DNA of 64,000 bases from positions 23,088-87,087 of the forward strand of contig CASESG010000006.1 of assembly GCA_949290645.1 (NCBI GenBank). Reading direction: 5' to 3'. The translations under genes were made by a program, and so were the position numbers. The notes under the pieces are model-generated. The model saw only the letters and a list, made by a program, of their open reading frames with translations, ran no database searches and was not told the origin of the DNA. Numbering within the stretch: the first letter of the stretch is position 1; every line of letters begins with the position of its first letter. Shown piece after piece: positions 1 through 64,000 of this stretch. The DNA comes from an uncultured Bacillota bacterium (GTDB lineage Bacteria; Bacillota_I; Bacilli_A; RFN20; CAG-288).

Positions 1-3000
1 CCGTGAAGGACGTCAGGAACCCTTCCGGAATCTTACCGCCACTGAGGCTGCCGATGCCGACTTCCTTGAGGCGCTGGAGGAAGTCCGCAAGGCCGCGGAT
101 CTCGCCTTCCTTGGTGATCGAATAATTACGATCCTCGATCAAGACTTCTTCCGTCGAACGGGAATAACCCGTGCAATAGAGCAAGGAATAGTTGAAGTTC
201 GGGATGTCGGCCTTGTCCATCAGGCCTTGGCTCTTCAAGAGAGCGGTCAGATATTCCGAGAAATTGCGGTCTCTCTGTTCGTTGACGAAACTTTCCTCGC
301 CCGTGACAAGAGGCGCTCCGAAGGAGTTGGCAAGGAAGTTGGTGCGGTAGAGAGTCGTCAGAAGCGCGTTGATGACGTTGGGATCGAGCGTATCGAAGAA
401 ATCGTCACCCTTCAGATCGATCTTCTTGATCAGGGTGAGAAGGGTCACGATGTCGTCGCAGTCTTCCTTCCAAAGCTCCGTCCGCATCTCATTGATGGTC
501 TTGTGGATTCCGAGATCTTCCAGGAAGGTTTGCATCGACTTGTTGATGACAGAAAGGATCGAAGGCTCAAGAATCTTGCTGTCGAAGCCCGTCTTGATCA
601 TCTGACTCAGGGAGTCCGGATCCTGAATGTCGGCATTCTCCATGTCCAGAAGGAAGTCCACGTTCTGCTGGGCGGAGCGGATGAGAGAGACGAGATTGTC
701 GATCTCACCCGAACCTTCGGCACTGCTCCAGACGATGTCGCTGATCGTCTCCTCCGAAGGTACGACAAAGCCGATGTCCTGGAACATCTGCTTGGAGAGG
801 ACATTCTTGAGCACGACATAGACGTTGAAGTTTCTTCCCTTGGCGGAAGTGGGCTGAATGCCGCTGGATTGCGCCGGGTTGAAGAAATCGGAAGAGGCGA
901 CGATTTCCAAAAGCTTGCCGATGGTGTTGGCATCGATCCTCGTCAGCTGCTCCTTGGTCGAAAGCGTGTCGTCCGTCACGATCTTGTACAAGTCGTAAAG
1001 CTCCGGCATGATCTCCACCAACTTCTTGAAATTGGTTGTGAAATCCTTAGCGTCGAAGTTGAAGTCATAGGGTGTCAAGCCATAGAGATAGTCCTCGATC
1101 TCCACCCCCGTATCGAAGAGGAAGGTGCGGATCAGGGTCGGATAGAGGGCGTTGAAGACACGGGAGGCCTCCCCGACGTCCAAGATGTCGACAAAGGTCT
1201 CCGAGACCAGAGGATCGGTGAAGTCGATTCCGTCAAGCCCATCCTCGATGTGGATGGGGCTGTCTTCGGCAAAGAGAATCTCCGCCATGTCGAAGAGGAG
1301 GGAGAATTCCTTCTTCAAGCCCGCCTTTCCGAGGTTTTCGAACTGCTTGAAATCCACCTCGGCAAGATAAGGGCGAAGGGCCGAAACGGAATTCAAGGAA
1401 GAATAAAGAATATCCGGAAGGGAAAGGACATCGAAGAGATCCATATCCAGAAGGCCCTGATCCATGATCGAGGTCGCACCGTCCGTTCCCAGAAGGGTCT
1501 TGCGCAGGGATTGCTGGGTTTTCTCCGACTTCATCTTGTCGACGATCTGATCTCCCAATTTGGAGAAATCCGTCTTGGCCGAAAGGGAGATTCCAAGGTC
1601 GCGGCAGAGGGAGAGAGTCGACTTGCCAAGCAGAGCCAGGTCATGGCCCCAATCGACATCCGCATAGGCCTCGACATCGGTCGGGAAGACATCATAGCCC
1701 GACGAATAGAGAGTCCAAGAGAGCGAGGAGAGGACGATGGGAAGATTCTTCTGGAAGACTTCGAGGTCGCCCAAAGCCTCCAGGGCTTTCGTATAGGCCT
1801 TCAGGTTCTCGTTGTATTCGCTGTCGCTCCATTCGTTGACCGGAATCGAGAAGTTCTCCGGAGTCAGCTTCGTCCCATCCTCCGAGAACATCGTCGAGAC
1901 CAAGCCCGTCTGATACAGGCTTTCATAGGCCGAATCAATCGTGGAGAGCTCGTCCGTCCAGTCGATGTTCGAGAAGTCGAGGTCGCTTATGGGAAGGGCG
2001 GAAGAAAGAGAGTGGATTCCGATGTCGATGAGAGGCGGAATCAAGGAAGTGATGACCGGATTGTCCAAAACGCCCTCGATCATCGTATGCACCATGGCGC
2101 TGTCCAGAAGACGGCCATAGTTGACCGTGATGTTGAAAGAACCGCTGCCGAAGGTGATCGAGTCACTTTCCAGAAGCGGCTTTGCGATATCCAGGGAAGA
2201 GGCGAGAATCTGGTTGAAGGAAACCTCCTGACCACCGATCGTGACCTTCGAAGTTCGGTTCATCAGCCTCGTGTCGAAACCGCCGACACCCATCAGCTGA
2301 TAGAAGGCCGAATTGTCGATGACATCGATATAGCTGGCAATATCTTCCGCTTGGTCGGGGAAGAGCTGCTCCAGGATGATCTGAAGCGTGTCCCGATGCT
2401 GAACCGCCGTGCGGGCCAAAGCCGTGAAGGGAGCGAAGAGCGACATCGCCAGGACAAACTCCGCACAAGCGCCCAAAGCTGCGCCCGGAAGGCGGAGCAA
2501 CGGCCAGCGCTTCTTGGTGCTGACTTCCGTCTTCTCGAAGCCCTTCTCATCCGAAAAGTCTTCGGAATAGGCCATTCCAGGCTCCATGTCCGGGTCGATC
2601 TCCTCGACCAGGTCATCTCCTTTCTCGTCGTCATCCTCTTCGAAATAGATGCCGTCGGTGAGGGCTCTTTCCTCTTTCTTCCGATTCTTGCGAGCCTTTC
2701 TCTGCTTGGCCGTCTCGACCGGAAGGAACCAGCGGAAGATGCCGTTGTAGATGATAGCCGTGAAGAGACTGATGAAAATCTGGGTCAGGAGGACAAGGAC
2801 AAAGAAGAGAACATAGGAAAGCAAGGAGGTCGCCAGGGCGATCGCCGTCTCATAGATGGAGATTCCGTTCATCGGGGAGATCAAGCCCGTCGCCGTGATG
2901 ATGTTGGCTAGAGTTTCCTGAATCGTCGTCACCGCGATCGTCTGTTCCCCCATGGCAAAGGAGAGATTGAAATTGGAAAGATCGATGTTTCCGACCGCAT

Positions 3001-3175
3001 TGGCAATCGAGGGTGTCACGAAGACAAAGGCCACAAGCAAGACCGCAAGCAGGATGGTCTTGACCGTGGTTTTGTAGAGGCCTTTGATGAATCCGGCCAG
3101 TGCACCCAGAAGCGCAAAGAAGATCAAAAGACAGAGCAGAACGATCATCACGATGGCAACAGTTTCAGGGCTCAT
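1..3175 (-). CDS. Large membrane-anchored protein (>1050 aa, runs off the left edge); several N-terminal hydrophobic segments (CvpA-like) followed by a long soluble region
   Basis: ATG at 3175 (MSPETVAIVMIVLLCLLIFFALLGALAGFIKGLYKTT...). The same frame is still open at the window edge (...GIGSLSGGKIPEGFLTSFT). I translated both ends by hand, not every middle codon. Probably absent from the ORF track because there is no stop in the window; the + strand 894 aa ORF is its antisense shadow. Confidence 0.8.
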   Translation of the reverse strand, partial: MSPETVAIVMIVLLCLLIFFALLGALAGFIKGLYKTTVKTILLAVLLVAFVFVTPSIANAVGNIDLSNFNLSFAMGEQTIAVTTIQETLANIITATGLISPMNGISIYETAIALATSLLSYVLFFVLVLLTQIFISLFTAIIYNGIFRWFLPVETAKQRKARKNRKKEERALTDGIYFEEDDDEKGDDLVEEIDPDMEPGMAYSEDFSDEKGFEKTEVSTKKRWPLLRLPGAALGACAEFVLAMSLFAPFTALARTAVQHRDTLQIILEQLFPDQAEDIASYIDVIDNSAFYQLMGVGGFDTRLMNRTSKVTIGGQEVSFNQILASSLDIAKPLLESDSITFGSGSFNITVNYGRLLDSAMVHTMIEGVLDNPVITSLIPPLIDIGIHSLSSALPISDLDFSNIDWTDELSTIDSAYESLYQTGLVSTMFSEDGTKLTPENFSIPVNEWSDSEYNENLKAYTKALEALGDLEVFQKNLPIVLSSLSWTLYSSGYDVFPTDVEAYADVDWGHDLALLGKSTLSLCRDLGISLSAKTDFSKLGDQIVDKMKSEKTQQSLRKTLLGTDGATSIMDQGLLDMDLFDVLSLPDILYSSLNSVSALRPYLAEVDFKQFENLGKAGLKKEFSLLFDMAEILFAEDSPIHIEDGLDGIDFTDPLVSETFVDILDVGEASRVFNALYPTLIRTFLFDTGVEIEDYLYGLTPYDFNFDAKDFTTNFKKLVEIMPELYDLYKIVTDDTLSTKEQLTRIDANTIGKLLEIVASSDFFNPAQSSGIQPTSAKGRNFNVYVVLKNVLSKQMFQDIGFVVPSEETISDIVWSSAEGSGEIDNLVSLIRSAQQNVDFLLDMENADIQDPDSLSQMIKTGFDSKILEPSILSVINKSMQTFLEDLGIHKTINEMRTELWKEDCDDIVTLLTLIKKIDLKGDDFFDTLDPNVINALLTTLYRTNFLANSFGAPLVTGEESFVNEQRDRNFSEYLTALLKSQGLMDKADIPNFNYSLLYCTGYSRSTEEVLIEDRNYSITKEGEIRGLADFLQRLKEVGIGSLSGGKIPEGFLTSFT

Positions 3176-3249
3176 AGGAAGAATCTCCTCAATTCATGCC
3201 ATTGATTATATAATAATCAACCCGTAAAATAAACCCGTTGGGAGGCATT

Positions 3250-4038
3250 ATGGAAATCCTTGAGAAAAACGAAAAGACAAAACGGGTCTTCTATCCCCAA
3301 AGCATCCTCAATCAGGAACTGCCCCTGTGGCTGAAGTGGACTCTCTTCGCCGTCGGCTTTGCCGGTCTGCAGCTTCTCTCCCTCGTCTTCAGCGTCTTCT
3401 TTCTCAACTCCACCCTGGACATGAACCTCATCAATTCCATCCTGATGTTCTCGGTCTATCTTGTCGCCGCCGTCATCGTCGTCCTTCTTGTTTTTTTTCT
3501 GCGGAAGCAAACGTTTTTGAAGTGCCTGAAGGAATTCACGCAGCTGAAGACCTATGGCTTCGCTCTGGCTGTGTTCGGGGCGATGGTCGTCCTCAACTAC
3601 ATCATCAACCTGCTGTATCTCCCTATTCCCTTCTATGGAGATAACAACAACCAAGAATCGGTCGTCGCAACGACAATGGCTGCGCCCGCTTTGATGTTTT
3701 TCCCACTTGCCATCTTTGCTCCGTTACTCGAAGAATTGACCTATCGTGCCGGCTTGATGGACGCCATCGGCAGCAAGAACAGGACCCTCGGCATCCTCTG
3801 CTCCGCCCTGATCTTCGGCCTCATCCACTTCGATTGGACGACCATCCTCGGAGTTGCGGCCCAGCTTGAGGGATACACCAAGGAGATGGCCATCAACGAA
3901 TTGCTCAACCTGCCAAGCTACATCCTTTCCGGTGCCCTCCTGGGCTTCGCCTACGCCAAGACCGGGAGGATTTCCACTTCGATCGTCGGGCATTCCCTCA
4001 ACAACCTTCTCTCCTTCGTCTCCGTCTTCCTAGCCTGA
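3250..4038 (+). CDS. CPBP/CAAX family intramembrane glutamic protease
   Basis: EELTYR, FGLIH and HSLNN motifs; multiple TM segments; GGAGG before ATG 3250. Confidence 0.9.
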   Translation: MEILEKNEKTKRVFYPQSILNQELPLWLKWTLFAVGFAGLQLLSLVFSVFFLNSTLDMNLINSILMFSVYLVAAVIVVLLVFFLRKQTFLKCLKEFTQLKTYGFALAVFGAMVVLNYIINLLYLPIPFYGDNNNQESVVATTMAAPALMFFPLAIFAPLLEELTYRAGLMDAIGSKNRTLGILCSALIFGLIHFDWTTILGVAAQLEGYTKEMAINELLNLPSYILSGALLGFAYAKTGRISTSIVGHSLNNLLSFVSVFLA

Positions 4039-4044
4039 GACACG

Positions 4045-4908
4045 ATGATGAAGAAACGTCTGGAAATCCTCAACTCCCTCACACTCAAGATCATCGCCTG
4101 CCTGTTGATGACACTCGACCACGTCGCCCTCTTTTTCGTCAATCCGGTCACGAGCTACGATCTTTATTACGGACTGAGGGCCACCGGAAAGATCTCCTTT
4201 CCCATCTTCGTCTTCCTGGCTTTCTATGGAGCCTACAAGACGAAGGACATCCGGAAATACCTGCTCCGTCTTCTCATCCCCGGCGTCCTGATCGACCTCT
4301 GCGGATACATCCTCTCCTGGAGCCTTGGAATCCCCATCGCCGAGAATCCCATCATCGGAAACGCCTTCATCGACCTCTTCCTCGGCGTCCTCCTTGTCTC
4401 TCTGCTCAAGAAGAAGAACTACTATTCCTTCCTGGCGGTCCTTCCTTTGCTCTACAGCTTCTTCTCGACCTTACCCATCAACAATGAATACGGAACGCTC
4501 TTCAAGACCGACTGGGGCTTCTTCGGAACCTGTCTCTTCCTCGCCTTCTTCCTCGCCAAGGAGATCGTCCATCTCTTCATCCGGCAGAAAGCGGCGCAAG
4601 ACGGAATCCTTCTGGAAACCTATGAGGAGGAGAACGGATTCTTTCTCGAGAAGATCGCCCTATCGGTCGCCTTGCTCTTCGTCGACCTCGTCTTCTATCT
4701 CATCTATCGCTTGGACAACACCTCCTTCGTCCTCCCCAACGAGTTCGTCCCCATTGGAACCTATGTCGCCCTGGCCTTTCCTTTCTTTCTTCTCTCCTCC
4801 CAAAGGAAAGGATACGGATCGAAGATCCTCCAGTATTCCTTCTATGTCTATTATCCTCTCCATCTTCTCGTCCTCTTCCTCATCAGCACCGCCCTGTCCC
4901 TGCTTTGA
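4045..4908 (+). CDS. TraX-family membrane protein (putative acyltransferase)
   Basis: LKIIACLLMTLDH, GKISFPIF and C-terminal FYVYYPLHL motifs. Confidence 0.8.
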   Translation: MMKKRLEILNSLTLKIIACLLMTLDHVALFFVNPVTSYDLYYGLRATGKISFPIFVFLAFYGAYKTKDIRKYLLRLLIPGVLIDLCGYILSWSLGIPIAENPIIGNAFIDLFLGVLLVSLLKKKNYYSFLAVLPLLYSFFSTLPINNEYGTLFKTDWGFFGTCLFLAFFLAKEIVHLFIRQKAAQDGILLETYEEENGFFLEKIALSVALLFVDLVFYLIYRLDNTSFVLPNEFVPIGTYVALAFPFFLLSSQRKGYGSKILQYSFYVYYPLHLLVLFLISTALSLL

Positions 4909-4970
4909 GCATCTTTGTTGCCAAGGCTTTCCCGCTTGCGCTAATCTAGATCAAAACGGAGGACAAAAGC

Positions 4971-5315
4971 ATGATCCAACATTTGCAGAACGTAGATGAG
5001 TACGAAAAGTACGTCCAACAAGGAAACGTCGTCGTCGACTTCTTCGCCACCTGGTGCGGACCATGCCGGATGATGGCTCGCGTCCTGGAGGAAATCGAGG
5101 AGGAATATAAGAGCATCGTCTTCCTCAAGGTCGATGTCGACAAGTTCCCCCAGATCGCCCAGCGCTTCGGCGTGATGTCGATTCCCACCTTCCTCGCCTA
5201 CAAGGACGGAAAGAGAATCAACTTCTCCATCAACGGAGAAAGAATGGAAGAGCTTGTCGGCGGTCTCCAGGAAGAAGGTTTCAAGCAGGTTCTCAACGAC
5301 ACCTTCGGGCTCTGA
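4971..5315 (+). CDS. trxA: Thioredoxin
   Basis: VDFFATWCGPC active site, SIPT cis-Pro motif; GGAGG RBS. Confidence 0.95.
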   Translation: MIQHLQNVDEYEKYVQQGNVVVDFFATWCGPCRMMARVLEEIEEEYKSIVFLKVDVDKFPQIAQRFGVMSIPTFLAYKDGKRINFSINGERMEELVGGLQEEGFKQVLNDTFGL

Positions 5316-5391
5316 TAGCGTTTTCAACCCTTCGGAATTCCGCTCTTCCCCTTTCTTTGATACACTAACCGCTGAGGTACTTTTACAATGA

Positions 5392-6054
5392 GTGATTCAA
5401 AAGAAAGGACAGCTCAAGAAACTGGCCGGCGAGTTCCGCAAGTTCATCGCCAAAGGCAACGTCCTTGACATGGCAGTCGGCGTCATCATGGGCTCGGCCT
5501 TCAACGCCATCGTCACGGCCTTCACTTCCATCCTTCTCTCCATCTGCACCTGGGGCGTCCCTGGCGGACTCTCCGGATTGGTGACGGTCCTTCCCGCCGC
5601 CAATGATGCTCAGCGCGTCCCGCAGGACATCCTCGTCGGCGGAGAGACACTGCTCCAGTCCTATTCGGCAAGCGAGTGGGCGACTCTCTCCCAGTCCTCG
5701 GACTTCACCACGACCATCGCCAATATGTACACGAAGCACGGCGCTTCCTATTACTACAACGGTGCCGCCATCATCGATTGGGGAGCCTTCATCAACGCCG
5801 TCATCTCCTTCCTGATCATCGCCCTGACGCTCTTTGTCATCGTCAAGGTCTTCGCTTCCCTCAAGGCTCGACGTCACACCATCGAAGAGCAGATCCTCAT
5901 CGCCAAGGCCAAGAAGGAAGGAACCTACGCGGAAGGGAAGAAGGAAGAAGCTCCCGCTCCGGCTCCCAAGGCGGATGACATCGTCCTTTTGGAAGAAATC
6001 CGCGACGAGATTCGCAAGCTCAACGCTCCCAAGGCCAACGATCCGCAGAACTAA
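5392..6054 (+). CDS. mscL: Large-conductance mechanosensitive channel with an extended extracellular loop
   Basis: EFRKFIAKGNVLDMAVGVIMGSAF, WGAFINAVISFLII and LLEEIRD motifs. Start uncertain: GTG 5392 versus an out-of-frame ATG at 5388 that follows the RBS. Confidence 0.9.
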   Translation: MIQKKGQLKKLAGEFRKFIAKGNVLDMAVGVIMGSAFNAIVTAFTSILLSICTWGVPGGLSGLVTVLPAANDAQRVPQDILVGGETLLQSYSASEWATLSQSSDFTTTIANMYTKHGASYYYNGAAIIDWGAFINAVISFLIIALTLFVIVKVFASLKARRHTIEEQILIAKAKKEGTYAEGKKEEAPAPAPKADDIVLLEEIRDEIRKLNAPKANDPQN

Positions 6055-6073
6055 ACGAAGTTTCCGACATTCG

Positions 6074-6100
6074 AAAAGCCGGCCCGAAAGCCGGCTTTTT
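6074..6100. terminator. Bidirectional intrinsic terminator between mscL and guaB
   Basis: AAAAGCCGGC-CCGAAA-GCCGGCTTTTT hairpin flanked by A and T tracts between convergent genes. Confidence 0.85.
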
Positions 6101-6118
6101 GCTTATTCGATTTTCCTT

Positions 6119-7249
6119 TTAGGCGGAATAGTTCGGGCTCTTCTTCGTGATTTGAATCTCGTGCGGATGGCTCTCCGCCAAGGAAGCGGAAGTGATCTCG
6201 ATGAACTCGGCCTCCTTCTGAAGCTCCGCAATCGTCTTCACGCCCAGATAGCCCATGCCCGAGCGGAGGCCGCCCATCAGTTCGAAGACGAGATCGGCGA
6301 CACTCCCCGTAAGAGGAATCATGCCCTCGACCCCCTCCGGAACGAGCTTCCTCTGGTGGCTTTGGAAGTAGCGGTCGGAAGAGCCGTGCTTCTGCTCCAT
6401 CGCTCCCAAGGAGCCCATGCCCCTGTAACTCTTGTACTTCTTTCCATCAACCTCGATCACCTCACCCGGTGCCTCAAGGCAAGAGGCAAAAAGCGAGCCC
6501 AGCATCACCGTGTCCGCTCCAGCTGCCAGAGCCTTCGTGATGTCTCCGGAATAACGGATTCCGCCATCGGCGATGATCGGGCAAGAATACTCCACTGACG
6601 CCTTTGCGCAATCCAGAATGGCCGTCAGCTGCGGAACGCCCATGCCGGAGACGATACGGGTGGTGCAGATCGATCCCGGCCCCATTCCGACCTTGACCGC
6701 ATCGGCACCCTTCTCCATCAGGTCTCGAGCCCCTAAATAGGTCGCGACATTGCCGACGATCACCTCCGCACTCGGGAAGGAAGACTTGATCTTCTCCAAG
6801 GCCTGAAGGACATTCCTGGAATGGCCATGCGCCGAGTCCAGGACGAGAACATTCGCTCCGCTATTTAGAAGCGCTTCCGCTCTGTCCAAAAGATCTTCCG
6901 TGATGCCAATTCCGGCTCCGCAAAGAAGTTTGCCATCTTTGTCCAAGGAAGCTTTCTCTTTCTCCTCTGCGGTGAGATCGACTTCTTTGACCTTCCTCAC
7001 TTCCTTCGTCTGCTCTTCGATGGAGAGGTTCTTGTGAAGGATTCCGATTCCTCCCTCCTTGGCCAGTGCGATACCCATTTCGCTTTCCGTGACCGTGTCC
7101 ATCGCCGCGGACAAGAGAGGAGTCTTCAAAGCAATCTTCTTTGTCAATCTCGTCGACAGGTCGACTTGGGAGGGGATGATTTCCGAATATCGAGGGAGAA
7201 GCAGGACATCGTCGAACGTATAGCCGCGCCTTGTGATCTTTTCTTTCAT
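6119..7249 (-). CDS. guaB: IMP dehydrogenase lacking the CBS subdomain
   Basis: [36 protein letters not shown] (catalytic Cys), YRGMGS, VPEGVEG; only 376 aa. Confidence 0.95.
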
Positions 7250-7376
7250 GGTGCACCTCGTTTTCCTCTCTATTATCGCAAAGCGGGAAAGAAGTTGCCA
7301 AAAAGATTTCCTCCTCTCTTTTCATTGATTGTCCCTCCCACTTCGTCTAGAATTGCGTAGTGCAGGGAGGTTCACT

Positions 7377-9224
7377 ATGGACATCAGGGACATGGAACTC
7401 GATCCGTACGACTATTATGAGAAATATCTCAAATCTCAGCTCAAGGAAAACGCCACCGCCTTTTTCGACGACCTGGTGAAGAAGACAAACACCGACGTAG
7501 GCAAATGCCGACAGGACAGCAAGAAGTACGAAAAGGCCAAGGAAAATGACCGGAAAAACGAGCAATCGCTCGGCCGCTGGCGGTTCTTGCAGGGTTTCTT
7601 GATTTTTTTTGCCGTCCTCGGGTTCCTCGTCTTCGCCCTCTCCCTCTCCATGATCATCACAAAGGGTGCCGAAACCGGATCCATCATCGCCCTTGTCTTA
7701 TCGATCGTCGTCGCCCTTATTTCCCTCCTTGTCATCTTCCTGGTCACAAGGAAAAAGATCTTGGAGCGCAAGAAACTGGACGAAAAGTACGACCAGGAAG
7801 TCGACAAGTGGAAGTATCAGTGCCTGAGGAATCTCTATCCCATCAACCAAGAGATGGCAGAGGATGACTTCCGCACCATCGTAAGGAAGACCACCCAGGC
7901 ATTCGTGCTCGACGACCGGCTCAGCCCCGAGAAGCTCGACCTGATGGTCAAGGCCTATCAATACGACCCGAAAATCGGGGAGAAGGAATCCCTGCTCTCC
8001 TGCCAGTCCGGAAACATCGACTCCAACCCCTTCCTCCGCCTGCGCGTCTTCCGCAACGACATCCGCAACAAGACCTACAGCGGAAGCTTGACGATCTCGT
8101 GGACCGAAAGGGTCGGCTCGGGCAAGGATGCCCACTACGTGACAAGGACACAGACTCTTGTCGCCACCTCGGTCCATCCCGCTCCCTTCTATTCGACCTA
8201 TACCGCCGTCGTCTACGGAAACCAGGCCGCTCCCGACCTCTGCTTCGACCGCCGTCCTTCGGGCCTTGCAAGAGACCACGATGAGAAGGACGTCGAGAGA
8301 TTCGTCAAGGATGCCGAGAAGGAGATGAAGGAGAGGGCGGAGAAGGAAGTCGCAAGAGGCGGTTCCTTCCAGCCCCTTGCCAACACGACCTTCGAGGCGT
8401 TCTTTGGGGCTTACAACCGCGACAACGAAGTCCAGTATCGACTCCTCTTCACTCCCCTCGCCCAGCAGAACATGACCGAGCTCCTTCTGGCCAAGGAGCC
8501 CTATGGCGATGACTTCACCTTCCGCAAGATCAACAAGATGAACATCGTCTCCTCCCTCCACGGCCCTTCGATCCCAGACTATTCCCCCGACATGTTCCTC
8601 GGAGAGACCGACCTCGATGTCCTCAAGAACAAATACGTCTCGACCATCGAGTCCATCTTCCAGTCCCTCTACTTCGAGCTCGCCCCGATCCTGGCCATCC
8701 CTCTCTACCAGCAGACCGATGCCGGGAAGTACACCATCGAGAAGACCGGACGTCACGTCAGCGACTACGATGCCGAGTGCTTCGCCAATGCGATGGATCC
8801 TTCCGCCTTCGCCCATCCCGATTCCTCGACGCCCCAGATTCTCCACGTCCAGTACCGGGAAAGCCAGGGCGAAAGCGACCTCTTTGCCGTCTCCTCCTCC
8901 TCTTTCCGGGGTGAAAGCCGAGTCGACTATGTCTCGATGATGGGCGGAGACGGCTGTGTCCATTCCGTCCCTGTCCCCTGGATCGAATACTTCCCCCTGA
9001 CCAGGACGAGCGAGCTTCTCGTCCGCAAGAGCGACGTCGACCGCAGCGACTATCGGAAGCTGATGGCCGAGAAGGAAGACTTCTTCCAGGAGAAACAGGC
9101 CTATCGGGAGAAGCTGCTGAGCAAAAAATATTTCGGCATCCAGCTCGAAGACGGGTATAATTATGGACAGCAGGACGAAGAGGAGCTTTCCGCCTTCCTC
9201 TCCTCCGCTCACGGAAAGGAGTGA
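7377..9224 (+). CDS. MAG1210-like membrane protein (two TM helices plus large soluble domain)
   Basis: GGAGG then ATG 7377; motifs YSGSLTISW, RDNEVQYRLLFTPLAQQN, LAPILAIPLYQ resemble the Mollicutes family found next to lemA (recognition from memory). Confidence 0.7.
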   Translation: MDIRDMELDPYDYYEKYLKSQLKENATAFFDDLVKKTNTDVGKCRQDSKKYEKAKENDRKNEQSLGRWRFLQGFLIFFAVLGFLVFALSLSMIITKGAETGSIIALVLSIVVALISLLVIFLVTRKKILERKKLDEKYDQEVDKWKYQCLRNLYPINQEMAEDDFRTIVRKTTQAFVLDDRLSPEKLDLMVKAYQYDPKIGEKESLLSCQSGNIDSNPFLRLRVFRNDIRNKTYSGSLTISWTERVGSGKDAHYVTRTQTLVATSVHPAPFYSTYTAVVYGNQAAPDLCFDRRPSGLARDHDEKDVERFVKDAEKEMKERAEKEVARGGSFQPLANTTFEAFFGAYNRDNEVQYRLLFTPLAQQNMTELLLAKEPYGDDFTFRKINKMNIVSSLHGPSIPDYSPDMFLGETDLDVLKNKYVSTIESIFQSLYFELAPILAIPLYQQTDAGKYTIEKTGRHVSDYDAECFANAMDPSAFAHPDSSTPQILHVQYRESQGESDLFAVSSSSFRGESRVDYVSMMGGDGCVHSVPVPWIEYFPLTRTSELLVRKSDVDRSDYRKLMAEKEDFFQEKQAYREKLLSKKYFGIQLEDGYNYGQQDEEELSAFLSSAHGKE

Positions 9225-9229
9225 AAGTC

Positions 9230-9901
9230 ATGGCAAACGAATTGGACGAAATGTCGGGCCCGATCAGCGAAGAAGGAAGAGATGTCAACGTCATCCAGAA
9301 GCAGATCCCGGTCAAGGTCGGCTTCGGGTCCAAGCTCTTCGAGGTGATCCTCTGGGTCCTGGCCATCATCCCGGGACTGGTCTTCCTCTTCATGAAGATC
9401 AAAGCTCGCACCTACCTCCAGCAATTGCAGCAGAAGATCCAGCACGATGCCTCGCAGATCGACAACTATCTCGAGCAGCGCGTCGTCATCCTTCAGAACG
9501 CAGCCAAGCTTCTCGACAAGGCCATCGACCTCGACAAGGACACCTTGACGAAGATCGCCGCCTACCGTTCCAAGGCCGGAAGCCCCAACGCCGATGCCAG
9601 CCGAAACGAGGCCAGCCAGAACATCGACCGCCTCTTCGGCCAGATCAACGTCGCCTTCGAGCAGTATCCCAACCTCGAGGCCCACAACGAGATCCAGAAG
9701 TGCCTCGAGCAGAACAGCTACCTGCAGAAGGAGATCACGGCGGCCCGGGAGCTTTACAACGACACGGTCTATCAGTGGAACGCCGCCATCCAGGAATGGC
9801 CGACCAAGAGGATCGTCGCAGCCAAGCTCGGCTACACGACCCGCATCCCCTTCACGACCAGCCAGGAGATCAAGGAAAAGGCTCGCGGAACCTTCTTCTG
9901 A
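9230..9901 (+). CDS. lemA: LemA family protein
   Basis: N-terminal TM; IDNYLEQR, FEQYPNLEA, ITAARELYNDTV, WPTKRIVA; AAGGAG before ATG 9230. Confidence 0.85.
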   Translation: MANELDEMSGPISEEGRDVNVIQKQIPVKVGFGSKLFEVILWVLAIIPGLVFLFMKIKARTYLQQLQQKIQHDASQIDNYLEQRVVILQNAAKLLDKAIDLDKDTLTKIAAYRSKAGSPNADASRNEASQNIDRLFGQINVAFEQYPNLEAHNEIQKCLEQNSYLQKEITAARELYNDTVYQWNAAIQEWPTKRIVAAKLGYTTRIPFTTSQEIKEKARGTFF

Positions 9902-9928
9902 GATTCCGACCAAGATCGATGATCCGAC

Positions 9929-9953
9929 AGGCGGTCTTCAAGGCCGCCTTTTC
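9929..9953 (+). terminator. Intrinsic terminator after lemA
   Basis: AGGCGGTCT-TCA-AGGCCGCCT followed by TTT. Confidence 0.75.
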
Positions 9954-10324
9954 TCATGCCGGAATATCGCTCGCATCGATTGGATGCCCTTCCGAAGAGA
10001 GGAAGGAAACCTTGTAATAGCCATCTCCCGTCATTCTCGGGCCGGAGAGGACTTCAAGTCCTTCCTCCTTGGCTTTCTTGGCCACATGATCCTCCTCCCG
10101 GCTAGCGAGTCCGATGGAGAGATGATAGCCCGAATGGGCCGAACAGGAGGACGATGAGAGAAGCTCCACTCTCGTCTTTCCTTCCAAGTCCAAAAAGACC
10201 GTCTCCAGACCGGCCTTCTCGTCGTGTATCGCCCCTTGACTTCCGCAAAGAAGAAACGGACGAAGAATTCCTCCATCCTCCTTAGGCCTACGACTTCCCG
10301 TCCGACGTGGGAACGATAGGGCAT
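9954..10324 (-). pseudogene. VOC/glyoxalase family gene, frameshifted
   Basis: The N-part (SHVG...MEEFFVRFF...GRY) and C-part (DEKAGLETVFLDLEGKTRVELL...GYHLSIG...SGPRMTGDGYY) lie in different frames, joined near 10225. Confidence 0.7.
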
Positions 10325-10600
10325 CTTCGTTATTCTTTCCTTTCCTACCCCCCCCTCAGGACAAAAGAAGGCAAAACGGAGAAAAGGGAGCAAGAGGCTC
10401 TCATTTGTAAGCGATTTCAAGATATTGGGAAAAGCAGAGGCAATCCGAATGGTTTTAAAAATAATGCGACAACGATCAAGAAATTCGGCTTTCAATGGCA
10501 ATCTTTTTCTTCCCATCCTGCGATAAGAAACGGCGATTTTGATAAACGCTTTCCAGAACGAAAATAAAATTGGGAGGAAACCGAATAGGAGGTTGCCACG

Positions 10601-13361
10601 ATGAAAAAGAGCGTATTTGGACTTTTGGTTCTCGTCGGACTCCTGCTGGATGTCAGACCCCCCTGCTTCATCCATAAATAGTTCGGCCCAAGCCAGCGAC
10701 ACGCCCTTGAAAGCCGACGGTAGCGAGTCGACATCGTCCGTCAATTCCACGATCGGCGATGACGATTCCAGCACGACAAGCCACGGAGATGTCCCGCCAG
10801 TCGTCACGACGGAAGGGAAGATCCTCGAGCAGCTGAGGGCTTCGGCTCTTGTCTGGAAAGGCACGCACACAAGTGTCAGGGAGCAGATCTTCGGCGGAAA
10901 TGGGCCGACGACGGACGAAGTTGCTATGAAGGGGCTCGTCTCTGCCGACCGCTTCTATCAGGATGCCGAAGAACTCGGAACGAAGGATTTCTACGCCGCT
11001 TCGGAAACTGGAAAGGTCTCGACCTTGGCTCTCGACCCCTTGGCCAACAAGCTCGTCTACACTTCGGTCTCGGCAAACGCCCTGACCGAGGATTATCCCA
11101 ATCCCTTCCATGCCTTGGAAGAGGATGTCCTTGTCACGAACGACTCCTTCTCTCTCGGCTTGACCGCCGAGGAAATCGCTGCAATCCTCAATGAGCTTAG
11201 CCCTGCCGATGCCAAGACGGCCACCTTGACCGGAAAGATCGATGGAGATGGGAAGATCCTCTCCCTCTCCCTGGAAGGAAGGGCCGAGTCGTCGATCACA
11301 AGAAGCGAGCACACGCTTGAAATCAACTTGACAACCGAAGAAGAGGCCGCGATTCCTTCCCCGTTGCCCTGCGTCCGGAAGATCCAGCCTCGGACACGCT
11401 CGGCGACTTCTTTGACATGATGGCCAAGGGAAACTACACGGTCAAGACCGACGCAACCTATTCCGCTCCCGAATACGGATTGAGCGAAAGCGATTCTCTG
11501 ACGACCCGTTATACCGAGAAAGGGATCCTTCAGGAAAGCTCCGAAGGCTATGACATCGGCTATGTCGATGTCGGAGAAGGCCAGATAGCCATGGCCAATT
11601 CCACAAGCGACGGAAAGCTGGAAGGGACTCGCCACTCTGGAAAAAGGCGCCATCGCCGACCTGCGAGCCACCCTTCACGATGTCGCCCTACATGTTCGAT
11701 GCCGAGGAAGACGGAAAGACCTTCAAGCTCGCCACAGGAATGGGTCTTGAAGAGATTGCCCTGAGCCTTGCCAACCCGGACCTCATCTTCATCGGCAGCA
11801 ATCCCGTCGATTCAGGGACGTTGTCCTTCACCCTCGACGGAGACAAAGCCTCCTTCCACGCCGAGATGACCACGGTCGAACATGGAATGACGATTGTATA
11901 CGCCTTCGATGTCGAGATCACCGAGATCGGAACGACCGAGCTCGGCTATGACTTGGCCAATGACTACATTCCTTTCAAGGAAGCGGAGAGCTGGGCCGAT
12001 GTCGATGGCGCGGAGGAGTTGGTCGAACAGTACGGATATGGTTCCCTTCCGTTCTTCACTGTCTCCGGTGGCCAATGGGCTGCCTTCACGGAAGCTCAAG
12101 GCGGACCCTGCCTGCAATTCATCGCTCCCAGCGCAGACGCACTGTAGGAAATTCTTGACAAATTTGTCTCCGCCATTAAGGAAGACGGATGGTCTTTGAC
12201 CGAAAGCGTTGATAAGTTTGCCGACTTCTCCAAGACGAGAGAAGACGGATATCAGATGGCCATCGAGTTGGTGTTTGGCGTCACGCAAGATGGAAGCTAT
12301 GTTCTGCAGATTGTTCTCTCCGAGCCGACCGCCCCCAAGGCCGAGCAGACCGGCTGGATCGATGTCGAGGGACTGGAAGATTACCTGAACGGTCTTGGCT
12401 ATCCGGGTGCGGACATCCTTCCCTGGTTCCTTCCCGAAGGGGACGAATGGGTGTTGGATGAATCCTACGGAAGCTTTGATCTCTACATCGCCGATGCCGA
12501 CACAACGACGACCTTTGACAGCGTCATCGCCGAGCTCGAGAAGGGAGACTGGACGGTCACGGCAAAAGGAGATGTCGACACCGGATATGGATTCTCCATC
12601 ACCGTCTGCAACTATGGAATATGTCGATGCCTCCGGAACGACCTACAGCCTGCAGATTCAGGACTACGTCACCTTGGGCATGGGAATGTACTACATCTTC
12701 TTCGAAGCCCCCCGTCGGCCCGAAGGAAGACAACGCCTTGATGACCTGGCTTGCGGACAACTTCTCGACCAGCGTCAACTGCACGATCGATTACTCCCTT
12801 GCCTATTGGCATGCTCCCGTCGACCAGTCCACGGGTAAACCTCTCTCCGATCCCGTGGAGTGAGAACTCCTGGTCGAAGGAACCACTACATCACAGAAGA
12901 AGCCTACTACGACCCCCAATCTGGAAGATACGCTTCTCATCACGAACGATTCCGAGACAAGCTGCACGGCCTACCAAACCGGAAAAGAAGCGCAATCCTT
13001 CGACCGCAACTACGTGACGATGTTCTATTCCCCCATGGATCTGGTTGATTGCACCATCAACCAGCAGGAAGACGGAACCTTCCTCTCCACCGACCCCGCT
13101 GCCATCTCCGCCGCAAGCGGCATGGCCATTTACCGGGTCCGTGAGGAAACTCCTACGGAAGTCCGCTTCGACCTTGACGAGGAAGAGAACACCCTGACTA
13201 TCACCTTCTTCACCGACGAAGGATACTACCACACCGATGCTTCTCAACCCGAACTCGAATACGGTTACTACCTCCGCACCGTCACCATCCGGAATGTCGG
13301 AACGACCGAGATCGACGTCGATTCCATCATCTCCGCGATGACCGGAGCGGCAGCTGAGTAA
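10601..13361 (+). pseudogene. Large (~920 aa) surface lipoprotein broken by many frameshifts and an in-frame TAG
   Basis: AGGAGG then ATG 10601 (MKKSVFGLLVLVGLL); a lipobox LAGC appears after a 1-nt shift; Ser/Thr linker; consecutive fragments 10617-11420, 11417-11764, 11680-12147, 12196-12741, 12621-12863 and 13014-13361; repeated domain ends EIGTTEL and NVGTTEI. Confidence 0.75.
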
Positions 13362-13375
13362 TTTCTTCCGAAGAC

Positions 13376-13408
13376 AAAAAGGGATCGCCCCATCCGGCGA
13401 TCCTTTTT
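13376..13408. terminator. Bidirectional intrinsic terminator
   Basis: AAAAAGGGATCGCC-CCATCC-GGCGATCCTTTTT between convergent genes. Confidence 0.85.
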
Positions 13409-13425
13409 CGATGCGAAAAGATTTC

Positions 13426-14760
13426 TCAGCGATGAGTCAGCTTGCAGACGGTCTCGACGTGCAAGGTGTTGGGGAACATGTCCACCGGGACGACTTCCTC
13501 AAGACTGTAATCCGAAAGCAGACAAGAAAGATCCCTGGCCAAGGTCACCGGATCGCAAGAGACATAGACGATCCTCTTCGGAGCGAGGGAAAGAACGGAA
13601 GAGAGAAACTCCTTCGTCGCTCCTTTCCGGGGAGGATCAAGGACGATGATGTCGAACTTCTCCTTCGTCCTGCCGAGATATTCCGTGCAATCCCCGACGA
13701 GGAATCTTGCGTTTTCCACCTTGTTGATCCTGGCGTTTTGCCTTGCGTCCTTGACGGCATCCGGGACGATCTCGACACCGACAACTTCCTTTGCCTGCTC
13801 TGCCAAGGAGAGGCCGATCGTTCCGGTTCCGCAATAGGCGTCGAGGACCTTGTCCTCTTTCGTCGGAGCGGCAAAGTCCCTGGCCAAGCCATAGAGCGTC
13901 TCGATCTGCTTGCTGTTTGTCTGGTAGAAGGACTTCGTCGAGACCAGGAAGGTCTTCTCGAAGATCGTGTCCCGGAAATGGGGATAGCCCAGGATCAGGA
14001 CATCCTTGTCTCCGAGGATGACATTCGTCGCCCGCGGATTGACGTTGAAGACCACGCCCTGGACTTCCTTCACTTCCGCCATCAAGAGGCGAGCGAAATC
14101 CTTCCTTCCGGGAAGTCTCTCGTCTTTCACGATCAAGGTCACCAAGGCTTCGCTCTCCGTGCGATTTGTCTTGATGAGCAGATGGCGAAGGATGCCCGTC
14201 TTCCTGTCCTCGTCATAGACCGGCCAGGAGAACTGGCGGATCAGCTTGAGCACGACACGGGAGATCTTCACCGAGAGCCGACTCTCCGCCGGACAATCCA
14301 AGGCCGGAACCAGGTCATGGCTGTTTTCCTTGTAGAATCCGATCTCCACCTTTCCCTTGACGACTCTGATCGGCTTCTGGACCTTGTTTCGATAGCGAAC
14401 GGGTTCTGTCATCCCCCGTGTCGGGGAGACCGGAAAGTCGATTTTGGCGAACTTGTGGAGCAGGTTCTGAACCTTTTCTTTCTTATAGAGGAGTTGCTTC
14501 TCGTAGGAAAGGTGCATGATCTGGCATCCTCCACAGAGGGGATAATTCGGACAGGAAGGTTTCACGCGGTCCGGACTTTCCCTTCTTCTCTTCCGAAGTC
14601 GGACTTCCTGGACCTTGCCGTGGGAAAAGACGGTCTCGAGTTCCGCCTCTTCCTTCGGAAGAAGATCCTTGACGAAATAAGTCTTTCCCTCGAGATGGAC
14701 AATTCCCCTTCCGAAGTCGTCCAGGGCCTCGCAGGTCGCAACAAAGCGGCGCGAGGTCAT
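13426..14760 (-). CDS. rlmD: 23S rRNA (uracil-1939-C5)-methyltransferase RlmD/TrmA family
   Basis: CPNYPLCGGCQ Fe-S motif, SFYQTN, DAYCGTGTIG, LDPPRKG, YVSCDPVTLARDL, DMFPNTLHVE. Confidence 0.93.
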   Translation of the reverse strand: MTSRRFVATCEALDDFGRGIVHLEGKTYFVKDLLPKEEAELETVFSHGKVQEVRLRKRRRESPDRVKPSCPNYPLCGGCQIMHLSYEKQLLYKKEKVQNLLHKFAKIDFPVSPTRGMTEPVRYRNKVQKPIRVVKGKVEIGFYKENSHDLVPALDCPAESRLSVKISRVVLKLIRQFSWPVYDEDRKTGILRHLLIKTNRTESEALVTLIVKDERLPGRKDFARLLMAEVKEVQGVVFNVNPRATNVILGDKDVLILGYPHFRDTIFEKTFLVSTKSFYQTNSKQIETLYGLARDFAAPTKEDKVLDAYCGTGTIGLSLAEQAKEVVGVEIVPDAVKDARQNARINKVENARFLVGDCTEYLGRTKEKFDIIVLDPPRKGATKEFLSSVLSLAPKRIVYVSCDPVTLARDLSCLLSDYSLEEVVPVDMFPNTLHVETVCKLTHR

Positions 14761-15845
14761 TCCTCTTCCTCCCAATCAGCCTTATCCACAAGGGCCTCGC
14801 CAAGCAGGTGGACATCCTCTCCCAGCTCCTTGGCCCTTTCGAATTGATCGGGGTGGAAGGTGAAATGGACTTTCATGTATTGAGAATAGAGAGCGGCGAT
14901 GCGCTCCATCGTCTCATAGGTCATCGCCAAAGAGATGTCGCGACAGAAATCCGCATTCGCATAGAAGAAGGCGGAGGAGGAATGGGCGATCTCGCTCGCC
15001 CCTTCATAGATGGAAGAATACTTCGTCAATCCTGCGAGCTTCTCCACGCCATCCCGGAAGTTGAGCTTGAAGAGGACATCGCTCGGATCAAATAGCGGGG
15101 AGGAATAGAGCCATCCGTATTCGATGAACTTCTTCATGTCCTTGCTCTTGAGACCATGATTCCGCATCTTCTCCTTGATCTCGAAGAAGGTCTTGTCCAG
15201 CTCCTCCTTGGTGAAGGCCTGCTGATTCCGATAGGCATTGTTATAGGCGATATGATCGAGATAGGCCTGCCGGACATCCTGTCCCCCTTCGACCAGGAGC
15301 TTGACGATGCACTCGGATTCATGAAGGGTCCGCCACGAGACAAAGGCATCGGAATAAAGGCCCAAGACCAGGACCTGGCAGAACCCAGCCGCCTTGCGGA
15401 AGATGGTCTCGAAGATGTCGTTGAGAAGAGAGACCTTCGGATTGACATGGGCAAGGGGGCGATTGATTCTCTCCAAATAACGGACCAGGGCACGCAAGAT
15501 CATGATCTCCGGATCGAAGTAGTGCAGCTCCTGGCTCGGAACGGAAAGAAGGAGGGTCGAGTCGTAATCTGTGAAGATATCATAGAGACGGAGGACACGT
15601 CTGAGCATCTGCTCATGCGTCTCTTCTCTCTTGAGACGATAGTCGAACAAGGCGGAGCAGAAGCAGCACTCCAAAAGGGTGATTCCGCGAGCCAGAAGCT
15701 CGTCTGCCGTCATCTCGGCCTCGTTTTCCGTGCCGATGGTCTGCTGGTAGGCATCGGTGATGAGGGAGATGACCGGCTTCTGAAGCTCCTTGGGCAGCAC
15801 ACCCCGGATACGGGACAAGAGAACGTTTCGAATCGATGGATTCAT
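14757..15845 (-). CDS. DUF5677-like hypothetical protein
   Basis: WRTLHE, EYGWL and YEGASEIAHSS motifs; 4-bp overlaps with both neighbours. Confidence 0.65.
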   Translation of the reverse strand: MNPSIRNVLLSRIRGVLPKELQKPVISLITDAYQQTIGTENEAEMTADELLARGITLLECCFCSALFDYRLKREETHEQMLRRVLRLYDIFTDYDSTLLLSVPSQELHYFDPEIMILRALVRYLERINRPLAHVNPKVSLLNDIFETIFRKAAGFCQVLVLGLYSDAFVSWRTLHESECIVKLLVEGGQDVRQAYLDHIAYNNAYRNQQAFTKEELDKTFFEIKEKMRNHGLKSKDMKKFIEYGWLYSSPLFDPSDVLFKLNFRDGVEKLAGLTKYSSIYEGASEIAHSSSAFFYANADFCRDISLAMTYETMERIAALYSQYMKVHFTFHPDQFERAKELGEDVHLLGEALVDKADWEEEE

Positions 15846-16984
15846 GAGAGACCTCCAAGACTGTCCGCGACGACGAAGGCTTCGATGAGGGACGTTCCGA
15901 TATTATAACCGCCGCAGGGAAGATTCACATCCAGGCATTCGCCGATGGCAAAGAAGGCTCTGTCTTCCAAAAGGGAGAAATCCCAGTCGAAGGAAGAGAG
16001 GTCCAACCCGCCGTAGCTCACCTGCGAATTCTCGAAGGACGCGCAAGAAGCCACACTGAAGGAGAGAGGTTCGAACAGCTTCTTCCTGCACTCCTTAAGA
16101 TACCGAAGAAGGAAGAGAGGAAGGCTATCCATTCCGCTTCCAAGACCGGAACAACCATCGTGCTCGGAATAGTCCACTGCCAGAGAAAAAGGGCCTTTCT
16201 CTCCGTGAGAGACCATCTCGTCATAGATTCGGGAGAGCTGGAACACCGCAATGCCCGAAAGGGCATCCCTGCGGAAGAGGACTTCGCCTTCTTCCATGGC
16301 GACCACTTTCTTTCCGCACAGCAAGGAGACCTTCCCTCTCAGCCTCTGCCCCACGAGATAGGAAGGAATCTTCTCCGCGACAAGAAGTGGGCAGAGTGAG
16401 GGAAGGAAAGGACGATAGGGAAGACCAAGGGAAGAGAAGAGTCTCGGCTCGAAGTCTTTCCGGTCGTAGCTTCTTCCTCCGACGCAAAAGACGAGTCTCG
16501 AATATTTCAAAGGATCTTTCTCATCCCGAAGATAGATCGAATGGCTCTTTCGATCGATTCTTTCGACAAAGTCCGTCTTGTTCTCGACAAGGCTGTTCTC
16601 CAGAGCCTTCAGGATCGGATTTCTCACGCATTCCGCACGATTGAAATAGGGGTAATACAATTTCCCTTCCTTGAAATAACGAATGCCCAACTTGTCTTTC
16701 AGAAATGAGAGCGTCTCTATCGGATATTTTCTCCCTTCATGAAAGAAATGATTTTTCAATGGTTCGATAAAAGATGGTAAATTATCCTCAAAGAGAAGAT
16801 CCTCGTTGAAGAAGTTGCACCGCCCGTTGCCGCTGACGGAAATCCTTCTTCCCAAGGGAGAGGGATGCGTGTCGCTTTCGATGAGAAGGACTTTCCTTTT
16901 CTTTCCCAAAAGACCGGCGAGAAAAGAGCCACAGACCCCTCCGCCGACGATGACGACATCAAAGGATCTGGATGTTTCTTTCAT
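15842..16984 (-). CDS. HI0933/BaiN-like FAD-dependent oxidoreductase
   Basis: VVIVGGGVCG, GRRISVSGNGRCN, QVSYGG, GECLDVNLPCGGYN. Confidence 0.88.
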   Translation of the reverse strand: MKETSRSFDVVIVGGGVCGSFLAGLLGKKRKVLLIESDTHPSPLGRRISVSGNGRCNFFNEDLLFEDNLPSFIEPLKNHFFHEGRKYPIETLSFLKDKLGIRYFKEGKLYYPYFNRAECVRNPILKALENSLVENKTDFVERIDRKSHSIYLRDEKDPLKYSRLVFCVGGRSYDRKDFEPRLFSSLGLPYRPFLPSLCPLLVAEKIPSYLVGQRLRGKVSLLCGKKVVAMEEGEVLFRRDALSGIAVFQLSRIYDEMVSHGEKGPFSLAVDYSEHDGCSGLGSGMDSLPLFLLRYLKECRKKLFEPLSFSVASCASFENSQVSYGGLDLSSFDWDFSLLEDRAFFAIGECLDVNLPCGGYNIGTSLIEAFVVADSLGGLS

Positions 16985-17456
16985 TGCGCTTCTTCGGCTG
17001 GGGGACTTCCTTGGCCTTTCCGACGACAAGAGTCTCAAGGACCGTCATCTCCTCGGGAAGGGAGAGGATATCCATCAGTTCGTTCTTCCTGTCGTTTAGT
17101 CGGGAGACGACGCAGTGGATCCAACAGCTTCCAAGGCCGAGCTCCGTCGCCTGAAGCATCATGTTCTCCATGGCAGCGGAGGCGTTCTGAGTGCTCAGAT
17201 GGTCTTCCTCCCTTTCCATGACCAGAATGAGGGCCGGTGCGTCATAGAACTCCTTCCCGCCACCGAGCAATTCCTTGACCTTCGAAAGAACAACGGGATT
17301 GAGGATTCCGACGAAGAACAGGTTCTGGGCATTCCGTCCCGTCGGTGCCCAGTTTCCGGCTTCCAGAAGGCATTGCATCTCCTCTTCGGTGACCTTGTCC
17401 TCAAAGTAGCTTCTCACGCTTCTTCTTTCCATGATGGCATCTCGAACCGATTTCAT
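16959..17456 (-). CDS. Nitroreductase family protein
   Basis: RRSVRSY, APTGRNAQ, ENMMLQATELGLGSCWI. Confidence 0.92.
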   Translation of the reverse strand: MKSVRDAIMERRSVRSYFEDKVTEEEMQCLLEAGNWAPTGRNAQNLFFVGILNPVVLSKVKELLGGGKEFYDAPALILVMEREEDHLSTQNASAAMENMMLQATELGLGSCWIHCVVSRLNDRKNELMDILSLPEEMTVLETLVVGKAKEVPQPKKRNERNIQIL

Positions 17457-17739
17457 GTCTTTTGTCTTTTCTCCTTTCCCTTCTTGAAAGGATCAAGTCT
17501 TTCTTGCCTTTTTTCCTTTCATGAAAGAATGCGCTTTCTTCTTATCCAAGCCCAAAATCGAACATCGAGCGACAGGCTTTCACGGCTTTGGATCGCAAGA
17601 AGAAGAATTCTTTTCCATTATACCCGAATTCTCCTCTTTTTGGCAGGTGAGTCCAAGGCAATCCACAGGGGAGAAAAACATCGTCTTGGATATGGACAGG
17701 AATGACAAAGCAGTCTAAAATCTCCCTAGAAAGAAAAGC

Positions 17740-18666
17740 TTGAACGACATGCACGAACATCCCGTTGAAATCGAGACACTGACCAAGGATTACGGACAGG
17801 GAAGAGGGATTTTCGATGTGAGCTTTTCTCTGAAAAGAGGCGAATGCTTCGGCTTTCTCGGACCAAACGGAGCCGGAAAGAGCACGACCATCCGCCATCT
17901 GATGGGTTTCTGCCGTCCCGATTCCGGGAAAGCCCTTCTGGAAAGGACCGAAGCCTTCCACCATCCCGAAGTCTTGGAAAACGTCGGCTATCTCCCTGGC
18001 GAGGTCTCTCTCCCTCCTTCTCTGACCGGAAGGGAATTCCTCATCGAGCAGAAGATGCTCAGACGAGTGAAGGACACCGCCCGCCTGGCCTTTCTCATCA
18101 AGGAGCTAGGAGTGGACTTCCGCTCCAAGATCAAGAACCTCTCCCTCGGCATGAAGAGGAAGCTTGCCATCTGCGCCGCCTTCATCTCCGACCCGGAAAT
18201 CCTGATCCTGGACGAACCGACCTCCGGCCTTGATCCTGCGATGCAAGACTTCTTCCTCGACCTCGTCCTGAAGGAGAAGGAAAGAGGAAGGACTATCCTT
18301 CTCTCCAGCCACATCTTCTCCGAGGTCGAGCATTGCTCCGACCGCATCGGAATCATCAAGGACGGAAAGATCATGACAATCCTCACAAGGGAGGAAGTCC
18401 TCCACGGCGGAAGAAAGAAATACCTTCTCTCCTTTGAGACCGAAGAAGAGTCCCAAAGAGCGAAGAATATCCTTCAGGGAAAAGGCTATCTCCCGACAAC
18501 CGATTTTAAAAACGCCCTTCTCTACGTCCTTCCCGACGACAAGAGGACGGATTTCCTCCCTCTCGTCCTCTTTCTCCATCCGCAAGACCTGAGAATCGAA
18601 AAGGAAAGCCTCAAGGAGCTCTTCCTTTCCTATTACAAGGAAGACCAGGAGTATCAGACTTTATGA
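17740..18666 (+). CDS. ABC-2 type transporter ATP-binding protein 1
   Basis: GPNGAGKST, LSLGMKRK, ILDEPTSGLDP, SSH; start TTG 17740 or ATG 17749. Confidence 0.92.
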   Translation: MNDMHEHPVEIETLTKDYGQGRGIFDVSFSLKRGECFGFLGPNGAGKSTTIRHLMGFCRPDSGKALLERTEAFHHPEVLENVGYLPGEVSLPPSLTGREFLIEQKMLRRVKDTARLAFLIKELGVDFRSKIKNLSLGMKRKLAICAAFISDPEILILDEPTSGLDPAMQDFFLDLVLKEKERGRTILLSSHIFSEVEHCSDRIGIIKDGKIMTILTREEVLHGGRKKYLLSFETEEESQRAKNILQGKGYLPTTDFKNALLYVLPDDKRTDFLPLVLFLHPQDLRIEKESLKELFLSYYKEDQEYQTL

Positions 18667-19571
18667 CGGAAAAGGAAAACTTGGCCATCCACATCCAAGA
18701 CCTCGTCAAGGACTTTGGAAACAACCGAGGTCTCTTCGGCGTTTGCCTCGACGTGAAGAAAGGCCAATTCGTCGGCATCATGGGCGAGAACGGTGCCGGG
18801 AAATCGACCCTGCTTCGCATCCTGATGGATTTCGTCCGCAAGGATTCCGGAACGACAGAGGTCCTCTCCCACGACTGCCGTAAGGCAAGCCTCCAGGTGA
18901 AGGAACTGGTCGCCTATGTCCCAGGGGAAATCAATTTCCCAGACCTCCCCAGCGGCAAGGACTTCCTTCGGGAACAGATGCTCCTATACGGGCTCAAGGA
19001 TACCGAAAAGGCCGACCGACTCATCGAGGAGCTCCAGCTGGACATCCGCGCCCTCCCCAAGAGGATGAGCAAGGGCATGAAGCAGAAGCTGGCTCTGGTC
19101 AACGCCTTGATGATCGACGTCCCGATCCTGTTATTGGACGAGCCGACAACCGGCCTCGATCCCCTGATGCGAGAGCGCTTCCGCCAGCTGCTTTCCAAGG
19201 AGAACAAAGAAGGAAAGACCATCCTCATGACATCGAACACCTTCGAAGACTTGGATGGGATTGCCGATTCCGTCTATCTCTTGTCCCAAGGAAGGATTCT
19301 CGATTGCTATCATTCCGATTCCCAGATTTTGAAAAATTACCGTTTCTATTGCGTCGGCTTTGATGACAAGGAGAGCCAGAAGAGATATGTCGACATTCAC
19401 AAGGAGAACATCCGCTCCCTGGACGAGAACCGAAGAGAATGTCTTGTCCAGGTTCCCAAGGCCGAGCTCTTCTCTTTTCTTTCCGAGCTCGAGAGTCCGA
19501 CCATCCACTATTACTATGAGGAAGAGTCGTTGATGGAAGTGTATTTCAGAAATCGGAGGAATCGAGGATGA
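18663..19571 (+). CDS. ABC-2 type transporter ATP-binding protein 2 (H-loop His replaced by Asn)
   Basis: GENGAGKST, MSKGMKQK, LLDEPTTGLDP, TSNTF. Confidence 0.92.
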   Translation: MTEKENLAIHIQDLVKDFGNNRGLFGVCLDVKKGQFVGIMGENGAGKSTLLRILMDFVRKDSGTTEVLSHDCRKASLQVKELVAYVPGEINFPDLPSGKDFLREQMLLYGLKDTEKADRLIEELQLDIRALPKRMSKGMKQKLALVNALMIDVPILLLDEPTTGLDPLMRERFRQLLSKENKEGKTILMTSNTFEDLDGIADSVYLLSQGRILDCYHSDSQILKNYRFYCVGFDDKESQKRYVDIHKENIRSLDENRRECLVQVPKAELFSFLSELESPTIHYYYEEESLMEVYFRNRRNRG

Positions 19572-21910
19572 CAACGAAAAAGACAAAGAACAAGAAGAGT
19601 CCGCTCTTGTCCCTGGCCATCGTCCGGGAGAGCGTTCGTTCCAACTGGATTTCCTTCCTGGTGACGGCCATCGGAAACGTCCTCATCGCCATCGTCGTCA
19701 TCCTGATCCTTTCCACCCTCGGTCTCAACACGCTCCAGGATTCCCTCTCCCAACTCTTTTCCAACGCCGACATGCTGAGCCTTGTCGGACAGGGAAGCTT
19801 CTCCTATTACCTGGCCTATTCCAACGCCGTCGAGCTGGACAAGGGCTCGGGTCCCTTCGTCACGGATTTCAAGGATGAGTTCACCACCCTTGTCCCCGTC
19901 GGTTTCCAGACCCAGGAGACTCTGGAAGAGAGCCCATTGCTCCAGGGCCTTGTGAAGACGATGTTCTTCAATCCCTATTACGAAAACTACCAGAATGCGG
20001 AAGGAACGGACGAGGAGAAGCATCAGGAAGCGAAATCCCTCGCCATGAACGAGGACCTGCTCAACACCATCAAGTCTTTGATTCCCGACCTTGCTTTCCT
20101 CTCTAACGAAAGCATCGAGGCCTTCCTCTCCTGTGTCCTTGATTCCTATCATGAAGAGATGCTTCAGAATCCGGAATCCTTCCCCGATGATGCCGACGTC
20201 CCTTCCATCATCGAAGGAGGGATGAATCTTTCCATCCGTTCGATTCTGTCTCGCTTCGGAGCCTCGGAAGAGAAGATCTCCGCCTTCCTCGTGGAGTTTG
20301 AGAAGGCGCGGACGATCGATAAGGAGAGCGGCACCATCACCGACGAGCAGCTCTTGAATCTCTATTACCAAGGCATCTCCAGCATCGCGCCCAAGGGGAT
20401 GGAAAAGGAGCTTGTCGACTTTGCCAAGGCTCTGATCGCCAGCAAGGAGAGCAATCCCGATGCCTACGAGAACAACACCGTCCTGGAGGGACAGGAATTC
20501 GGCTATCGGGACGAGGCCCTCTTTGCGGCTATCGAAGACTTGCTCTCCTCGATGATGGGACAGTTCGCCTACTTATCCAAGCTTCCCGACTTCACGGTCT
20601 ACTACCTGACAGACGACCTCGGAAGGCCGATAGCACGAGAGGAGGGAAAGGAAGTCGTCCTCACCTCCTATGATCCCGAAAGGATGATTCCCGTTGCCGA
20701 CGGCATGTATGTCTCCGCCAACATCCTCCAGAAGCAGCACAAATACGAGCTGACCGGAACGGATTACACAGAAGAGGAGATCCAAACGGCCAAGGAGGAA
20801 AGCCAGGAGGAGATCCGCCAGTTGATCGGCGATGTCGACTCCTTCCTAAGAGACATGGTCCGTCAGGAAAACGCCGGCAAAGACCCCGGCTATTACACCC
20901 CTGCGGAGAGCGGAGCGATGGGCGAGGTTCACGGGGAGAAGCTCGTCCCCGTGATTCTGGATGTCCTGAAGAGACAAGCCCAGGAACAGATCCTCGAGGC
21001 TTTCGACGTCTCCTCCCTCGACGAGATCGGCAAGGACAAGCAAGGAGTCTCGGGCACGCAGCTTTTGGAATTCGTCCAGAACCAGTGCGTCGGAGCCATC
21101 TACTCCTATGAGACCTATCTCGGGGACAACACGACCGTCGGTGCCTCCGCGATTGAGGCGATGATGTCCTCGATGGTCAAGGCCAGCCAATCGATCCTGG
21201 ACAATCTTCCTGCCTCCGTCGAGAAGAGCTTCCTCGAGCTCAGCGAGATGAACATGTACGGAATCTTCATCGGCATCATGTTCTTCGGCCTGGCCGGCCT
21301 GCTCCTTCCGATGGTCTTCACCATCCTCACCGCTAACGAGCTAGTGGCCCAGAAGGTCGAAAACGGTTCCATGGCCTTCACTCTCTCCGCCCCCGTCCGC
21401 AGAAGGACCGTCCTCTTCTCGAAAGCCTTCAGCTTGCTTCTGGCGATGGTCTTGATGTCCCTCCTTCTCCTCTGCGGCTCTCTTGTCGCACGGACCATCG
21501 GCATCGCCGTGGGTGGGGAAGACTTCCAAAGTGCCCTCCCCATCGGGATGCTATTACGCTTCGTGCTTGGAAACTTCCTCTGCATGTTCAGCATCTCCGG
21601 CATCTGCTTCCTCTCCTCCTCTTGCTTCTCCAAGACGAAATATGCCCTCGGAATCGGAGGCGGAATCACGATCTTCTTCCTCGTCTGCGCAATCTTGGGC
21701 CTCTTTGGCGGACCGGCGATGCCCTCGACCATCCGCATCGAGGCGATGGACTTCTTCAACTACCTGACCATCCTCTCCTTCTACGATGCCTCTTCGGCCA
21801 TGGCAAACTCGCCCGTGTTCTACTACAAGCTGATCGCGCTCCTGGGCATCGGAATCCTCACCTATCTCTCCTCCTTCCTCGTCTTCGAGAAGAAGGACCT
21901 CCCTCTCTAA
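19568..21910 (+). CDS. ABC-2 type permease with a ~500 aa extracytoplasmic domain
   Basis: N-terminal TM, long acidic loop, ANELVAQKVENGSMAFTLSAPVRR motif, several C-terminal TMs, FEKKDLPL end. Confidence 0.85.
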   Translation: MTTKKTKNKKSPLLSLAIVRESVRSNWISFLVTAIGNVLIAIVVILILSTLGLNTLQDSLSQLFSNADMLSLVGQGSFSYYLAYSNAVELDKGSGPFVTDFKDEFTTLVPVGFQTQETLEESPLLQGLVKTMFFNPYYENYQNAEGTDEEKHQEAKSLAMNEDLLNTIKSLIPDLAFLSNESIEAFLSCVLDSYHEEMLQNPESFPDDADVPSIIEGGMNLSIRSILSRFGASEEKISAFLVEFEKARTIDKESGTITDEQLLNLYYQGISSIAPKGMEKELVDFAKALIASKESNPDAYENNTVLEGQEFGYRDEALFAAIEDLLSSMMGQFAYLSKLPDFTVYYLTDDLGRPIAREEGKEVVLTSYDPERMIPVADGMYVSANILQKQHKYELTGTDYTEEEIQTAKEESQEEIRQLIGDVDSFLRDMVRQENAGKDPGYYTPAESGAMGEVHGEKLVPVILDVLKRQAQEQILEAFDVSSLDEIGKDKQGVSGTQLLEFVQNQCVGAIYSYETYLGDNTTVGASAIEAMMSSMVKASQSILDNLPASVEKSFLELSEMNMYGIFIGIMFFGLAGLLLPMVFTILTANELVAQKVENGSMAFTLSAPVRRRTVLFSKAFSLLLAMVLMSLLLLCGSLVARTIGIAVGGEDFQSALPIGMLLRFVLGNFLCMFSISGICFLSSSCFSKTKYALGIGGGITIFFLVCAILGLFGGPAMPSTIRIEAMDFFNYLTILSFYDASSAMANSPVFYYKLIALLGIGILTYLSSFLVFEKKDLPL

Positions 21911-22812
21911 TTCGACACGATCCTTTCCTTCTCTTTTGCGATCAACCTTTCCATGTCCTCTTTTTCCCTGCTCTCAAGAAGGGATTTCCTCAGGGAGATC
22001 ACCTTCGGATAGCCCCAGGAATGGAAAAGACCCCTGGGAGCGACAAGCTCCTTTTCCCCATCCCCCGCGAAAGCCCCAAGAAGCAAGGACAAGGAAGCCT
22101 TCCACGGCTTCATGAAGATCACTTTCATGAGCGGGACAAGAAAGGTCTCGAAAGCCTTTCCGAAACCACCCTTTTCGCTCTGGAAGAGAGAGGTCGCGCT
22201 CACTCCCGGATGGGCAAGGACAAAAGAGCGCACGGGATATCTCCTCTTCAGGGCAAGGACATAGAGGGCAAGAAGGCGTTTGTCCCTTCCGTAGCGGATG
22301 GTCTTGGCGCAGTGGAGAGACATCGGATCCTTGAAATCCACTTTCGAATAATACATCGAGACGCTTCCGGTGTGGATGATCCTCGTCTCGGGATGATTCA
22401 TCAGAAGTTCCTCGTCGATCCAGAGGATTGACAGGAAATCCGTCTGATAGGTCCTCTCATAGCCGTCCTTGGTCCTTTCCAAAGGACGATGGTACGTCCC
22501 GGCCACATGGAAGAAGAAGTCGATCCTCTCCGGCAGTCTCTTGAGGAAAGAGAAGACCTCCTCTTTCACGGAGAGATCCAGGGGAAAAGCGAAAAGATTC
22601 GAAGAGAACTTCGAGAGTTCCTCCAGAAGCTTCTTTGCCTTGCTTTCGTTTCGATAGGTGAAATAGACCCTGGCCCCAAGGAAAAGTAGGTTCAAGATCA
22701 AGTTGCGCGCCAAAGAGCCCGTGCCGCCAGTGACGACACAGACCTTCCCCACAAGGGAAGGAAGTTTTGAAAGATATTTTTCCCTTTTCCGAAGGACGGT
22801 ATTTCTTCGCAT
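21907..22812 (-). CDS. Short-chain dehydrogenase/reductase
   Basis: VVTGGTGSLA, YGRDK (YxxxK), AHPGVSAT. Confidence 0.85.
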   Translation of the reverse strand: MRRNTVLRKREKYLSKLPSLVGKVCVVTGGTGSLARNLILNLLFLGARVYFTYRNESKAKKLLEELSKFSSNLFAFPLDLSVKEEVFSFLKRLPERIDFFFHVAGTYHRPLERTKDGYERTYQTDFLSILWIDEELLMNHPETRIIHTGSVSMYYSKVDFKDPMSLHCAKTIRYGRDKRLLALYVLALKRRYPVRSFVLAHPGVSATSLFQSEKGGFGKAFETFLVPLMKVIFMKPWKASLSLLLGAFAGDGEKELVAPRGLFHSWGYPKVISLRKSLLESREKEDMERLIAKEKERIVSN

Positions 22813-22840
22813 AAAGAAAGACGGCCCCGAAGGCCGTCCC
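22813..22840 (-). terminator. Intrinsic terminator after rpsO
   Basis: Minus strand GACGGCC-TTCGG-GGCCGTC followed by TTTCTTT. Confidence 0.75.
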
Positions 22841-22843
22841 TGT

Positions 22844-23110
22844 TTACTTGCTCTTGATGGAACGATAGACTTCTTCGTACTTCTCAGGATTCGTTCTCTT
22901 GAGATAGGCAAGGAGCTTCTTGCGGCGAGCGATGATGATGTCCATGCCGCGCTTGCTGGAATAGTCGTGGATGTTGTTGGTCATGTGGACCGTCAGCTTC
23001 TTGATCTTCGCGGTCAGAAGGGCAATCTGGACTTCCGCAGAACCCGTGTCCTTCTCGTCGCGACGACTGGCAGTGATGGCTGCCGTCTTCTCTTCTTTCG
23101 TGAGTGCCAT
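22844..23110 (-). CDS. rpsO: 30S ribosomal protein S15
   Basis: MALTKEEK...DTGSAEVQIALLT...HDYSSKRG...RRKKLLAYL. Confidence 0.97.
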   Translation of the reverse strand: MALTKEEKTAAITASRRDEKDTGSAEVQIALLTAKIKKLTVHMTNNIHDYSSKRGMDIIIARRKKLLAYLKRTNPEKYEEVYRSIKSK

Positions 23111-23197
23111 TGTCTTGAACTCTCTTTCTGCGCGTTCACCGAGACGAGGTGCTTTGACACAAGCCACGACCCAGTCGACGTGCGAATATGAATTATA
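23111..23197 (-). promoter_or_regulatory. rpsO promoter (TATAAT) and putative S15-binding leader
   Basis: Minus-strand TATAAT at 23192-23197, then a ~70 nt leader with complementary segments (ACTGGG/CTCGGT); S15 autoregulation is known in Firmicutes, but the fold was not computed. Confidence 0.4.
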
Positions 23198-23329
23198 CCC
23201 AATCTTCTCCGGAAATGGAAGTCTCTTTTTCAAATTTGACGATCCGAAGGAGCTCCCACCCAGAGTCTGGTGTTCCCAGGAAGACGAATTCCGGTCTCCA
23301 CCCCGCTTCTCATTTTCAATGCGCGACAA

Positions 23330-24472
23330 TCAGATTTTCAGCGCCTTCGTCAATTCCTTTTCTAGAATTCCGGCTCGTTCCCGATAGCCCATCCGGAGGA
23401 AGACGTCCTTGTTCTTGCTTCCGACATAGACGACTTTCCGCGGGACATGGCGCATGGAGAGGTTCTTCTCGAAGATGTCAAGCAGGGCGACGCCCTTCTC
23501 CGTTTTCGTCTCCAAGAGCTCGATTTCCACGGAGAAATCCGCCTTCGCCTTGGCCTTGAGATAACCGACCGGATTCTCTTCCTCAAGCAAGAGATAATAG
23601 AAGGATCCATCCTCCCTGAAATCGTCCTCCGAGCGTAGAGCATGGGCAAGAGAGGCGACATCCCTCATGTCCTTCATCGTGGAACAGCGCCGGACGAAGA
23701 GACCATCGGAAGGAGTGGAACCCAAGCGCTGGAAGAAAAGCTGGAAGGACTGATCATTTGTCAGCATCGCCGCAAAGTTGCTGTGGGCGTCGGGAATGGT
23801 CTCATAGAGGTGGTTGAGCATTTCCTTCATGAATTCCCTCTGGGTCTTCTTGTCGTTTCCGCAGAGGTTTTTCGCCACCGGCAGCTGGAAGGCTTTCCGA
23901 TAGCGCTCGATATCCTTCTCCGTCGCATAGATTAAGGGACGGATGAACTCGATTCTGGCATCCTCGAGATACATCTTGGGCTCGAAGGTCGCAACTCGAC
24001 CTCCATAGGCCATGTTGAGGAAGAGCGTCTCGATCGCATCATCCATGTGGTGGGCAAAGGCGACCTTCTGAAATCCCAAACGTTTCGCCGTCTTGTTGAC
24101 GATGGCTTTTCTCATGCGGGAGCAGATCGAGCATGGAAGAAGCCCGTTCTTGGGATTTCGGTGGTCCTTCAGGATATCGTAGACTTCCTTCTCCTCTACC
24201 AATAAATATTCGACTCCCAAGGAGTGGACGAATTCCTCGACCGGTCGGAAATCGACATACGGAAAGCCAAAATCGAGGTGGACAGCGGTGATGGAGAAGT
24301 TCTTTCCACGGAAGAGGCGATAGGTCGAAAGAAGGTCGAGAAGAACGACAGAATCCTTTCCACCAGAAAGGCCGACAAGGATCTTGTCTCCCTGTCGGAT
24401 CAGACCGAAGTCATAGTCGGCCCGTCTCAGAGCGGCGAGCATCTTCTTCCGAATCGTGCTGTTGCTGTCCAT
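23330..24472 (-). CDS. ttcA: TtcA-family tRNA thiolase with a C-terminal GNAT-like extension
   Basis: LSGGKDS PP-loop, PCSICSRMRK, AHHMDDAIET, IRPL; about 115 extra C-terminal residues ending FLRMGYRE. Confidence 0.85.
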   Translation of the reverse strand: MDSNSTIRKKMLAALRRADYDFGLIRQGDKILVGLSGGKDSVVLLDLLSTYRLFRGKNFSITAVHLDFGFPYVDFRPVEEFVHSLGVEYLLVEEKEVYDILKDHRNPKNGLLPCSICSRMRKAIVNKTAKRLGFQKVAFAHHMDDAIETLFLNMAYGGRVATFEPKMYLEDARIEFIRPLIYATEKDIERYRKAFQLPVAKNLCGNDKKTQREFMKEMLNHLYETIPDAHSNFAAMLTNDQSFQLFFQRLGSTPSDGLFVRRCSTMKDMRDVASLAHALRSEDDFREDGSFYYLLLEEENPVGYLKAKAKADFSVEIELLETKTEKGVALLDIFEKNLSMRHVPRKVVYVGSKNKDVFLRMGYRERAGILEKELTKALKI

Positions 24473-24481
24473 GGCAGATGG

Positions 24482-24491
24482 ATTATACAAT
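24482..24491. promoter_or_regulatory. Overlapping divergent -10 boxes for ttcA and truB
   Basis: Minus-strand TATAAT (24482-24487) lies 9 nt from the ttcA ATG; plus-strand TACAAT (24486-24491) lies 6 nt from the truB GTG. Confidence 0.55.
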
Positions 24492-24497
24492 ATTTCC

Positions 24498-25373
24498 GTG
24501 AAAGAAACGGAAAACAACGCACAAGGATTTCTTCTCGTCGACAAGAAAGAGGGTTGGACCTCGACGGATGTCGATCGGCAGGCGAAGAAGATTTTTCATC
24601 AGCGAAGAGTGGGTCATCTGGGAACCCTCGATCCCTTTGCGACCGGCCTTTTGATCCTCGCCATCGGGGAGATGACGAAGTTTCTCCCTCTCCTTGACGA
24701 CCGTTGGAAAGTCTATCGAGCAAAGCTCGTTCTGGGAACAAGCACGGCGACCGGAGACAGCAGCGGAGACATCCTTGCGGAGAAGGAAGTCCCTCCTCTG
24801 ACCAAGGAGGAAATCGATCTCGCTCTCAAAAGCTTGCTTGGAAAATCCATGCAAGTTCCTCCAATGTATTCCGCCAAAAGAATCAACGGAGAAAGAGCCT
24901 ACGACTTAGCAAGACAAGGAAAGGATGTTCATTTGTCTCCCCAAGAGATTGAGGTGTCGGAAATCTTCTTAATCGACTATGACGAAGACAGAAAGGCCAT
25001 CACCTTCCAAGCCACGGTCTCCAAAGGAACCTATCTTCGCACTCTCGGAATGGACATCGCCCACCGGCTCAAGACCGAAGGGCATCTTGCTCAACTGAGG
25101 CGCTTGCAAGTAGGTCCCTACTTGGTGAAGGATGCCATCGACATCCTTGAGGCCAATAGGGAGAATCTCCTTCCGCTGACCAAAGTCCTTGAGGGTTGCA
25201 GGGCACTCCCTCTCTCCGACGAAAACCTTGCCCGAGCGAAAAACGGTTCCACCCTTTTCCTATCCCCGCAATCGACTTTCCTCCTGGTCGAAGATCAAGA
25301 TAGACAACCAATCGCCCTTTACCAGAGAAAGGGGAAGGTTTATCATTGCGTCCGAGGCTTTCGACATGATTGA
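24498..25373 (+). CDS. truB: tRNA pseudouridine(55) synthase
   Basis: GHLGTLDPFATG, QVPPMYSAKRINGERAY, VSKGTYLRTL; GTG start inferred. Confidence 0.95.
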   Translation: MKETENNAQGFLLVDKKEGWTSTDVDRQAKKIFHQRRVGHLGTLDPFATGLLILAIGEMTKFLPLLDDRWKVYRAKLVLGTSTATGDSSGDILAEKEVPPLTKEEIDLALKSLLGKSMQVPPMYSAKRINGERAYDLARQGKDVHLSPQEIEVSEIFLIDYDEDRKAITFQATVSKGTYLRTLGMDIAHRLKTEGHLAQLRRLQVGPYLVKDAIDILEANRENLLPLTKVLEGCRALPLSDENLARAKNGSTLFLSPQSTFLLVEDQDRQPIALYQRKGKVYHCVRGFRHD

Positions 25374-26220
25374 TCCATCCGCTCTTTGTGGAAGAGACGT
25401 CGCCATCGGTTTCTTCGACGGCGTCCACATCGGCCATCGACGACTTCTGGAAAAGGCGAATGACCCCAAGCTTTGCCTGACTTTTTCCTTGGATCTTGCA
25501 AAGCGGAAGAAGTGCCAGCTCATCGATACGCCCAAGGAAAAGGAGATGCTCCTGAACAGACTCGGCTTTCCCGTTCTCTCCTTGGACTTCTCCCTCATCC
25601 GCTCCTGGAGCAAGGACGAGTTCCTCCATTGGCTGAGGGAAAGAAAGCCGAGAAGGATCCTTGTCGGCGAGGACTTCCGTTTCGGAAAAGGAAGAGAGGG
25701 AAATGCCAGAGACCTTCTTTCCCTTTCGGATGAGATCGAAGTCACGATTGTTCCTCTCTTCGCTACTGTCGATGGGATCAAGGTCTCATCCACCCGCATC
25801 CGCACTCTCTTGACGAAAGGCTTGTTGGACGAGGCGAATTCCCTCCTCGGCTATCCCTACTTCATGTTGGGAGAAGTCATTCACGGCAGAGGAAACGGGC
25901 ACAAGATCGGTTTCCCGACCGCGAACATCAAGACCACGTCCGCGAAAGTGGCTCTCCCCACCGGAGTCTACAGGACCAGCACCATAATCGACGGGAAAGT
26001 CTTTCCTTCGATGACCAACGTCGGAAAGCATCCGACGATCGATCCGACCAAGAGGAGATCTGTCGAGACGAACATCCTCGATTTCGACAGCGACTTATAT
26101 GGAAAGACGATCGAAGTCCGTTTCCACGGCTTTCTCCGTCCCCAGATCAAGTTCTCTTCTCTCGATGAGCTGAAGAAACAGCTTTTCCGGGATCGGAAAG
26201 AAAGCACCCGCCTATACTGA
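25366..26220 (+). CDS. ribF: Riboflavin kinase / FAD synthetase
   Basis: IGFFDGVHIGH, GEDFRFG, SSTRIR, GFPTAN, ETNILDF. Confidence 0.95.
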   Translation: MIDPSALCGRDVAIGFFDGVHIGHRRLLEKANDPKLCLTFSLDLAKRKKCQLIDTPKEKEMLLNRLGFPVLSLDFSLIRSWSKDEFLHWLRERKPRRILVGEDFRFGKGREGNARDLLSLSDEIEVTIVPLFATVDGIKVSSTRIRTLLTKGLLDEANSLLGYPYFMLGEVIHGRGNGHKIGFPTANIKTTSAKVALPTGVYRTSTIIDGKVFPSMTNVGKHPTIDPTKRRSVETNILDFDSDLYGKTIEVRFHGFLRPQIKFSSLDELKKQLFRDRKESTRLY

Positions 26221-26241
26221 AAAAGGCGCCGCAGCGCCTTA
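26221..26241. terminator. Hairpin terminator between convergent ribF and rbfA
   Basis: AAAAGGCGC-CGCA-GCGCCTT. Confidence 0.7.
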
Positions 26242-26694
26242 TTTCGAATCGGTCTTCGTCTTTCGGACGGCTTTCGCCGTCTTTTTCTTCGCCGTCTTTT
26301 TTTCGGCTTTCTTGCCTTCCTTCTCTTCCTTCTCGAGGTCCTTGAGGGTCTTGGGCTTGGAGGCGAGGGCCTTGGCGATGACCTCATCCATGTGCCGTGC
26401 CTTCTCGTAGACCTCGTCCTTGAGGAAAGTCAGCTCCGGGGTCTTGTAGATCGAGAGCTTCTGGGAGAGCAGGGAGCGGATTCTCTTGGCGTTCTTGTTG
26501 AGGAAGCCGACCAAGGCATCCGTGGCCTCCGGGCGAAGGTGCGTAACGTAGATCTTGCAGTAGGAATAGTCCTTCGACATCCGCACCTCGTTGATCGAGC
26601 TGTATTCGCAGAGAGGGCTCTTGAGCTCGTAGAGGACGATCTCGGAGACATTCCTCTGAATCAGTTCCTGTATCCTTCCCTTCTTGTCAGCCAT
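26239..26694 (-). CDS. rbfA: Ribosome-binding factor A with Lys-rich tail
   Basis: EVRMSKDYSYCKIY, YKTPELTFLKD; follows infB. Confidence 0.92.
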   Translation of the reverse strand: MADKKGRIQELIQRNVSEIVLYELKSPLCEYSSINEVRMSKDYSYCKIYVTHLRPEATDALVGFLNKNAKRIRSLLSQKLSIYKTPELTFLKDEVYEKARHMDEVIAKALASKPKTLKDLEKEEKEGKKAEKKTAKKKTAKAVRKTKTDSK

Positions 26695-28507
26695 TCTTCT
26701 TGACCTCCTGGCCATAGGCTTCCAGGACATCCCCGACTTCGCAATTGAACTTGTCGTCGATCGTCGCACCGCACTCGAAGCCCTGGAGGACTTCCTTGGC
26801 ATCGTCCTTGAAGCGCTTGAGGCTGGTGAGCTTGGTATCGAGGACCATCTCGTTCTTGCGGTAGAGACGGACGTGGCAGTTGCTCTTGAGCTTTCCTTCC
26901 GTCACGTAGAGGCCGAGGATCTGGCCGACGCGGCTGGCCTTGAAGAGACTTCGCACTTCGGCCTTGCCGTAGACGACTTCCTCATAGACTGGGCCGAGCT
27001 TTCCGCGCAAGGCTGCCTCGATGTCCTCCGTCAGGTGGTAGATGATGTTGTACTCGCGGATCTCGACCTTCTTGTCCTTGGCTTCTTCCTTGACCGCGGC
27101 AGAGACCTTGACGGAGAAAGCGATGACGACCGCATGGGAAGCATGGGCAAGGACGATATCGCCCTGGTTGACATCGCCCGAGGCGCAGTGGATGATCTGA
27201 AGCTTCGTCCCCGGGACGTCGATCTTCTCCAGGGAGGACTTGATGGCCTCGCACGAACCTTGCGTGTCTGCCTTGACGATCAGGTGGATGATGGGCATCT
27301 CGCCGCTTGCGACCGTCGAAGCGATGTCGGCAAGGCTGGCTCCCTTCTCCGTCTTTCCGATCGAAGCCTGAGCCTTTCTCGCCGCCGCATCGCGCGCTTC
27401 CTTCTCGCTGGGGAAGGCCATGAAACGGTCCCCCGCGATCGGAACGCCGGAAAGTCCGGTGACGACAACCGGAGTCGACGGGCAGGCATCCTTGAGGGCA
27501 TGGTCGTATTCGTTGACCATCTTGCGGACTTTGCAATAATACTCGCCGACCGCCAGATAATCCCCGACATGAAGGGTGCCGTTTTGAACCAGAAGGGTCG
27601 CCTTGCTTCCTTCCTTCTTGTCCAGACGCGCCTCGATGACCGAGCCGACCGCCGGGCCTTCGTTGTGGGCCCGAAGCTCGAGAAGTTCGGCCAGCTCGAG
27701 GATTCCTTCCAGAAGCTTGTCGACCCCGATGTTCTTCTTGGCCGAGATCTCGAACATCATCGTGTCACCGCCCCACTCCTCGCAGAGCAAGCCGTGGTTG
27801 GAGAGTTCGCTCTTGACCTTCTCGACGTTGACACCCGGCTTGTCGATCTTGTTGATGGCGACGATGATTGGAACCTTGGCCGCCCGAGCATGGTCGATGG
27901 CCTCGATCGTCTGAGGCTTGACGCCATCGTCTGCCGCGACGACCAGGACGACGATGTCGGTGACGGAAGCGCCGCGCGCACGCATCGCCGTGAAGGCTTC
28001 ATGCCCCGGAGTGTCGATGAAGGTGATCTTCCTTCCGTTGATGGTCTTCTGATAGGCGCCGATCTCCTGGGTGATGCCACCATGCTCTCCCGCCGCGATC
28101 GCCGAATGGCGAATCGTGTCGATCAAGGTCGTCTTGCCGTGGTCGACATGGCCCATGATGGTGACGACCGGTGGTCTTTCGTCCGTATCCTTCTGCTTGT
28201 CGAAGATGCTCGCCTTGGTGAAATCGTCGGGAAGGGAACCCTCTTCCTTGCGGAAGTCCAGATCGTGCTCGAGGCAGACCTCAGCGATCAGTTCGTCGGA
28301 GAGGACCGTGTTGAGGGAGATCAGCTTGCCCTGCATCAAAAAGCCCTTGATGACTTCCGCCGCCGGCACTCCGATGCGTTTGCAGAGCTGATCCAGCGTG
28401 ATGGGGCCCGAATAGACAAAGACGCCGTTCTCGACTTCGGAATGGTTCTTCTTGGCAAAGCCAGGCCGCGCTGCGCTTCTGTCCTTTCGATGTTTCTTGT
28501 CGCTCAT
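26687..28507 (-). CDS. infB: Translation initiation factor IF-2 (short N-terminus)
   Basis: [29 protein letters not shown]. Confidence 0.97.
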
Positions 28508-28812
28508 CTTTGTTCCTCCTTACGATACATATCCAAAATCGCCTTGGCCAGGCCATCGTTCGTGATCCCGATGGCATGGGCCTTCTTCATCTTCAGCTTT
28601 GAGAAGTCGATCGAATCGACCGCGATCGTCTCGACTTCCTTCTTCCTTCTTAGGAGCCTCTCCTTGTGCTTCTCGCTCAACTCGGGAAGCAAGAGCAGAA
28701 GATGAACATTTCCCTTGTCGAGCTCATCGAGAAGTTGCTCCCCGACCTTGAGGGCCTTCGACCGACGGGCCAGTCCCAAGTAGCCGCACAATCTTCTCTG
28801 GTCGATGCTCAT
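28504..28812 (-). CDS. ylxQ: L7Ae/YlxQ-family RNA-binding protein
   Basis: LGLARRSKALKVGE; position between ylxR and infB. Confidence 0.8.
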   Translation of the reverse strand: MSIDQRRLCGYLGLARRSKALKVGEQLLDELDKGNVHLLLLLPELSEKHKERLLRRKKEVETIAVDSIDFSKLKMKKAHAIGITNDGLAKAILDMYRKEEQR

Positions 28813-29057
28813 AGCTCTTCCTCCATCTTCCGGAAGAGTCGTTCATAGTCCGTGCTCTTGGAGAAACGGAGCAGAGGATTCTTCTTCCTCATCTTCTCCA
28901 GGACTTCCTTCTTCCTGAGGACGTAATAGCCCCGACCCTTCCTCTCTTTGGAAAGGTCAAGCTCGAATCTCCCGTCAACGAGGACGAGGCGGAAGAATTG
29001 ATCTCTGGATGCTCTCTCCCTCGTCAGGAGATCCATCCGCGTCGGCTGAAAGGTCAT
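28809..29057 (-). CDS. ylxR: YlxR (DUF448) RNA-binding protein
   Basis: PTRMD...FRLV...GRGYY; position after nusA. Confidence 0.8.
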   Translation of the reverse strand: MTFQPTRMDLLTRERASRDQFFRLVLVDGRFELDLSKERKGRGYYVLRKKEVLEKMRKKNPLLRFSKSTDYERLFRKMEEEL

Positions 29058-30934
29058 CAGTTCCTCTTCCGATCGTCGTCATCGTAGTAGTCGTACTGCT
29101 CGTCGAGATCCTCGTCGTAGGTCTCGTAATCCGACTGGGAGCCATACTGATCCTGCTCTTCCAGGGCCTTGAGCTCCTCCTCGGTATAGATCGGCATGGC
29201 CGTCGCCGTCGAAGCCTTGCTGGGCTCCTCGACATGGCTGTCCTTCTCGTTCTTGTTGCGGTCGAAACGCTTGCGATAGGAGCGGGTCTCGCTGGGTCCC
29301 TTCTTCTGGCTGAGAGCTTCCTCCAGCTCCTCGAGCGAGATCTTCGGCTTGTTGCGGATCTCGACGTGCTCGATCGGCTTCTCCTTGATCTCGGAAGTGG
29401 TCGACGGCGAAGAACTCGGCTCCTGGACAACAGGAGCAGTCTTCTCCTCTTCCGTCTTCTCTTCGACCGGAGCGGTCGTTTCCGCAGCAACTTCCTTTGT
29501 CTCGACCGGAGTTTCCATCGTTTCCTTCTCTTCGGAAACCATCTCGGGCTCAGTCTTTTCTTCCGTCGTCTCTTCAACCTTTTCCGTCACAGGAGCGACC
29601 GTTTCCGGATGGCGGGCTTTTTCCCAAGCGGCGGCCTGCTGTTCGATGTCCGCCAAGGAAGAATACTTGAGCCCTTCCGTGATGGCCTGATCGGCCTGAT
29701 AGACGGAGATGGTGCAGTTGGTGATCTGGCTGGCCAGACGGACGTTGACGCCCGCCGTACCGATGGCAACGCCCTGGTTGCCGTTCTGGACGACCGCAAC
29801 GATGTGCGGGAATTCATAGTCTGCGCTCTTCTCGAGCTCCTTGATGTCGACATTGGGATCGAAGAAATCCTCGGGGCAGGAAAGGCCGATGACCTGGGCC
29901 GGCTTCATCGCCTCGACGATCTGCAGGGCCTTGTTGTGATGATACTGAAGGACATCGATCTTCTCGCCGCGAATCTCGTTGATGACGCTGCGGATGCGGT
30001 TGGACTCGATGCCGAGGCAGGTTCCGATCGGATCGACGTTGGGGTTGTTGCTCTCGACGAAGACCTTCGTCCTCCTTCCGGCTTCGCGGGCGATCTTGCG
30101 GATGGCGATCTCGCCGGTGGTGAGCTCTGGAATCGCCCGCTCCATGAGACGGCGGACGAAGCGCTCGTCGGTGCGGGAGATGACAAGGCTCGGCGGATTG
30201 CTCTTCTCGGAGACGTCGCTGAGATAGACGAGGACCCGGTCACCCGTCGCAAAGCGGTCCTGAGGCAGGACACCCTGACGGCGGAGGAAACCTTCGGCCT
30301 TGCCGAAGTTGATCTCATAGGAATTGCCGATGGCATCGAAGCGGACGACCGTTCCCTCGATCAGCTGTCCGATGCGGTCGGAATAAACGTTGAGTATGGC
30401 GGTGCGCGAGGCGTCCTTGAGGTGGGACTGGAAGAGTTGCTTGACGCGGCGAACATAGGACTTGTCGAGCTTGGTCACGTCGAAGGGAATCTCGACCGTG
30501 TCTCCGATCTGGGGATTCTCCTTGTATTCCATGGCATCCTCGGGAGAGATCTGGTAGGCATCGTCGATGATCTCATCCTCTTCGGTGACGGTCTTGATGT
30601 CATAGATCTTGAAGGAAGAATGCGTCGGAGCCTTCTCGTCCTCGACGAAATCGATTCGGCACTGGATCAAGGACTTGGCCGGATCGGGATTGTCCCGGTC
30701 GCGGAAAAGTCCCGGATAGGACCATTCCAGGTAGGCCTGCTCCATGCTCTTGATCAGGATGTCCTTGACCATGTCCGTCCGGACAAGGCTCTCCTTCTCG
30801 ATGTCGACCGTGGCGCGAAGGAACTCGTTCCCGTCGATCACGCCCGTGACTTTCTTGGGCTCCTCGAGATACTTTGGCTTCCTTCCCCTGCGGCGAACGA
30901 CCTTCGTCTCTTCTTCCTTGACTTCTTCGCTCAT
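29057..30934 (-). CDS. nusA: Transcription factor NusA with long acidic C-terminal tail
   Basis: S1 and KH motifs AREAGRRTKV, DPIGTCLG, AIGTAGVNVRLASQIT. Confidence 0.95.
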   Translation of the reverse strand: MSEEVKEEETKVVRRRGRKPKYLEEPKKVTGVIDGNEFLRATVDIEKESLVRTDMVKDILIKSMEQAYLEWSYPGLFRDRDNPDPAKSLIQCRIDFVEDEKAPTHSSFKIYDIKTVTEEDEIIDDAYQISPEDAMEYKENPQIGDTVEIPFDVTKLDKSYVRRVKQLFQSHLKDASRTAILNVYSDRIGQLIEGTVVRFDAIGNSYEINFGKAEGFLRRQGVLPQDRFATGDRVLVYLSDVSEKSNPPSLVISRTDERFVRRLMERAIPELTTGEIAIRKIAREAGRRTKVFVESNNPNVDPIGTCLGIESNRIRSVINEIRGEKIDVLQYHHNKALQIVEAMKPAQVIGLSCPEDFFDPNVDIKELEKSADYEFPHIVAVVQNGNQGVAIGTAGVNVRLASQITNCTISVYQADQAITEGLKYSSLADIEQQAAAWEKARHPETVAPVTEKVEETTEEKTEPEMVSEEKETMETPVETKEVAAETTAPVEEKTEEEKTAPVVQEPSSSPSTTSEIKEKPIEHVEIRNKPKISLEELEEALSQKKGPSETRSYRKRFDRNKNEKDSHVEEPSKASTATAMPIYTEEELKALEEQDQYGSQSDYETYDEDLDEQYDYYDDDDRKRN

Positions 30935-30953
30935 CTTTCGATTCCTCCTGAGC

Positions 30954-31412
30954 TTATGCTTTGTATCCCATCTTGATCAGCTCGACATCCTTCTCTTCCA
31001 AGACAACCTTCTTCGGACGTCCCTTGACAAAATAGACAAACGTCGCCTTTCCATCTTCCAAAGACTCGAGGCGCATGGTCTTCTTCTCCTTGCCCTTCTC
31101 CGTGACGTCGAGATAGCGGGAGAGAAGCTTCGGCAGATCCGCGAAGGGAATCTCCTTTTCCCCGCCCCCGGAAGAGATGTCCAGGATGTAGCTCTGCTCA
31201 AGTCCCTCGACCCCGTCGATCCTCGGGGAAAGGCTCTCCGTCAGCTTGCTGATCTCGTCCATCGTGATCTGATAGTCGTGATCGACCAGGATCTCCAAGG
31301 TCGGGCCGTTGAGGGAGTCGACGAAAAAGCGGACGGAGATGAGCTCCAAGCCGAGCTTGTCGCACTCTTCCTTCGCCAATTTTCGCACCACGTCCAGAGT
31401 CTGTTGATCCAT
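30954..31412 (-). CDS. rimP: Ribosome maturation factor RimP
   Basis: YILDISSGG motif; first gene of the nusA operon; GGAGG RBS. Confidence 0.9.
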   Translation of the reverse strand: MDQQTLDVVRKLAKEECDKLGLELISVRFFVDSLNGPTLEILVDHDYQITMDEISKLTESLSPRIDGVEGLEQSYILDISSGGGEKEIPFADLPKLLSRYLDVTEKGKEKKTMRLESLEDGKATFVYFVKGRPKKVVLEEKDVELIKMGYKA

Positions 31413-31425
31413 TGTCCACCTCCGG

Positions 31426-31459
31426 TAAAAAGAAAGAGTGAGCCATTGGCCCACTCTCA
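31426..31459 (-). promoter_or_regulatory. rimP-nusA leader hairpin / attenuator
   Basis: Minus strand GAGAGTGGGCC-AAT-GGCTCACTCTT followed by TCTTTT just before the RBS; resembles the terminator-like leader known upstream of rimP-nusA in Firmicutes. Confidence 0.65.
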
Positions 31460-31576
31460 ACCGTATACGATTAAGAAGGCGTCTCAAGTTTCCTCAAGAC
31501 AAGAAAAGTATAAGTAGAAAGAGAAATCCTGTCAAGTGTGGCAATTGGCGCAAGGCCATGACTATAATGAATCGCT

Positions 31577-33406
31577 ATGAAAGAAAAAGTGTTCTCGGCG
31601 ATCAAGAAGAACGGATGGACCTACATCGTCGGCCCGGCGTTCAAGATGATCGAAGCCGTCTTCGACCTGTTGATTCCGCTCGTGATGAAGGCCGTCCTCG
31701 ACCTCTCCTTCACCAGCGACCTTTCGAAAGTCGATTCCGTCTCGAAAGGGTTCGGTCATTTCCTCGACCTCTTCGGGACGTGGGTTTCGGGTAACAAGCC
31801 TCTCAACTATGCCCTGGTCGGAGGGACTCTGATTCTTTTGATGGGCATCGTCGGCCTTGTCACGACGATGATCTGCCAGTACATCGCCGCCCTCTCCGCG
31901 ACAAGGACGGGAACCGACCTCCGGGACATGCTCTATCGGAAGATCCTCTCGCTCGGAAAGGGAGAGAGGGAAAAGTTCGGGGAAGGAAAGGCCATGACCA
32001 TCCTCAACTCCGATTCCTTCCAAGTCCAGCAAGGAGTCCTCTTCTTCATCCGCTTGGGCGTGCGCGCCCCCTTCATCATCCTGGGAAGCCTCATCCTCTC
32101 CCTGATTCTCAACTGGCAGATTGGACTGGTGTTCTTGGCCATCATCCCAGTCATCCTCCTGATTGTCTTCGTCGTGATGCGAAAGGCCTCGAAGCAATAC
32201 CTGGTCATCCAGGGAAGGCTCGACTCCCTTTCGACCTCCACTTCCGACAGCCTGGAAGGGGCTCGGGTCATCCGCGCCTTCTTCACCATGGACGAGGAAA
32301 AGAAACGCTTCGAAGACAAGACCAAGACCTACCAGGACGAGAGCATCCGGGTCAGCAAGATCAACGCCCTCATCAACCCCCTGACCTTCGCCATCGTCTC
32401 CATGGCCACGATCCTGGTCGTCTTCATAGGCAGCTTCGACATGGCAGAGGGCATCAAGATGATGGGCCAGGACGTCCTCCCCTCGACGATCATCACCCTG
32501 GTCAGCTACCTCAGCCAGATCTTCCAGACCCTGATCCTGCTGACCAACCTCGTGACGATTTTCACCAAGACCATCGTCTCCTGGAAGAGATGCGACTCCC
32601 TTCTCGCTGTAAAACCGAAGATCGTCGAGAAGGAAAACGCCATCACCAAGACCATCAAGAAGGGAGAGACCATCTTCGAGCTCGACAACGTCACCTTCTG
32701 CTACGAGGAAGGCGGAAACGCCGCCCTCAAGGACATCTCCTTCCACCTCAGGAAAGGAGAGACACTGGGCATCATCGGCGGAACAGGATCGGGAAAGACG
32801 ACCCTGATTCGACTGGTCGAGCGCCTGATCGACCCCAGCCAGGGAAAGGTCCTCTACAAGGGCGTCGACCTCAAGGATTACAAGATCTCCGCACTGAGAA
32901 AGGAAATCGCCTTCGTTCCACAGAAGTCCGTCCTCTTCAAGGGAACCATCCGTTCCAACATGGAGATGGCAAAGGAAGACGTCACCGACGAGGAGATCTG
33001 GAAATGCCTCAGAGTCAGCTGTGCGGAGGATTTCGTCCGCACCGAACCGTCTCAGCTTCTCCACGAAGTCGAGGAAGGGGGAAAGAACTTCTCCGGCGGA
33101 CAGAGGCAGCGACTGGCCATAGCACGGACCTTCCTCCGCAAGCCCGAAGTCCTGATCCTGGACGACTCCACCTCCGCTCTCGACCTTCTGACCGACAAAA
33201 AAGTCCGCGACAACCTTAAGGACTTCCTTCCCGACGCCACCAAGATTCTCATCTCCCAGCGCGTCTCCACGATCAAGGACAGCGACTTGATCCTCGTCCT
33301 TGAGGGCGGAAAGGTGCTCTCGATGGGAAAGCACGAGGAACTCTTAAAGACATCCCAGGTCTATCGCGAGACCTACGATTCGCAGATGCAGAAGGAGGGA
33401 CTCTGA
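31577..33406 (+). CDS. Heterodimeric ABC exporter subunit A (TMD+NBD)
   Basis: Multi-TM domain, GGTGSGKTT, FSGGQRQR, LDDSTSALD, SQR (degenerate site). Confidence 0.92.
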   Translation: MKEKVFSAIKKNGWTYIVGPAFKMIEAVFDLLIPLVMKAVLDLSFTSDLSKVDSVSKGFGHFLDLFGTWVSGNKPLNYALVGGTLILLMGIVGLVTTMICQYIAALSATRTGTDLRDMLYRKILSLGKGEREKFGEGKAMTILNSDSFQVQQGVLFFIRLGVRAPFIILGSLILSLILNWQIGLVFLAIIPVILLIVFVVMRKASKQYLVIQGRLDSLSTSTSDSLEGARVIRAFFTMDEEKKRFEDKTKTYQDESIRVSKINALINPLTFAIVSMATILVVFIGSFDMAEGIKMMGQDVLPSTIITLVSYLSQIFQTLILLTNLVTIFTKTIVSWKRCDSLLAVKPKIVEKENAITKTIKKGETIFELDNVTFCYEEGGNAALKDISFHLRKGETLGIIGGTGSGKTTLIRLVERLIDPSQGKVLYKGVDLKDYKISALRKEIAFVPQKSVLFKGTIRSNMEMAKEDVTDEEIWKCLRVSCAEDFVRTEPSQLLHEVEEGGKNFSGGQRQRLAIARTFLRKPEVLILDDSTSALDLLTDKKVRDNLKDFLPDATKILISQRVSTIKDSDLILVLEGGKVLSMGKHEELLKTSQVYRETYDSQMQKEGL

Positions 33407-35157
33407 TGCAAGGCAAAGAACTTCTCATGAAATATCTCGGGAAGCAGAAGGGAAGGATCGTCCTCTCCTTCCTCTCCGTCCTGGTCTTCCTTCTGGCCCA
33501 GCTCTCCCAACCCCTTCTTGTCGGCTCCTCCCTGGATGCGATCGGACGAGTCGAGCTGGGTGTCTTCACACTCGACATCCAGACGCAGAAACTTGTCTTC
33601 TTCCTGGTCACCGCCCTCGTCCTCTCGATCCTGGGCGTGATCTTCGACTTCCTCTTCGAATACAGCATCGGCATCTTCACCCAGAACATCGTCAAGGAGA
33701 TCCGGGACGACGTCTTCGACAAGCTTCTGAAAGTCCCGATCCGCACCATCGACTCGAGGAAGCACGGCGATCTGCTCCAGCTCGAGATCCAGGACGTCGA
33801 GAACATCGCCACCGGTCTCGCCTCCGTCTTCAAGCAGCTTGTCCAGGGCGTGCTCTCGGTCCTGATCACGATCGTCTTGATGTTCACCGTCAACTGGATT
33901 CTGGCCATCGCCGTCATCGTCCTCTCCCCGCTCTCCCTCTTCGTCAGCCGCTTCATCGCGACCTTCTCCCATCGCCACTTCAAGAGCCAGTCCGCCCTGA
34001 TGAGCGACCTCAACGCCCTCTCCCTGGAAGCCATCGGCAACCTCGAGACCGTCCAGTCCCTGGAATACGAATCCCGCTCTCTCAGGGAATTCCAGAGCCG
34101 GGACGAGAAGCTCCGCAAGGAAGGAAAGGTCGCCCAGTTCGCCGCCTCCTGGACCAATCCCTCCACCCGCTTTGTCAACAACACCATCTATGCCATCGTC
34201 GGCATCGCCGGCATCGTCATGATCCTCTACACCGCCTCTGTCCCCCTTCTGGCCATGACGATGGGCAAGCTCACCTCCTTCCTCAGCTACACCAACGAAT
34301 ACACCAAGCCCTTCAACGAGATCTCCTCGGTCGTCGCCGAGTTCGAGACGGCCAAGTTCTCCTTCCACCGCATCGAGACCTTCCTTAAGAGCGAAGACGA
34401 CGTCGACGAAGGGACAAAGCAACTCGAAGGCAAAGTGGAAGAGATTTCCTTCGACCACCTGACCTTCTCCTATGAGGAAGGGCAGCACCTGATTGAGGAC
34501 TTCAGCCAGAAGATCAAGAGAGGACAGAAAGTCGCCATCGTCGGCCCGACCGGAGCCGGCAAGACCACCCTCATCAACGTCCTGATGCGCTTCTACGATC
34601 CCGTCTCCGGCTCGATCCTCTTCAACGGCATCGACAGCCGAAACATCCCCAAGAGGGAGCTGAGAAGAAACTTCGGCATGGTCCTCCAGGACACCTGGAT
34701 CTTCACTGGCACCATCCGGGAAAACGTCCGCTACGCCCGGCCCGAGAGCACGGACGAGGAAGTCGAAAAAGCCTGTCAGGAAGCCCATGCCGACAGCTTC
34801 ATCCGCACCCTTCCCTACGGCTATGACACAAAGGTCACAAGCAAGGGCGGACTCAGCGAAGGAGAGAGGCAGCTGTTGACCATCGCCCGCGTCATGCTCA
34901 GCAAGCCCGACATCGTCATCCTGGACGAGGCGACCTCCAACGTCGACACCCGCACCGAGAAGCTCATCACCGAAGGCTTCGACAAGATCCTCAATGGCAA
35001 GACCTCGATCGTGATCGCCCACCGCCTCTCCACCATCCAGAAAGCCGACCTCATCCTCGTCCTCAAGGACGGAAACGTCATCGAGAAGGGAAACCACGAC
35101 CAACTCATCCATAGGCACGGCTTCTACTACGACCTCTACGCGAGCCAGTTCAAATAA
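33406..35157 (+). CDS. Heterodimeric ABC exporter subunit B (TMD+NBD)
   Basis: GPTGAGKTT, LSEGERQ, LDEATSNVD, AHRLSTI. Confidence 0.92.
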   Translation: MQGKELLMKYLGKQKGRIVLSFLSVLVFLLAQLSQPLLVGSSLDAIGRVELGVFTLDIQTQKLVFFLVTALVLSILGVIFDFLFEYSIGIFTQNIVKEIRDDVFDKLLKVPIRTIDSRKHGDLLQLEIQDVENIATGLASVFKQLVQGVLSVLITIVLMFTVNWILAIAVIVLSPLSLFVSRFIATFSHRHFKSQSALMSDLNALSLEAIGNLETVQSLEYESRSLREFQSRDEKLRKEGKVAQFAASWTNPSTRFVNNTIYAIVGIAGIVMILYTASVPLLAMTMGKLTSFLSYTNEYTKPFNEISSVVAEFETAKFSFHRIETFLKSEDDVDEGTKQLEGKVEEISFDHLTFSYEEGQHLIEDFSQKIKRGQKVAIVGPTGAGKTTLINVLMRFYDPVSGSILFNGIDSRNIPKRELRRNFGMVLQDTWIFTGTIRENVRYARPESTDEEVEKACQEAHADSFIRTLPYGYDTKVTSKGGLSEGERQLLTIARVMLSKPDIVILDEATSNVDTRTEKLITEGFDKILNGKTSIVIAHRLSTIQKADLILVLKDGNVIEKGNHDQLIHRHGFYYDLYASQFK

Positions 35158-35178
35158 AGGTCCGAACGCAAAAGAAAG

Positions 35179-35204
35179 AGGCTGCGACAACTCCGCAGCC
35201 TTTT
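35179..35204. terminator. Bidirectional terminator
   Basis: AGGCTGCG-ACAACTC-CGCAGCCT followed by TTT, A-rich on the other side. Confidence 0.75.
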
Positions 35205-35205
35205 C

Positions 35206-35634
35206 TCATAGCTGACCGATCTTTCGAAGGTAGCGCTCCAGGATCACCGAAGCGGCCTTGCTGTCGATCGACTTTCTCTGCTTGCGCGTGTTCTTGCCAA
35301 GGCTCACCATGACAGCAGATGCCTCCGAAGTCGAATAGCGCTCGTCCTGCTTGTCGATTGCGATGCCCGGAAAGCGTTCCTGAAGCTTGGGGATAAAGGA
35401 GAGGACGACCTCGCTCATCGGACAGGGATCGCCCGAGGGATAGGAGGGATAGCCGATGACGATCCGCTCCACCTTCTCCTTGGAGACGACTTCCTTGAGC
35501 AAATCCAAAGCCTCGTCATAGTCCTCCATCCGGAAGCGGATGTTGGTCAAGGGAGTGACGAGAAAGCCACTTCTCGAGATCGCGACGCCCAGGCTTCCCC
35601 TTCCGAGGTCGAGGGCGAGGATGTTCTTGATCAC
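35206..35634 (-). CDS. ruvX: YqgF/RuvX family nuclease
   Basis: LALDLG, IGYP, QDERYST, IDSKAASVIL; downstream of alaS. Confidence 0.92.
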   Translation of the reverse strand: MIKNILALDLGRGSLGVAISRSGFLVTPLTNIRFRMEDYDEALDLLKEVVSKEKVERIVIGYPSYPSGDPCPMSEVVLSFIPKLQERFPGIAIDKQDERYSTSEASAVMVSLGKNTRKQRKSIDSKAASVILERYLRKIGQL

Positions 35635-38231
35635 GAAAGCATTTCCCCGATCTTCTTGCGGACTTCTTCCAGGTCGACGCCGTTCTTTCCGCCGCCGAAA
35701 GCGACATCGTCCCGGCCGCCTCCCGAGCCACCGACAAGACGGCTGAGCTCTTTCATCAAAAGGCCAGCCTTCAGATTCAGGTCCTTGCCCCTTCCGGCGA
35801 CCAAATCGGCCTTTCCGGAATTCCCTTCGTTGACCAGGAAGAGGACAAGGCCCGGATGTTGATCGATGAGCTTGTGGGCCAGGGAGTCGAGCTGCTCGTG
35901 GGTCAGGCCGTGCGTCTTCTCGACCAGGACCTCATGCCCCGAGAGCGGAAGGATGTTCTTCTTCATGTCGGAAAGCATGCTGTTGGTGATCTTCTCGCGG
36001 AGACTGTTGATGAGCTTCTTCTTCTCCTCGTCGTCGGCAAGAAGAGCCTCAAGCTTGCTTCTAAGGCCCTTGACCGACATCAATTTCAAAAGGCTGGCCA
36101 GGTCGAAGAGTTGTCTCTCCCGATCCTTGAGATAGTTGTAGGCCTTTTCGCCCGTATAGGCCGTGATGCGGCGGATTCCCGAGGCAATCGCCCCTTCGCT
36201 GACGATGACAAAGAGACCGATCTCCGAAGTCGAGCGGACATGCGTTCCTCCGCAGAACTCCTTGGAGTCGCCCATCGAGACGACACGAACCTTGTCGCCG
36301 TACTTCTCATTGAAGAGATGCATGGCATTGGTCTTGAGGGCCTCATCCTTGTCGAGGACGGAAGTCGAGACCGAAAGTCCGGCGAAGATCTCGTCGTTGA
36401 CTCTCTTCTCGACCTGATCGAGGACGTCCTTCTCGACCTTCGATTCATAGGCGAAGTCGAAGCGAAGGCTCTCGTCGTCATAATAGGCGCCTTCTTGATG
36501 GATGTCCTTGCTGACGAGCTCCTGGAGGGCCTTCTGCAAGAGATGGGTCGCCGAATGGTTGTTCTCGATTTTTCTTCTTCGCTCCCAATCGACCTTTTGG
36601 AGCAGGACGTCTCCACCCTTGACCGTCCCAAAAAGGACCTTTACGTGGAGCAGGTGGGCGCCGTTAGGGCACTTGCCGACCGAGAGGACTTCCGCCTCGA
36701 AGTCCTTTCCGAGAAGCTTTCCCGTATCGCTGACCTGTCCGCCGCTCTCGGCATAGAAGTCCGTCTTTTCCAGGACGATGTCTCCTTCGTCATCGAGGCT
36801 TTCGACCCTCTTCCCGTCCTGGAAGAGACCGATGACCGAAGACTCGAAATCCTTCTCCTCATAGGTGAAGGTGCTTTCCTTGTGGAAGTCGAGAAGATCC
36901 TTGCTCTGCGTGCCGAAGGACTCTCTCGTCCCACGGCTTTGCCTTGCCAGTTCCTTGGAGTCGGAAAGGAGCTGATCATACCCCTTTTCGTCGACCTCAA
37001 GGCCGGCGTCATGGGCGATTTCCTTCGTCAGCTCGAAGGGGAAGCCATAGGTGTCCATGAGCTTGAAGGCATCCTTGGCGGAGAGGACCTTGCCCGACTT
37101 CTCGATCATGTCGGAGAGGATCTTCTCGCCGGTATGAAGAGTCGCAGAGAACTTCTTCTCCTCGCTCTCGATCATCTTGCAGGTCTTCTCCTCGTGCTCG
37201 AGAAGGTAAGGATAGAAATGGGACATGTTCTTGTCGACCAGAGGGACAAGATTGGCCAGAGTCCCGGTCTCCAGACCGATCTTCTGGGCATAGCGAGAGG
37301 CTCTTCGCAAGAGTCTCTTGAGGACATAGCCCCGGCCGTCGTTGGAGAAGATGGCACCGTCGGCCAAGGCGAAGGTGATGGAACGGATGTGGTCGGCGAT
37401 GACGCGATAGGCCAACTTGTTCTCCGAATAGGGAACCTTGGCCTTCTTCTCCAGAGCCTCGATGTAGGGAAGGAAGAGGTCCGTCTCGAAGTTCGTCTCC
37501 GCACCCTGAAGGATGCAGGCGAAACGCTCCAGTCCTGCGCCGGTATCGATGTTCTTCTGCGGAAGAAGCTTGTAGTCCTTCCTCGGCGTTCCCGGAACGG
37601 CGTTGAACTGGGAGAAGACGATGTTCCAGAGCTCGATGTAGCGGTCGTTGTCCAGATCGTCGGAGAGAAGCTTCAGGCCGAGATGCTCGGGATCGTACTT
37701 CTCGCCCCGATCGAAATTGATTTCCGTGTCCGGACCACAGGGGCCTTCCCCGATCTCCCAGAAGTTGCCCTTGCAAGGAACCAGATGGTCCTTGTCCATT
37801 CCGGCCTTAATCCAGGTCTCGTAGGTGTCCAGGTCGTCCGGATAGTAGGTGACATAGAGTTTCTCCTTGGGAAGGCCGAAGTACTTCTCCGAGGTCAGAA
37901 GCTCGAAAGCCCAGGGGATGACATCGTGCCGGAAGTAGTCTCCGATCGAGAAGTTCCCCATCATCTCGAAGAAGGTGTGGTGACGGGCCGTGTGCCCGAC
38001 GTTCTCGATGTCGTTGGTGCGGATGCACTTCTGGGCATTGGTGATGCGTCTGTGCTTCGGGGTCAGGGTTCCGTCGAAGTACTTCTTCAAAGCCGCGACG
38101 CCGGCATTGATCCAGAGCAGGGTTGGGTCATTTTGCGGAATCAGGGAGGCAGAGGGTTCGACGTAATGGCCGTGCTCCTTGAAGAATTCCAGCCAGGTGT
38201 CACGAATCTCGTCCGATGTCATTTTGCGCAT
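35631..38231 (-). CDS. alaS: Alanine--tRNA ligase
   Basis: HHTFFEMMGNFS, IDTGAGLER, HSATHLL, EFCGGTHV, GGSGGG. Confidence 0.98.
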   Translation of the reverse strand: MRKMTSDEIRDTWLEFFKEHGHYVEPSASLIPQNDPTLLWINAGVAALKKYFDGTLTPKHRRITNAQKCIRTNDIENVGHTARHHTFFEMMGNFSIGDYFRHDVIPWAFELLTSEKYFGLPKEKLYVTYYPDDLDTYETWIKAGMDKDHLVPCKGNFWEIGEGPCGPDTEINFDRGEKYDPEHLGLKLLSDDLDNDRYIELWNIVFSQFNAVPGTPRKDYKLLPQKNIDTGAGLERFACILQGAETNFETDLFLPYIEALEKKAKVPYSENKLAYRVIADHIRSITFALADGAIFSNDGRGYVLKRLLRRASRYAQKIGLETGTLANLVPLVDKNMSHFYPYLLEHEEKTCKMIESEEKKFSATLHTGEKILSDMIEKSGKVLSAKDAFKLMDTYGFPFELTKEIAHDAGLEVDEKGYDQLLSDSKELARQSRGTRESFGTQSKDLLDFHKESTFTYEEKDFESSVIGLFQDGKRVESLDDEGDIVLEKTDFYAESGGQVSDTGKLLGKDFEAEVLSVGKCPNGAHLLHVKVLFGTVKGGDVLLQKVDWERRRKIENNHSATHLLQKALQELVSKDIHQEGAYYDDESLRFDFAYESKVEKDVLDQVEKRVNDEIFAGLSVSTSVLDKDEALKTNAMHLFNEKYGDKVRVVSMGDSKEFCGGTHVRSTSEIGLFVIVSEGAIASGIRRITAYTGEKAYNYLKDRERQLFDLASLLKLMSVKGLRSKLEALLADDEEKKKLINSLREKITNSMLSDMKKNILPLSGHEVLVEKTHGLTHEQLDSLAHKLIDQHPGLVLFLVNEGNSGKADLVAGRGKDLNLKAGLLMKELSRLVGGSGGGRDDVAFGGGKNGVDLEEVRKKIGEMLS

Positions 38232-38303
38232 GGGAAATCTCCTTCGTGGAAAAACAGCGAATCAATTATACTCTTTTCAAAGAAAAGAGAAGAGGGAAAA
38301 CGA

Positions 38304-39521
38304 TCAAGCGATGGTGACGACAGCGTTTGTGCCGTCCATGTCCGTGACGATCTCGACCTCCAGGGAATCGGTGTCCTCGAAGTGATACTCGCCGCTGACC
38401 GGATTGGTGTAGGGGAGGTCATCGGCGATGACGAAACGGGAGTTCTCCGCATTGAGTTCGGTCTCGCCCTTGGCAAAGGAGATCGTCGCCCCTTCGGCGA
38501 AAGCGGTGAGGTCGATCGTCGTGGTGTAGCAAAGTTTCTCCTCGCCCGTCATCAGCTGGTATCCGATGGTCCGGTCGTTTTCGACCGTCCCCGTCTGCTG
38601 CCCTGCCGTGCTGCTGATCAAATAGGTCGGAGCCTCAATCTTGGCGATCGCCTTTTCAAGATCCGGAAGAGGAAGCTCTCCCTGATAGCTTGTCTTCTCG
38701 CCATAGGTGAAATCGGAGGTGGTGGAACTCGACTTGACGACGGCAGAGACCTTCTTGAGGTCGCTGTCCATGAAATACTGTGTCGTGTTCTCCGACTCGA
38801 TCTGGACCAGACGATAGGTCTCGTCCTTCTGGAAGCGATAGGTGATCTGGTTCTTGGTGCCGTAGGGGAGGTTCTTCTCGGAATCGTTGGGGTAGATGGG
38901 ATTGGAGCCGGTCTTGGTGCTGGCCACAAGAGAGGTCAGGACGACATCCTGGCCGTCCATCGTGACATCGAAATGGTCGATTTGTGTCAAGGAATCCCCC
39001 AGGGAGGTAAAGATGGTCTCGACATAGGAGTCGAAAAGCTCCTCCTTGGTCAGCTCCGAAGAGCCTTCCCCAGTGCCATCGAGGCTATCAAAGCGAGCGA
39101 CATTCGCACCCTCCTTGATCTCGTTGTGCGATCCGAGGTAGTTCATTCCCGCCATGCTGTCGGAAAGGGCCGCCGTGAGAGTGCTCGAATCCGCCTTGGT
39201 CACAAAGCGCTGCACGTTGGTGCCGGTCTCGTTCTCGCCTTTCATCGTCTGGAGAATCGCATCCGAATAGAACTCGGCGGTGCTGGAAGCGGACGTTCGG
39301 TCGTAGGAGACAAAGGGGCGCATGTTCTTGGGATAGATGGCGCTCATGTCCTCGAGATTGGACACCTCGACTTTCATCTTCGTGACTTCCTTGAGGTTAG
39401 CCTCGGCCTGGCTCAGGACCTTCTCGATCAGGTAGTCGTTGTCGACCACCGTGCTTGTCGTCGTGCAGGAAGGAAGAAGCAGGGAAAGCATTCCCAGCGG
39501 CAAAAGAATTTTCTTGTTCAT
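38304..39521 (-). CDS. Uncharacterised lipoprotein
   Basis: Signal peptide MNKKILLPLGMLSLLLPSC; Ser/Thr-rich; AGGAG RBS and TGcTAAAAT promoter upstream. Confidence 0.8.
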   Translation of the reverse strand: MNKKILLPLGMLSLLLPSCTTTSTVVDNDYLIEKVLSQAEANLKEVTKMKVEVSNLEDMSAIYPKNMRPFVSYDRTSASSTAEFYSDAILQTMKGENETGTNVQRFVTKADSSTLTAALSDSMAGMNYLGSHNEIKEGANVARFDSLDGTGEGSSELTKEELFDSYVETIFTSLGDSLTQIDHFDVTMDGQDVVLTSLVASTKTGSNPIYPNDSEKNLPYGTKNQITYRFQKDETYRLVQIESENTTQYFMDSDLKKVSAVVKSSSTTSDFTYGEKTSYQGELPLPDLEKAIAKIEAPTYLISSTAGQQTGTVENDRTIGYQLMTGEEKLCYTTTIDLTAFAEGATISFAKGETELNAENSRFVIADDLPYTNPVSGEYHFEDTDSLEVEIVTDMDGTNAVVTIA

Positions 39522-39585
39522 CTTGTCTCTCCTTTTTGATATTTGTCCTAGATGATATTTTAGCAGAAAAAAGATATAGGGGAAA

Positions 39586-40635
39586 CTACTCCACCGACTT
39601 CAAGGACTCGCTCATCGAGATGCGGCGGATCCTCAGATCCAGAAGAGAGAGACCAGAAGGGTCACGTCCAAGGAGAGAAGAAGGGCGAAGAGATAGGTCT
39701 CGAGATTGACATGGAAGATATGGTTGAGCAGGTTCGTCCGGTTGACGGAAAGGACGAGGACCGTCAAGGGATAGCCAAAGATCAGGCCGAAGAGGGAACC
39801 CAGAAGGGAATCGGCGAGGATCTCGTAGGTCAGCATCCACGAGATCTCGAAGAACGGGAAGCCACGGACTTTCATCGTGCGATGTCCCTTTTTCGCTTGG
39901 AGAGATTGAGGGCGACGAGGTTATCGATGACGACCACTCAGAGCAGGATGACGAAGACCTGAACGACGAAAGTCATCGTCGAGATGGAGGAGAGGACGCT
40001 GTCGACCTGGTTCATCCCGTCGTCATAGGTGACGACGGAGAGAAAACGGCTGTCCTCGAGATAGGAGGAGAAATTGTCGGACAAAGAGACACCATCCTTC
40101 CGCGCCACGTGATAGGTCGTCGGGGAAAGGTCGATCTCCGGAAAATCGTCAAACCGGAAGTGGATTCCTTGAGGAAAGGGTCGATACGAAGATCTCCGTC
40201 ACCACCCACGAGTAGCGAGCCGTCCCGGAGGAGAAGGAGACCTCATCCCCCCAACGGAAAGGGAGAGCTGGCTGGGGAAGGAATTTGTCCTGTCCTTGAG
40301 CCCGACTTCGGTCAAGACCTCCTCGGGATCGAGAGGGAGGTGACGATGCTGGCGACGATTGCTACATTTTCATAAGCGGTCAGATTTTCCATCAGATTGT
40401 AGAACTGAAAGAAGAAGCCGATTTCGTTCCTTTGGAACAATTCCATCTTTTTGAACGTGAAATGGCAGACTTTCTCCCTATCGAAGAGATGTCTTTCCGA
40501 AGTCGCCATGTCCACTCCTCCCAAGAGGTTGAGGAGCGCGGTTTTGCTCGCTCCCTGGGGCCCCAGGATGACACCGAAAGAGCCCTTCTGCAACGAGAAG
40601 GAGACATCCCGGGCATGGACGAGGGCCTCTTTCAC
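39586..40635 (-). pseudogene. Degraded LolD/FtsX-like ABC transporter (ATPase 5' half plus permease 3' end)
   Basis: 40312-40635 has a decayed Walker A (GPQGASKTALL) and FQFYNLMENLTAYENV but no Walker B; 39586-40000 has FtsX C-terminal remnants (MKVRGF...SLLGSLFGLIFGYPL...RISMSESLKSVE) in shifting frames. Confidence 0.75.
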
Positions 40636-40679
40636 GCCATAGTCCTTCTTGCGGTTCTGACAGACGATCTAGTTCTCTT

Positions 40680-41300
40680 TCATCGGATGAAATTCGTGTG
40701 GATGGATTCCTCCTTCTTGGGGAGTCCCTCCTTCTCCTTCCGCTCCCTGATGCACTTCATCATGAAGGCCATGTTCCGCGCCAGTTGGCGGATCGTTATC
40801 AATCCTTCTTCGTCTTTGAGCGCCTCTTCCCTCGTGTTTCCGTGGATGGAGTTCCAATAGCGGGAGGAGACGATTGGCATCTCGGAGATGGTGAAATACT
40901 TGTTGAGCTCGTCGAACGTCGCCGAGGCTCCGCCTCGACGGCAGCTGACAAGAGAGCAGCCGACCTTCATCCTCTTGTCGATTGCGCTTGTGGAATAGAA
41001 GAGACGGTCGAGGAAGCTGATCAGGGTTCCGTTTGCGGAAGCGAAATACACTGGGGAGGCAAGGACAAGGCCGTCGCTCTCCTTCAGCTTCTCGCCGGCG
41101 ATGTTGACCAGGTCGTTTGTGACACAGCGGTTTTCCTTCCAGCAGAAGGAGCAGGCCATGCAGCCTCTGATGTCCTTGTCTCCGACTTCCAGAATCTCGC
41201 TTTCGACTCCCTCTTCCTCAAGGACGGAGGCGAAGAGAGACAGGGCAAGGGCACAGACCCCCTCTTTGTGGGGACTTCCGTTGAGCATCAGGACTTTCAT
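40680..41300 (-). CDS. Flavodoxin-like iron-sulfur flavoprotein / NADPH-dependent FMN reductase family
   Basis: LNGSPHKEG, CMACSFCWKENRC, ASPVYF, RRGG. Confidence 0.88.
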   Translation of the reverse strand: MKVLMLNGSPHKEGVCALALSLFASVLEEEGVESEILEVGDKDIRGCMACSFCWKENRCVTNDLVNIAGEKLKESDGLVLASPVYFASANGTLISFLDRLFYSTSAIDKRMKVGCSLVSCRRGGASATFDELNKYFTISEMPIVSSRYWNSIHGNTREEALKDEEGLITIRQLARNMAFMMKCIRERKEKEGLPKKEESIHTNFIR

Positions 41301-42889
41301 CTTTTTCCCTCCGTGTTCTCGAGGTATTCCTCGAACTCGTCATAGGTCAGATAGCGATCGACATAGCTTCCGTCCTTCCTCAGATAGATGATCCGGTTGG
41401 CGATCGAGTTGAGCAGCTGTCGGTCGTGGGAGGAGAAGAGAAGGACCGACTTGGTGTCGATGAGGGCGCGGTTGAGGGCCTCGATGCTCTCCAGATCGAG
41501 ATGGTTGGTCGGTTCGTCCAGAAGGATGACATTGCCCGGGTCGAGCATGCTCTTGGAGAAGCGAAGCCGGACTTTCTCTCCGCCGGAGAGAACCTCGACC
41601 GGCTTGAGGGCCTCATCGCCCGAGAAGAGCATCCGTCCCAGAAAGCCCCGGATGTAGGTGTCCGAATCGTCGAGGGAATAGGGACGGAGATAGTTCACGA
41701 GATTGGTCTTCACGCCTTCGAATTCCTGGAAGGACGAAGGGATGTACTGACGATGGACGGTGATTCCGAACTTGAACTTCCCCGTATAGTCCTCGTCGAC
41801 TTCGGCAAGGACATCGAAGAGCTTGGTGATCGAGAGGGAGTTGTCGGCAAGGAAGGCCACCTTGTCCGTGTTGCGGAGCGTGAAGGAGAGATCCTTGAAG
41901 AACCCTTCCTTGCTCAGGTCATGCACATCCAGGACATCGTTTCCAAGCGGATATTGCGAACGGAAGGAGAGGAAGGGATACTTGCGGGAAGAAGGCTTGA
42001 TGTCGTCCAGGACGATCTTGTCCAAGGCCTTCTTTCTCGAGGTCGCCTGACGGGATTTGGAGGCGTTGGCGGAGAAGCGGGCGATGAATTCCTTGAGTTC
42101 CTTGATCTTCTCTTCCTTCTTCTTGTTCTGATCCTTCATCTGGCTCTGGATGAGCTGGCTCGACTCATACCAGAAATCGTAGTTTCCGACGAAGAGGTTG
42201 ATCTCCTTGTAGTCCACGTCCAGGATGCGGGTGCAGACGCGGTTGAGGAAATAACGGTCGTGGGAGACGATCAAGATCGTGTTGGGGAAATCCATCAGGT
42301 ATTCCTCAAGCCAGGCGGAAGCCCGGGCATCGAGGTCGTTGGTCGGTTCGTCCAGGACAAGGATGTCCGGATTCCCGAAGAGCGCCTGGGCGAGTAGGAC
42401 CTTGACCTTCATCCGGTGGTCGAGTTCCTTCATCAGCTTGTGGTGATAGGAAGGGTCGATTCCGAGGGAGCAGAGAAGCTGGGTCGCGTCCGTCTCCGCG
42501 TTCCAGCCGTCCATCTCCGCAAACTCCGTCTCCAGCTCGGCGGCCCTGTTTCCGTCCTCCTCGCTGAAGTCGCTCTTGGCATAGAGCTTCTCCTTCTCGT
42601 CCATCACCTCCACCAGGCGCGGATATCCCAGAAGGACCGTCCGCAAGACCTCGACATCATCGTATTCCTCGTGGTCCTGCTTGAGGATCGACATCCTCTC
42701 CTTGGGATCCTTGGTCACCGTTCCGGAAGTCGGCTCGAGCTCGCCGGAAATGATCCGCAAAAGAGTGGACTTTCCTGCGCCGTTGGCTCCGATGATTCCA
42801 TAGCATTCGCCCGGAGTGAAACTGACGTTGACATCCTTGAAGAGGACACGCCCTCCGAACTGCATCGACAAATCGTTGATTTTCAGCAT
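41297..42889 (-). CDS. ABC-F family ATPase (YbiT/YkpA-like)
   Basis: Two NBDs without TM: GANGAGKST, LDEPTN twice, FSANASKSRQATSRKK linker. Confidence 0.9.
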   Translation of the reverse strand: MLKINDLSMQFGGRVLFKDVNVSFTPGECYGIIGANGAGKSTLLRIISGELEPTSGTVTKDPKERMSILKQDHEEYDDVEVLRTVLLGYPRLVEVMDEKEKLYAKSDFSEEDGNRAAELETEFAEMDGWNAETDATQLLCSLGIDPSYHHKLMKELDHRMKVKVLLAQALFGNPDILVLDEPTNDLDARASAWLEEYLMDFPNTILIVSHDRYFLNRVCTRILDVDYKEINLFVGNYDFWYESSQLIQSQMKDQNKKKEEKIKELKEFIARFSANASKSRQATSRKKALDKIVLDDIKPSSRKYPFLSFRSQYPLGNDVLDVHDLSKEGFFKDLSFTLRNTDKVAFLADNSLSITKLFDVLAEVDEDYTGKFKFGITVHRQYIPSSFQEFEGVKTNLVNYLRPYSLDDSDTYIRGFLGRMLFSGDEALKPVEVLSGGEKVRLRFSKSMLDPGNVILLDEPTNHLDLESIEALNRALIDTKSVLLFSSHDRQLLNSIANRIIYLRKDGSYVDRYLTYDEFEEYLENTEGKR

Positions 42890-43195
42890 TTTGTTCTTTC
42901 TCGACTTTCCTCACTATTGTAAGGCCCGAGAAAAAGGAATCCTAGGACAGGGAAGCGTTTTTATGAGGAAATCCTCAGGAAAAGCCGAGCCTTCGTGCAA
43001 CAGATGCCATCCGAAACCCTTTGCGAGCGTCCCCCCTGACTCGAATTCAACCGAACCAATCTTGATCACCCTAAAGTCGACGCTCACGACAACCCCTTGC
43101 AAAAGACCTCTGCCACCCTTTCCAAACGATGTTTCTCCTTCTTCCCGGATGATGAATTGCAGACGAAAATAATGGCCAAAAAGCACATAAAAACG

Positions 43196-43222
43196 AAAAA
43201 AGCCCGATTTCTCGAGCTTTTT
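43196..43222 (-). terminator. Terminator downstream of tRNA-Pro
   Basis: Minus strand AAAAAGCTCGA-GAAA-TCGGGCTTTTTT. Confidence 0.8.
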
Positions 43223-43230
43223 GAATCCAA

Positions 43231-43307
43231 TGGTCGGAACAATGAGATTTGAACTCATGACCCCTTCCACCCCAAGGAAGTGCGCTACCAAGCTGCGCTA
43301 TGTCCCG
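43231..43307 (-). tRNA. tRNA-Pro(GGG)
   Basis: CGGGACATAGCGCAGCTTGGTAGCGCA, anticodon arm CTTCC-TTGGGGT-GGAAG, GTTCAAATC, encoded CCA; 77 nt. Confidence 0.95.
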
Positions 43308-43357
43308 AAGTGCCTCTTTCAAGGCGAAGAAAATTATAGCAATGTCCACAACTCATT

Positions 43358-43987
43358 TCAAGCGTTGTCGCTGCGCTTACTCGGGTGGTCGAGTTCCGCG
43401 AGAAGTTCGTCCTTCGTCCGATCGGTGATTTTCCCCTCGCACCAGGATTCCAGGATCTTCTCACGCAATTTCTCTTTCTTCTCCTCCTTTTCCTCCTTTT
43501 CTAATTCCAGGGCGAGGTTTCGATTCTTTTCTTTAGCCGTCTCCTTGACAAGCTTGCGGTAATCCTTGTTCAGAAGAAGGAAGAAGACCAGGGAGGAGGA
43601 CAAGGAAAAGAGGAGGGAGAAGGAAAGAGAGACGCTGTCGAGACTTCCAAGGATTCCCGCCACAAAGCCGAAGGAGAAAAAGAAGATCGTGGAAAGGCTG
43701 GAGAACAGAAAGAGGATCAGGGCGAAGAAGGAGAGATTCCTCACGGAAGGAAGGTCCTTCGGAAAGAAGGAAAGGAGAGCAAGGACAAAGGAGAGGACAA
43801 GAAGAAGGAGCGAGACGATCCCGCAGATTCCCGAGAAGAAGGCCAGGGAATTCCCGTCCGCCAGAGACGAGAAAGAACCAAGGAGAGAATAGAGTCCCTT
43901 GCCGACGGCAAGAAGGGCGAGCGTCGAAGGAACGAAGACAAGAAGGAGGAGGGAAGGAAAACGGTGGCGCCAAAACGAGTTTTTCAT
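43358..43987 (-). CDS. Hypothetical membrane protein (about 4 TM, charged C-terminus)
   Basis: Overlaps the uvrC stop by 4 bp; hydrophobic segments. Confidence 0.65.
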   Translation of the reverse strand: MKNSFWRHRFPSLLLLVFVPSTLALLAVGKGLYSLLGSFSSLADGNSLAFFSGICGIVSLLLLVLSFVLALLSFFPKDLPSVRNLSFFALILFLFSSLSTIFFFSFGFVAGILGSLDSVSLSFSLLFSLSSSLVFFLLLNKDYRKLVKETAKEKNRNLALELEKEEKEEKKEKLREKILESWCEGKITDRTKDELLAELDHPSKRSDNA

Positions 43988-45789
43988 CCTTGTTTTTCTC
44001 CTTTCCGAGCTTGGAAGAACAGGTTCCTCTTGTCGAGGATCTTCTTCGCAACCTCCGCAGGAACGACCTGTTCCAATTCGTCCTTTGTGATTCCCTTCAG
44101 GGAATCGATCGTCGGATAGAGCTCCAATAGGGTTCTTTTCCTCTTCGGCCCGATTCCCTCAATGTCATCGTAGATGGTCTTGAAGGCGCTCTTTTCACGC
44201 AGCGACCGATGATAGGAGATCGCATACCGATGGACTTCGTCCTGCATCCGCATCAAGAGGAAGAAGAGGGGGCTCTTCCGGTCGAGGGGGATGACCTCTC
44301 CCGTATCGGCGTTGAGAAGGCTGTCCGTCTCATGCTTCTCGTTCTTCTTCAGGCCGCAGATGGCGATGTCGACATGGTATTCTTCCTTGCACTCGAGAGC
44401 GACCTGACACTGGTTCTCGCCGCCATCGACAAGAATCAGGTCGGGAAGCTTCGCCTTCTCCTCGACCAGGCGGGCAAAGCGACGGGAGAGGACTTCCCTC
44501 ATCGAGGCGAGATCGTCCTGGCTGTTCTCCTGACGGATCTTGTATTTCCGATAGAGGGAGGGAGCCTTCTCCCCGTTGATGAACTTGACCATCGCCCCAA
44601 CGCATTCCGCTCCCTGGGTGTGCGAGTTGTCGTAGAGCTCGATGTCCAGGGGGGTCTTCTTCAATCCGAGCTTGTTCTGAAGCTCGACTAGAAGGGCGAG
44701 GACATCGTCCTTGAGCCTGGCCGTCTGGAAGTGTTCGTCGAGCATCTGACGGCTGTTCTCCAGGGCCATCGCCAGCAGGTCCTTCCTCTTTCCCCGAGTG
44801 GGGGAGACGGCATCAAAGCCCAGGGCTTCCGTGAGGACAGAAGAGAGGGAAGAATGCGGGACGATCAGCTCCTTGGGATGGGGATGATTCTGATAGAACT
44901 GGACAATCATGTTCTCGAGGAAATCGTCGATGTCGTCTTCCAGTTCCTCGACATAGACGTTCTTTCCCAGTAAGACACCTTTGCGGTAGAGAAGGAAGAC
45001 GACACAGATATAACCCTCCCTTATGGAATAGCTGACGACATCGCGGTCGACGTGATCCTCGAACATGACCTTCTGCCTGGTCGTGACGTTTTCGATGGCC
45101 AAAAGAACGTCCTTGATCTCCTTGGCCCGTTCGAACTCCAGGTTCTTGGCCTTCTCCTTCATCTCCGTCTCGAGCATGCGGACGACGTCGTTGGTCTCTC
45201 CCTTGAGGAAGAGAGTGACGTCCTTGACCATCTTCTCGTAATCCTCCTTGGGAATCGTTCGGATGCAAGGAGCCAGACACTGCCCCATGTGGTAATAGAG
45301 ACAGGGCTTCTTGGGAAGGTTCCGGCACTTTCGCATCGGATAGATCTTGTTGAGCAGATCGATCATCTTGTAGGCCATCGAGGAGTTGGGATAAGGGCCG
45401 AAGTAGAGATAGCCCTTCTCCTTGTCGTTGCGGCTGATCTTGAGATAGGGATCTCCTCCCTTGCGGAGGGCGATGTAGGGATACATCTTGTCGTCCATCA
45501 GCATGATGTTGTACTTGGGATAGTACTTGTGGATCAAGGAGATCTCCAGAAGCAGGGCTTCCTTCTCAGTCTGGGTCTCGATGATGTCGAAGTCCCGAAT
45601 CTCCTGCACCATGCGAAAGACCTTGCCCGACTGGGTCCTGGTGAAATATTGCTTGACCCTCTTGAGCAGGGACTTCGCCTTCCCGACATAGATGATCGTC
45701 CCGTCCTTGTCCTTCATCTGATAGGAACCGGGCCGGTCGGGAAGAAGGTTGATCTTCTCCCGCAGAAGAGGTATGTCCAAGGGATTCAT
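43984..45789 (-). CDS. uvrC: Excinuclease ABC subunit C
   Basis: IYVGKAK GIY-YIG domain, YDNSH, LILVDGG, QDEVHRYAISYHR, HhH GIGPKR. Confidence 0.97.
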   Translation of the reverse strand: MNPLDIPLLREKINLLPDRPGSYQMKDKDGTIIYVGKAKSLLKRVKQYFTRTQSGKVFRMVQEIRDFDIIETQTEKEALLLEISLIHKYYPKYNIMLMDDKMYPYIALRKGGDPYLKISRNDKEKGYLYFGPYPNSSMAYKMIDLLNKIYPMRKCRNLPKKPCLYYHMGQCLAPCIRTIPKEDYEKMVKDVTLFLKGETNDVVRMLETEMKEKAKNLEFERAKEIKDVLLAIENVTTRQKVMFEDHVDRDVVSYSIREGYICVVFLLYRKGVLLGKNVYVEELEDDIDDFLENMIVQFYQNHPHPKELIVPHSSLSSVLTEALGFDAVSPTRGKRKDLLAMALENSRQMLDEHFQTARLKDDVLALLVELQNKLGLKKTPLDIELYDNSHTQGAECVGAMVKFINGEKAPSLYRKYKIRQENSQDDLASMREVLSRRFARLVEEKAKLPDLILVDGGENQCQVALECKEEYHVDIAICGLKKNEKHETDSLLNADTGEVIPLDRKSPLFFLLMRMQDEVHRYAISYHRSLREKSAFKTIYDDIEGIGPKRKRTLLELYPTIDSLKGITKDELEQVVPAEVAKKILDKRNLFFQARKGEKQG

Positions 45790-48107
45790 TTGAGATGGAT
45801 GATCGTGGCGCCAAGGCCACCTTCTCCTTCCCCGCCCAGACGATAGTCTTTCACGAAGTCCGAATGGTTCTGGAGATATTTCCAGAGAGCGTTCTTCAGG
45901 GCGAAGGTTCCCGCCCCGTGGATGATGCGCACGCTCGAAAGCTTGCGGACGCGAGCCGAATCCAAAAAGGAGACCACCTTCCGCATCGCCTCGTCCACAT
46001 GGAGGCCGATGATGTTGAGCTCCATCCCCTGGGAGGGATTGAGATCGAGATGGACCGTCTCGACATAGGTCTTCTTCGCCTCCTTCTTCTTCGTCGTCAG
46101 GGACAGGCCGGCAATCGGGCGCCGGATCTTCAAGCCGTCATAGTCGATCGTCGCCTCGTTCTTCTTCAACTCGAGGACCTTTCCCAGGTGATGGTCCTCG
46201 TCCAGGACATAGTCTCCTTCCTTGAGGGTGGGAAGAGGGACTTGCTTCTCAGGCTCGACCTTCTTGTCCTTCTCCAGGAACTGGTGAAGCTCGCCCTTGG
46301 CCTTGCTCAGCTCGTTGAAGCTCAGCTCCTTCCTTCCCTTGCCTTGGAAGAGGAGGTCGAGTTCCGCGATCTTCTTCTCGACGATCCTCTCCACCTTCTC
46401 CTGGGCCCTGAGATGGATGTTGCTCTTCTCGAGGTTGATGGCCTCGAGCTGCTGTTTCTTCTTCGTCTCCAATCGCTCGAGGTCCTTCAGGCGGTTGTCG
46501 ATCGTCTTCTCCTTCTCCTCGAGCCTTCTCTTCTGGGCGTTGAGGTCATCAACGATGCTGTCGACATCGATCTCGTTGCGGCTGCGGTTATATTCCTCCG
46601 CCCTCTTCAGGATCGACTCCGGAAGACCGATCCTCCTTGCCAGAAGCAGGCCGTAGGAATTCCCGGAAGTCCCGACCAAAAGGCGATAGGTCGGGGAGAG
46701 GGTCTCCTTTTTGAATTCCATCGCCGCGGAGAGAACCCTCTTGTCGGAAAGGGCATAGTTCTTCATCCCGTCGAAGTGGGAAGTCATCAAAGTCAAAGAA
46801 GAGAGATCCTCGAAGTAGGAGAGCAAGGCGATTCCCAGGGCCTCCCCGTCCTTTGGGGACGTTCCTTCCCCAACCTCGTCGATGATGACCAAGGAATCCT
46901 TGTCCGCCTTCTCGACGATCCCCTTGATTCCCAGAAGATGGCCGGAGAAGGTCGAGAGGTTGTCCATCACCGACTGATTGTCTCCGCCCAGGAAGAGGAC
47001 ATCCTTGAGAAAGGGAACCTCCCCTCCTTGATGGGCGGGAACGAAAAGGCCCAAACGGTCCATCAACACCGCGATACCGACGGCGCGGATCAGAATCGAC
47101 TTTCCGCCGGCGTTGGGGCCGGTGATCAAGAGAAGACGGGGCTTCTCTCCGCCCATGGACAGGGTGTTGCTGACGATTGTCTCGGCATTGAGAAGAGGAT
47201 GGAAGAAGGATTCCAAGGTCAGGGAATCCGTGGACAAAGTTGCGATCGACCCATCATAGGAATGTCCGAAGTCCGTCGCTCCGAAGAATCGGTCCAGACG
47301 AAGAAGGACCTCATAGTCCTGTGCGAGGGAAGGAAGGTTCTCCCGGGCCAGGGAAGAGAGGTCGGCCAAGATCTTGAGGATCTCCTCCTGCTCCTCCTGA
47401 CGAAGGGAGAGGAGCTTGTTCTTCTGCTCCAGGACCGCATAGGGAACCATGTAGACCGTCTCCCCGGTCTTGGAATAGGAGAGGACCGTTCCCGGAACCT
47501 GTCCCTTGTCGGAGAGCTTGACGGGAAGAGTCTCCATCCCGGCCTTGATCGTCACGCTGTCCAAGGAGAGATAGCGGGAATAGCGCCGGCGATAGACTTC
47601 CATCGCTCCCTGGATTTGGCTTTCGAGACTGCGGATCTCCCCTCTCAGGGAGAAGAGCTTTCCGGTCGCCGTGTCGGAGATCGTCCCGTCGCTTTCGATG
47701 CTCTGGGAGAGCTTCTGCTCCAAATTCGCGATTGGTTTGAGAAGATAGGACTCATCCACCAGGATCTCCAAATTCTCCAGCGACAAGAGCTCCTTCTGGA
47801 TCTCCCGGACGGAAGAAAGAAGGTCCTTGATCGAGAGGAGGGAGGAAACCTCCAAAGCCCTTCCCTTGTCGAGATCGGTCAGGATCGGATCGAGGTCGGG
47901 AAGGTTGGGAAGAGAAAGACGATGCCCTGCCTTCAGGAAGAGCTCGCACTCCTTGAGATAGTCGTGGTCGCGCAAAAGCTCGTCCCTGTCCTTGCTCAGG
48001 AGCAAAGAGAACGTCGCCTTCTTCTTCATCCCCTCCGTCGCCAGAAAGAGCCGATATCTCTTCAGGACCTCTTCGATCTCTTCCCGCAGTTTGTTGTTTT
48101 GTTCCAT
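45786..48107 (-). CDS. mutS2: MutS2 endonuclease
   Basis: ITGPNAGGKS, LSTFSGH, DEVGEGTSP, Smr domain IIHGAGT; ATG 48107 (MEQNNK). Confidence 0.95.
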   Translation of the reverse strand: MEQNNKLREEIEEVLKRYRLFLATEGMKKKATFSLLLSKDRDELLRDHDYLKECELFLKAGHRLSLPNLPDLDPILTDLDKGRALEVSSLLSIKDLLSSVREIQKELLSLENLEILVDESYLLKPIANLEQKLSQSIESDGTISDTATGKLFSLRGEIRSLESQIQGAMEVYRRRYSRYLSLDSVTIKAGMETLPVKLSDKGQVPGTVLSYSKTGETVYMVPYAVLEQKNKLLSLRQEEQEEILKILADLSSLARENLPSLAQDYEVLLRLDRFFGATDFGHSYDGSIATLSTDSLTLESFFHPLLNAETIVSNTLSMGGEKPRLLLITGPNAGGKSILIRAVGIAVLMDRLGLFVPAHQGGEVPFLKDVLFLGGDNQSVMDNLSTFSGHLLGIKGIVEKADKDSLVIIDEVGEGTSPKDGEALGIALLSYFEDLSSLTLMTSHFDGMKNYALSDKRVLSAAMEFKKETLSPTYRLLVGTSGNSYGLLLARRIGLPESILKRAEEYNRSRNEIDVDSIVDDLNAQKRRLEEKEKTIDNRLKDLERLETKKKQQLEAINLEKSNIHLRAQEKVERIVEKKIAELDLLFQGKGRKELSFNELSKAKGELHQFLEKDKKVEPEKQVPLPTLKEGDYVLDEDHHLGKVLELKKNEATIDYDGLKIRRPIAGLSLTTKKKEAKKTYVETVHLDLNPSQGMELNIIGLHVDEAMRKVVSFLDSARVRKLSSVRIIHGAGTFALKNALWKYLQNHSDFVKDYRLGGEGEGGLGATIIHLK

Positions 48108-48176
48108 AAACGTAGTGATTTTAGCACATCGAAGGAGAGAATCTATGCTATATATAGAGGCGGAGGAGAATAGCAT

Positions 48177-49088
48177 TTGATCTACGCCAAAATAAAGGTG
48201 ACCCCAGAGAAGGCCGAAGAGATCAGGGATTTCTACAAGGCCGAGGAAATCAAGGACGAGAAGAGACCCTACGACTACTTCCAGGTCCGCCGCCAGGGCA
48301 TCGACATCCACGCCTACAAGAACCGCAAGGAAGTCTATGCCATCGTCTTCTCCGGCCCGAAGGAGGCCAAGGAGGAGGCAGAGCTCTTTTCCAAGGACGT
48401 GACCGTCACCGAGAGCGAATCCACGGAGAAGAATGAGGAAGGTTTCGAAGACCTCTCGAGGCAGATCGGAACCGACGAGGTCGGAGTCGGAGACTTCTTC
48501 GGCCCCTTGATCGTCGTCGCGAGCTACGTCGAGGAGAAGGACATTCCCCTTCTGGAGCGTTTCCGCATCGAGGACTCGAAGAAGATGAAGGACGACTACA
48601 TCCTCGAGATCGGAAAGAGCATCGAGAGCAAGTTCCGCTCCTATTCCTGCTCTCTCTCCGCCCACAAGCTCTCCGAGATCGTCACCCGGGGACAGAACAT
48701 CCACAAAGTGATGGCCATCCTCCACAACTACAGCCAGAAGAAGCTTGCGGAGCGCTACCACATCAGCAAGAAAGTCATCTGCTACGTCGATCAATTCGAG
48801 AGCGAGGACCTCTACCTCAAGCACGTCGGGAAAGACCGGATCGAAAACCCTCTCTACTTCCGCACCAGAGGAGAGACCTTCTTCCCTTCCGTCGCCCTAT
48901 CCTCCGTTCTGGCACGATACCACTTTCTCAATGAGTGGAAGAAGATGGAAGAAGACTTGAGCTGTGAGATTCCCAAGGGTGCCTCCGCTCAGGTCGACCT
49001 CGTCTTCCAGCGTCTGCGAAAGAAGGAAGGAGCGGAAAAGGTCGATCGCTATGTCAAAAAGTACTTCCGAAACTACCAAAGGGACTGA
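48177..49088 (+). CDS. rnhC: Ribonuclease HIII
   Basis: IGTDEVGVGDFFGP, DSKK, VDQF, SVALSSVLAR; N-terminal extension; GGAGGAG before TTG. Confidence 0.92.
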   Translation: MIYAKIKVTPEKAEEIRDFYKAEEIKDEKRPYDYFQVRRQGIDIHAYKNRKEVYAIVFSGPKEAKEEAELFSKDVTVTESESTEKNEEGFEDLSRQIGTDEVGVGDFFGPLIVVASYVEEKDIPLLERFRIEDSKKMKDDYILEIGKSIESKFRSYSCSLSAHKLSEIVTRGQNIHKVMAILHNYSQKKLAERYHISKKVICYVDQFESEDLYLKHVGKDRIENPLYFRTRGETFFPSVALSSVLARYHFLNEWKKMEEDLSCEIPKGASAQVDLVFQRLRKKEGAEKVDRYVKKYFRNYQRD

Positions 49089-49124
49089 AAAGGCGCTATA
49101 ATCGGGGTCGAGAGGAGGTTCCGA

Positions 49125-49490
49125 ATGAAATCGTTTCTTTTCGCCGCGCTGAGCCTCGTCTCAGGCCTGGGCAAGGATCAGGAGAATGAAAGTCTCCACA
49201 ATCTAGAGATCGAGAAGAACAGCGACCAGATCATCGAAGGACGATACGCCTGCGTCAACAACCTCTGCACGCTCTCGGTCAAGGACACGCTCACGGAGGA
49301 CTATCTCTACACCTTCGACGCCAAGGAAGCCAAGCACGTCTATCGGAACAAGGAAGAAATCCATCCTGAGGATCTCAAGGACGGGGATCTGCTTCGCATC
49401 ACCTACGACGGGACAATCGCCCTGGAATATCCGCCACGCCTGTCCAACATCTCCAAGATCGAAGTCGTCGACGAAGGATCAAAAAAATAG
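49125..49490 (+). CDS. Small secreted protein, DUF3221/YobA-like
   Basis: AGGAGG RBS, signal-like N-terminus, LKDGDLLRITYDGTIALEYPP motif. Confidence 0.6.
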   Translation: MKSFLFAALSLVSGLGKDQENESLHNLEIEKNSDQIIEGRYACVNNLCTLSVKDTLTEDYLYTFDAKEAKHVYRNKEEIHPEDLKDGDLLRITYDGTIALEYPPRLSNISKIEVVDEGSKK

Positions 49491-49552
49491 CCCCCGAGGG
49501 AAGAGCTCGACAAGAGGAAGTCGAACCCTCCCCAAGAGGGCCTTTTTTCGTT

Positions 49553-50470
49553 TCAGCGATAGAAGAAGCGGAGAAGCTCCTTCATGTACTCGTCCAGAGG
49601 CGCATAGAAGGCCATCCTCTGGAGCGTCCTGGGATGGAGAAAGGAGAGGGAGAAGGCGTGAAGGGCCTGTCCCTTATCGGCAAGAGGATTGGCCGTCTTG
49701 TTGTAGAGAGGGTCCCCGATTAAGGGATGGTGGATGTAGGCGAGATGGGCACGGATCTGATGGGTCCTTCCCGTGTCGAGCTTGCAGCGGAGCAAGGCGA
49801 CCTTGGATGTGGAGGAGAGGGTCGCAAAGTGCGTGATTGCCTCCTTTCCGCGGATGGGATCGACCATGGCCTTCCTCTGGCTGTGGTTTGGCCTTGTCAG
49901 AGGGGCGTCGACGCGGAAGAGATGATCCCGAACCTCTCCCTGGCAGAGGGCGAGGTAGAGCCTTTCGAACTCGTGCCGCCGGATCTCCTCCTGAAGGACG
50001 GATTGGCTCTCCTTGTTGAGGGCGACGACAAGAAGGCCGGAGGTGTCCTTGTCGATCCGATGGACGATCCCGGGCCGGATGTCTTCGCTCTCAGCAAGGT
50101 CGAAGTCGAAGTCCTCCTCCCGGGCGAGGTAGTTGACCAGGGTGTCGTCCTGATGTCCGGGTGCGGGATGGACGACGATTCCTCTTCTCTTGTTGATGAC
50201 GGCGATGTCATGGTCCTTGTAGACGAAGTCGAGCTCGTCCTCGCCCTCGGCCTTGCGGATGTCTTTTCTCTTCTCTTCCTTGCGGGGAAGAAGCAAGATC
50301 CTCTCCCCTCCCGAAAGTGGAAAGGAACAGCTGTTGACGGCCTTTCCGTCGACAAGGACAAGGCCGTCCCTAATGTCCTTTGCGACCCGGCTTCGGGACT
50401 GGCCGAGCTTGTCCTTTAAGACGACATCCAAGCGTCCCTTGCTCTCATTGAGGATTTCCTTGTTCTCCAT
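49553..50470 (-). CDS. rluD: RluA/RluD family pseudouridine synthase
   Basis: S4 domain, VHPAPGH, GIVHRIDKDTSG, TGRTHQIR, QALHA. Confidence 0.93.
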   Translation of the reverse strand: MENKEILNESKGRLDVVLKDKLGQSRSRVAKDIRDGLVLVDGKAVNSCSFPLSGGERILLLPRKEEKRKDIRKAEGEDELDFVYKDHDIAVINKRRGIVVHPAPGHQDDTLVNYLAREEDFDFDLAESEDIRPGIVHRIDKDTSGLLVVALNKESQSVLQEEIRRHEFERLYLALCQGEVRDHLFRVDAPLTRPNHSQRKAMVDPIRGKEAITHFATLSSTSKVALLRCKLDTGRTHQIRAHLAYIHHPLIGDPLYNKTANPLADKGQALHAFSLSFLHPRTLQRMAFYAPLDEYMKELLRFFYR

Positions 50471-51095
50471 CCGTGTTCTCCTTTTCCTTTTTTTCATCCG
50501 CATCCTTGATCTTGTCGATGTCGACGATCTCCAGCTCCTTCTTCTTGTCGGCCATCTGGCTCTTGATGAGCTGAATCAGGTAGTAGACAAGAAGGATCGC
50601 GATACCGATCGTCAGGTAGCTGTCGGCGAGGTTGAAGACCGGAAAATCGGTCCAGAAGGCAAACTGAAGGAAGTCCACGACTCCCCGGGAATAGATGCCA
50701 AGTCCCGCCCAATAGCCGATGCGATCGATGAGGTTTCCATACGAGCCCGCAACGATCAAGGCCAAGGCCAAGGAGACCGTCTTCGGAAGCTTGGAAAAGC
50801 GGAAGAGATAGAAGATCAGGACACCGCTTCCTATGGCAAAGGAAAGCAGGGTCAGAAGCCATTTCTGATCGGAGAGCATCCCCCAGGCCGCTCCGTTGTT
50901 GAAGGCGAGGACGAAGTTGAAAAGGCCCGGTATCGCTCCCAAGACATTGCCCTCGGAGGAGAGATGGACATAGGCGAAGTACTTGCTGAGGATGTCCAGG
51001 ACGACAAGAAGGACAAGAAAAGCGGTGAAGGACAGAAAGTAGGGAAGTTCCTTCTTCGAGAGAGAATCCCGGATGCCGAGGAAGAACTTCTTCAC
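50445..51095 (-). CDS. lspA: Lipoprotein signal peptidase II
   Basis: NNGAAWG, GNLIDR, VVDFL, VFNLADS; GTG start overlapping the ileS stop. Confidence 0.93.
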   Translation of the reverse strand: MKKFFLGIRDSLSKKELPYFLSFTAFLVLLVVLDILSKYFAYVHLSSEGNVLGAIPGLFNFVLAFNNGAAWGMLSDQKWLLTLLSFAIGSGVLIFYLFRFSKLPKTVSLALALIVAGSYGNLIDRIGYWAGLGIYSRGVVDFLQFAFWTDFPVFNLADSYLTIGIAILLVYYLIQLIKSQMADKKKELEIVDIDKIKDADEKKEKENTDGEQGNPQ

Positions 51096-53821
51096 TTGTC
51101 CGCTCCTTCGATGGCCTGCTTGCAGCGCGGGCAGAGATGGGCGCCGTCCACTTCCTCGAGTTCGTCGAAGTAGTTCCAGCAGCGGTCGCACCTCTTTCCC
51201 TCGTGATGCTTGGCCAAGGACTTGTCGCTCACCTGGAAGGAGGAGACGATCAGGATGGTCTGCATGTCCTTCTCCCCGATCTTCTCGATCAGCTTTCTCT
51301 CCTTGTCCGACTCCGGACGGTAGAGAACCATTGCCTCGCTGGAGGAGCCGATCTCGCCATCCTTGCGCAGAGGCTCAAGCAGGCTGTTGACGTGGCTTCT
51401 CAGCTCGAGCAGGAGCTGATAGTCCTCGCTGAGCTCTTTCTCCGGAAGTCCGAGTTCCGGATAGTCCTCAAGGGCGATACTCTCCTTTCTCTCGGGGATG
51501 TCCAAGGTGTCGTAAATCTCCTCCGTGGTGAAGGGGAGGATGGGAGAGAGGGCGATGGCCAGAGACTTCGCAATGGTGTAGAGGACGTACTGGAAGCTTC
51601 TTCTCTCCTGTGAATCCTTCTTGTCGCAATAGAGGATGTCTTTTCCGAAATCCAAGGCAAAGGAGGAAAGATCGTTGATCATGAAATTCGTCAGGGCGTT
51701 GCAACTCTTGGAGAAGTTGTAGCTCTCGTATCCGCTCTTCATCTCCAAGAGGACTTCCTTCAGCCGGTTCAGAAGCAGACTCTCGACTTCCGAAAGCTTG
51801 GAAGGGACGTAATGAGGATCGAAAGCGTGTCCTTCATCGTCGTCCAGAAGGTTGGAGAGAAGGAACTTGAAGGTGTTGCGGATCTTGCGGTATTCCTCGC
51901 TGACGATCTTCAGCAGCTCATTGGAGAGCTTGATCTCCGCCGTGGAATAGTCGATCGTCGTCGCCCAAAGGCGCAGGATGTCCGCCCCGAAGTTCTTGCA
52001 GATCGTCTCGGGGTCGATGCCGTTCTTCTTGCTCTTGGAGAACTTCTCTCCGTTCTGGTCGACGAGGAAGCCGTGGGTGACGATGGCCTTGTAGGGCCTT
52101 TCGCCATGGGTGGCGACCGCGAGGATCATCGAGGAATTGTACCAGCCGCGGTATTGATCGTTTCCCTCGAGATAGAGGTCGGCGGGGAAAGGATGCCCCA
52201 AGGCGATGCCCGAGCCCAAGAAGGAAGAGCCAGAGTCGAACCAGACATCCATGATGTCCTTCTCCTTGGTGAAGGTCCCGTTGGGGGAGTGCGGAGAGTG
52301 ATAGCCTTCCGGCATCAGGTCCTTGACTTCCCATTCATACCAGATGTCGCTTCCGTGCTCACGGACGAGTTCGATGACATGGTCGAAGAGGGCCTTGTCC
52401 AAAAGCGGTTCCCCGTCCTCGCCATAGAAGATCGGAATCGGAACGCCCCAAAGGCGCTGCCTCGAGATGCACCAGTCGTCGCGGTTGGAGAGCATGTTGA
52501 CCAATCTCGCCTTGCCCCAGGAAGGAAGGAATTCCACCTTCTTCGCTTCCTCGACCAGCTTGTCCTTGATGCGGTCGATGGAGCAGAACCACTGCTTGGT
52601 CGCGCGGAAGATCGTCGGTTTCTTCGTCCTCCAGTCGTGGGGATAGGAATGGACGATGTCCTCTTCCTTGAGCAGGGAGCCGTTTCTCATCAGGATCTCC
52701 AGAACCTTGTCGTTGCATTCCTCATAGAAGAGACCCTGAAGCTCCGGCCCGGCCTCCTTGGTCATGTATCCTCTCTCGTCGACCGGGCAGAGCGGAGGAA
52801 GGTTGTAGCGCTTGCCGACGCGATAGTCGTCCTCGCCATGTCCCGGTGCGATGTGGACGCAACCAGTGCCGGAATCGCTGGTGACATATTCGTCGGTGAT
52901 GACGATCGAATCGCGGTCGTAGAAAGGATGCTTGCAGACGACCCCCTCTAGTTCCTGTCCCAGGAAAGTCTTGACTTCCTCCATCCGAGAGAAGGATAGC
53001 TTCATCATCAGGGGATCGGCCAAGTCCCTGAGCAGGACGAAAAGGCCCTTGTCCGTGCGATAAAGGCCATAGGTCAGACGCGGATTGACACAGATCGCAA
53101 GGTTGGCCGGAAGAGTCCAGGGAGTCGTCGTCCAGATGACGAAGCTCGCCTCCGAAGGAAGGATTCCGTGCCCGTCCTTGATCGGGAAACGGACATAAAT
53201 CGTTTTCGCCGTCACGTCCTTGTACTCGATCTCCGCTTCCGCCAGGGCCGATTCGCTCGAAGGAGACCAGTTGACCGGCTTGAGACCCTTGTAGATCAAT
53301 CCGGACAGGGCCATGTCGCGGAAGATCTCCAGCTGGTGGGATTCATAGACCGGGTCGAGCGTCAGATAAGGATGCTCATAGTCCCCGACAAGGCCCAAGG
53401 AAAGCATCTGCTTCCTCTGGCGGTCGACCTGTCCGAGAGCGTACTCCCGGCACTTGCGACGGAACTCCGCCGGCGGAGTCACTCGGCGGTCGACACCGCT
53501 CTTGGTCACGCAAAGCTCGATCGGCAAGCCGTGGCAATCCCAGCCCGGAGTATAGGGGACATCGTTTCCGATCAGGTTGTGATAGCGGATGATCATGTCC
53601 TTGAGGATCTTGTTCAGGGCATGTCCGGCGTGGATTTCGTTGTTGGCATACGGCGGTCCGTCGTGGAGATAGAAGGGTCTCTTGCCTGCGTTCTTCTCCC
53701 TCAATTTCTCATAAAGGTGGATGGACTGCCAATGTTGGACCAAAAGAGGTTCCTTCTGGGGGAGGTTGGCCCGCATCGGGAACTTTCCTTTGGGCATGGT
53801 CAGCGTCTTTTTCAATTCCAT
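51092..53821 (-). CDS. ileS: Isoleucine--tRNA ligase (type 1)
   Basis: HDGPPYAN/HAGH, WTTTPWTLP, WCISRQR, KFSKS, C-terminal CDRCW...CPRC. Confidence 0.98.
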   Translation of the reverse strand: MELKKTLTMPKGKFPMRANLPQKEPLLVQHWQSIHLYEKLREKNAGKRPFYLHDGPPYANNEIHAGHALNKILKDMIIRYHNLIGNDVPYTPGWDCHGLPIELCVTKSGVDRRVTPPAEFRRKCREYALGQVDRQRKQMLSLGLVGDYEHPYLTLDPVYESHQLEIFRDMALSGLIYKGLKPVNWSPSSESALAEAEIEYKDVTAKTIYVRFPIKDGHGILPSEASFVIWTTTPWTLPANLAICVNPRLTYGLYRTDKGLFVLLRDLADPLMMKLSFSRMEEVKTFLGQELEGVVCKHPFYDRDSIVITDEYVTSDSGTGCVHIAPGHGEDDYRVGKRYNLPPLCPVDERGYMTKEAGPELQGLFYEECNDKVLEILMRNGSLLKEEDIVHSYPHDWRTKKPTIFRATKQWFCSIDRIKDKLVEEAKKVEFLPSWGKARLVNMLSNRDDWCISRQRLWGVPIPIFYGEDGEPLLDKALFDHVIELVREHGSDIWYEWEVKDLMPEGYHSPHSPNGTFTKEKDIMDVWFDSGSSFLGSGIALGHPFPADLYLEGNDQYRGWYNSSMILAVATHGERPYKAIVTHGFLVDQNGEKFSKSKKNGIDPETICKNFGADILRLWATTIDYSTAEIKLSNELLKIVSEEYRKIRNTFKFLLSNLLDDDEGHAFDPHYVPSKLSEVESLLLNRLKEVLLEMKSGYESYNFSKSCNALTNFMINDLSSFALDFGKDILYCDKKDSQERRSFQYVLYTIAKSLAIALSPILPFTTEEIYDTLDIPERKESIALEDYPELGLPEKELSEDYQLLLELRSHVNSLLEPLRKDGEIGSSSEAMVLYRPESDKERKLIEKIGEKDMQTILIVSSFQVSDKSLAKHHEGKRCDRCWNYFDELEEVDGAHLCPRCKQAIEGADK

Positions 53822-53844
53822 AGAATGCCTCCGGGTTTCATACG

Positions 53845-53872
53845 AAAAAAACAGGCAGCAGAGCTGCCTGTC
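53845..53872 (-). terminator. Hairpin plus U-tract upstream of ileS
   Basis: Minus strand GACAGGCAGC-TCT-GCTGCCTGTT followed by TTTT; may terminate the hydrolase transcript or act as an ileS leader element. Confidence 0.6.
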
Positions 53873-53907
53873 TATTATAGAGAAATTCTCTTGCCTTGGA
53901 AAGGGAA

Positions 53908-54831
53908 TCACACCGCCCCCTGGTCTTCCTTGCGCTCCCTTTCGTAGTCGGGATCGAGCTCGGCGAAGATCTCCTGGAAGGTCGGGATCGGATTTCCGTC
54001 CTCATCCAGGGCGACCTTCTCCTTCCTCTCGATCATCGGCTGGACCTCCGCCGAAAGAAGGTGCGGAGTCCCGAAGGCAAAGGAGAGGATGTCCTCGAAG
54101 ACGATCCCGTTGTCCCTTGCGTTCTTCAGGATGCCGTGATTCATACCCGGATAGACATAGAGCAAGGTCCTTTCCTTTCCGCAAGAGCGAATCTTCTTGA
54201 TGGAGTGCATCGTGGAGAGCTCATCGTCCTCTCCGTGGATGAGGAGGGTGTCGCAAGTGACCTTGCGATAGCTCCCTCGGCAGGAGAGAACCGAGCGGAG
54301 GATGGAGAGGAGAAGGCCAATCATCCCCCTGGTCGTCTCCCTTCCCATGGCCTTGGCGATCGCCGGCCCGTATTTCTTGGTCAGCCTCCGGAACTTCAGG
54401 ACATACTGGATATAGCCGGCGATCATGTTGTTGACGATCGTGTCATAGACCGGGGCGACCAGGATCAGCTTCCGAATCTTGGGATGGCGGGATTGTATCT
54501 TCGCCGCCAAGGCCGCGGAGAAGGAATATCCCATCAGGACGATGTCGACATCCTGTTTCTCGTATTCCTCGATCTTCTGCTCGAGAATCCTCTCGTAGAG
54601 ATGGGCGTGATGGGTCTTGGGTTCGGAAGGAAGGAAAAGCTGGACCGGGACGATCTCGCAGTTGGGGAAATCCTTGGCGAAGTTCTTTTCGAAGTATTCG
54701 TGCATCGCCGTGGAATCGTGGATATCGGCGTTCTGAAAGCCGTTGGTGCACAGAAGCACCGTCTTCCTCTCCGCCTTGGAGAAGTCGAATCCCGGATTTT
54801 TCTCTTTGATCACTTTAGCTTCCATTTTCAT
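53908..54831 (-). CDS. Alpha/beta hydrolase
   Basis: GYSFS nucleophile elbow, LLIHGEDD, YPGMNH. Confidence 0.8.
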   Translation of the reverse strand: MKMEAKVIKEKNPGFDFSKAERKTVLLCTNGFQNADIHDSTAMHEYFEKNFAKDFPNCEIVPVQLFLPSEPKTHHAHLYERILEQKIEEYEKQDVDIVLMGYSFSAALAAKIQSRHPKIRKLILVAPVYDTIVNNMIAGYIQYVLKFRRLTKKYGPAIAKAMGRETTRGMIGLLLSILRSVLSCRGSYRKVTCDTLLIHGEDDELSTMHSIKKIRSCGKERTLLYVYPGMNHGILKNARDNGIVFEDILSFAFGTPHLLSAEVQPMIERKEKVALDEDGNPIPTFQEIFAELDPDYERERKEDQGAV

Positions 54832-55544
54832 CACTCCTTCGAATAATGGTAGAGAAAGATCGAGCATGCGATCGCAACATTGAGAGAGTCGATGTTGTCC
54901 ATCTTGATGCGGAGCTTCTCCCCGAGGTTGCGGTTTTCCTCCCGAATCCCGTGCCCTTCGTTTCCAAAGGCGAGGACAAAGGGTCGGGAAAGAGTCTTAA
55001 CCTCTTCCATGTCCCTTCCGTCCAGAGTCGTCAGATAGATGGAGTAGCCTTCCTTCTTGAGCTTGGAAAGGCTCACCTTCCGGAAGGGAAGGGCGAACAG
55101 GGCCCCCTTGGTGCTCTGAATCGCTTTCTTATTATAGACAGAGACGCAATCCTCGGAAAGGGCAATCCCGGTGTAGGAGAAGGCCAAGGCCGTGCGGAGG
55201 ATGGTTCCGAGGTTTCCGGGATCCTGGATGCCGTCGAGATAGACGACCTTCGCCCCCAAATCCTGGCTCTCCTTCTTCTGGCAGAGGGAGAGGCACTTGG
55301 GAAGGGACTGATAGCTCGAGAGGCTCTTGTAGAGATTTTCCCGCAGATAGAGGACATCCGGAAAGTCCGTCTCGAAGGAAGAGCCTTCCGGAAGGATCAA
55401 AGTCTTGAGACAGTCATGCTTGCGGCTTTCCTCGTAGAAGTCTTCCCCCTCGGCCAAGAAAAGGCCTTCCTCGTAGTTCCCCTTCTGGAGCCGGAGAAGC
55501 TCCTTGTAGGTGTTGTTGTCCCGACTATCGATAGTTTTCTTCAT
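54831..55544 (-). CDS. TrmH/SpoU family RNA methyltransferase
   Basis: QDPGNLGTILRTA, FGNEGHGI, DSLNVAIA. Confidence 0.92.
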   Translation of the reverse strand: MKKTIDSRDNNTYKELLRLQKGNYEEGLFLAEGEDFYEESRKHDCLKTLILPEGSSFETDFPDVLYLRENLYKSLSSYQSLPKCLSLCQKKESQDLGAKVVYLDGIQDPGNLGTILRTALAFSYTGIALSEDCVSVYNKKAIQSTKGALFALPFRKVSLSKLKKEGYSIYLTTLDGRDMEEVKTLSRPFVLAFGNEGHGIREENRNLGEKLRIKMDNIDSLNVAIACSIFLYHYSKE

Positions 55545-56223
55545 CTTTCTCTCCTTCGAAATATCCATTCTTCAGAAAGGCATTCTGAGTCGCATAATCC
55601 GGGTCATGAAGGTTCAGGATGCGGTAGAAGCGCTTGTCATGTCCCTTGACGACAAGATGCGTGACTTCGTGATAGAGCAGGGAATCGAGAATCTCCTTGC
55701 GGAAGGCAAAGGTCCGAAGGTCGAACTTGAGCTTCTTCTTCGTCGGAAAACAGCATCCGAAGTAGGAGCCGAAGAAGCCGACCCCGAGACAATATTGCGA
55801 CAGGTCCAGATCGTATTCCTTCCCGATTTCGACAAGACGCTCTCTCAGATAGGAAAGGAACATCGAGCGATAGCGAGTCAGAGGCGTCTTCGCCGTTTTG
55901 GAATAGTAGAAGTACTCCGGATCGTCCTTCTTCCGCACATCCTGGGTCAGCTTCTTCCTCTGTCCCAGAAGGTAGATATACTGCCCCTCCTGGTAGAAAG
56001 GTCGGTTGACCATCACGTGCTTCGGGGAGGAGCAGACCTTGCGGACAAGATCCATCATCGCTTTCTCCTCCGTGAAGCGGTGGGCCAGAAGAGAGAGCTC
56101 CCCATATTGGACACGAGCGGAAAGGCGATAGCTCGGGCGTGGATTGAGATAGACCTTCACGTCGAAGCGCTCTCCCCTCCCGTCCGTGCAGGAGAGAACC
56201 TTCAACACTTTGCGCTTGGACAT
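55525..56223 (-). CDS. YgjP/DUF45-like zinc metallohydrolase
   Basis: YHEVTH...HDKRFY motif. Confidence 0.8.
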   Translation of the reverse strand: MSKRKVLKVLSCTDGRGERFDVKVYLNPRPSYRLSARVQYGELSLLAHRFTEEKAMMDLVRKVCSSPKHVMVNRPFYQEGQYIYLLGQRKKLTQDVRKKDDPEYFYYSKTAKTPLTRYRSMFLSYLRERLVEIGKEYDLDLSQYCLGVGFFGSYFGCCFPTKKKLKFDLRTFAFRKEILDSLLYHEVTHLVVKGHDKRFYRILNLHDPDYATQNAFLKNGYFEGEKDEENYR

Positions 56224-56286
56224 ACGAATCTATTTTAATTTCTCTTGCTTTCCAAAGAAAGGGTTGATATACTCTATGAGCTGTTT

Positions 56287-56370
<84 letters not shown>

Positions 56371-56382
56371 TCTTATAACTAA

Positions 56383-56413
56383 CATTTTGATACAAAGTAA
56401 GGGTCTCAAAATG
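56383..56413. repeat. Imperfect inverted repeat, att-like
   Basis: CATTTTGATAC-aaagtaagg-GTCTCAAAATG (10 of 11 positions match), 12 bp after the tRNA end. Confidence 0.6.
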
Positions 56414-56424
56414 AGTCGATATTT

Positions 56425-56447
56425 GCTCGAGAAATCGGGCATTTTTT
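56425..56447 (+). terminator. Terminator downstream of tRNA-Leu
   Basis: GCTCGA-GAAA-TCGGGC followed by ATTTTTT. Confidence 0.7.
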
Positions 56448-56453
56448 CATTTT

Positions 56454-56590
56454 AAGCGTTTTGCTAGTAGAGAAAAATTGATTTGAATCTACGGATTTTA
56501 GAATTTTGGTTCTACTAGCTAAACGAAACCCTTACTAGAGAAACGTTAGGCTACTAGAAAAACGAAACCCTACTAGATAAATGACACCCC
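56454..56590. repeat. Array of 19-20 bp TACTAG-anchored repeats (4 direct, 1 inverted)
   Basis: 56513 TACTAGCTAAACGAAACCCT; 56533 TACTAGAGAAACGTTAGGC; 56552 TACTAGAAAAACGAAACCC; 56571 TACTAGATAAATGACACCC; minus strand from 56469 TACTAGCAAAACGCTT. Confidence 0.85.
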
Positions 56591-56659
56591 CTAAAAATTA
56601 AAGATATGACTGAAATAAATGCCTTTTGAAGTTCTAAAGACTTTGAGAGGTGTTTATAA

Positions 56660-57751
56660 ATGATCAAAGTTATAGAACTTTTTGCGGGTATAGGAAGCCA
56701 AAGAGAAGCATTAAAAAGAGCCAATATCGAACATGAAATAGTGGCAATCAGTGAAAATGATAAATTCGCTATTAAGGCTTATGAATTACTTCACGGGCCA
56801 ACTAACAATCTTGATGATATAAGAGAAATAGAAAGATTACCAAAAGCTGATTTATGGACCTATTCATTTCCATGCACTGATATTTCTCTTGCAGGAAAAA
56901 TGAAAGGTTTTGATAAGGGCAGTAATACCCATTCATCGCTTTTATGGGAAGTCCAAAGATTGCTTGAGGTAGCAAAAGAAAATGATGAACTTCCTAAATA
57001 TTTATTGATGGAGAATGTGAAGAACATAGTTTCAAAGAAATTCATGCCATTGTTTCAAGTGTGGTTAGACTATCTTGATTCATTAGGCTACAAAAACTTT
57101 TATAAGGTTCTTAACGCCAAAGACTATGGCATACCTCAAAATCGAGAACGATGTTTCATGATTTCAATTAGAGATAAGAACGCACACTATGAGTTTCCAA
57201 AACCTATCCCTTTAACTAAAAAGCTTGCAGATCTATTAGAAAACGATGTTGATGAGACATATTTTCTTAGTGAAAAGCTCATCACTTGCTTTACTGATAT
57301 GAGCGATAGGCATGGACTCATTCGTGGATTGAGATTTAGACCGAAATATATGAATGAAACTGACTATGCTTTTGCTATCACTACTCACGCTGGTTATAGA
57401 CCGACTGACAATTACATCATCATTCCTCAAGCAACCAAGGAAGGTTATGAACTAGCGAGTGTCGGAGATGGTGTTTATACAAACCGATGTCAATATAAAA
57501 GAGGAGTGGTTCAAAGATCGGTGATTCCTACCATCAAAACATCAGTTAGTGATATAGGAGTAGTCGCTAATGATAAAGATGAACTTATATCTATTCGAAG
57601 ACTAACGCCCAGAGAGTGCTGGAGACTTATGGGCTGGTATGATGATGAAATAGATAAAGTTATTAATGAGTTTAGTAACACTCAACTTTATAAGATGGCA
57701 GGTAATTCTATAGTAGTGAATTCACTTAAATTAATTGTGAAAAGCCTTTAA
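56660..57751 (+). CDS. DNA (cytosine-5)-methyltransferase 1
   Basis: ELFAGIG, YSFPCTD, MENV, PQNRER, RRLTPRECWRLMG, AGNSIVV. Confidence 0.95.
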   Translation: MIKVIELFAGIGSQREALKRANIEHEIVAISENDKFAIKAYELLHGPTNNLDDIREIERLPKADLWTYSFPCTDISLAGKMKGFDKGSNTHSSLLWEVQRLLEVAKENDELPKYLLMENVKNIVSKKFMPLFQVWLDYLDSLGYKNFYKVLNAKDYGIPQNRERCFMISIRDKNAHYEFPKPIPLTKKLADLLENDVDETYFLSEKLITCFTDMSDRHGLIRGLRFRPKYMNETDYAFAITTHAGYRPTDNYIIIPQATKEGYELASVGDGVYTNRCQYKRGVVQRSVIPTIKTSVSDIGVVANDKDELISIRRLTPRECWRLMGWYDDEIDKVINEFSNTQLYKMAGNSIVVNSLKLIVKSL

Positions 57752-57784
57752 TATGCATATTTTTGAATAATTTTCAAATTTTCC

Positions 57785-57814
57785 ATGTTATAAAATGCTA
57801 TAAAATGTTATAAT
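57785..57814 (+). promoter_or_regulatory. Three tandem 10-bp repeats ending in an extended -10 box
   Basis: ATGTTATAAA ATGCTATAAA ATGTTATAAT, 17 bp before the HTH-MTase ATG. Confidence 0.65.
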
Positions 57815-57831
57815 GTCATTTGGGTGATTAT

Positions 57832-59097
57832 ATGATATTAAAAGATAAAATAACTTATATAAGAGCACATCTAAATTTAACGCAAGAAGAATTGGCAAAG
57901 GAAATGGGTGTTTCTTTTGCGACAATTAATCGTTGGGAAACTGGAAAAAATAATCCAACCAAAAAAACGCAGCAACAATTAGATACTTTTTGCTCCCAGC
58001 ACAATATTATTTTGCCAGACGAAAAAGTTCTCAGAGTATTTGAGGGATTTGCTGGATATGGTGGGGGAAGTTTTGCTCTAAAACGTGTTCAAAATCTACA
58101 TCCAAATTTTAAGTATGATGTTGTTGGCTATTCTGAAATAGATAAATATGCTTGTGAACTTTATGATGCAAATCATAGGGATGCAAGCGGGCGACTTATT
58201 ACTAACTTTGGCGATATAACTATAATTGATCCAACATCTCCGTCATTCCCTGATTTTGATATTTTTATGGGTGGTTTCCCTTGCCAACCATTTTCAACTG
58301 CCGGAATGCAAAAAGGAGAAGATGATCCTTATGGTCGTGGAACTCTATTTCAACACATTATAAGAATATGCGCCGTTAAAAAACCACGCTATATTTTAAT
58401 GGAAAATGTAAAAGGCCTTCTTTCTAAAAAATTTGATGCCACTAGAGCATTAATGATTAAACTCTTAAGAGAAATTGGATATGTCAAGGACAAAAACAAT
58501 CCTAATGAATCTCCAATTGCTTATGCGGTATTAAATAGTAAGGATTATGGAATTCCTCAAAATAGAGAACGTGTATGGATGTTCGCTCGCCTCGGTGGCT
58601 TGCCTGATAATTTTAGTGTTGAACCACCTCAAAGAAAAAATGACCTAAAAATGGCAGATTTTTTAGATCCAGAAGGATATGTTCCTAAAGAAATGTATCT
58701 TTCTAAAAAGCAAATTGATCATTTAAAGGTAAAACATAATATTCCAAGTTTTAAGGTGGATACCCCACTTTGCCTAGATATTTATAATAAAAAAATCAAA
58801 TATGATGGTTATTCTATTACTATCACTTTGCCTGAACACAATAGTTTAAGAGTAATTGAAGCCCATAAAAATCGAGAAGTCGTAAGAAAAATGTCTGTAA
58901 CTGAGCAATTTAGACTAATGGGACTAGAAGGTCTCAAAGGTGTTGGTAGAAAAGTTGATATTGATTTTAATGGACAATCTTATACTCAGTTGTCTAGACG
59001 TGCCGGCAATGGCTGGGATGTAAATTTAGTAACCATTCTTTTAGAATATATATTGAATCAGCTTCAGAATTTAGATTTTGATTTGTTTGACTTTTAG
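57832..59097 (+). CDS. XRE-HTH fused DNA (cytosine-5)-methyltransferase 2
   Basis: LTQEELAKEMGVSFATINRWETGK, then EGFAGYGG, GGFPCQ, ENV, PQNRER, AGNG. Confidence 0.93.
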   Translation: MILKDKITYIRAHLNLTQEELAKEMGVSFATINRWETGKNNPTKKTQQQLDTFCSQHNIILPDEKVLRVFEGFAGYGGGSFALKRVQNLHPNFKYDVVGYSEIDKYACELYDANHRDASGRLITNFGDITIIDPTSPSFPDFDIFMGGFPCQPFSTAGMQKGEDDPYGRGTLFQHIIRICAVKKPRYILMENVKGLLSKKFDATRALMIKLLREIGYVKDKNNPNESPIAYAVLNSKDYGIPQNRERVWMFARLGGLPDNFSVEPPQRKNDLKMADFLDPEGYVPKEMYLSKKQIDHLKVKHNIPSFKVDTPLCLDIYNKKIKYDGYSITITLPEHNSLRVIEAHKNREVVRKMSVTEQFRLMGLEGLKGVGRKVDIDFNGQSYTQLSRRAGNGWDVNLVTILLEYILNQLQNLDFDLFDF

Positions 59098-59109
59098 GAG
59101 GTAGAAGCG

Positions 59110-61191
59110 ATGAGACTTGATATAGGATCACTTATGTTCAATATGACCACTGATATTGGTGGTACGCCATCTTGGGGAACAGATTTGGGACAAGGGGAAG
59201 GCTATAAGTTTAATTTCGAGAATTTCGAATCTTTCCTCACGGCCATGCTTTATTGCAAAACTAATGAAAAAGTTTGGTGTCCACTAGGTAAGGGAGGAGG
59301 CAGGCAAGATGATTATGATTACGTCTTGGCAAGCCAATTTCAAAAGATTTATGCCAATGACATTGAAGTTCCTGATGCTAAATTTGTTCTGCTTATAGTC
59401 AAACAGCTTTCAAGTGCAAGCAACAATCATATTGGCAGACGCAGTTTAAAGTATTCACCAAGAATAGAATTAAATGGTTTTAAATATAATGAAGATTGTT
59501 ATAAGAAAATTCAAAATACTTTAGGTCTTAATGATAACTCTGCCTGGTTTGTATATGAAATTAATACACAAAATCAAGATGAGTTACATTTTAGAATTAT
59601 TATCGCAGATAAGAATAAATCCCTACATTTCCATAGCACTGATGAAAGAAAAAGTTTCGTCAATTCGTTGATACTTAAAGAAGATGAGACTGAAGTTGTA
59701 AAATTTAAAGGCTTACTATCTTGGTTTGTTCGTCAATTAAGAATCAATAATGATTTGGAAAATGGCGTTAAAACATCGGGACATGGTTATAAGGGTGAAA
59801 GCATAAGAAAATTATATGAGGATTTTAGAACTTATAATGGATTTACATTAGATTGTAATATTCAATCTGGCTATAATAAATGTTCTTCTAAGGCAAATTA
59901 TATTCATGTAACAAACACTGGTATCAATATTAGGCCACTTTTTGAATCTAAAGATGTTAATTATTTATATTTGGATTTATATAACACATCTATCAACGGC
60001 TATTCTGACCTATTGACAAAAAAATACTTTATTAAAGATTTGGATTTATTTTCTAGTGAAAAGCCTAATAGTAAGTTAAGAGAATTATTTAGAGATTATA
60101 AACTTTTAATTTTTGGGCTCTCTAATTCTTTAAACAATGACCTTCCAGTTGATGGGAACTTGGATAAGGGCTCTTTTTCTCGTTGTGGAATAAATGTAAT
60201 CCTTTATGGCGTTCCGGGTTCAGGAAAAAGCTATACAATCGATCATGATTATGTTCATGCCGGTGAAGCTGAGTCTATAAGGCTCGTTTTCCATCCTGAT
60301 TATACATACTCTGATTTTGTAGGCCAGATTCGTCCAATAATGAAAGATGGTGAAGCGAGATATGATTTTGTTCCTGGGCCATTTACGAATATATTAAAAA
60401 TGGCATACCAAAATCCAAGTAAAAAATACTATTTGGTAATTGAAGAGATTAATCGTGGTAACGCTGCTTCGATATTTGGAGACATTTTCCAACTTTTGGA
60501 CCGTGAAACAGACCATAGCAAAGACAATTATCAATGGAGTAAATACTGCATCTATAACGAAAATATTGCTAAAGTTATTTTTGACGACCCAAAACATGTA
60601 ATCGAAATACCTTCCAATTTAGGACTGCTTGCTACCATGAATACATCTGACCAAAATGTGTTTACTTTAGATACAGCTTTTCAAAGAAGATGGGACTTAA
60701 GACAAATAACAAATACTTTTGATAAGACTGATTTGGAAAGCAAAGAACTAGCCGAACAAAATATATTAGACACATCCATATCTTGGGAAAAATTTATTAA
60801 AGAGATTAATAAAGCTATTCTTGCCAATAATGTTGGACTTACATCTGCCGAAGATAAAAGACTTGGCACGCATTTCTTGCTAAAGGACGATCTTATACTA
60901 GAGAATGATCGAGAGACTGGCATAACAGAGGAAGAACGTATTTCTCGAAAGTTGCACAATCAGAAATTTGCTGAAAAAGTCATTAAATATCTTTGGGATG
61001 ATGCATTTAAATTTAATAGGCCAAAAGCGTTTAGATCCAATTATAAAGATTTAGAAAGTCTTATTAATGCTTTTATGCAGGCTCAAAAGAATGCACGTTT
61101 TAATATCTTTATCGATGATATCACCAACGCTTTAAATGATGTTGCTGGCGAAAATAACGATAATACTGGCAATGATGGGGATGAAGATTAA
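59110..61191 (+). CDS. McrB-like AAA+ restriction subunit (R1.LlaJI-type)
   Basis: GVPGSGKS, FHPDYTYSDFVG, IEEINRGN, MNTSDQNV, DTAFQRRW, KYLWDDAFK. Confidence 0.92.
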   Translation: MRLDIGSLMFNMTTDIGGTPSWGTDLGQGEGYKFNFENFESFLTAMLYCKTNEKVWCPLGKGGGRQDDYDYVLASQFQKIYANDIEVPDAKFVLLIVKQLSSASNNHIGRRSLKYSPRIELNGFKYNEDCYKKIQNTLGLNDNSAWFVYEINTQNQDELHFRIIIADKNKSLHFHSTDERKSFVNSLILKEDETEVVKFKGLLSWFVRQLRINNDLENGVKTSGHGYKGESIRKLYEDFRTYNGFTLDCNIQSGYNKCSSKANYIHVTNTGINIRPLFESKDVNYLYLDLYNTSINGYSDLLTKKYFIKDLDLFSSEKPNSKLRELFRDYKLLIFGLSNSLNNDLPVDGNLDKGSFSRCGINVILYGVPGSGKSYTIDHDYVHAGEAESIRLVFHPDYTYSDFVGQIRPIMKDGEARYDFVPGPFTNILKMAYQNPSKKYYLVIEEINRGNAASIFGDIFQLLDRETDHSKDNYQWSKYCIYNENIAKVIFDDPKHVIEIPSNLGLLATMNTSDQNVFTLDTAFQRRWDLRQITNTFDKTDLESKELAEQNILDTSISWEKFIKEINKAILANNVGLTSAEDKRLGTHFLLKDDLILENDRETGITEEERISRKLHNQKFAEKVIKYLWDDAFKFNRPKAFRSNYKDLESLINAFMQAQKNARFNIFIDDITNALNDVAGENNDNTGNDGDED

Positions 61192-62468
61192 TGGACGATT
61201 CTGATGATATTTTCCAACATTGTCACGTTGACTTAAATGACGATGGTGATCGATTTGTAGGAATAAAAGGAGACCATAATAATTTAATGGTCTATTTTCC
61301 TTGCGGATATGAACTTCCAAATGATGAAAATGAAGTTAGACAAGAAATAAGGGATCTTTTTAATGTTTTAGCTGAATTTACAACTGAAGATGACAGAGTT
61401 TTAGAAATAGATAGAAATGCAGCAACTATTTCCGTTAGTTTTCCAATACAAGCGTATAGGACCGTAATTGAATACTATCTAGAAAGGCAGAAATATTATT
61501 CTGATAATGAAATTGTTTATAAAAGGTCTGATAGCGGTCCTATTAATTTCGCTATGACTTTTAAAAAGAGTAATCCAATAATTCTACCTAATTCCTCTAC
61601 ATTCATGTTCGATGATTATTTTAGAATGCAAAAGTCACCGCAAAAAAACCAAATGATAACAAGGATTCATAAGTTTTGTGTTTATGAAAGCTTTAAAAAA
61701 CTCGGGATTATCTATACGCCATTAATTCCTGAAAAGCCTGATTTGATGATAGATCCAAAAGACCAAGATATGATCAATTCTTGCATAAATTTACTTTACG
61801 AAAAACTTTATGAAACTCGTAACGATGTAGATAATAGATTATTTGAAGCAATGATAAATATGCTTCGTTATTACGGAAGCAATAATGATGAAAAACAATA
61901 TTATTTTGGGACCGATAAGTTCGAACATGTGTGGGAACGTTTAATCGATAAAGTTTTCGGTGTAAGTAAAGAAGAAAAACAAAAATATTTTCCTCGTGCT
62001 TATTGGCGTGTGTTTCTTGGAAAAGATAAAAATAAAAAAAGGCATCCTTTGGAACCTGATAGCATCATGATTTTGAAAGATGCTGATGGGAACAATGAGT
62101 ATTATGTTTTGGATGCAAAGTATTATAGATTCGGAATTACAGGCAGTATTTCCAACCTACCTAATTCATCTGACATCAACAAACAGATTACTTATGGAGA
62201 GTTTGTAAAGAAAAAAGCTGATGGACATAGTCCGTTCAACGCATTTATCATGCCATATAATAAAAACAATAATCTTTTTGGAGTGGACTCTGATATTGTT
62301 AACTCATCTGTTGCTTCAGGTGATTGGATTGATCACGAAAGAGAGCCGCACGAAAAAATACAGGGAATCCTAATAGATACAAAAACACTGCTTTGCCGAT
62401 ATAGAACTATTTATAATGATAGGTTGAAAAAGAAACTAGCTGAGGAAATCAAAAAACAATATGATTGA
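61191..62468 (+). CDS. LlaJI-family restriction endonuclease (McrC-like, PD-(D/E)xK)
   Basis: FEHVWERLID, EPDSIM, LDAKYY, DINKQITYGE; stop/start overlap with the AAA gene. Confidence 0.88.
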   Translation: MDDSDDIFQHCHVDLNDDGDRFVGIKGDHNNLMVYFPCGYELPNDENEVRQEIRDLFNVLAEFTTEDDRVLEIDRNAATISVSFPIQAYRTVIEYYLERQKYYSDNEIVYKRSDSGPINFAMTFKKSNPIILPNSSTFMFDDYFRMQKSPQKNQMITRIHKFCVYESFKKLGIIYTPLIPEKPDLMIDPKDQDMINSCINLLYEKLYETRNDVDNRLFEAMINMLRYYGSNNDEKQYYFGTDKFEHVWERLIDKVFGVSKEEKQKYFPRAYWRVFLGKDKNKKRHPLEPDSIMILKDADGNNEYYVLDAKYYRFGITGSISNLPNSSDINKQITYGEFVKKKADGHSPFNAFIMPYNKNNNLFGVDSDIVNSSVASGDWIDHEREPHEKIQGILIDTKTLLCRYRTIYNDRLKKKLAEEIKKQYD

Positions 62469-62474
62469 GGTGCA

Positions 62475-63593
62475 TCATGTACCTCTTTTTTTATGGGTCA
62501 TTCTATATTTTCTTTGAGAAGCACAATTTCTACATTTATCAGAGCAATAGATTTTCTTGGTAGAAGTTGACTTATCGAGTTTGAAGGGTTTATGGCAATA
62601 CTCACAAATTCTGTATATCTCAACTTCTGGATTCATATAGAAAAGTGAAAAATATAAAGCAGTTAATAAATCTTCTACATTCCATGAGGGTGACATTTTT
62701 TCTTTGTTATATGAAGGCTTAATGTTTTTGACATAGTAATCTATTTCTTCTTTAAATGTGTCTTTGGCAACTTGGAAAAGTGCAGGTTTTAAAAAACTAT
62801 TGTCGCTTTTATCTCTCTTGCAAAAATAATAGTTAACAAAAACATCTATTGCCTTTTTTTCGATATCATCAAATTTGAAATTGCCAAGCACATAGAGCTC
62901 ATACAAACTTTTGAAATATGGGTTTGCTCTCATGGCTTTAAATTCAACATCATTTGAGTGAAGAAAATCATAATAGAATTCAGAATCTAAAGTAACATTT
63001 GTGTTTCTTGCTGAATCAAAGATAGTTATTTTTCCAGTTTCATCTAGAGATTTCCTTTTTTGAGCGGAAAGAAAATTAGAAGTATTTAGTATGATGGTAC
63101 TCAGTTTATGCGGAGACTGATTAGTGCCTCGATGGAACATTAAGAACTGAATAATTGAAATAGTATCTTCAACATTTAGCCTATTTCCATGTGATAATTT
63201 TGATGAGAGAGCGAGCAATTGACTAAGAAGTCTGTTTTGATTATCCAATTCTTTTAAAGTAATAATTAAAGGCTTGTTGTTTTTAATCGAATTTAAATAA
63301 CCATTTTTTTCAAAAAAAGTTTTATATGCGTTTATTCGTTTGATGTCTGATTCTTGATTAATAATAGATACAAAAGAACCTAATAGGTTTTCTTCATCAA
63401 CGCTTCCGTTTTGGCGCAGTCTCACAAGGCCTTCTTTCGCTAAGAACCCTAATGATATTGTTTTGGTATCGTCAGGGATAAGTTTAATTGCAATTCCATC
63501 TTCGTAATTGATAATAAAGACGAAAGAAGGTTGATTTTTCACGATAAATAATGATTCTAGATAAAAATTTTCATTTTTTACTTTGCGTTTCAT
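62475..63593 (-). CDS. Hypothetical protein with C-terminal CGNR-type zinc finger
   Basis: ICEYCHKPF...YCSDKCRN...RKYR; GGAGG before ATG 63593. Confidence 0.75.
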   Translation of the reverse strand: MKRKVKNENFYLESLFIVKNQPSFVFIINYEDGIAIKLIPDDTKTISLGFLAKEGLVRLRQNGSVDEENLLGSFVSIINQESDIKRINAYKTFFEKNGYLNSIKNNKPLIITLKELDNQNRLLSQLLALSSKLSHGNRLNVEDTISIIQFLMFHRGTNQSPHKLSTIILNTSNFLSAQKRKSLDETGKITIFDSARNTNVTLDSEFYYDFLHSNDVEFKAMRANPYFKSLYELYVLGNFKFDDIEKKAIDVFVNYYFCKRDKSDNSFLKPALFQVAKDTFKEEIDYYVKNIKPSYNKEKMSPSWNVEDLLTALYFSLFYMNPEVEIYRICEYCHKPFKLDKSTSTKKIYCSDKCRNCASQRKYRMTHKKRGT

Positions 63594-64000
63594 GCTTGTA
63601 TTATCCTCCGATATTACTTGAGATTTTGCTTTTGCACTTACTCTTACATAAAGAATAATTGAAAGAATAATTAACAAAACTATTTTAACATAGAAGTAAC
63701 CTAAAATCATTAGAAACCCAATTACTTTATTAAATATATAATCACTATTTTGGCTATGTATTATTACTCATAGCCTTTTTATATACTTCTCATGTAAGTC
63801 AGACGTGGCTTAACAATTCTGCCTCGATACTAGTTAACCATTCGGGTGGAGAAAGGTATGTAGACGAGAAACTTAATGGTGATGTTGCTCCGATATTAAG
63901 GCAACAACATTGTCTACAAAATTCAATAATTCTTGTACTAGCAAGAACACACCATTTCATGACTCCGATTTTATCGGTGGCCCCGATGGCAAAAGGGAAG

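Follow-up and report, generated by a model that had tools for sequence, protein, structure and literature searches.

The window, i.e., the whole stretch of 64,000 nucleotides analysed here, belongs to contig C6 of the genome of an uncultured Bacillota bacterium (G000). A tRNA-Leu gene is followed there by a TACTAG repeat array, restriction-modification genes, and a long low-GC region. The features are as follows.

56287..56370, + strand: tRNA-Leu(GAG), integration target, intact (ARAGORN; Rfam tRNA)
56369..56370, + strand: crossover dinucleotide CA, the last two bases of CCA, and left element junction (from the empty site, and from right ends, after which CA follows)
56371..56394, + strand: element half of the left att site, with TGATAC at 56388-56393, 17 bp past CA, mirroring the right-end GTATCA
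about 56394..56413, - strand: sixth, partial outward-facing unit with a G-box-like AAGGGTCTC at 56399-56407; makes an inverted repeat with the TGATAC arm
56424..56447, + strand: terminator-like hairpin and T run, element-borne; in a comparison of 14 ends, two of its 7 pairs show compensatory changes
56450..56471, - strand: inverted, outward-facing unit; among 54 homologous left ends, 33 have its CTAGT at +90 to +94
56513..56532, + strand: direct unit 1
56533..56551, + strand: direct unit 2, without the ACCC tail
56552..56570, + strand: direct unit 3
56571..56590, + strand: direct unit 4
56660..62468, + strand: LlaJI-like restriction-modification cargo (Pfam, NCBIfam)
62475..63710, - strand: 411-aa ORF with a C-terminal zinc finger, PHROG 30403
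56371..64000, no strand: left part of a low-GC prophage (GC, Pfam, empty site)

The four direct units start at 56513, 56533, 56552, and 56571, i.e., at spacings of 20, 19, and 19. All five units, four direct and one inverted, fit the consensus TACTAGnnAAAyG, and AAACGAAACCC is common to direct units 1 and 3. The phasing of the array exceeds chance: in 0 of 3000 dinucleotide-preserving shuffles of 56371-56660 were four identical 6-mers chained at a period of 17-23. These coordinates and shuffles confirmed the array as it was described in an earlier note on this DNA. The TACTAG hexamer itself matched eight times across the window against a mean of 4.74, and 8 of 100 shuffles reached eight, so its enrichment is not clear. 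In a scan of the G000 genome with a matrix of the unit, the best seven matches were all located at element ends; because the matrix was itself built from such ends, the result means no more than that strong sites are few elsewhere in the host.

The earlier note had also marked an att-like site. The crossover is the CA at 56369-56370 and not the inverted repeat at 56383-56413. The TGATAC and GTATCA motifs are putative recombinase contacts, and the element-borne hairpin presumably replaces the displaced terminator of the tRNA. A near-identical hairpin (GCCCGAGAAATCGGGC-like), matching that of the element, was seen 10-13 bases past the CCA of about ten host tRNA genes; these hairpins may have a common origin with it or be traces of earlier insertions.

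The LlaJI-like cargo is composed of two C5 methylases, one with an N-terminal HTH, a McrB-like AAA_5 protein, and a RE_LlaJI protein. No Pfam family was found for the 411-aa ORF next to it. The GC content falls from about 0.53 to 0.31-0.34 past tRNA-Leu and is mostly under 0.40 over the rest of contig C6. Past the window, DUF2800, ssDNA-binding protein, family A polymerase (PolA), and D5-type primase were recognized by Pfam up to the contig end. A viral contig showed 87% identity over 3.5 kb to the replication module of the island and continues with helicase, terminase small subunit, and ParB-like methylase genes; its gene order is that of a complete prophage in genome G384.

The right end was found at G000:C2:1-98, where two full units and a partial third face inward. 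It closes with GTATCA, 17 bases, and CA at C2:97-98. The empty site was found in run X6, in which an 802-nt contig is made of 63 letters of the tRNA-Leu end and 739 letters from C2:97. The identical join was present in run X5 with 25 letters on the tRNA side, which are too few as a bridge alone. Both runs belong to one study, other than the possible source study of the genome. By this join, the element spans window position 56369 across the C6-C2 assembly gap to C2:98, and the island is a prophage inserted at the CA of the tRNA-Leu CCA. The tRNA is whole and the two junctions share CAT only; apart from CA(T), nothing of the tRNA 3' end was detected at the C2 right end. A synteny search with the gene after the C2 end gave no C6-C2 link. 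Joined, the two ends would give TGTATCAA-N16-CA-N16-TTGATACA, 50 bp in all and symmetric about the dinucleotide. Such symmetry about a dinucleotide is the layout of a large-serine-recombinase att site.

Element ends in related genomes and phages

The proposal of a tRNA-targeting element end module was borne out. The array recurs at the C2 right end, and the left end was matched in 17 of 41 genomes. The right-end pattern was found in 44 stretches of 42 loci, mostly titled uncultured Bacilli, Mollicutes, or Acholeplasmatales. The 56 distinct left ends comprise 20 placed directly behind tRNAs of 10 isoacceptors, 23 at tandem junctions, and 13 others. After removal of duplicates, CA precedes 50 of these 56, and CA comes next after 57 of 58 right ends, followed by a variable base (T 41, A 10, G 6, C 1).

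The positions of the units are highly regular in this subfamily with TACTAG ends. Among the 55 right ends whose full context could be read, 51 have CTAGTA, almost always 42 or 62 bases ahead of CA, and the right-end G-box (GGGTGTCGTTT-like) is mostly 35, 55, and 75 bases before CA. The spacing of right-end units was 19 or 20 in 49 of 54 cases. On the other side, the first direct unit was located at +141 to +143 in 17 of the 18 left ends with at least three units. Whole units are gained or lost between ends, and the length of the spacer, about 39 bp, is constant.

Many ends are incomplete. Direct units are absent in 23 of 54 left ends, and at least three units were found in only 18 of 54. A full recombinase is missing from 20 complete elements, which measure 133 bp-9.6 kb; at least three left units are present in 10 of them and at least one right unit in 16, and two retain a fragment of recombinase B (described below) with 79-88% identity. 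The ends and cassettes without arrays may be relics, or insertion may not depend on the array. In 15 ends, the first ORFs past the array fall into 11 families, and a 16th end has no ORF. The array is therefore not an operator of the restriction cassette. On the same count, the HTH-methylase and the zinc-finger ORF of the window, named earlier as candidate binders, were set aside.

Several single loci were also recorded. A second left end in G000, at G000:C5:73492-73600 (L002), lies behind tRNA-Lys(CTT); it has kept the inverted unit and lost the direct array, is followed by a low-GC stretch of about 2 kb, and no right end was found for it. At L136:1523-1792, a 268-bp element consists of a left and a right end only, with units of 31-bp period, and resembles a MITE-like minimal substrate. 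In type I restriction cassettes flanked by such ends, L029:10800-11603 and L058:74-877 encode a 267-aa ORF that is tyrosine-recombinase-like by eye and is probably a specificity-subunit shuffler.

The layout extends far beyond this subfamily. Among 400 genomes from the order, 338 have a tRNA end with TGATAC 8-30 bases on (949 matches; reversed control, 2), and by hand count the spacing was 17 in 117 of 150 among the matches listed. With the spacing fixed at 17, matches occurred in 74 genomes of a wider sample of 300, all from the same class, with 0 control matches. A right end is visible in 16 of 36 loci with a B relative, and 10 of those are diverged, i.e., 44-53% identical to B. Repeats by GTATCA were seen by eye in nine of the 10 diverged right ends (GGGTGTCG-, GGGTATGCA-, GGGTGCAA- or AGTGTCA-like), mostly with a period of about 20 bp and the last copy usually 2-4 bp from GTATCA. 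The left arrays of relatives, at about +140 to +210, also have other units (ACACGG, ACGGAAC, AACGATT). Because diverged relatives use other units, TACTAG is specific to the subfamily, and the G-box and AACG core are more general. A chain of at least three exact 6-mers was present in only 4 of 30 general left ends and five of the 30 were too short; most of the others look like relics.

Two sister elements with ACACGG / GCACACCC units were noted in G000 itself, at G000:C8:37391-38110 and G000:C2:201609-202940, behind tRNA-Arg(TCG) and tRNA-Glu(CTC). A TACTAG-like second end is nested in the C8 element at about 38000-38110. In many relatives, the tRNA is located at the recombinase end on the opposite strand (L315, L344, L354, L414, L416, L428, L435, and others). 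At these loci, some targets resemble tmRNA 3' ends by eye, and TGATAC is often in the loop of a terminator hairpin.

Among phages, the GenBank record PV036447.1 (Ca. Heliusvirales) shows this layout in full, and each of its two ends has an array. Three further phage records showed no usable ends, and the TGATAC motif was near one end only in PP091924.1. The exact left-end and right-end patterns had 0 matches in viral contigs. The general tRNA-CCA…TGATAC pattern gave mostly background in the same contigs, with the spacing of 17 in 14 of 80 among the matches listed.

Recombinase module and prophage relatives

The earlier note had proposed to record which recombinase genes occur together with the array. 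Paired large serine recombinases and a small protein, H, were found beside the right end of autonomous relatives. Of the 42 loci, four have complete large serine recombinase genes immediately inward of the right end and two have partial genes there; L078 and others with TACTAG-subfamily ends have two of them in tandem. The module consists of H (133 aa), a small ORF (58 aa), A (437 aa), and B (524 aa). Resolvase, Recombinase, and Zn-ribbon domains were recognized in both A and B, and by alignment a long coiled coil is present in B and apparently missing in A. The predicted model of H has an HTH and two zinc fingers (pLDDT 82, pTM 0.35), and a fold search with this model gave no PDB match at E ≤ 0.001.

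H, A, and B co-occur in 16 of 16 longer stretches. H was found in 89 of 94 non-redundant A+B loci and was missing in five. L427 has a full right array and no detectable H, and its A gene is also broken. Paralogues of H are encoded elsewhere in phage genomes. The C-terminal zinc finger of the 411-aa ORF in the window (62475-63710, - strand) weakly matches that of H (E 9e-5). B relatives were found in 108 of 400 genomes of the order at E ≤ 1e-50.

The autonomous relatives are tailed prophages. In G384, the module is preceded by genes for portal, protease, capsid, tail, and holin proteins, and tail genes were found in a contig bearing TACTAG-subfamily ends. In G000, an 85% complete genome, neither a close B relative nor H was detected; its own H/A/B module is probably in the C6-C2 assembly gap, and the island could be composite. 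The serine recombinase on G000:C7 and the six tyrosine recombinases of the genome are not beside these ends. At the start of that contig (G000:C7:1-2560), a small ORF precedes the gene for an unrelated large serine recombinase of 570 aa. The same nitroreductase-like peptide was read at the G000:C8 end and the G000:C1 start, so these contigs overlap and are probably adjacent.

Role of the repeat units

The array is the end array of a prophage family with paired serine recombinases that inserts at tRNA CCA ends. With a probability of about 0.65, it is a conserved sub-terminal part of the prophage left end whose units are likely accessory, i.e., arm-type, sites for the phage integration module. 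Judged from sequence, a role of the units as recombination arms is itself rather probable, and of the earlier suggestions for the array, protein-binding arm sites for an element-encoded factor would be the best reading. On either end, the units keep a fixed distance from the crossover, and the TGATAC motifs are mirror images, 17 bp on either side of CA.

In the proposed mechanism, A and B would cut and exchange strands at CA. TGATAC would be read by the zinc ribbon of B, which has a near-invariant KVWHS motif, and the tRNA half-site would be read through a T-loop motif placed 22 bp before CA, against 23 bp for GTATCA. Reading of the T-loop would explain the use of many tRNAs. Several copies of a single protein would bind to the head-to-tail units of 19-20 bp, about two helical turns, and lie on the same face of the DNA. 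Arms occupied in this way would shape the synapse or set its direction. Cassettes with two ends would be moved in trans. A new element would enter at the tRNA CA and push the older one downstream, which would explain the mixed junctions, and each element would supply its own terminator.

H is put first as the most likely binder of the units, at somewhat less than even odds overall. The similarity of unit motifs was compared with that of protein segments by Mantel tests, in which it followed the HTH of H (r 0.36, p 0.009, n 16), the C-terminus of B (r 0.31, p 0.006, n 20), and the zinc ribbon of B (r 0.22, p 0.045), where three close relatives are excluded, kin are not independent, and none of the p-values survives correction for 11 segments. 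No segment of A was tracked by the motif (r -0.22 to 0.09). A fuller picture may be offered tentatively, in which an HTH-zinc-finger protein polymerises on phased repeats round the att core and thereby directs a recombinase made of two enzymes, which would recognise the T-loop universal to tRNAs and cut the CA of CCA. To our knowledge, the known large serine integrases work on short att sites, with no arms or DNA-binding accessory factors. Conserved arm arrays round a two-enzyme module would be an exception among them.

Recombinase subunits as binders remain a close rival to H. The att-arm role would then be the same, and the units would bind extra subunits of A or B, like resolvase accessory sites. 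The unit is in register with the outer 20 bp of both half-sites at an offset of +7 each (p ~0.06 and ~0.05), and many units have TGATAC or TGACAC outright within them. The apparent lack in A of the long coiled coil of B, and the correlation of the motif with the C-terminus and zinc ribbon of B, are also consistent with subunit binding. However, the segments of A do not track the motif, the half-site likeness is borderline, and an integrase half-site is about 25 bp, longer than the period of 19-20 bp. On balance, this assignment is somewhat unlikely.

The units might instead have a job after excision, i.e., as a replication origin, packaging, or partition site, or act as operators, and be near att because the ends join there. 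The prophages do encode a polymerase, a primase-helicase, and a ParB-like methylase, and repeats of 19-20 bp are iteron-like, as is typical of origins. Cassettes would need such a site for packaging or copying, and the array is lost from many inserted ends. However, the distance of the units from the crossover is fixed at both ends, and the last right G-box is 2-4 bp from GTATCA across diverged relatives. Against operators, the downstream genes vary as described above, and no sigma-70-like promoter was found in 56200-56700. A post-excision or operator role is thus rather improbable.

Transposase-binding ends of a tRNA-homing Tn7-like or IS21-like element are very unlikely. TnsB sites are asymmetric sub-terminal repeats, and the repeats here, which face inward at both ends, resemble them. 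However, insertion occurs at the CCA itself with only CA(T) shared, i.e., two to three bases, and there is no 5-bp target duplication at a fixed downstream distance; the TnsB-like end sites suggested earlier were therefore rejected. The Tn7-like CyCAST inserts 30-33 nt downstream of its tRNA, according to the available part of PMC10293859. Also, the left end does not start with TG, serine recombinases lie beside the autonomous right ends, and no rve match was found in G000 (85% complete genome). A search for TniQ gave no match in G000, and none in control genomes either.

A small structured repeat RNA, also raised in the earlier note, is equally improbable and was dropped. The fold of 56454-56590 beats 199 of 200 shuffles (z -3.5), but it results from the inverted unit, which pairs with any one of the direct units. 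Among 14 ends, no change on both sides of this helix was detected by RNAalifold, whereas the terminator hairpin has two such pairs. In Rfam, only tRNA reached the gathering score. The array is also placed behind the terminator, and the right-end units are in one orientation only.

Comparison with known integration systems

By sequence, the recombinases are a large serine pair of the known Φ1207.3 type. A is 43% identical to Orf56 of Φ1207.3 over 313 aa, and B is 47% identical to Orf57 over 502 aa. Φ1207.3 of Streptococcus pyogenes is likewise a tailed prophage with two tandem large serine recombinases at its right end, and the ends of its record share the TGTATCAA / TTGATACA motifs, 16 bp from the core. 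A 2-bp duplication at the junctions is common to both (here CA; CAT at tRNA-Leu). In Φ1207.3, however, the core is GA and comEC is the single fixed target, whereas the elements here use the CA of tRNA CCA ends. Φ1207.3 also has no annotated H gene between the amidase and Orf55 and no 19-20-bp array in the 89 bp past its last gene. The available part of PMC4260502 describes Orf56/Orf57 as a resolvase pair and GA as duplicated in comEC, and the words 'tRNA', 'attP', and 'inverted repeat' do not occur in that part.

SCC elements (CcrA/CcrB) likewise have paired large serine recombinases, a dinucleotide crossover, tandem composites, and recombinase-less att elements, as far as the accessible part of PMC13739063 describes them. 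According to the same part, SCC inserts at the 3' end of rlmH with a GA core and TATCATAA 6 bp from it (PMC13739063). The elements here differ in using tRNA CCA as target and CA as core, in having TGATAC at a distance of 17 bp, and in their prophage helpers. The NCBIfam Ccr cut-offs are 700-900 bits, and the scores of A and B are 82-166.

In the Dehalococcoides ssrA islands (DsiB + DsiA), serine-recombinase islands are also stacked in tandem behind a tRNA-like gene, and about half have no integration module (PMC3146451, in part). Their sole target is ssrA, with a T-loop crossover and a 20-bp direct repeat (PMC3146451, same part), whereas the elements here have no such repeat. The second recombinase there is 200 aa, and the part of PMC3146451 at hand describes no phage structural genes or end arrays.

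Among gut phages, PV036447.1 (Ca. Heliusvirales) combines an A/B pair with the end layout seen here. In the available part of PMC11283538, which deals with Ca. Heliusvirales, the gene in question is named DNA invertase, and the words 'tRNA', 'integrase', and 'recombinase' are absent. Tyrosine-integrase tRNA islands differ in the duplicated tRNA 3' segment at the far end, which the elements here lack. The attP arms of lambda type, composed of tyrosine integrase arm, Xis, and IHF sites, are likewise phased, asymmetric repeated sites flanking the crossover. In contrast to lambda, serine chemistry is predicted here, only two to three bases are shared, and there is no second copy of the tRNA 3' end.

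In the literature searched, no account was found of CCA-directed insertion by such a module or of the arrays; subscription papers and supplements may differ. The word 'tRNA' is absent from the accessible part of PMC10083194. No account of CCA-directed insertion or arrays was given in the parts available of PMC12884075, bioRxiv 10.64898/2026.05.11.724261, and bioRxiv 10.64898/2026.01.26.701711. The earlier note had proposed an undescribed element family; going by the literature searched, this may hold for the CCA targeting and the arrays, but not for the recombinase pair, which is of a known type.

Because only CA is duplicated, island finders that seek a repeated tRNA end are expected to miss this family. 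The family may be a main route for these gut bacteria to gain restriction systems, transporters, and other cargo. For paired modules, these ends are compact substrates on which the roles of the second recombinase and the small upstream genes can be examined. For Firmicutes lacking genetics, an integrase able to enter many tRNA genes and leave them intact would be a tool. If the multi-arm reading is true, any tRNA or tmRNA gene would be a landing site, recombinase-less cassettes would stack like integron cassettes, and the unit sequence would decide which helper phage mobilises which cassette.

Branches with other cores were also observed. A TC core was seen at L334, L365, L377, L425, and L433, and a GA core at L390, L436, L441, and L457. 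These branches seem to use non-tRNA targets, and several of them have G-box-like arrays, some of which are reversed.
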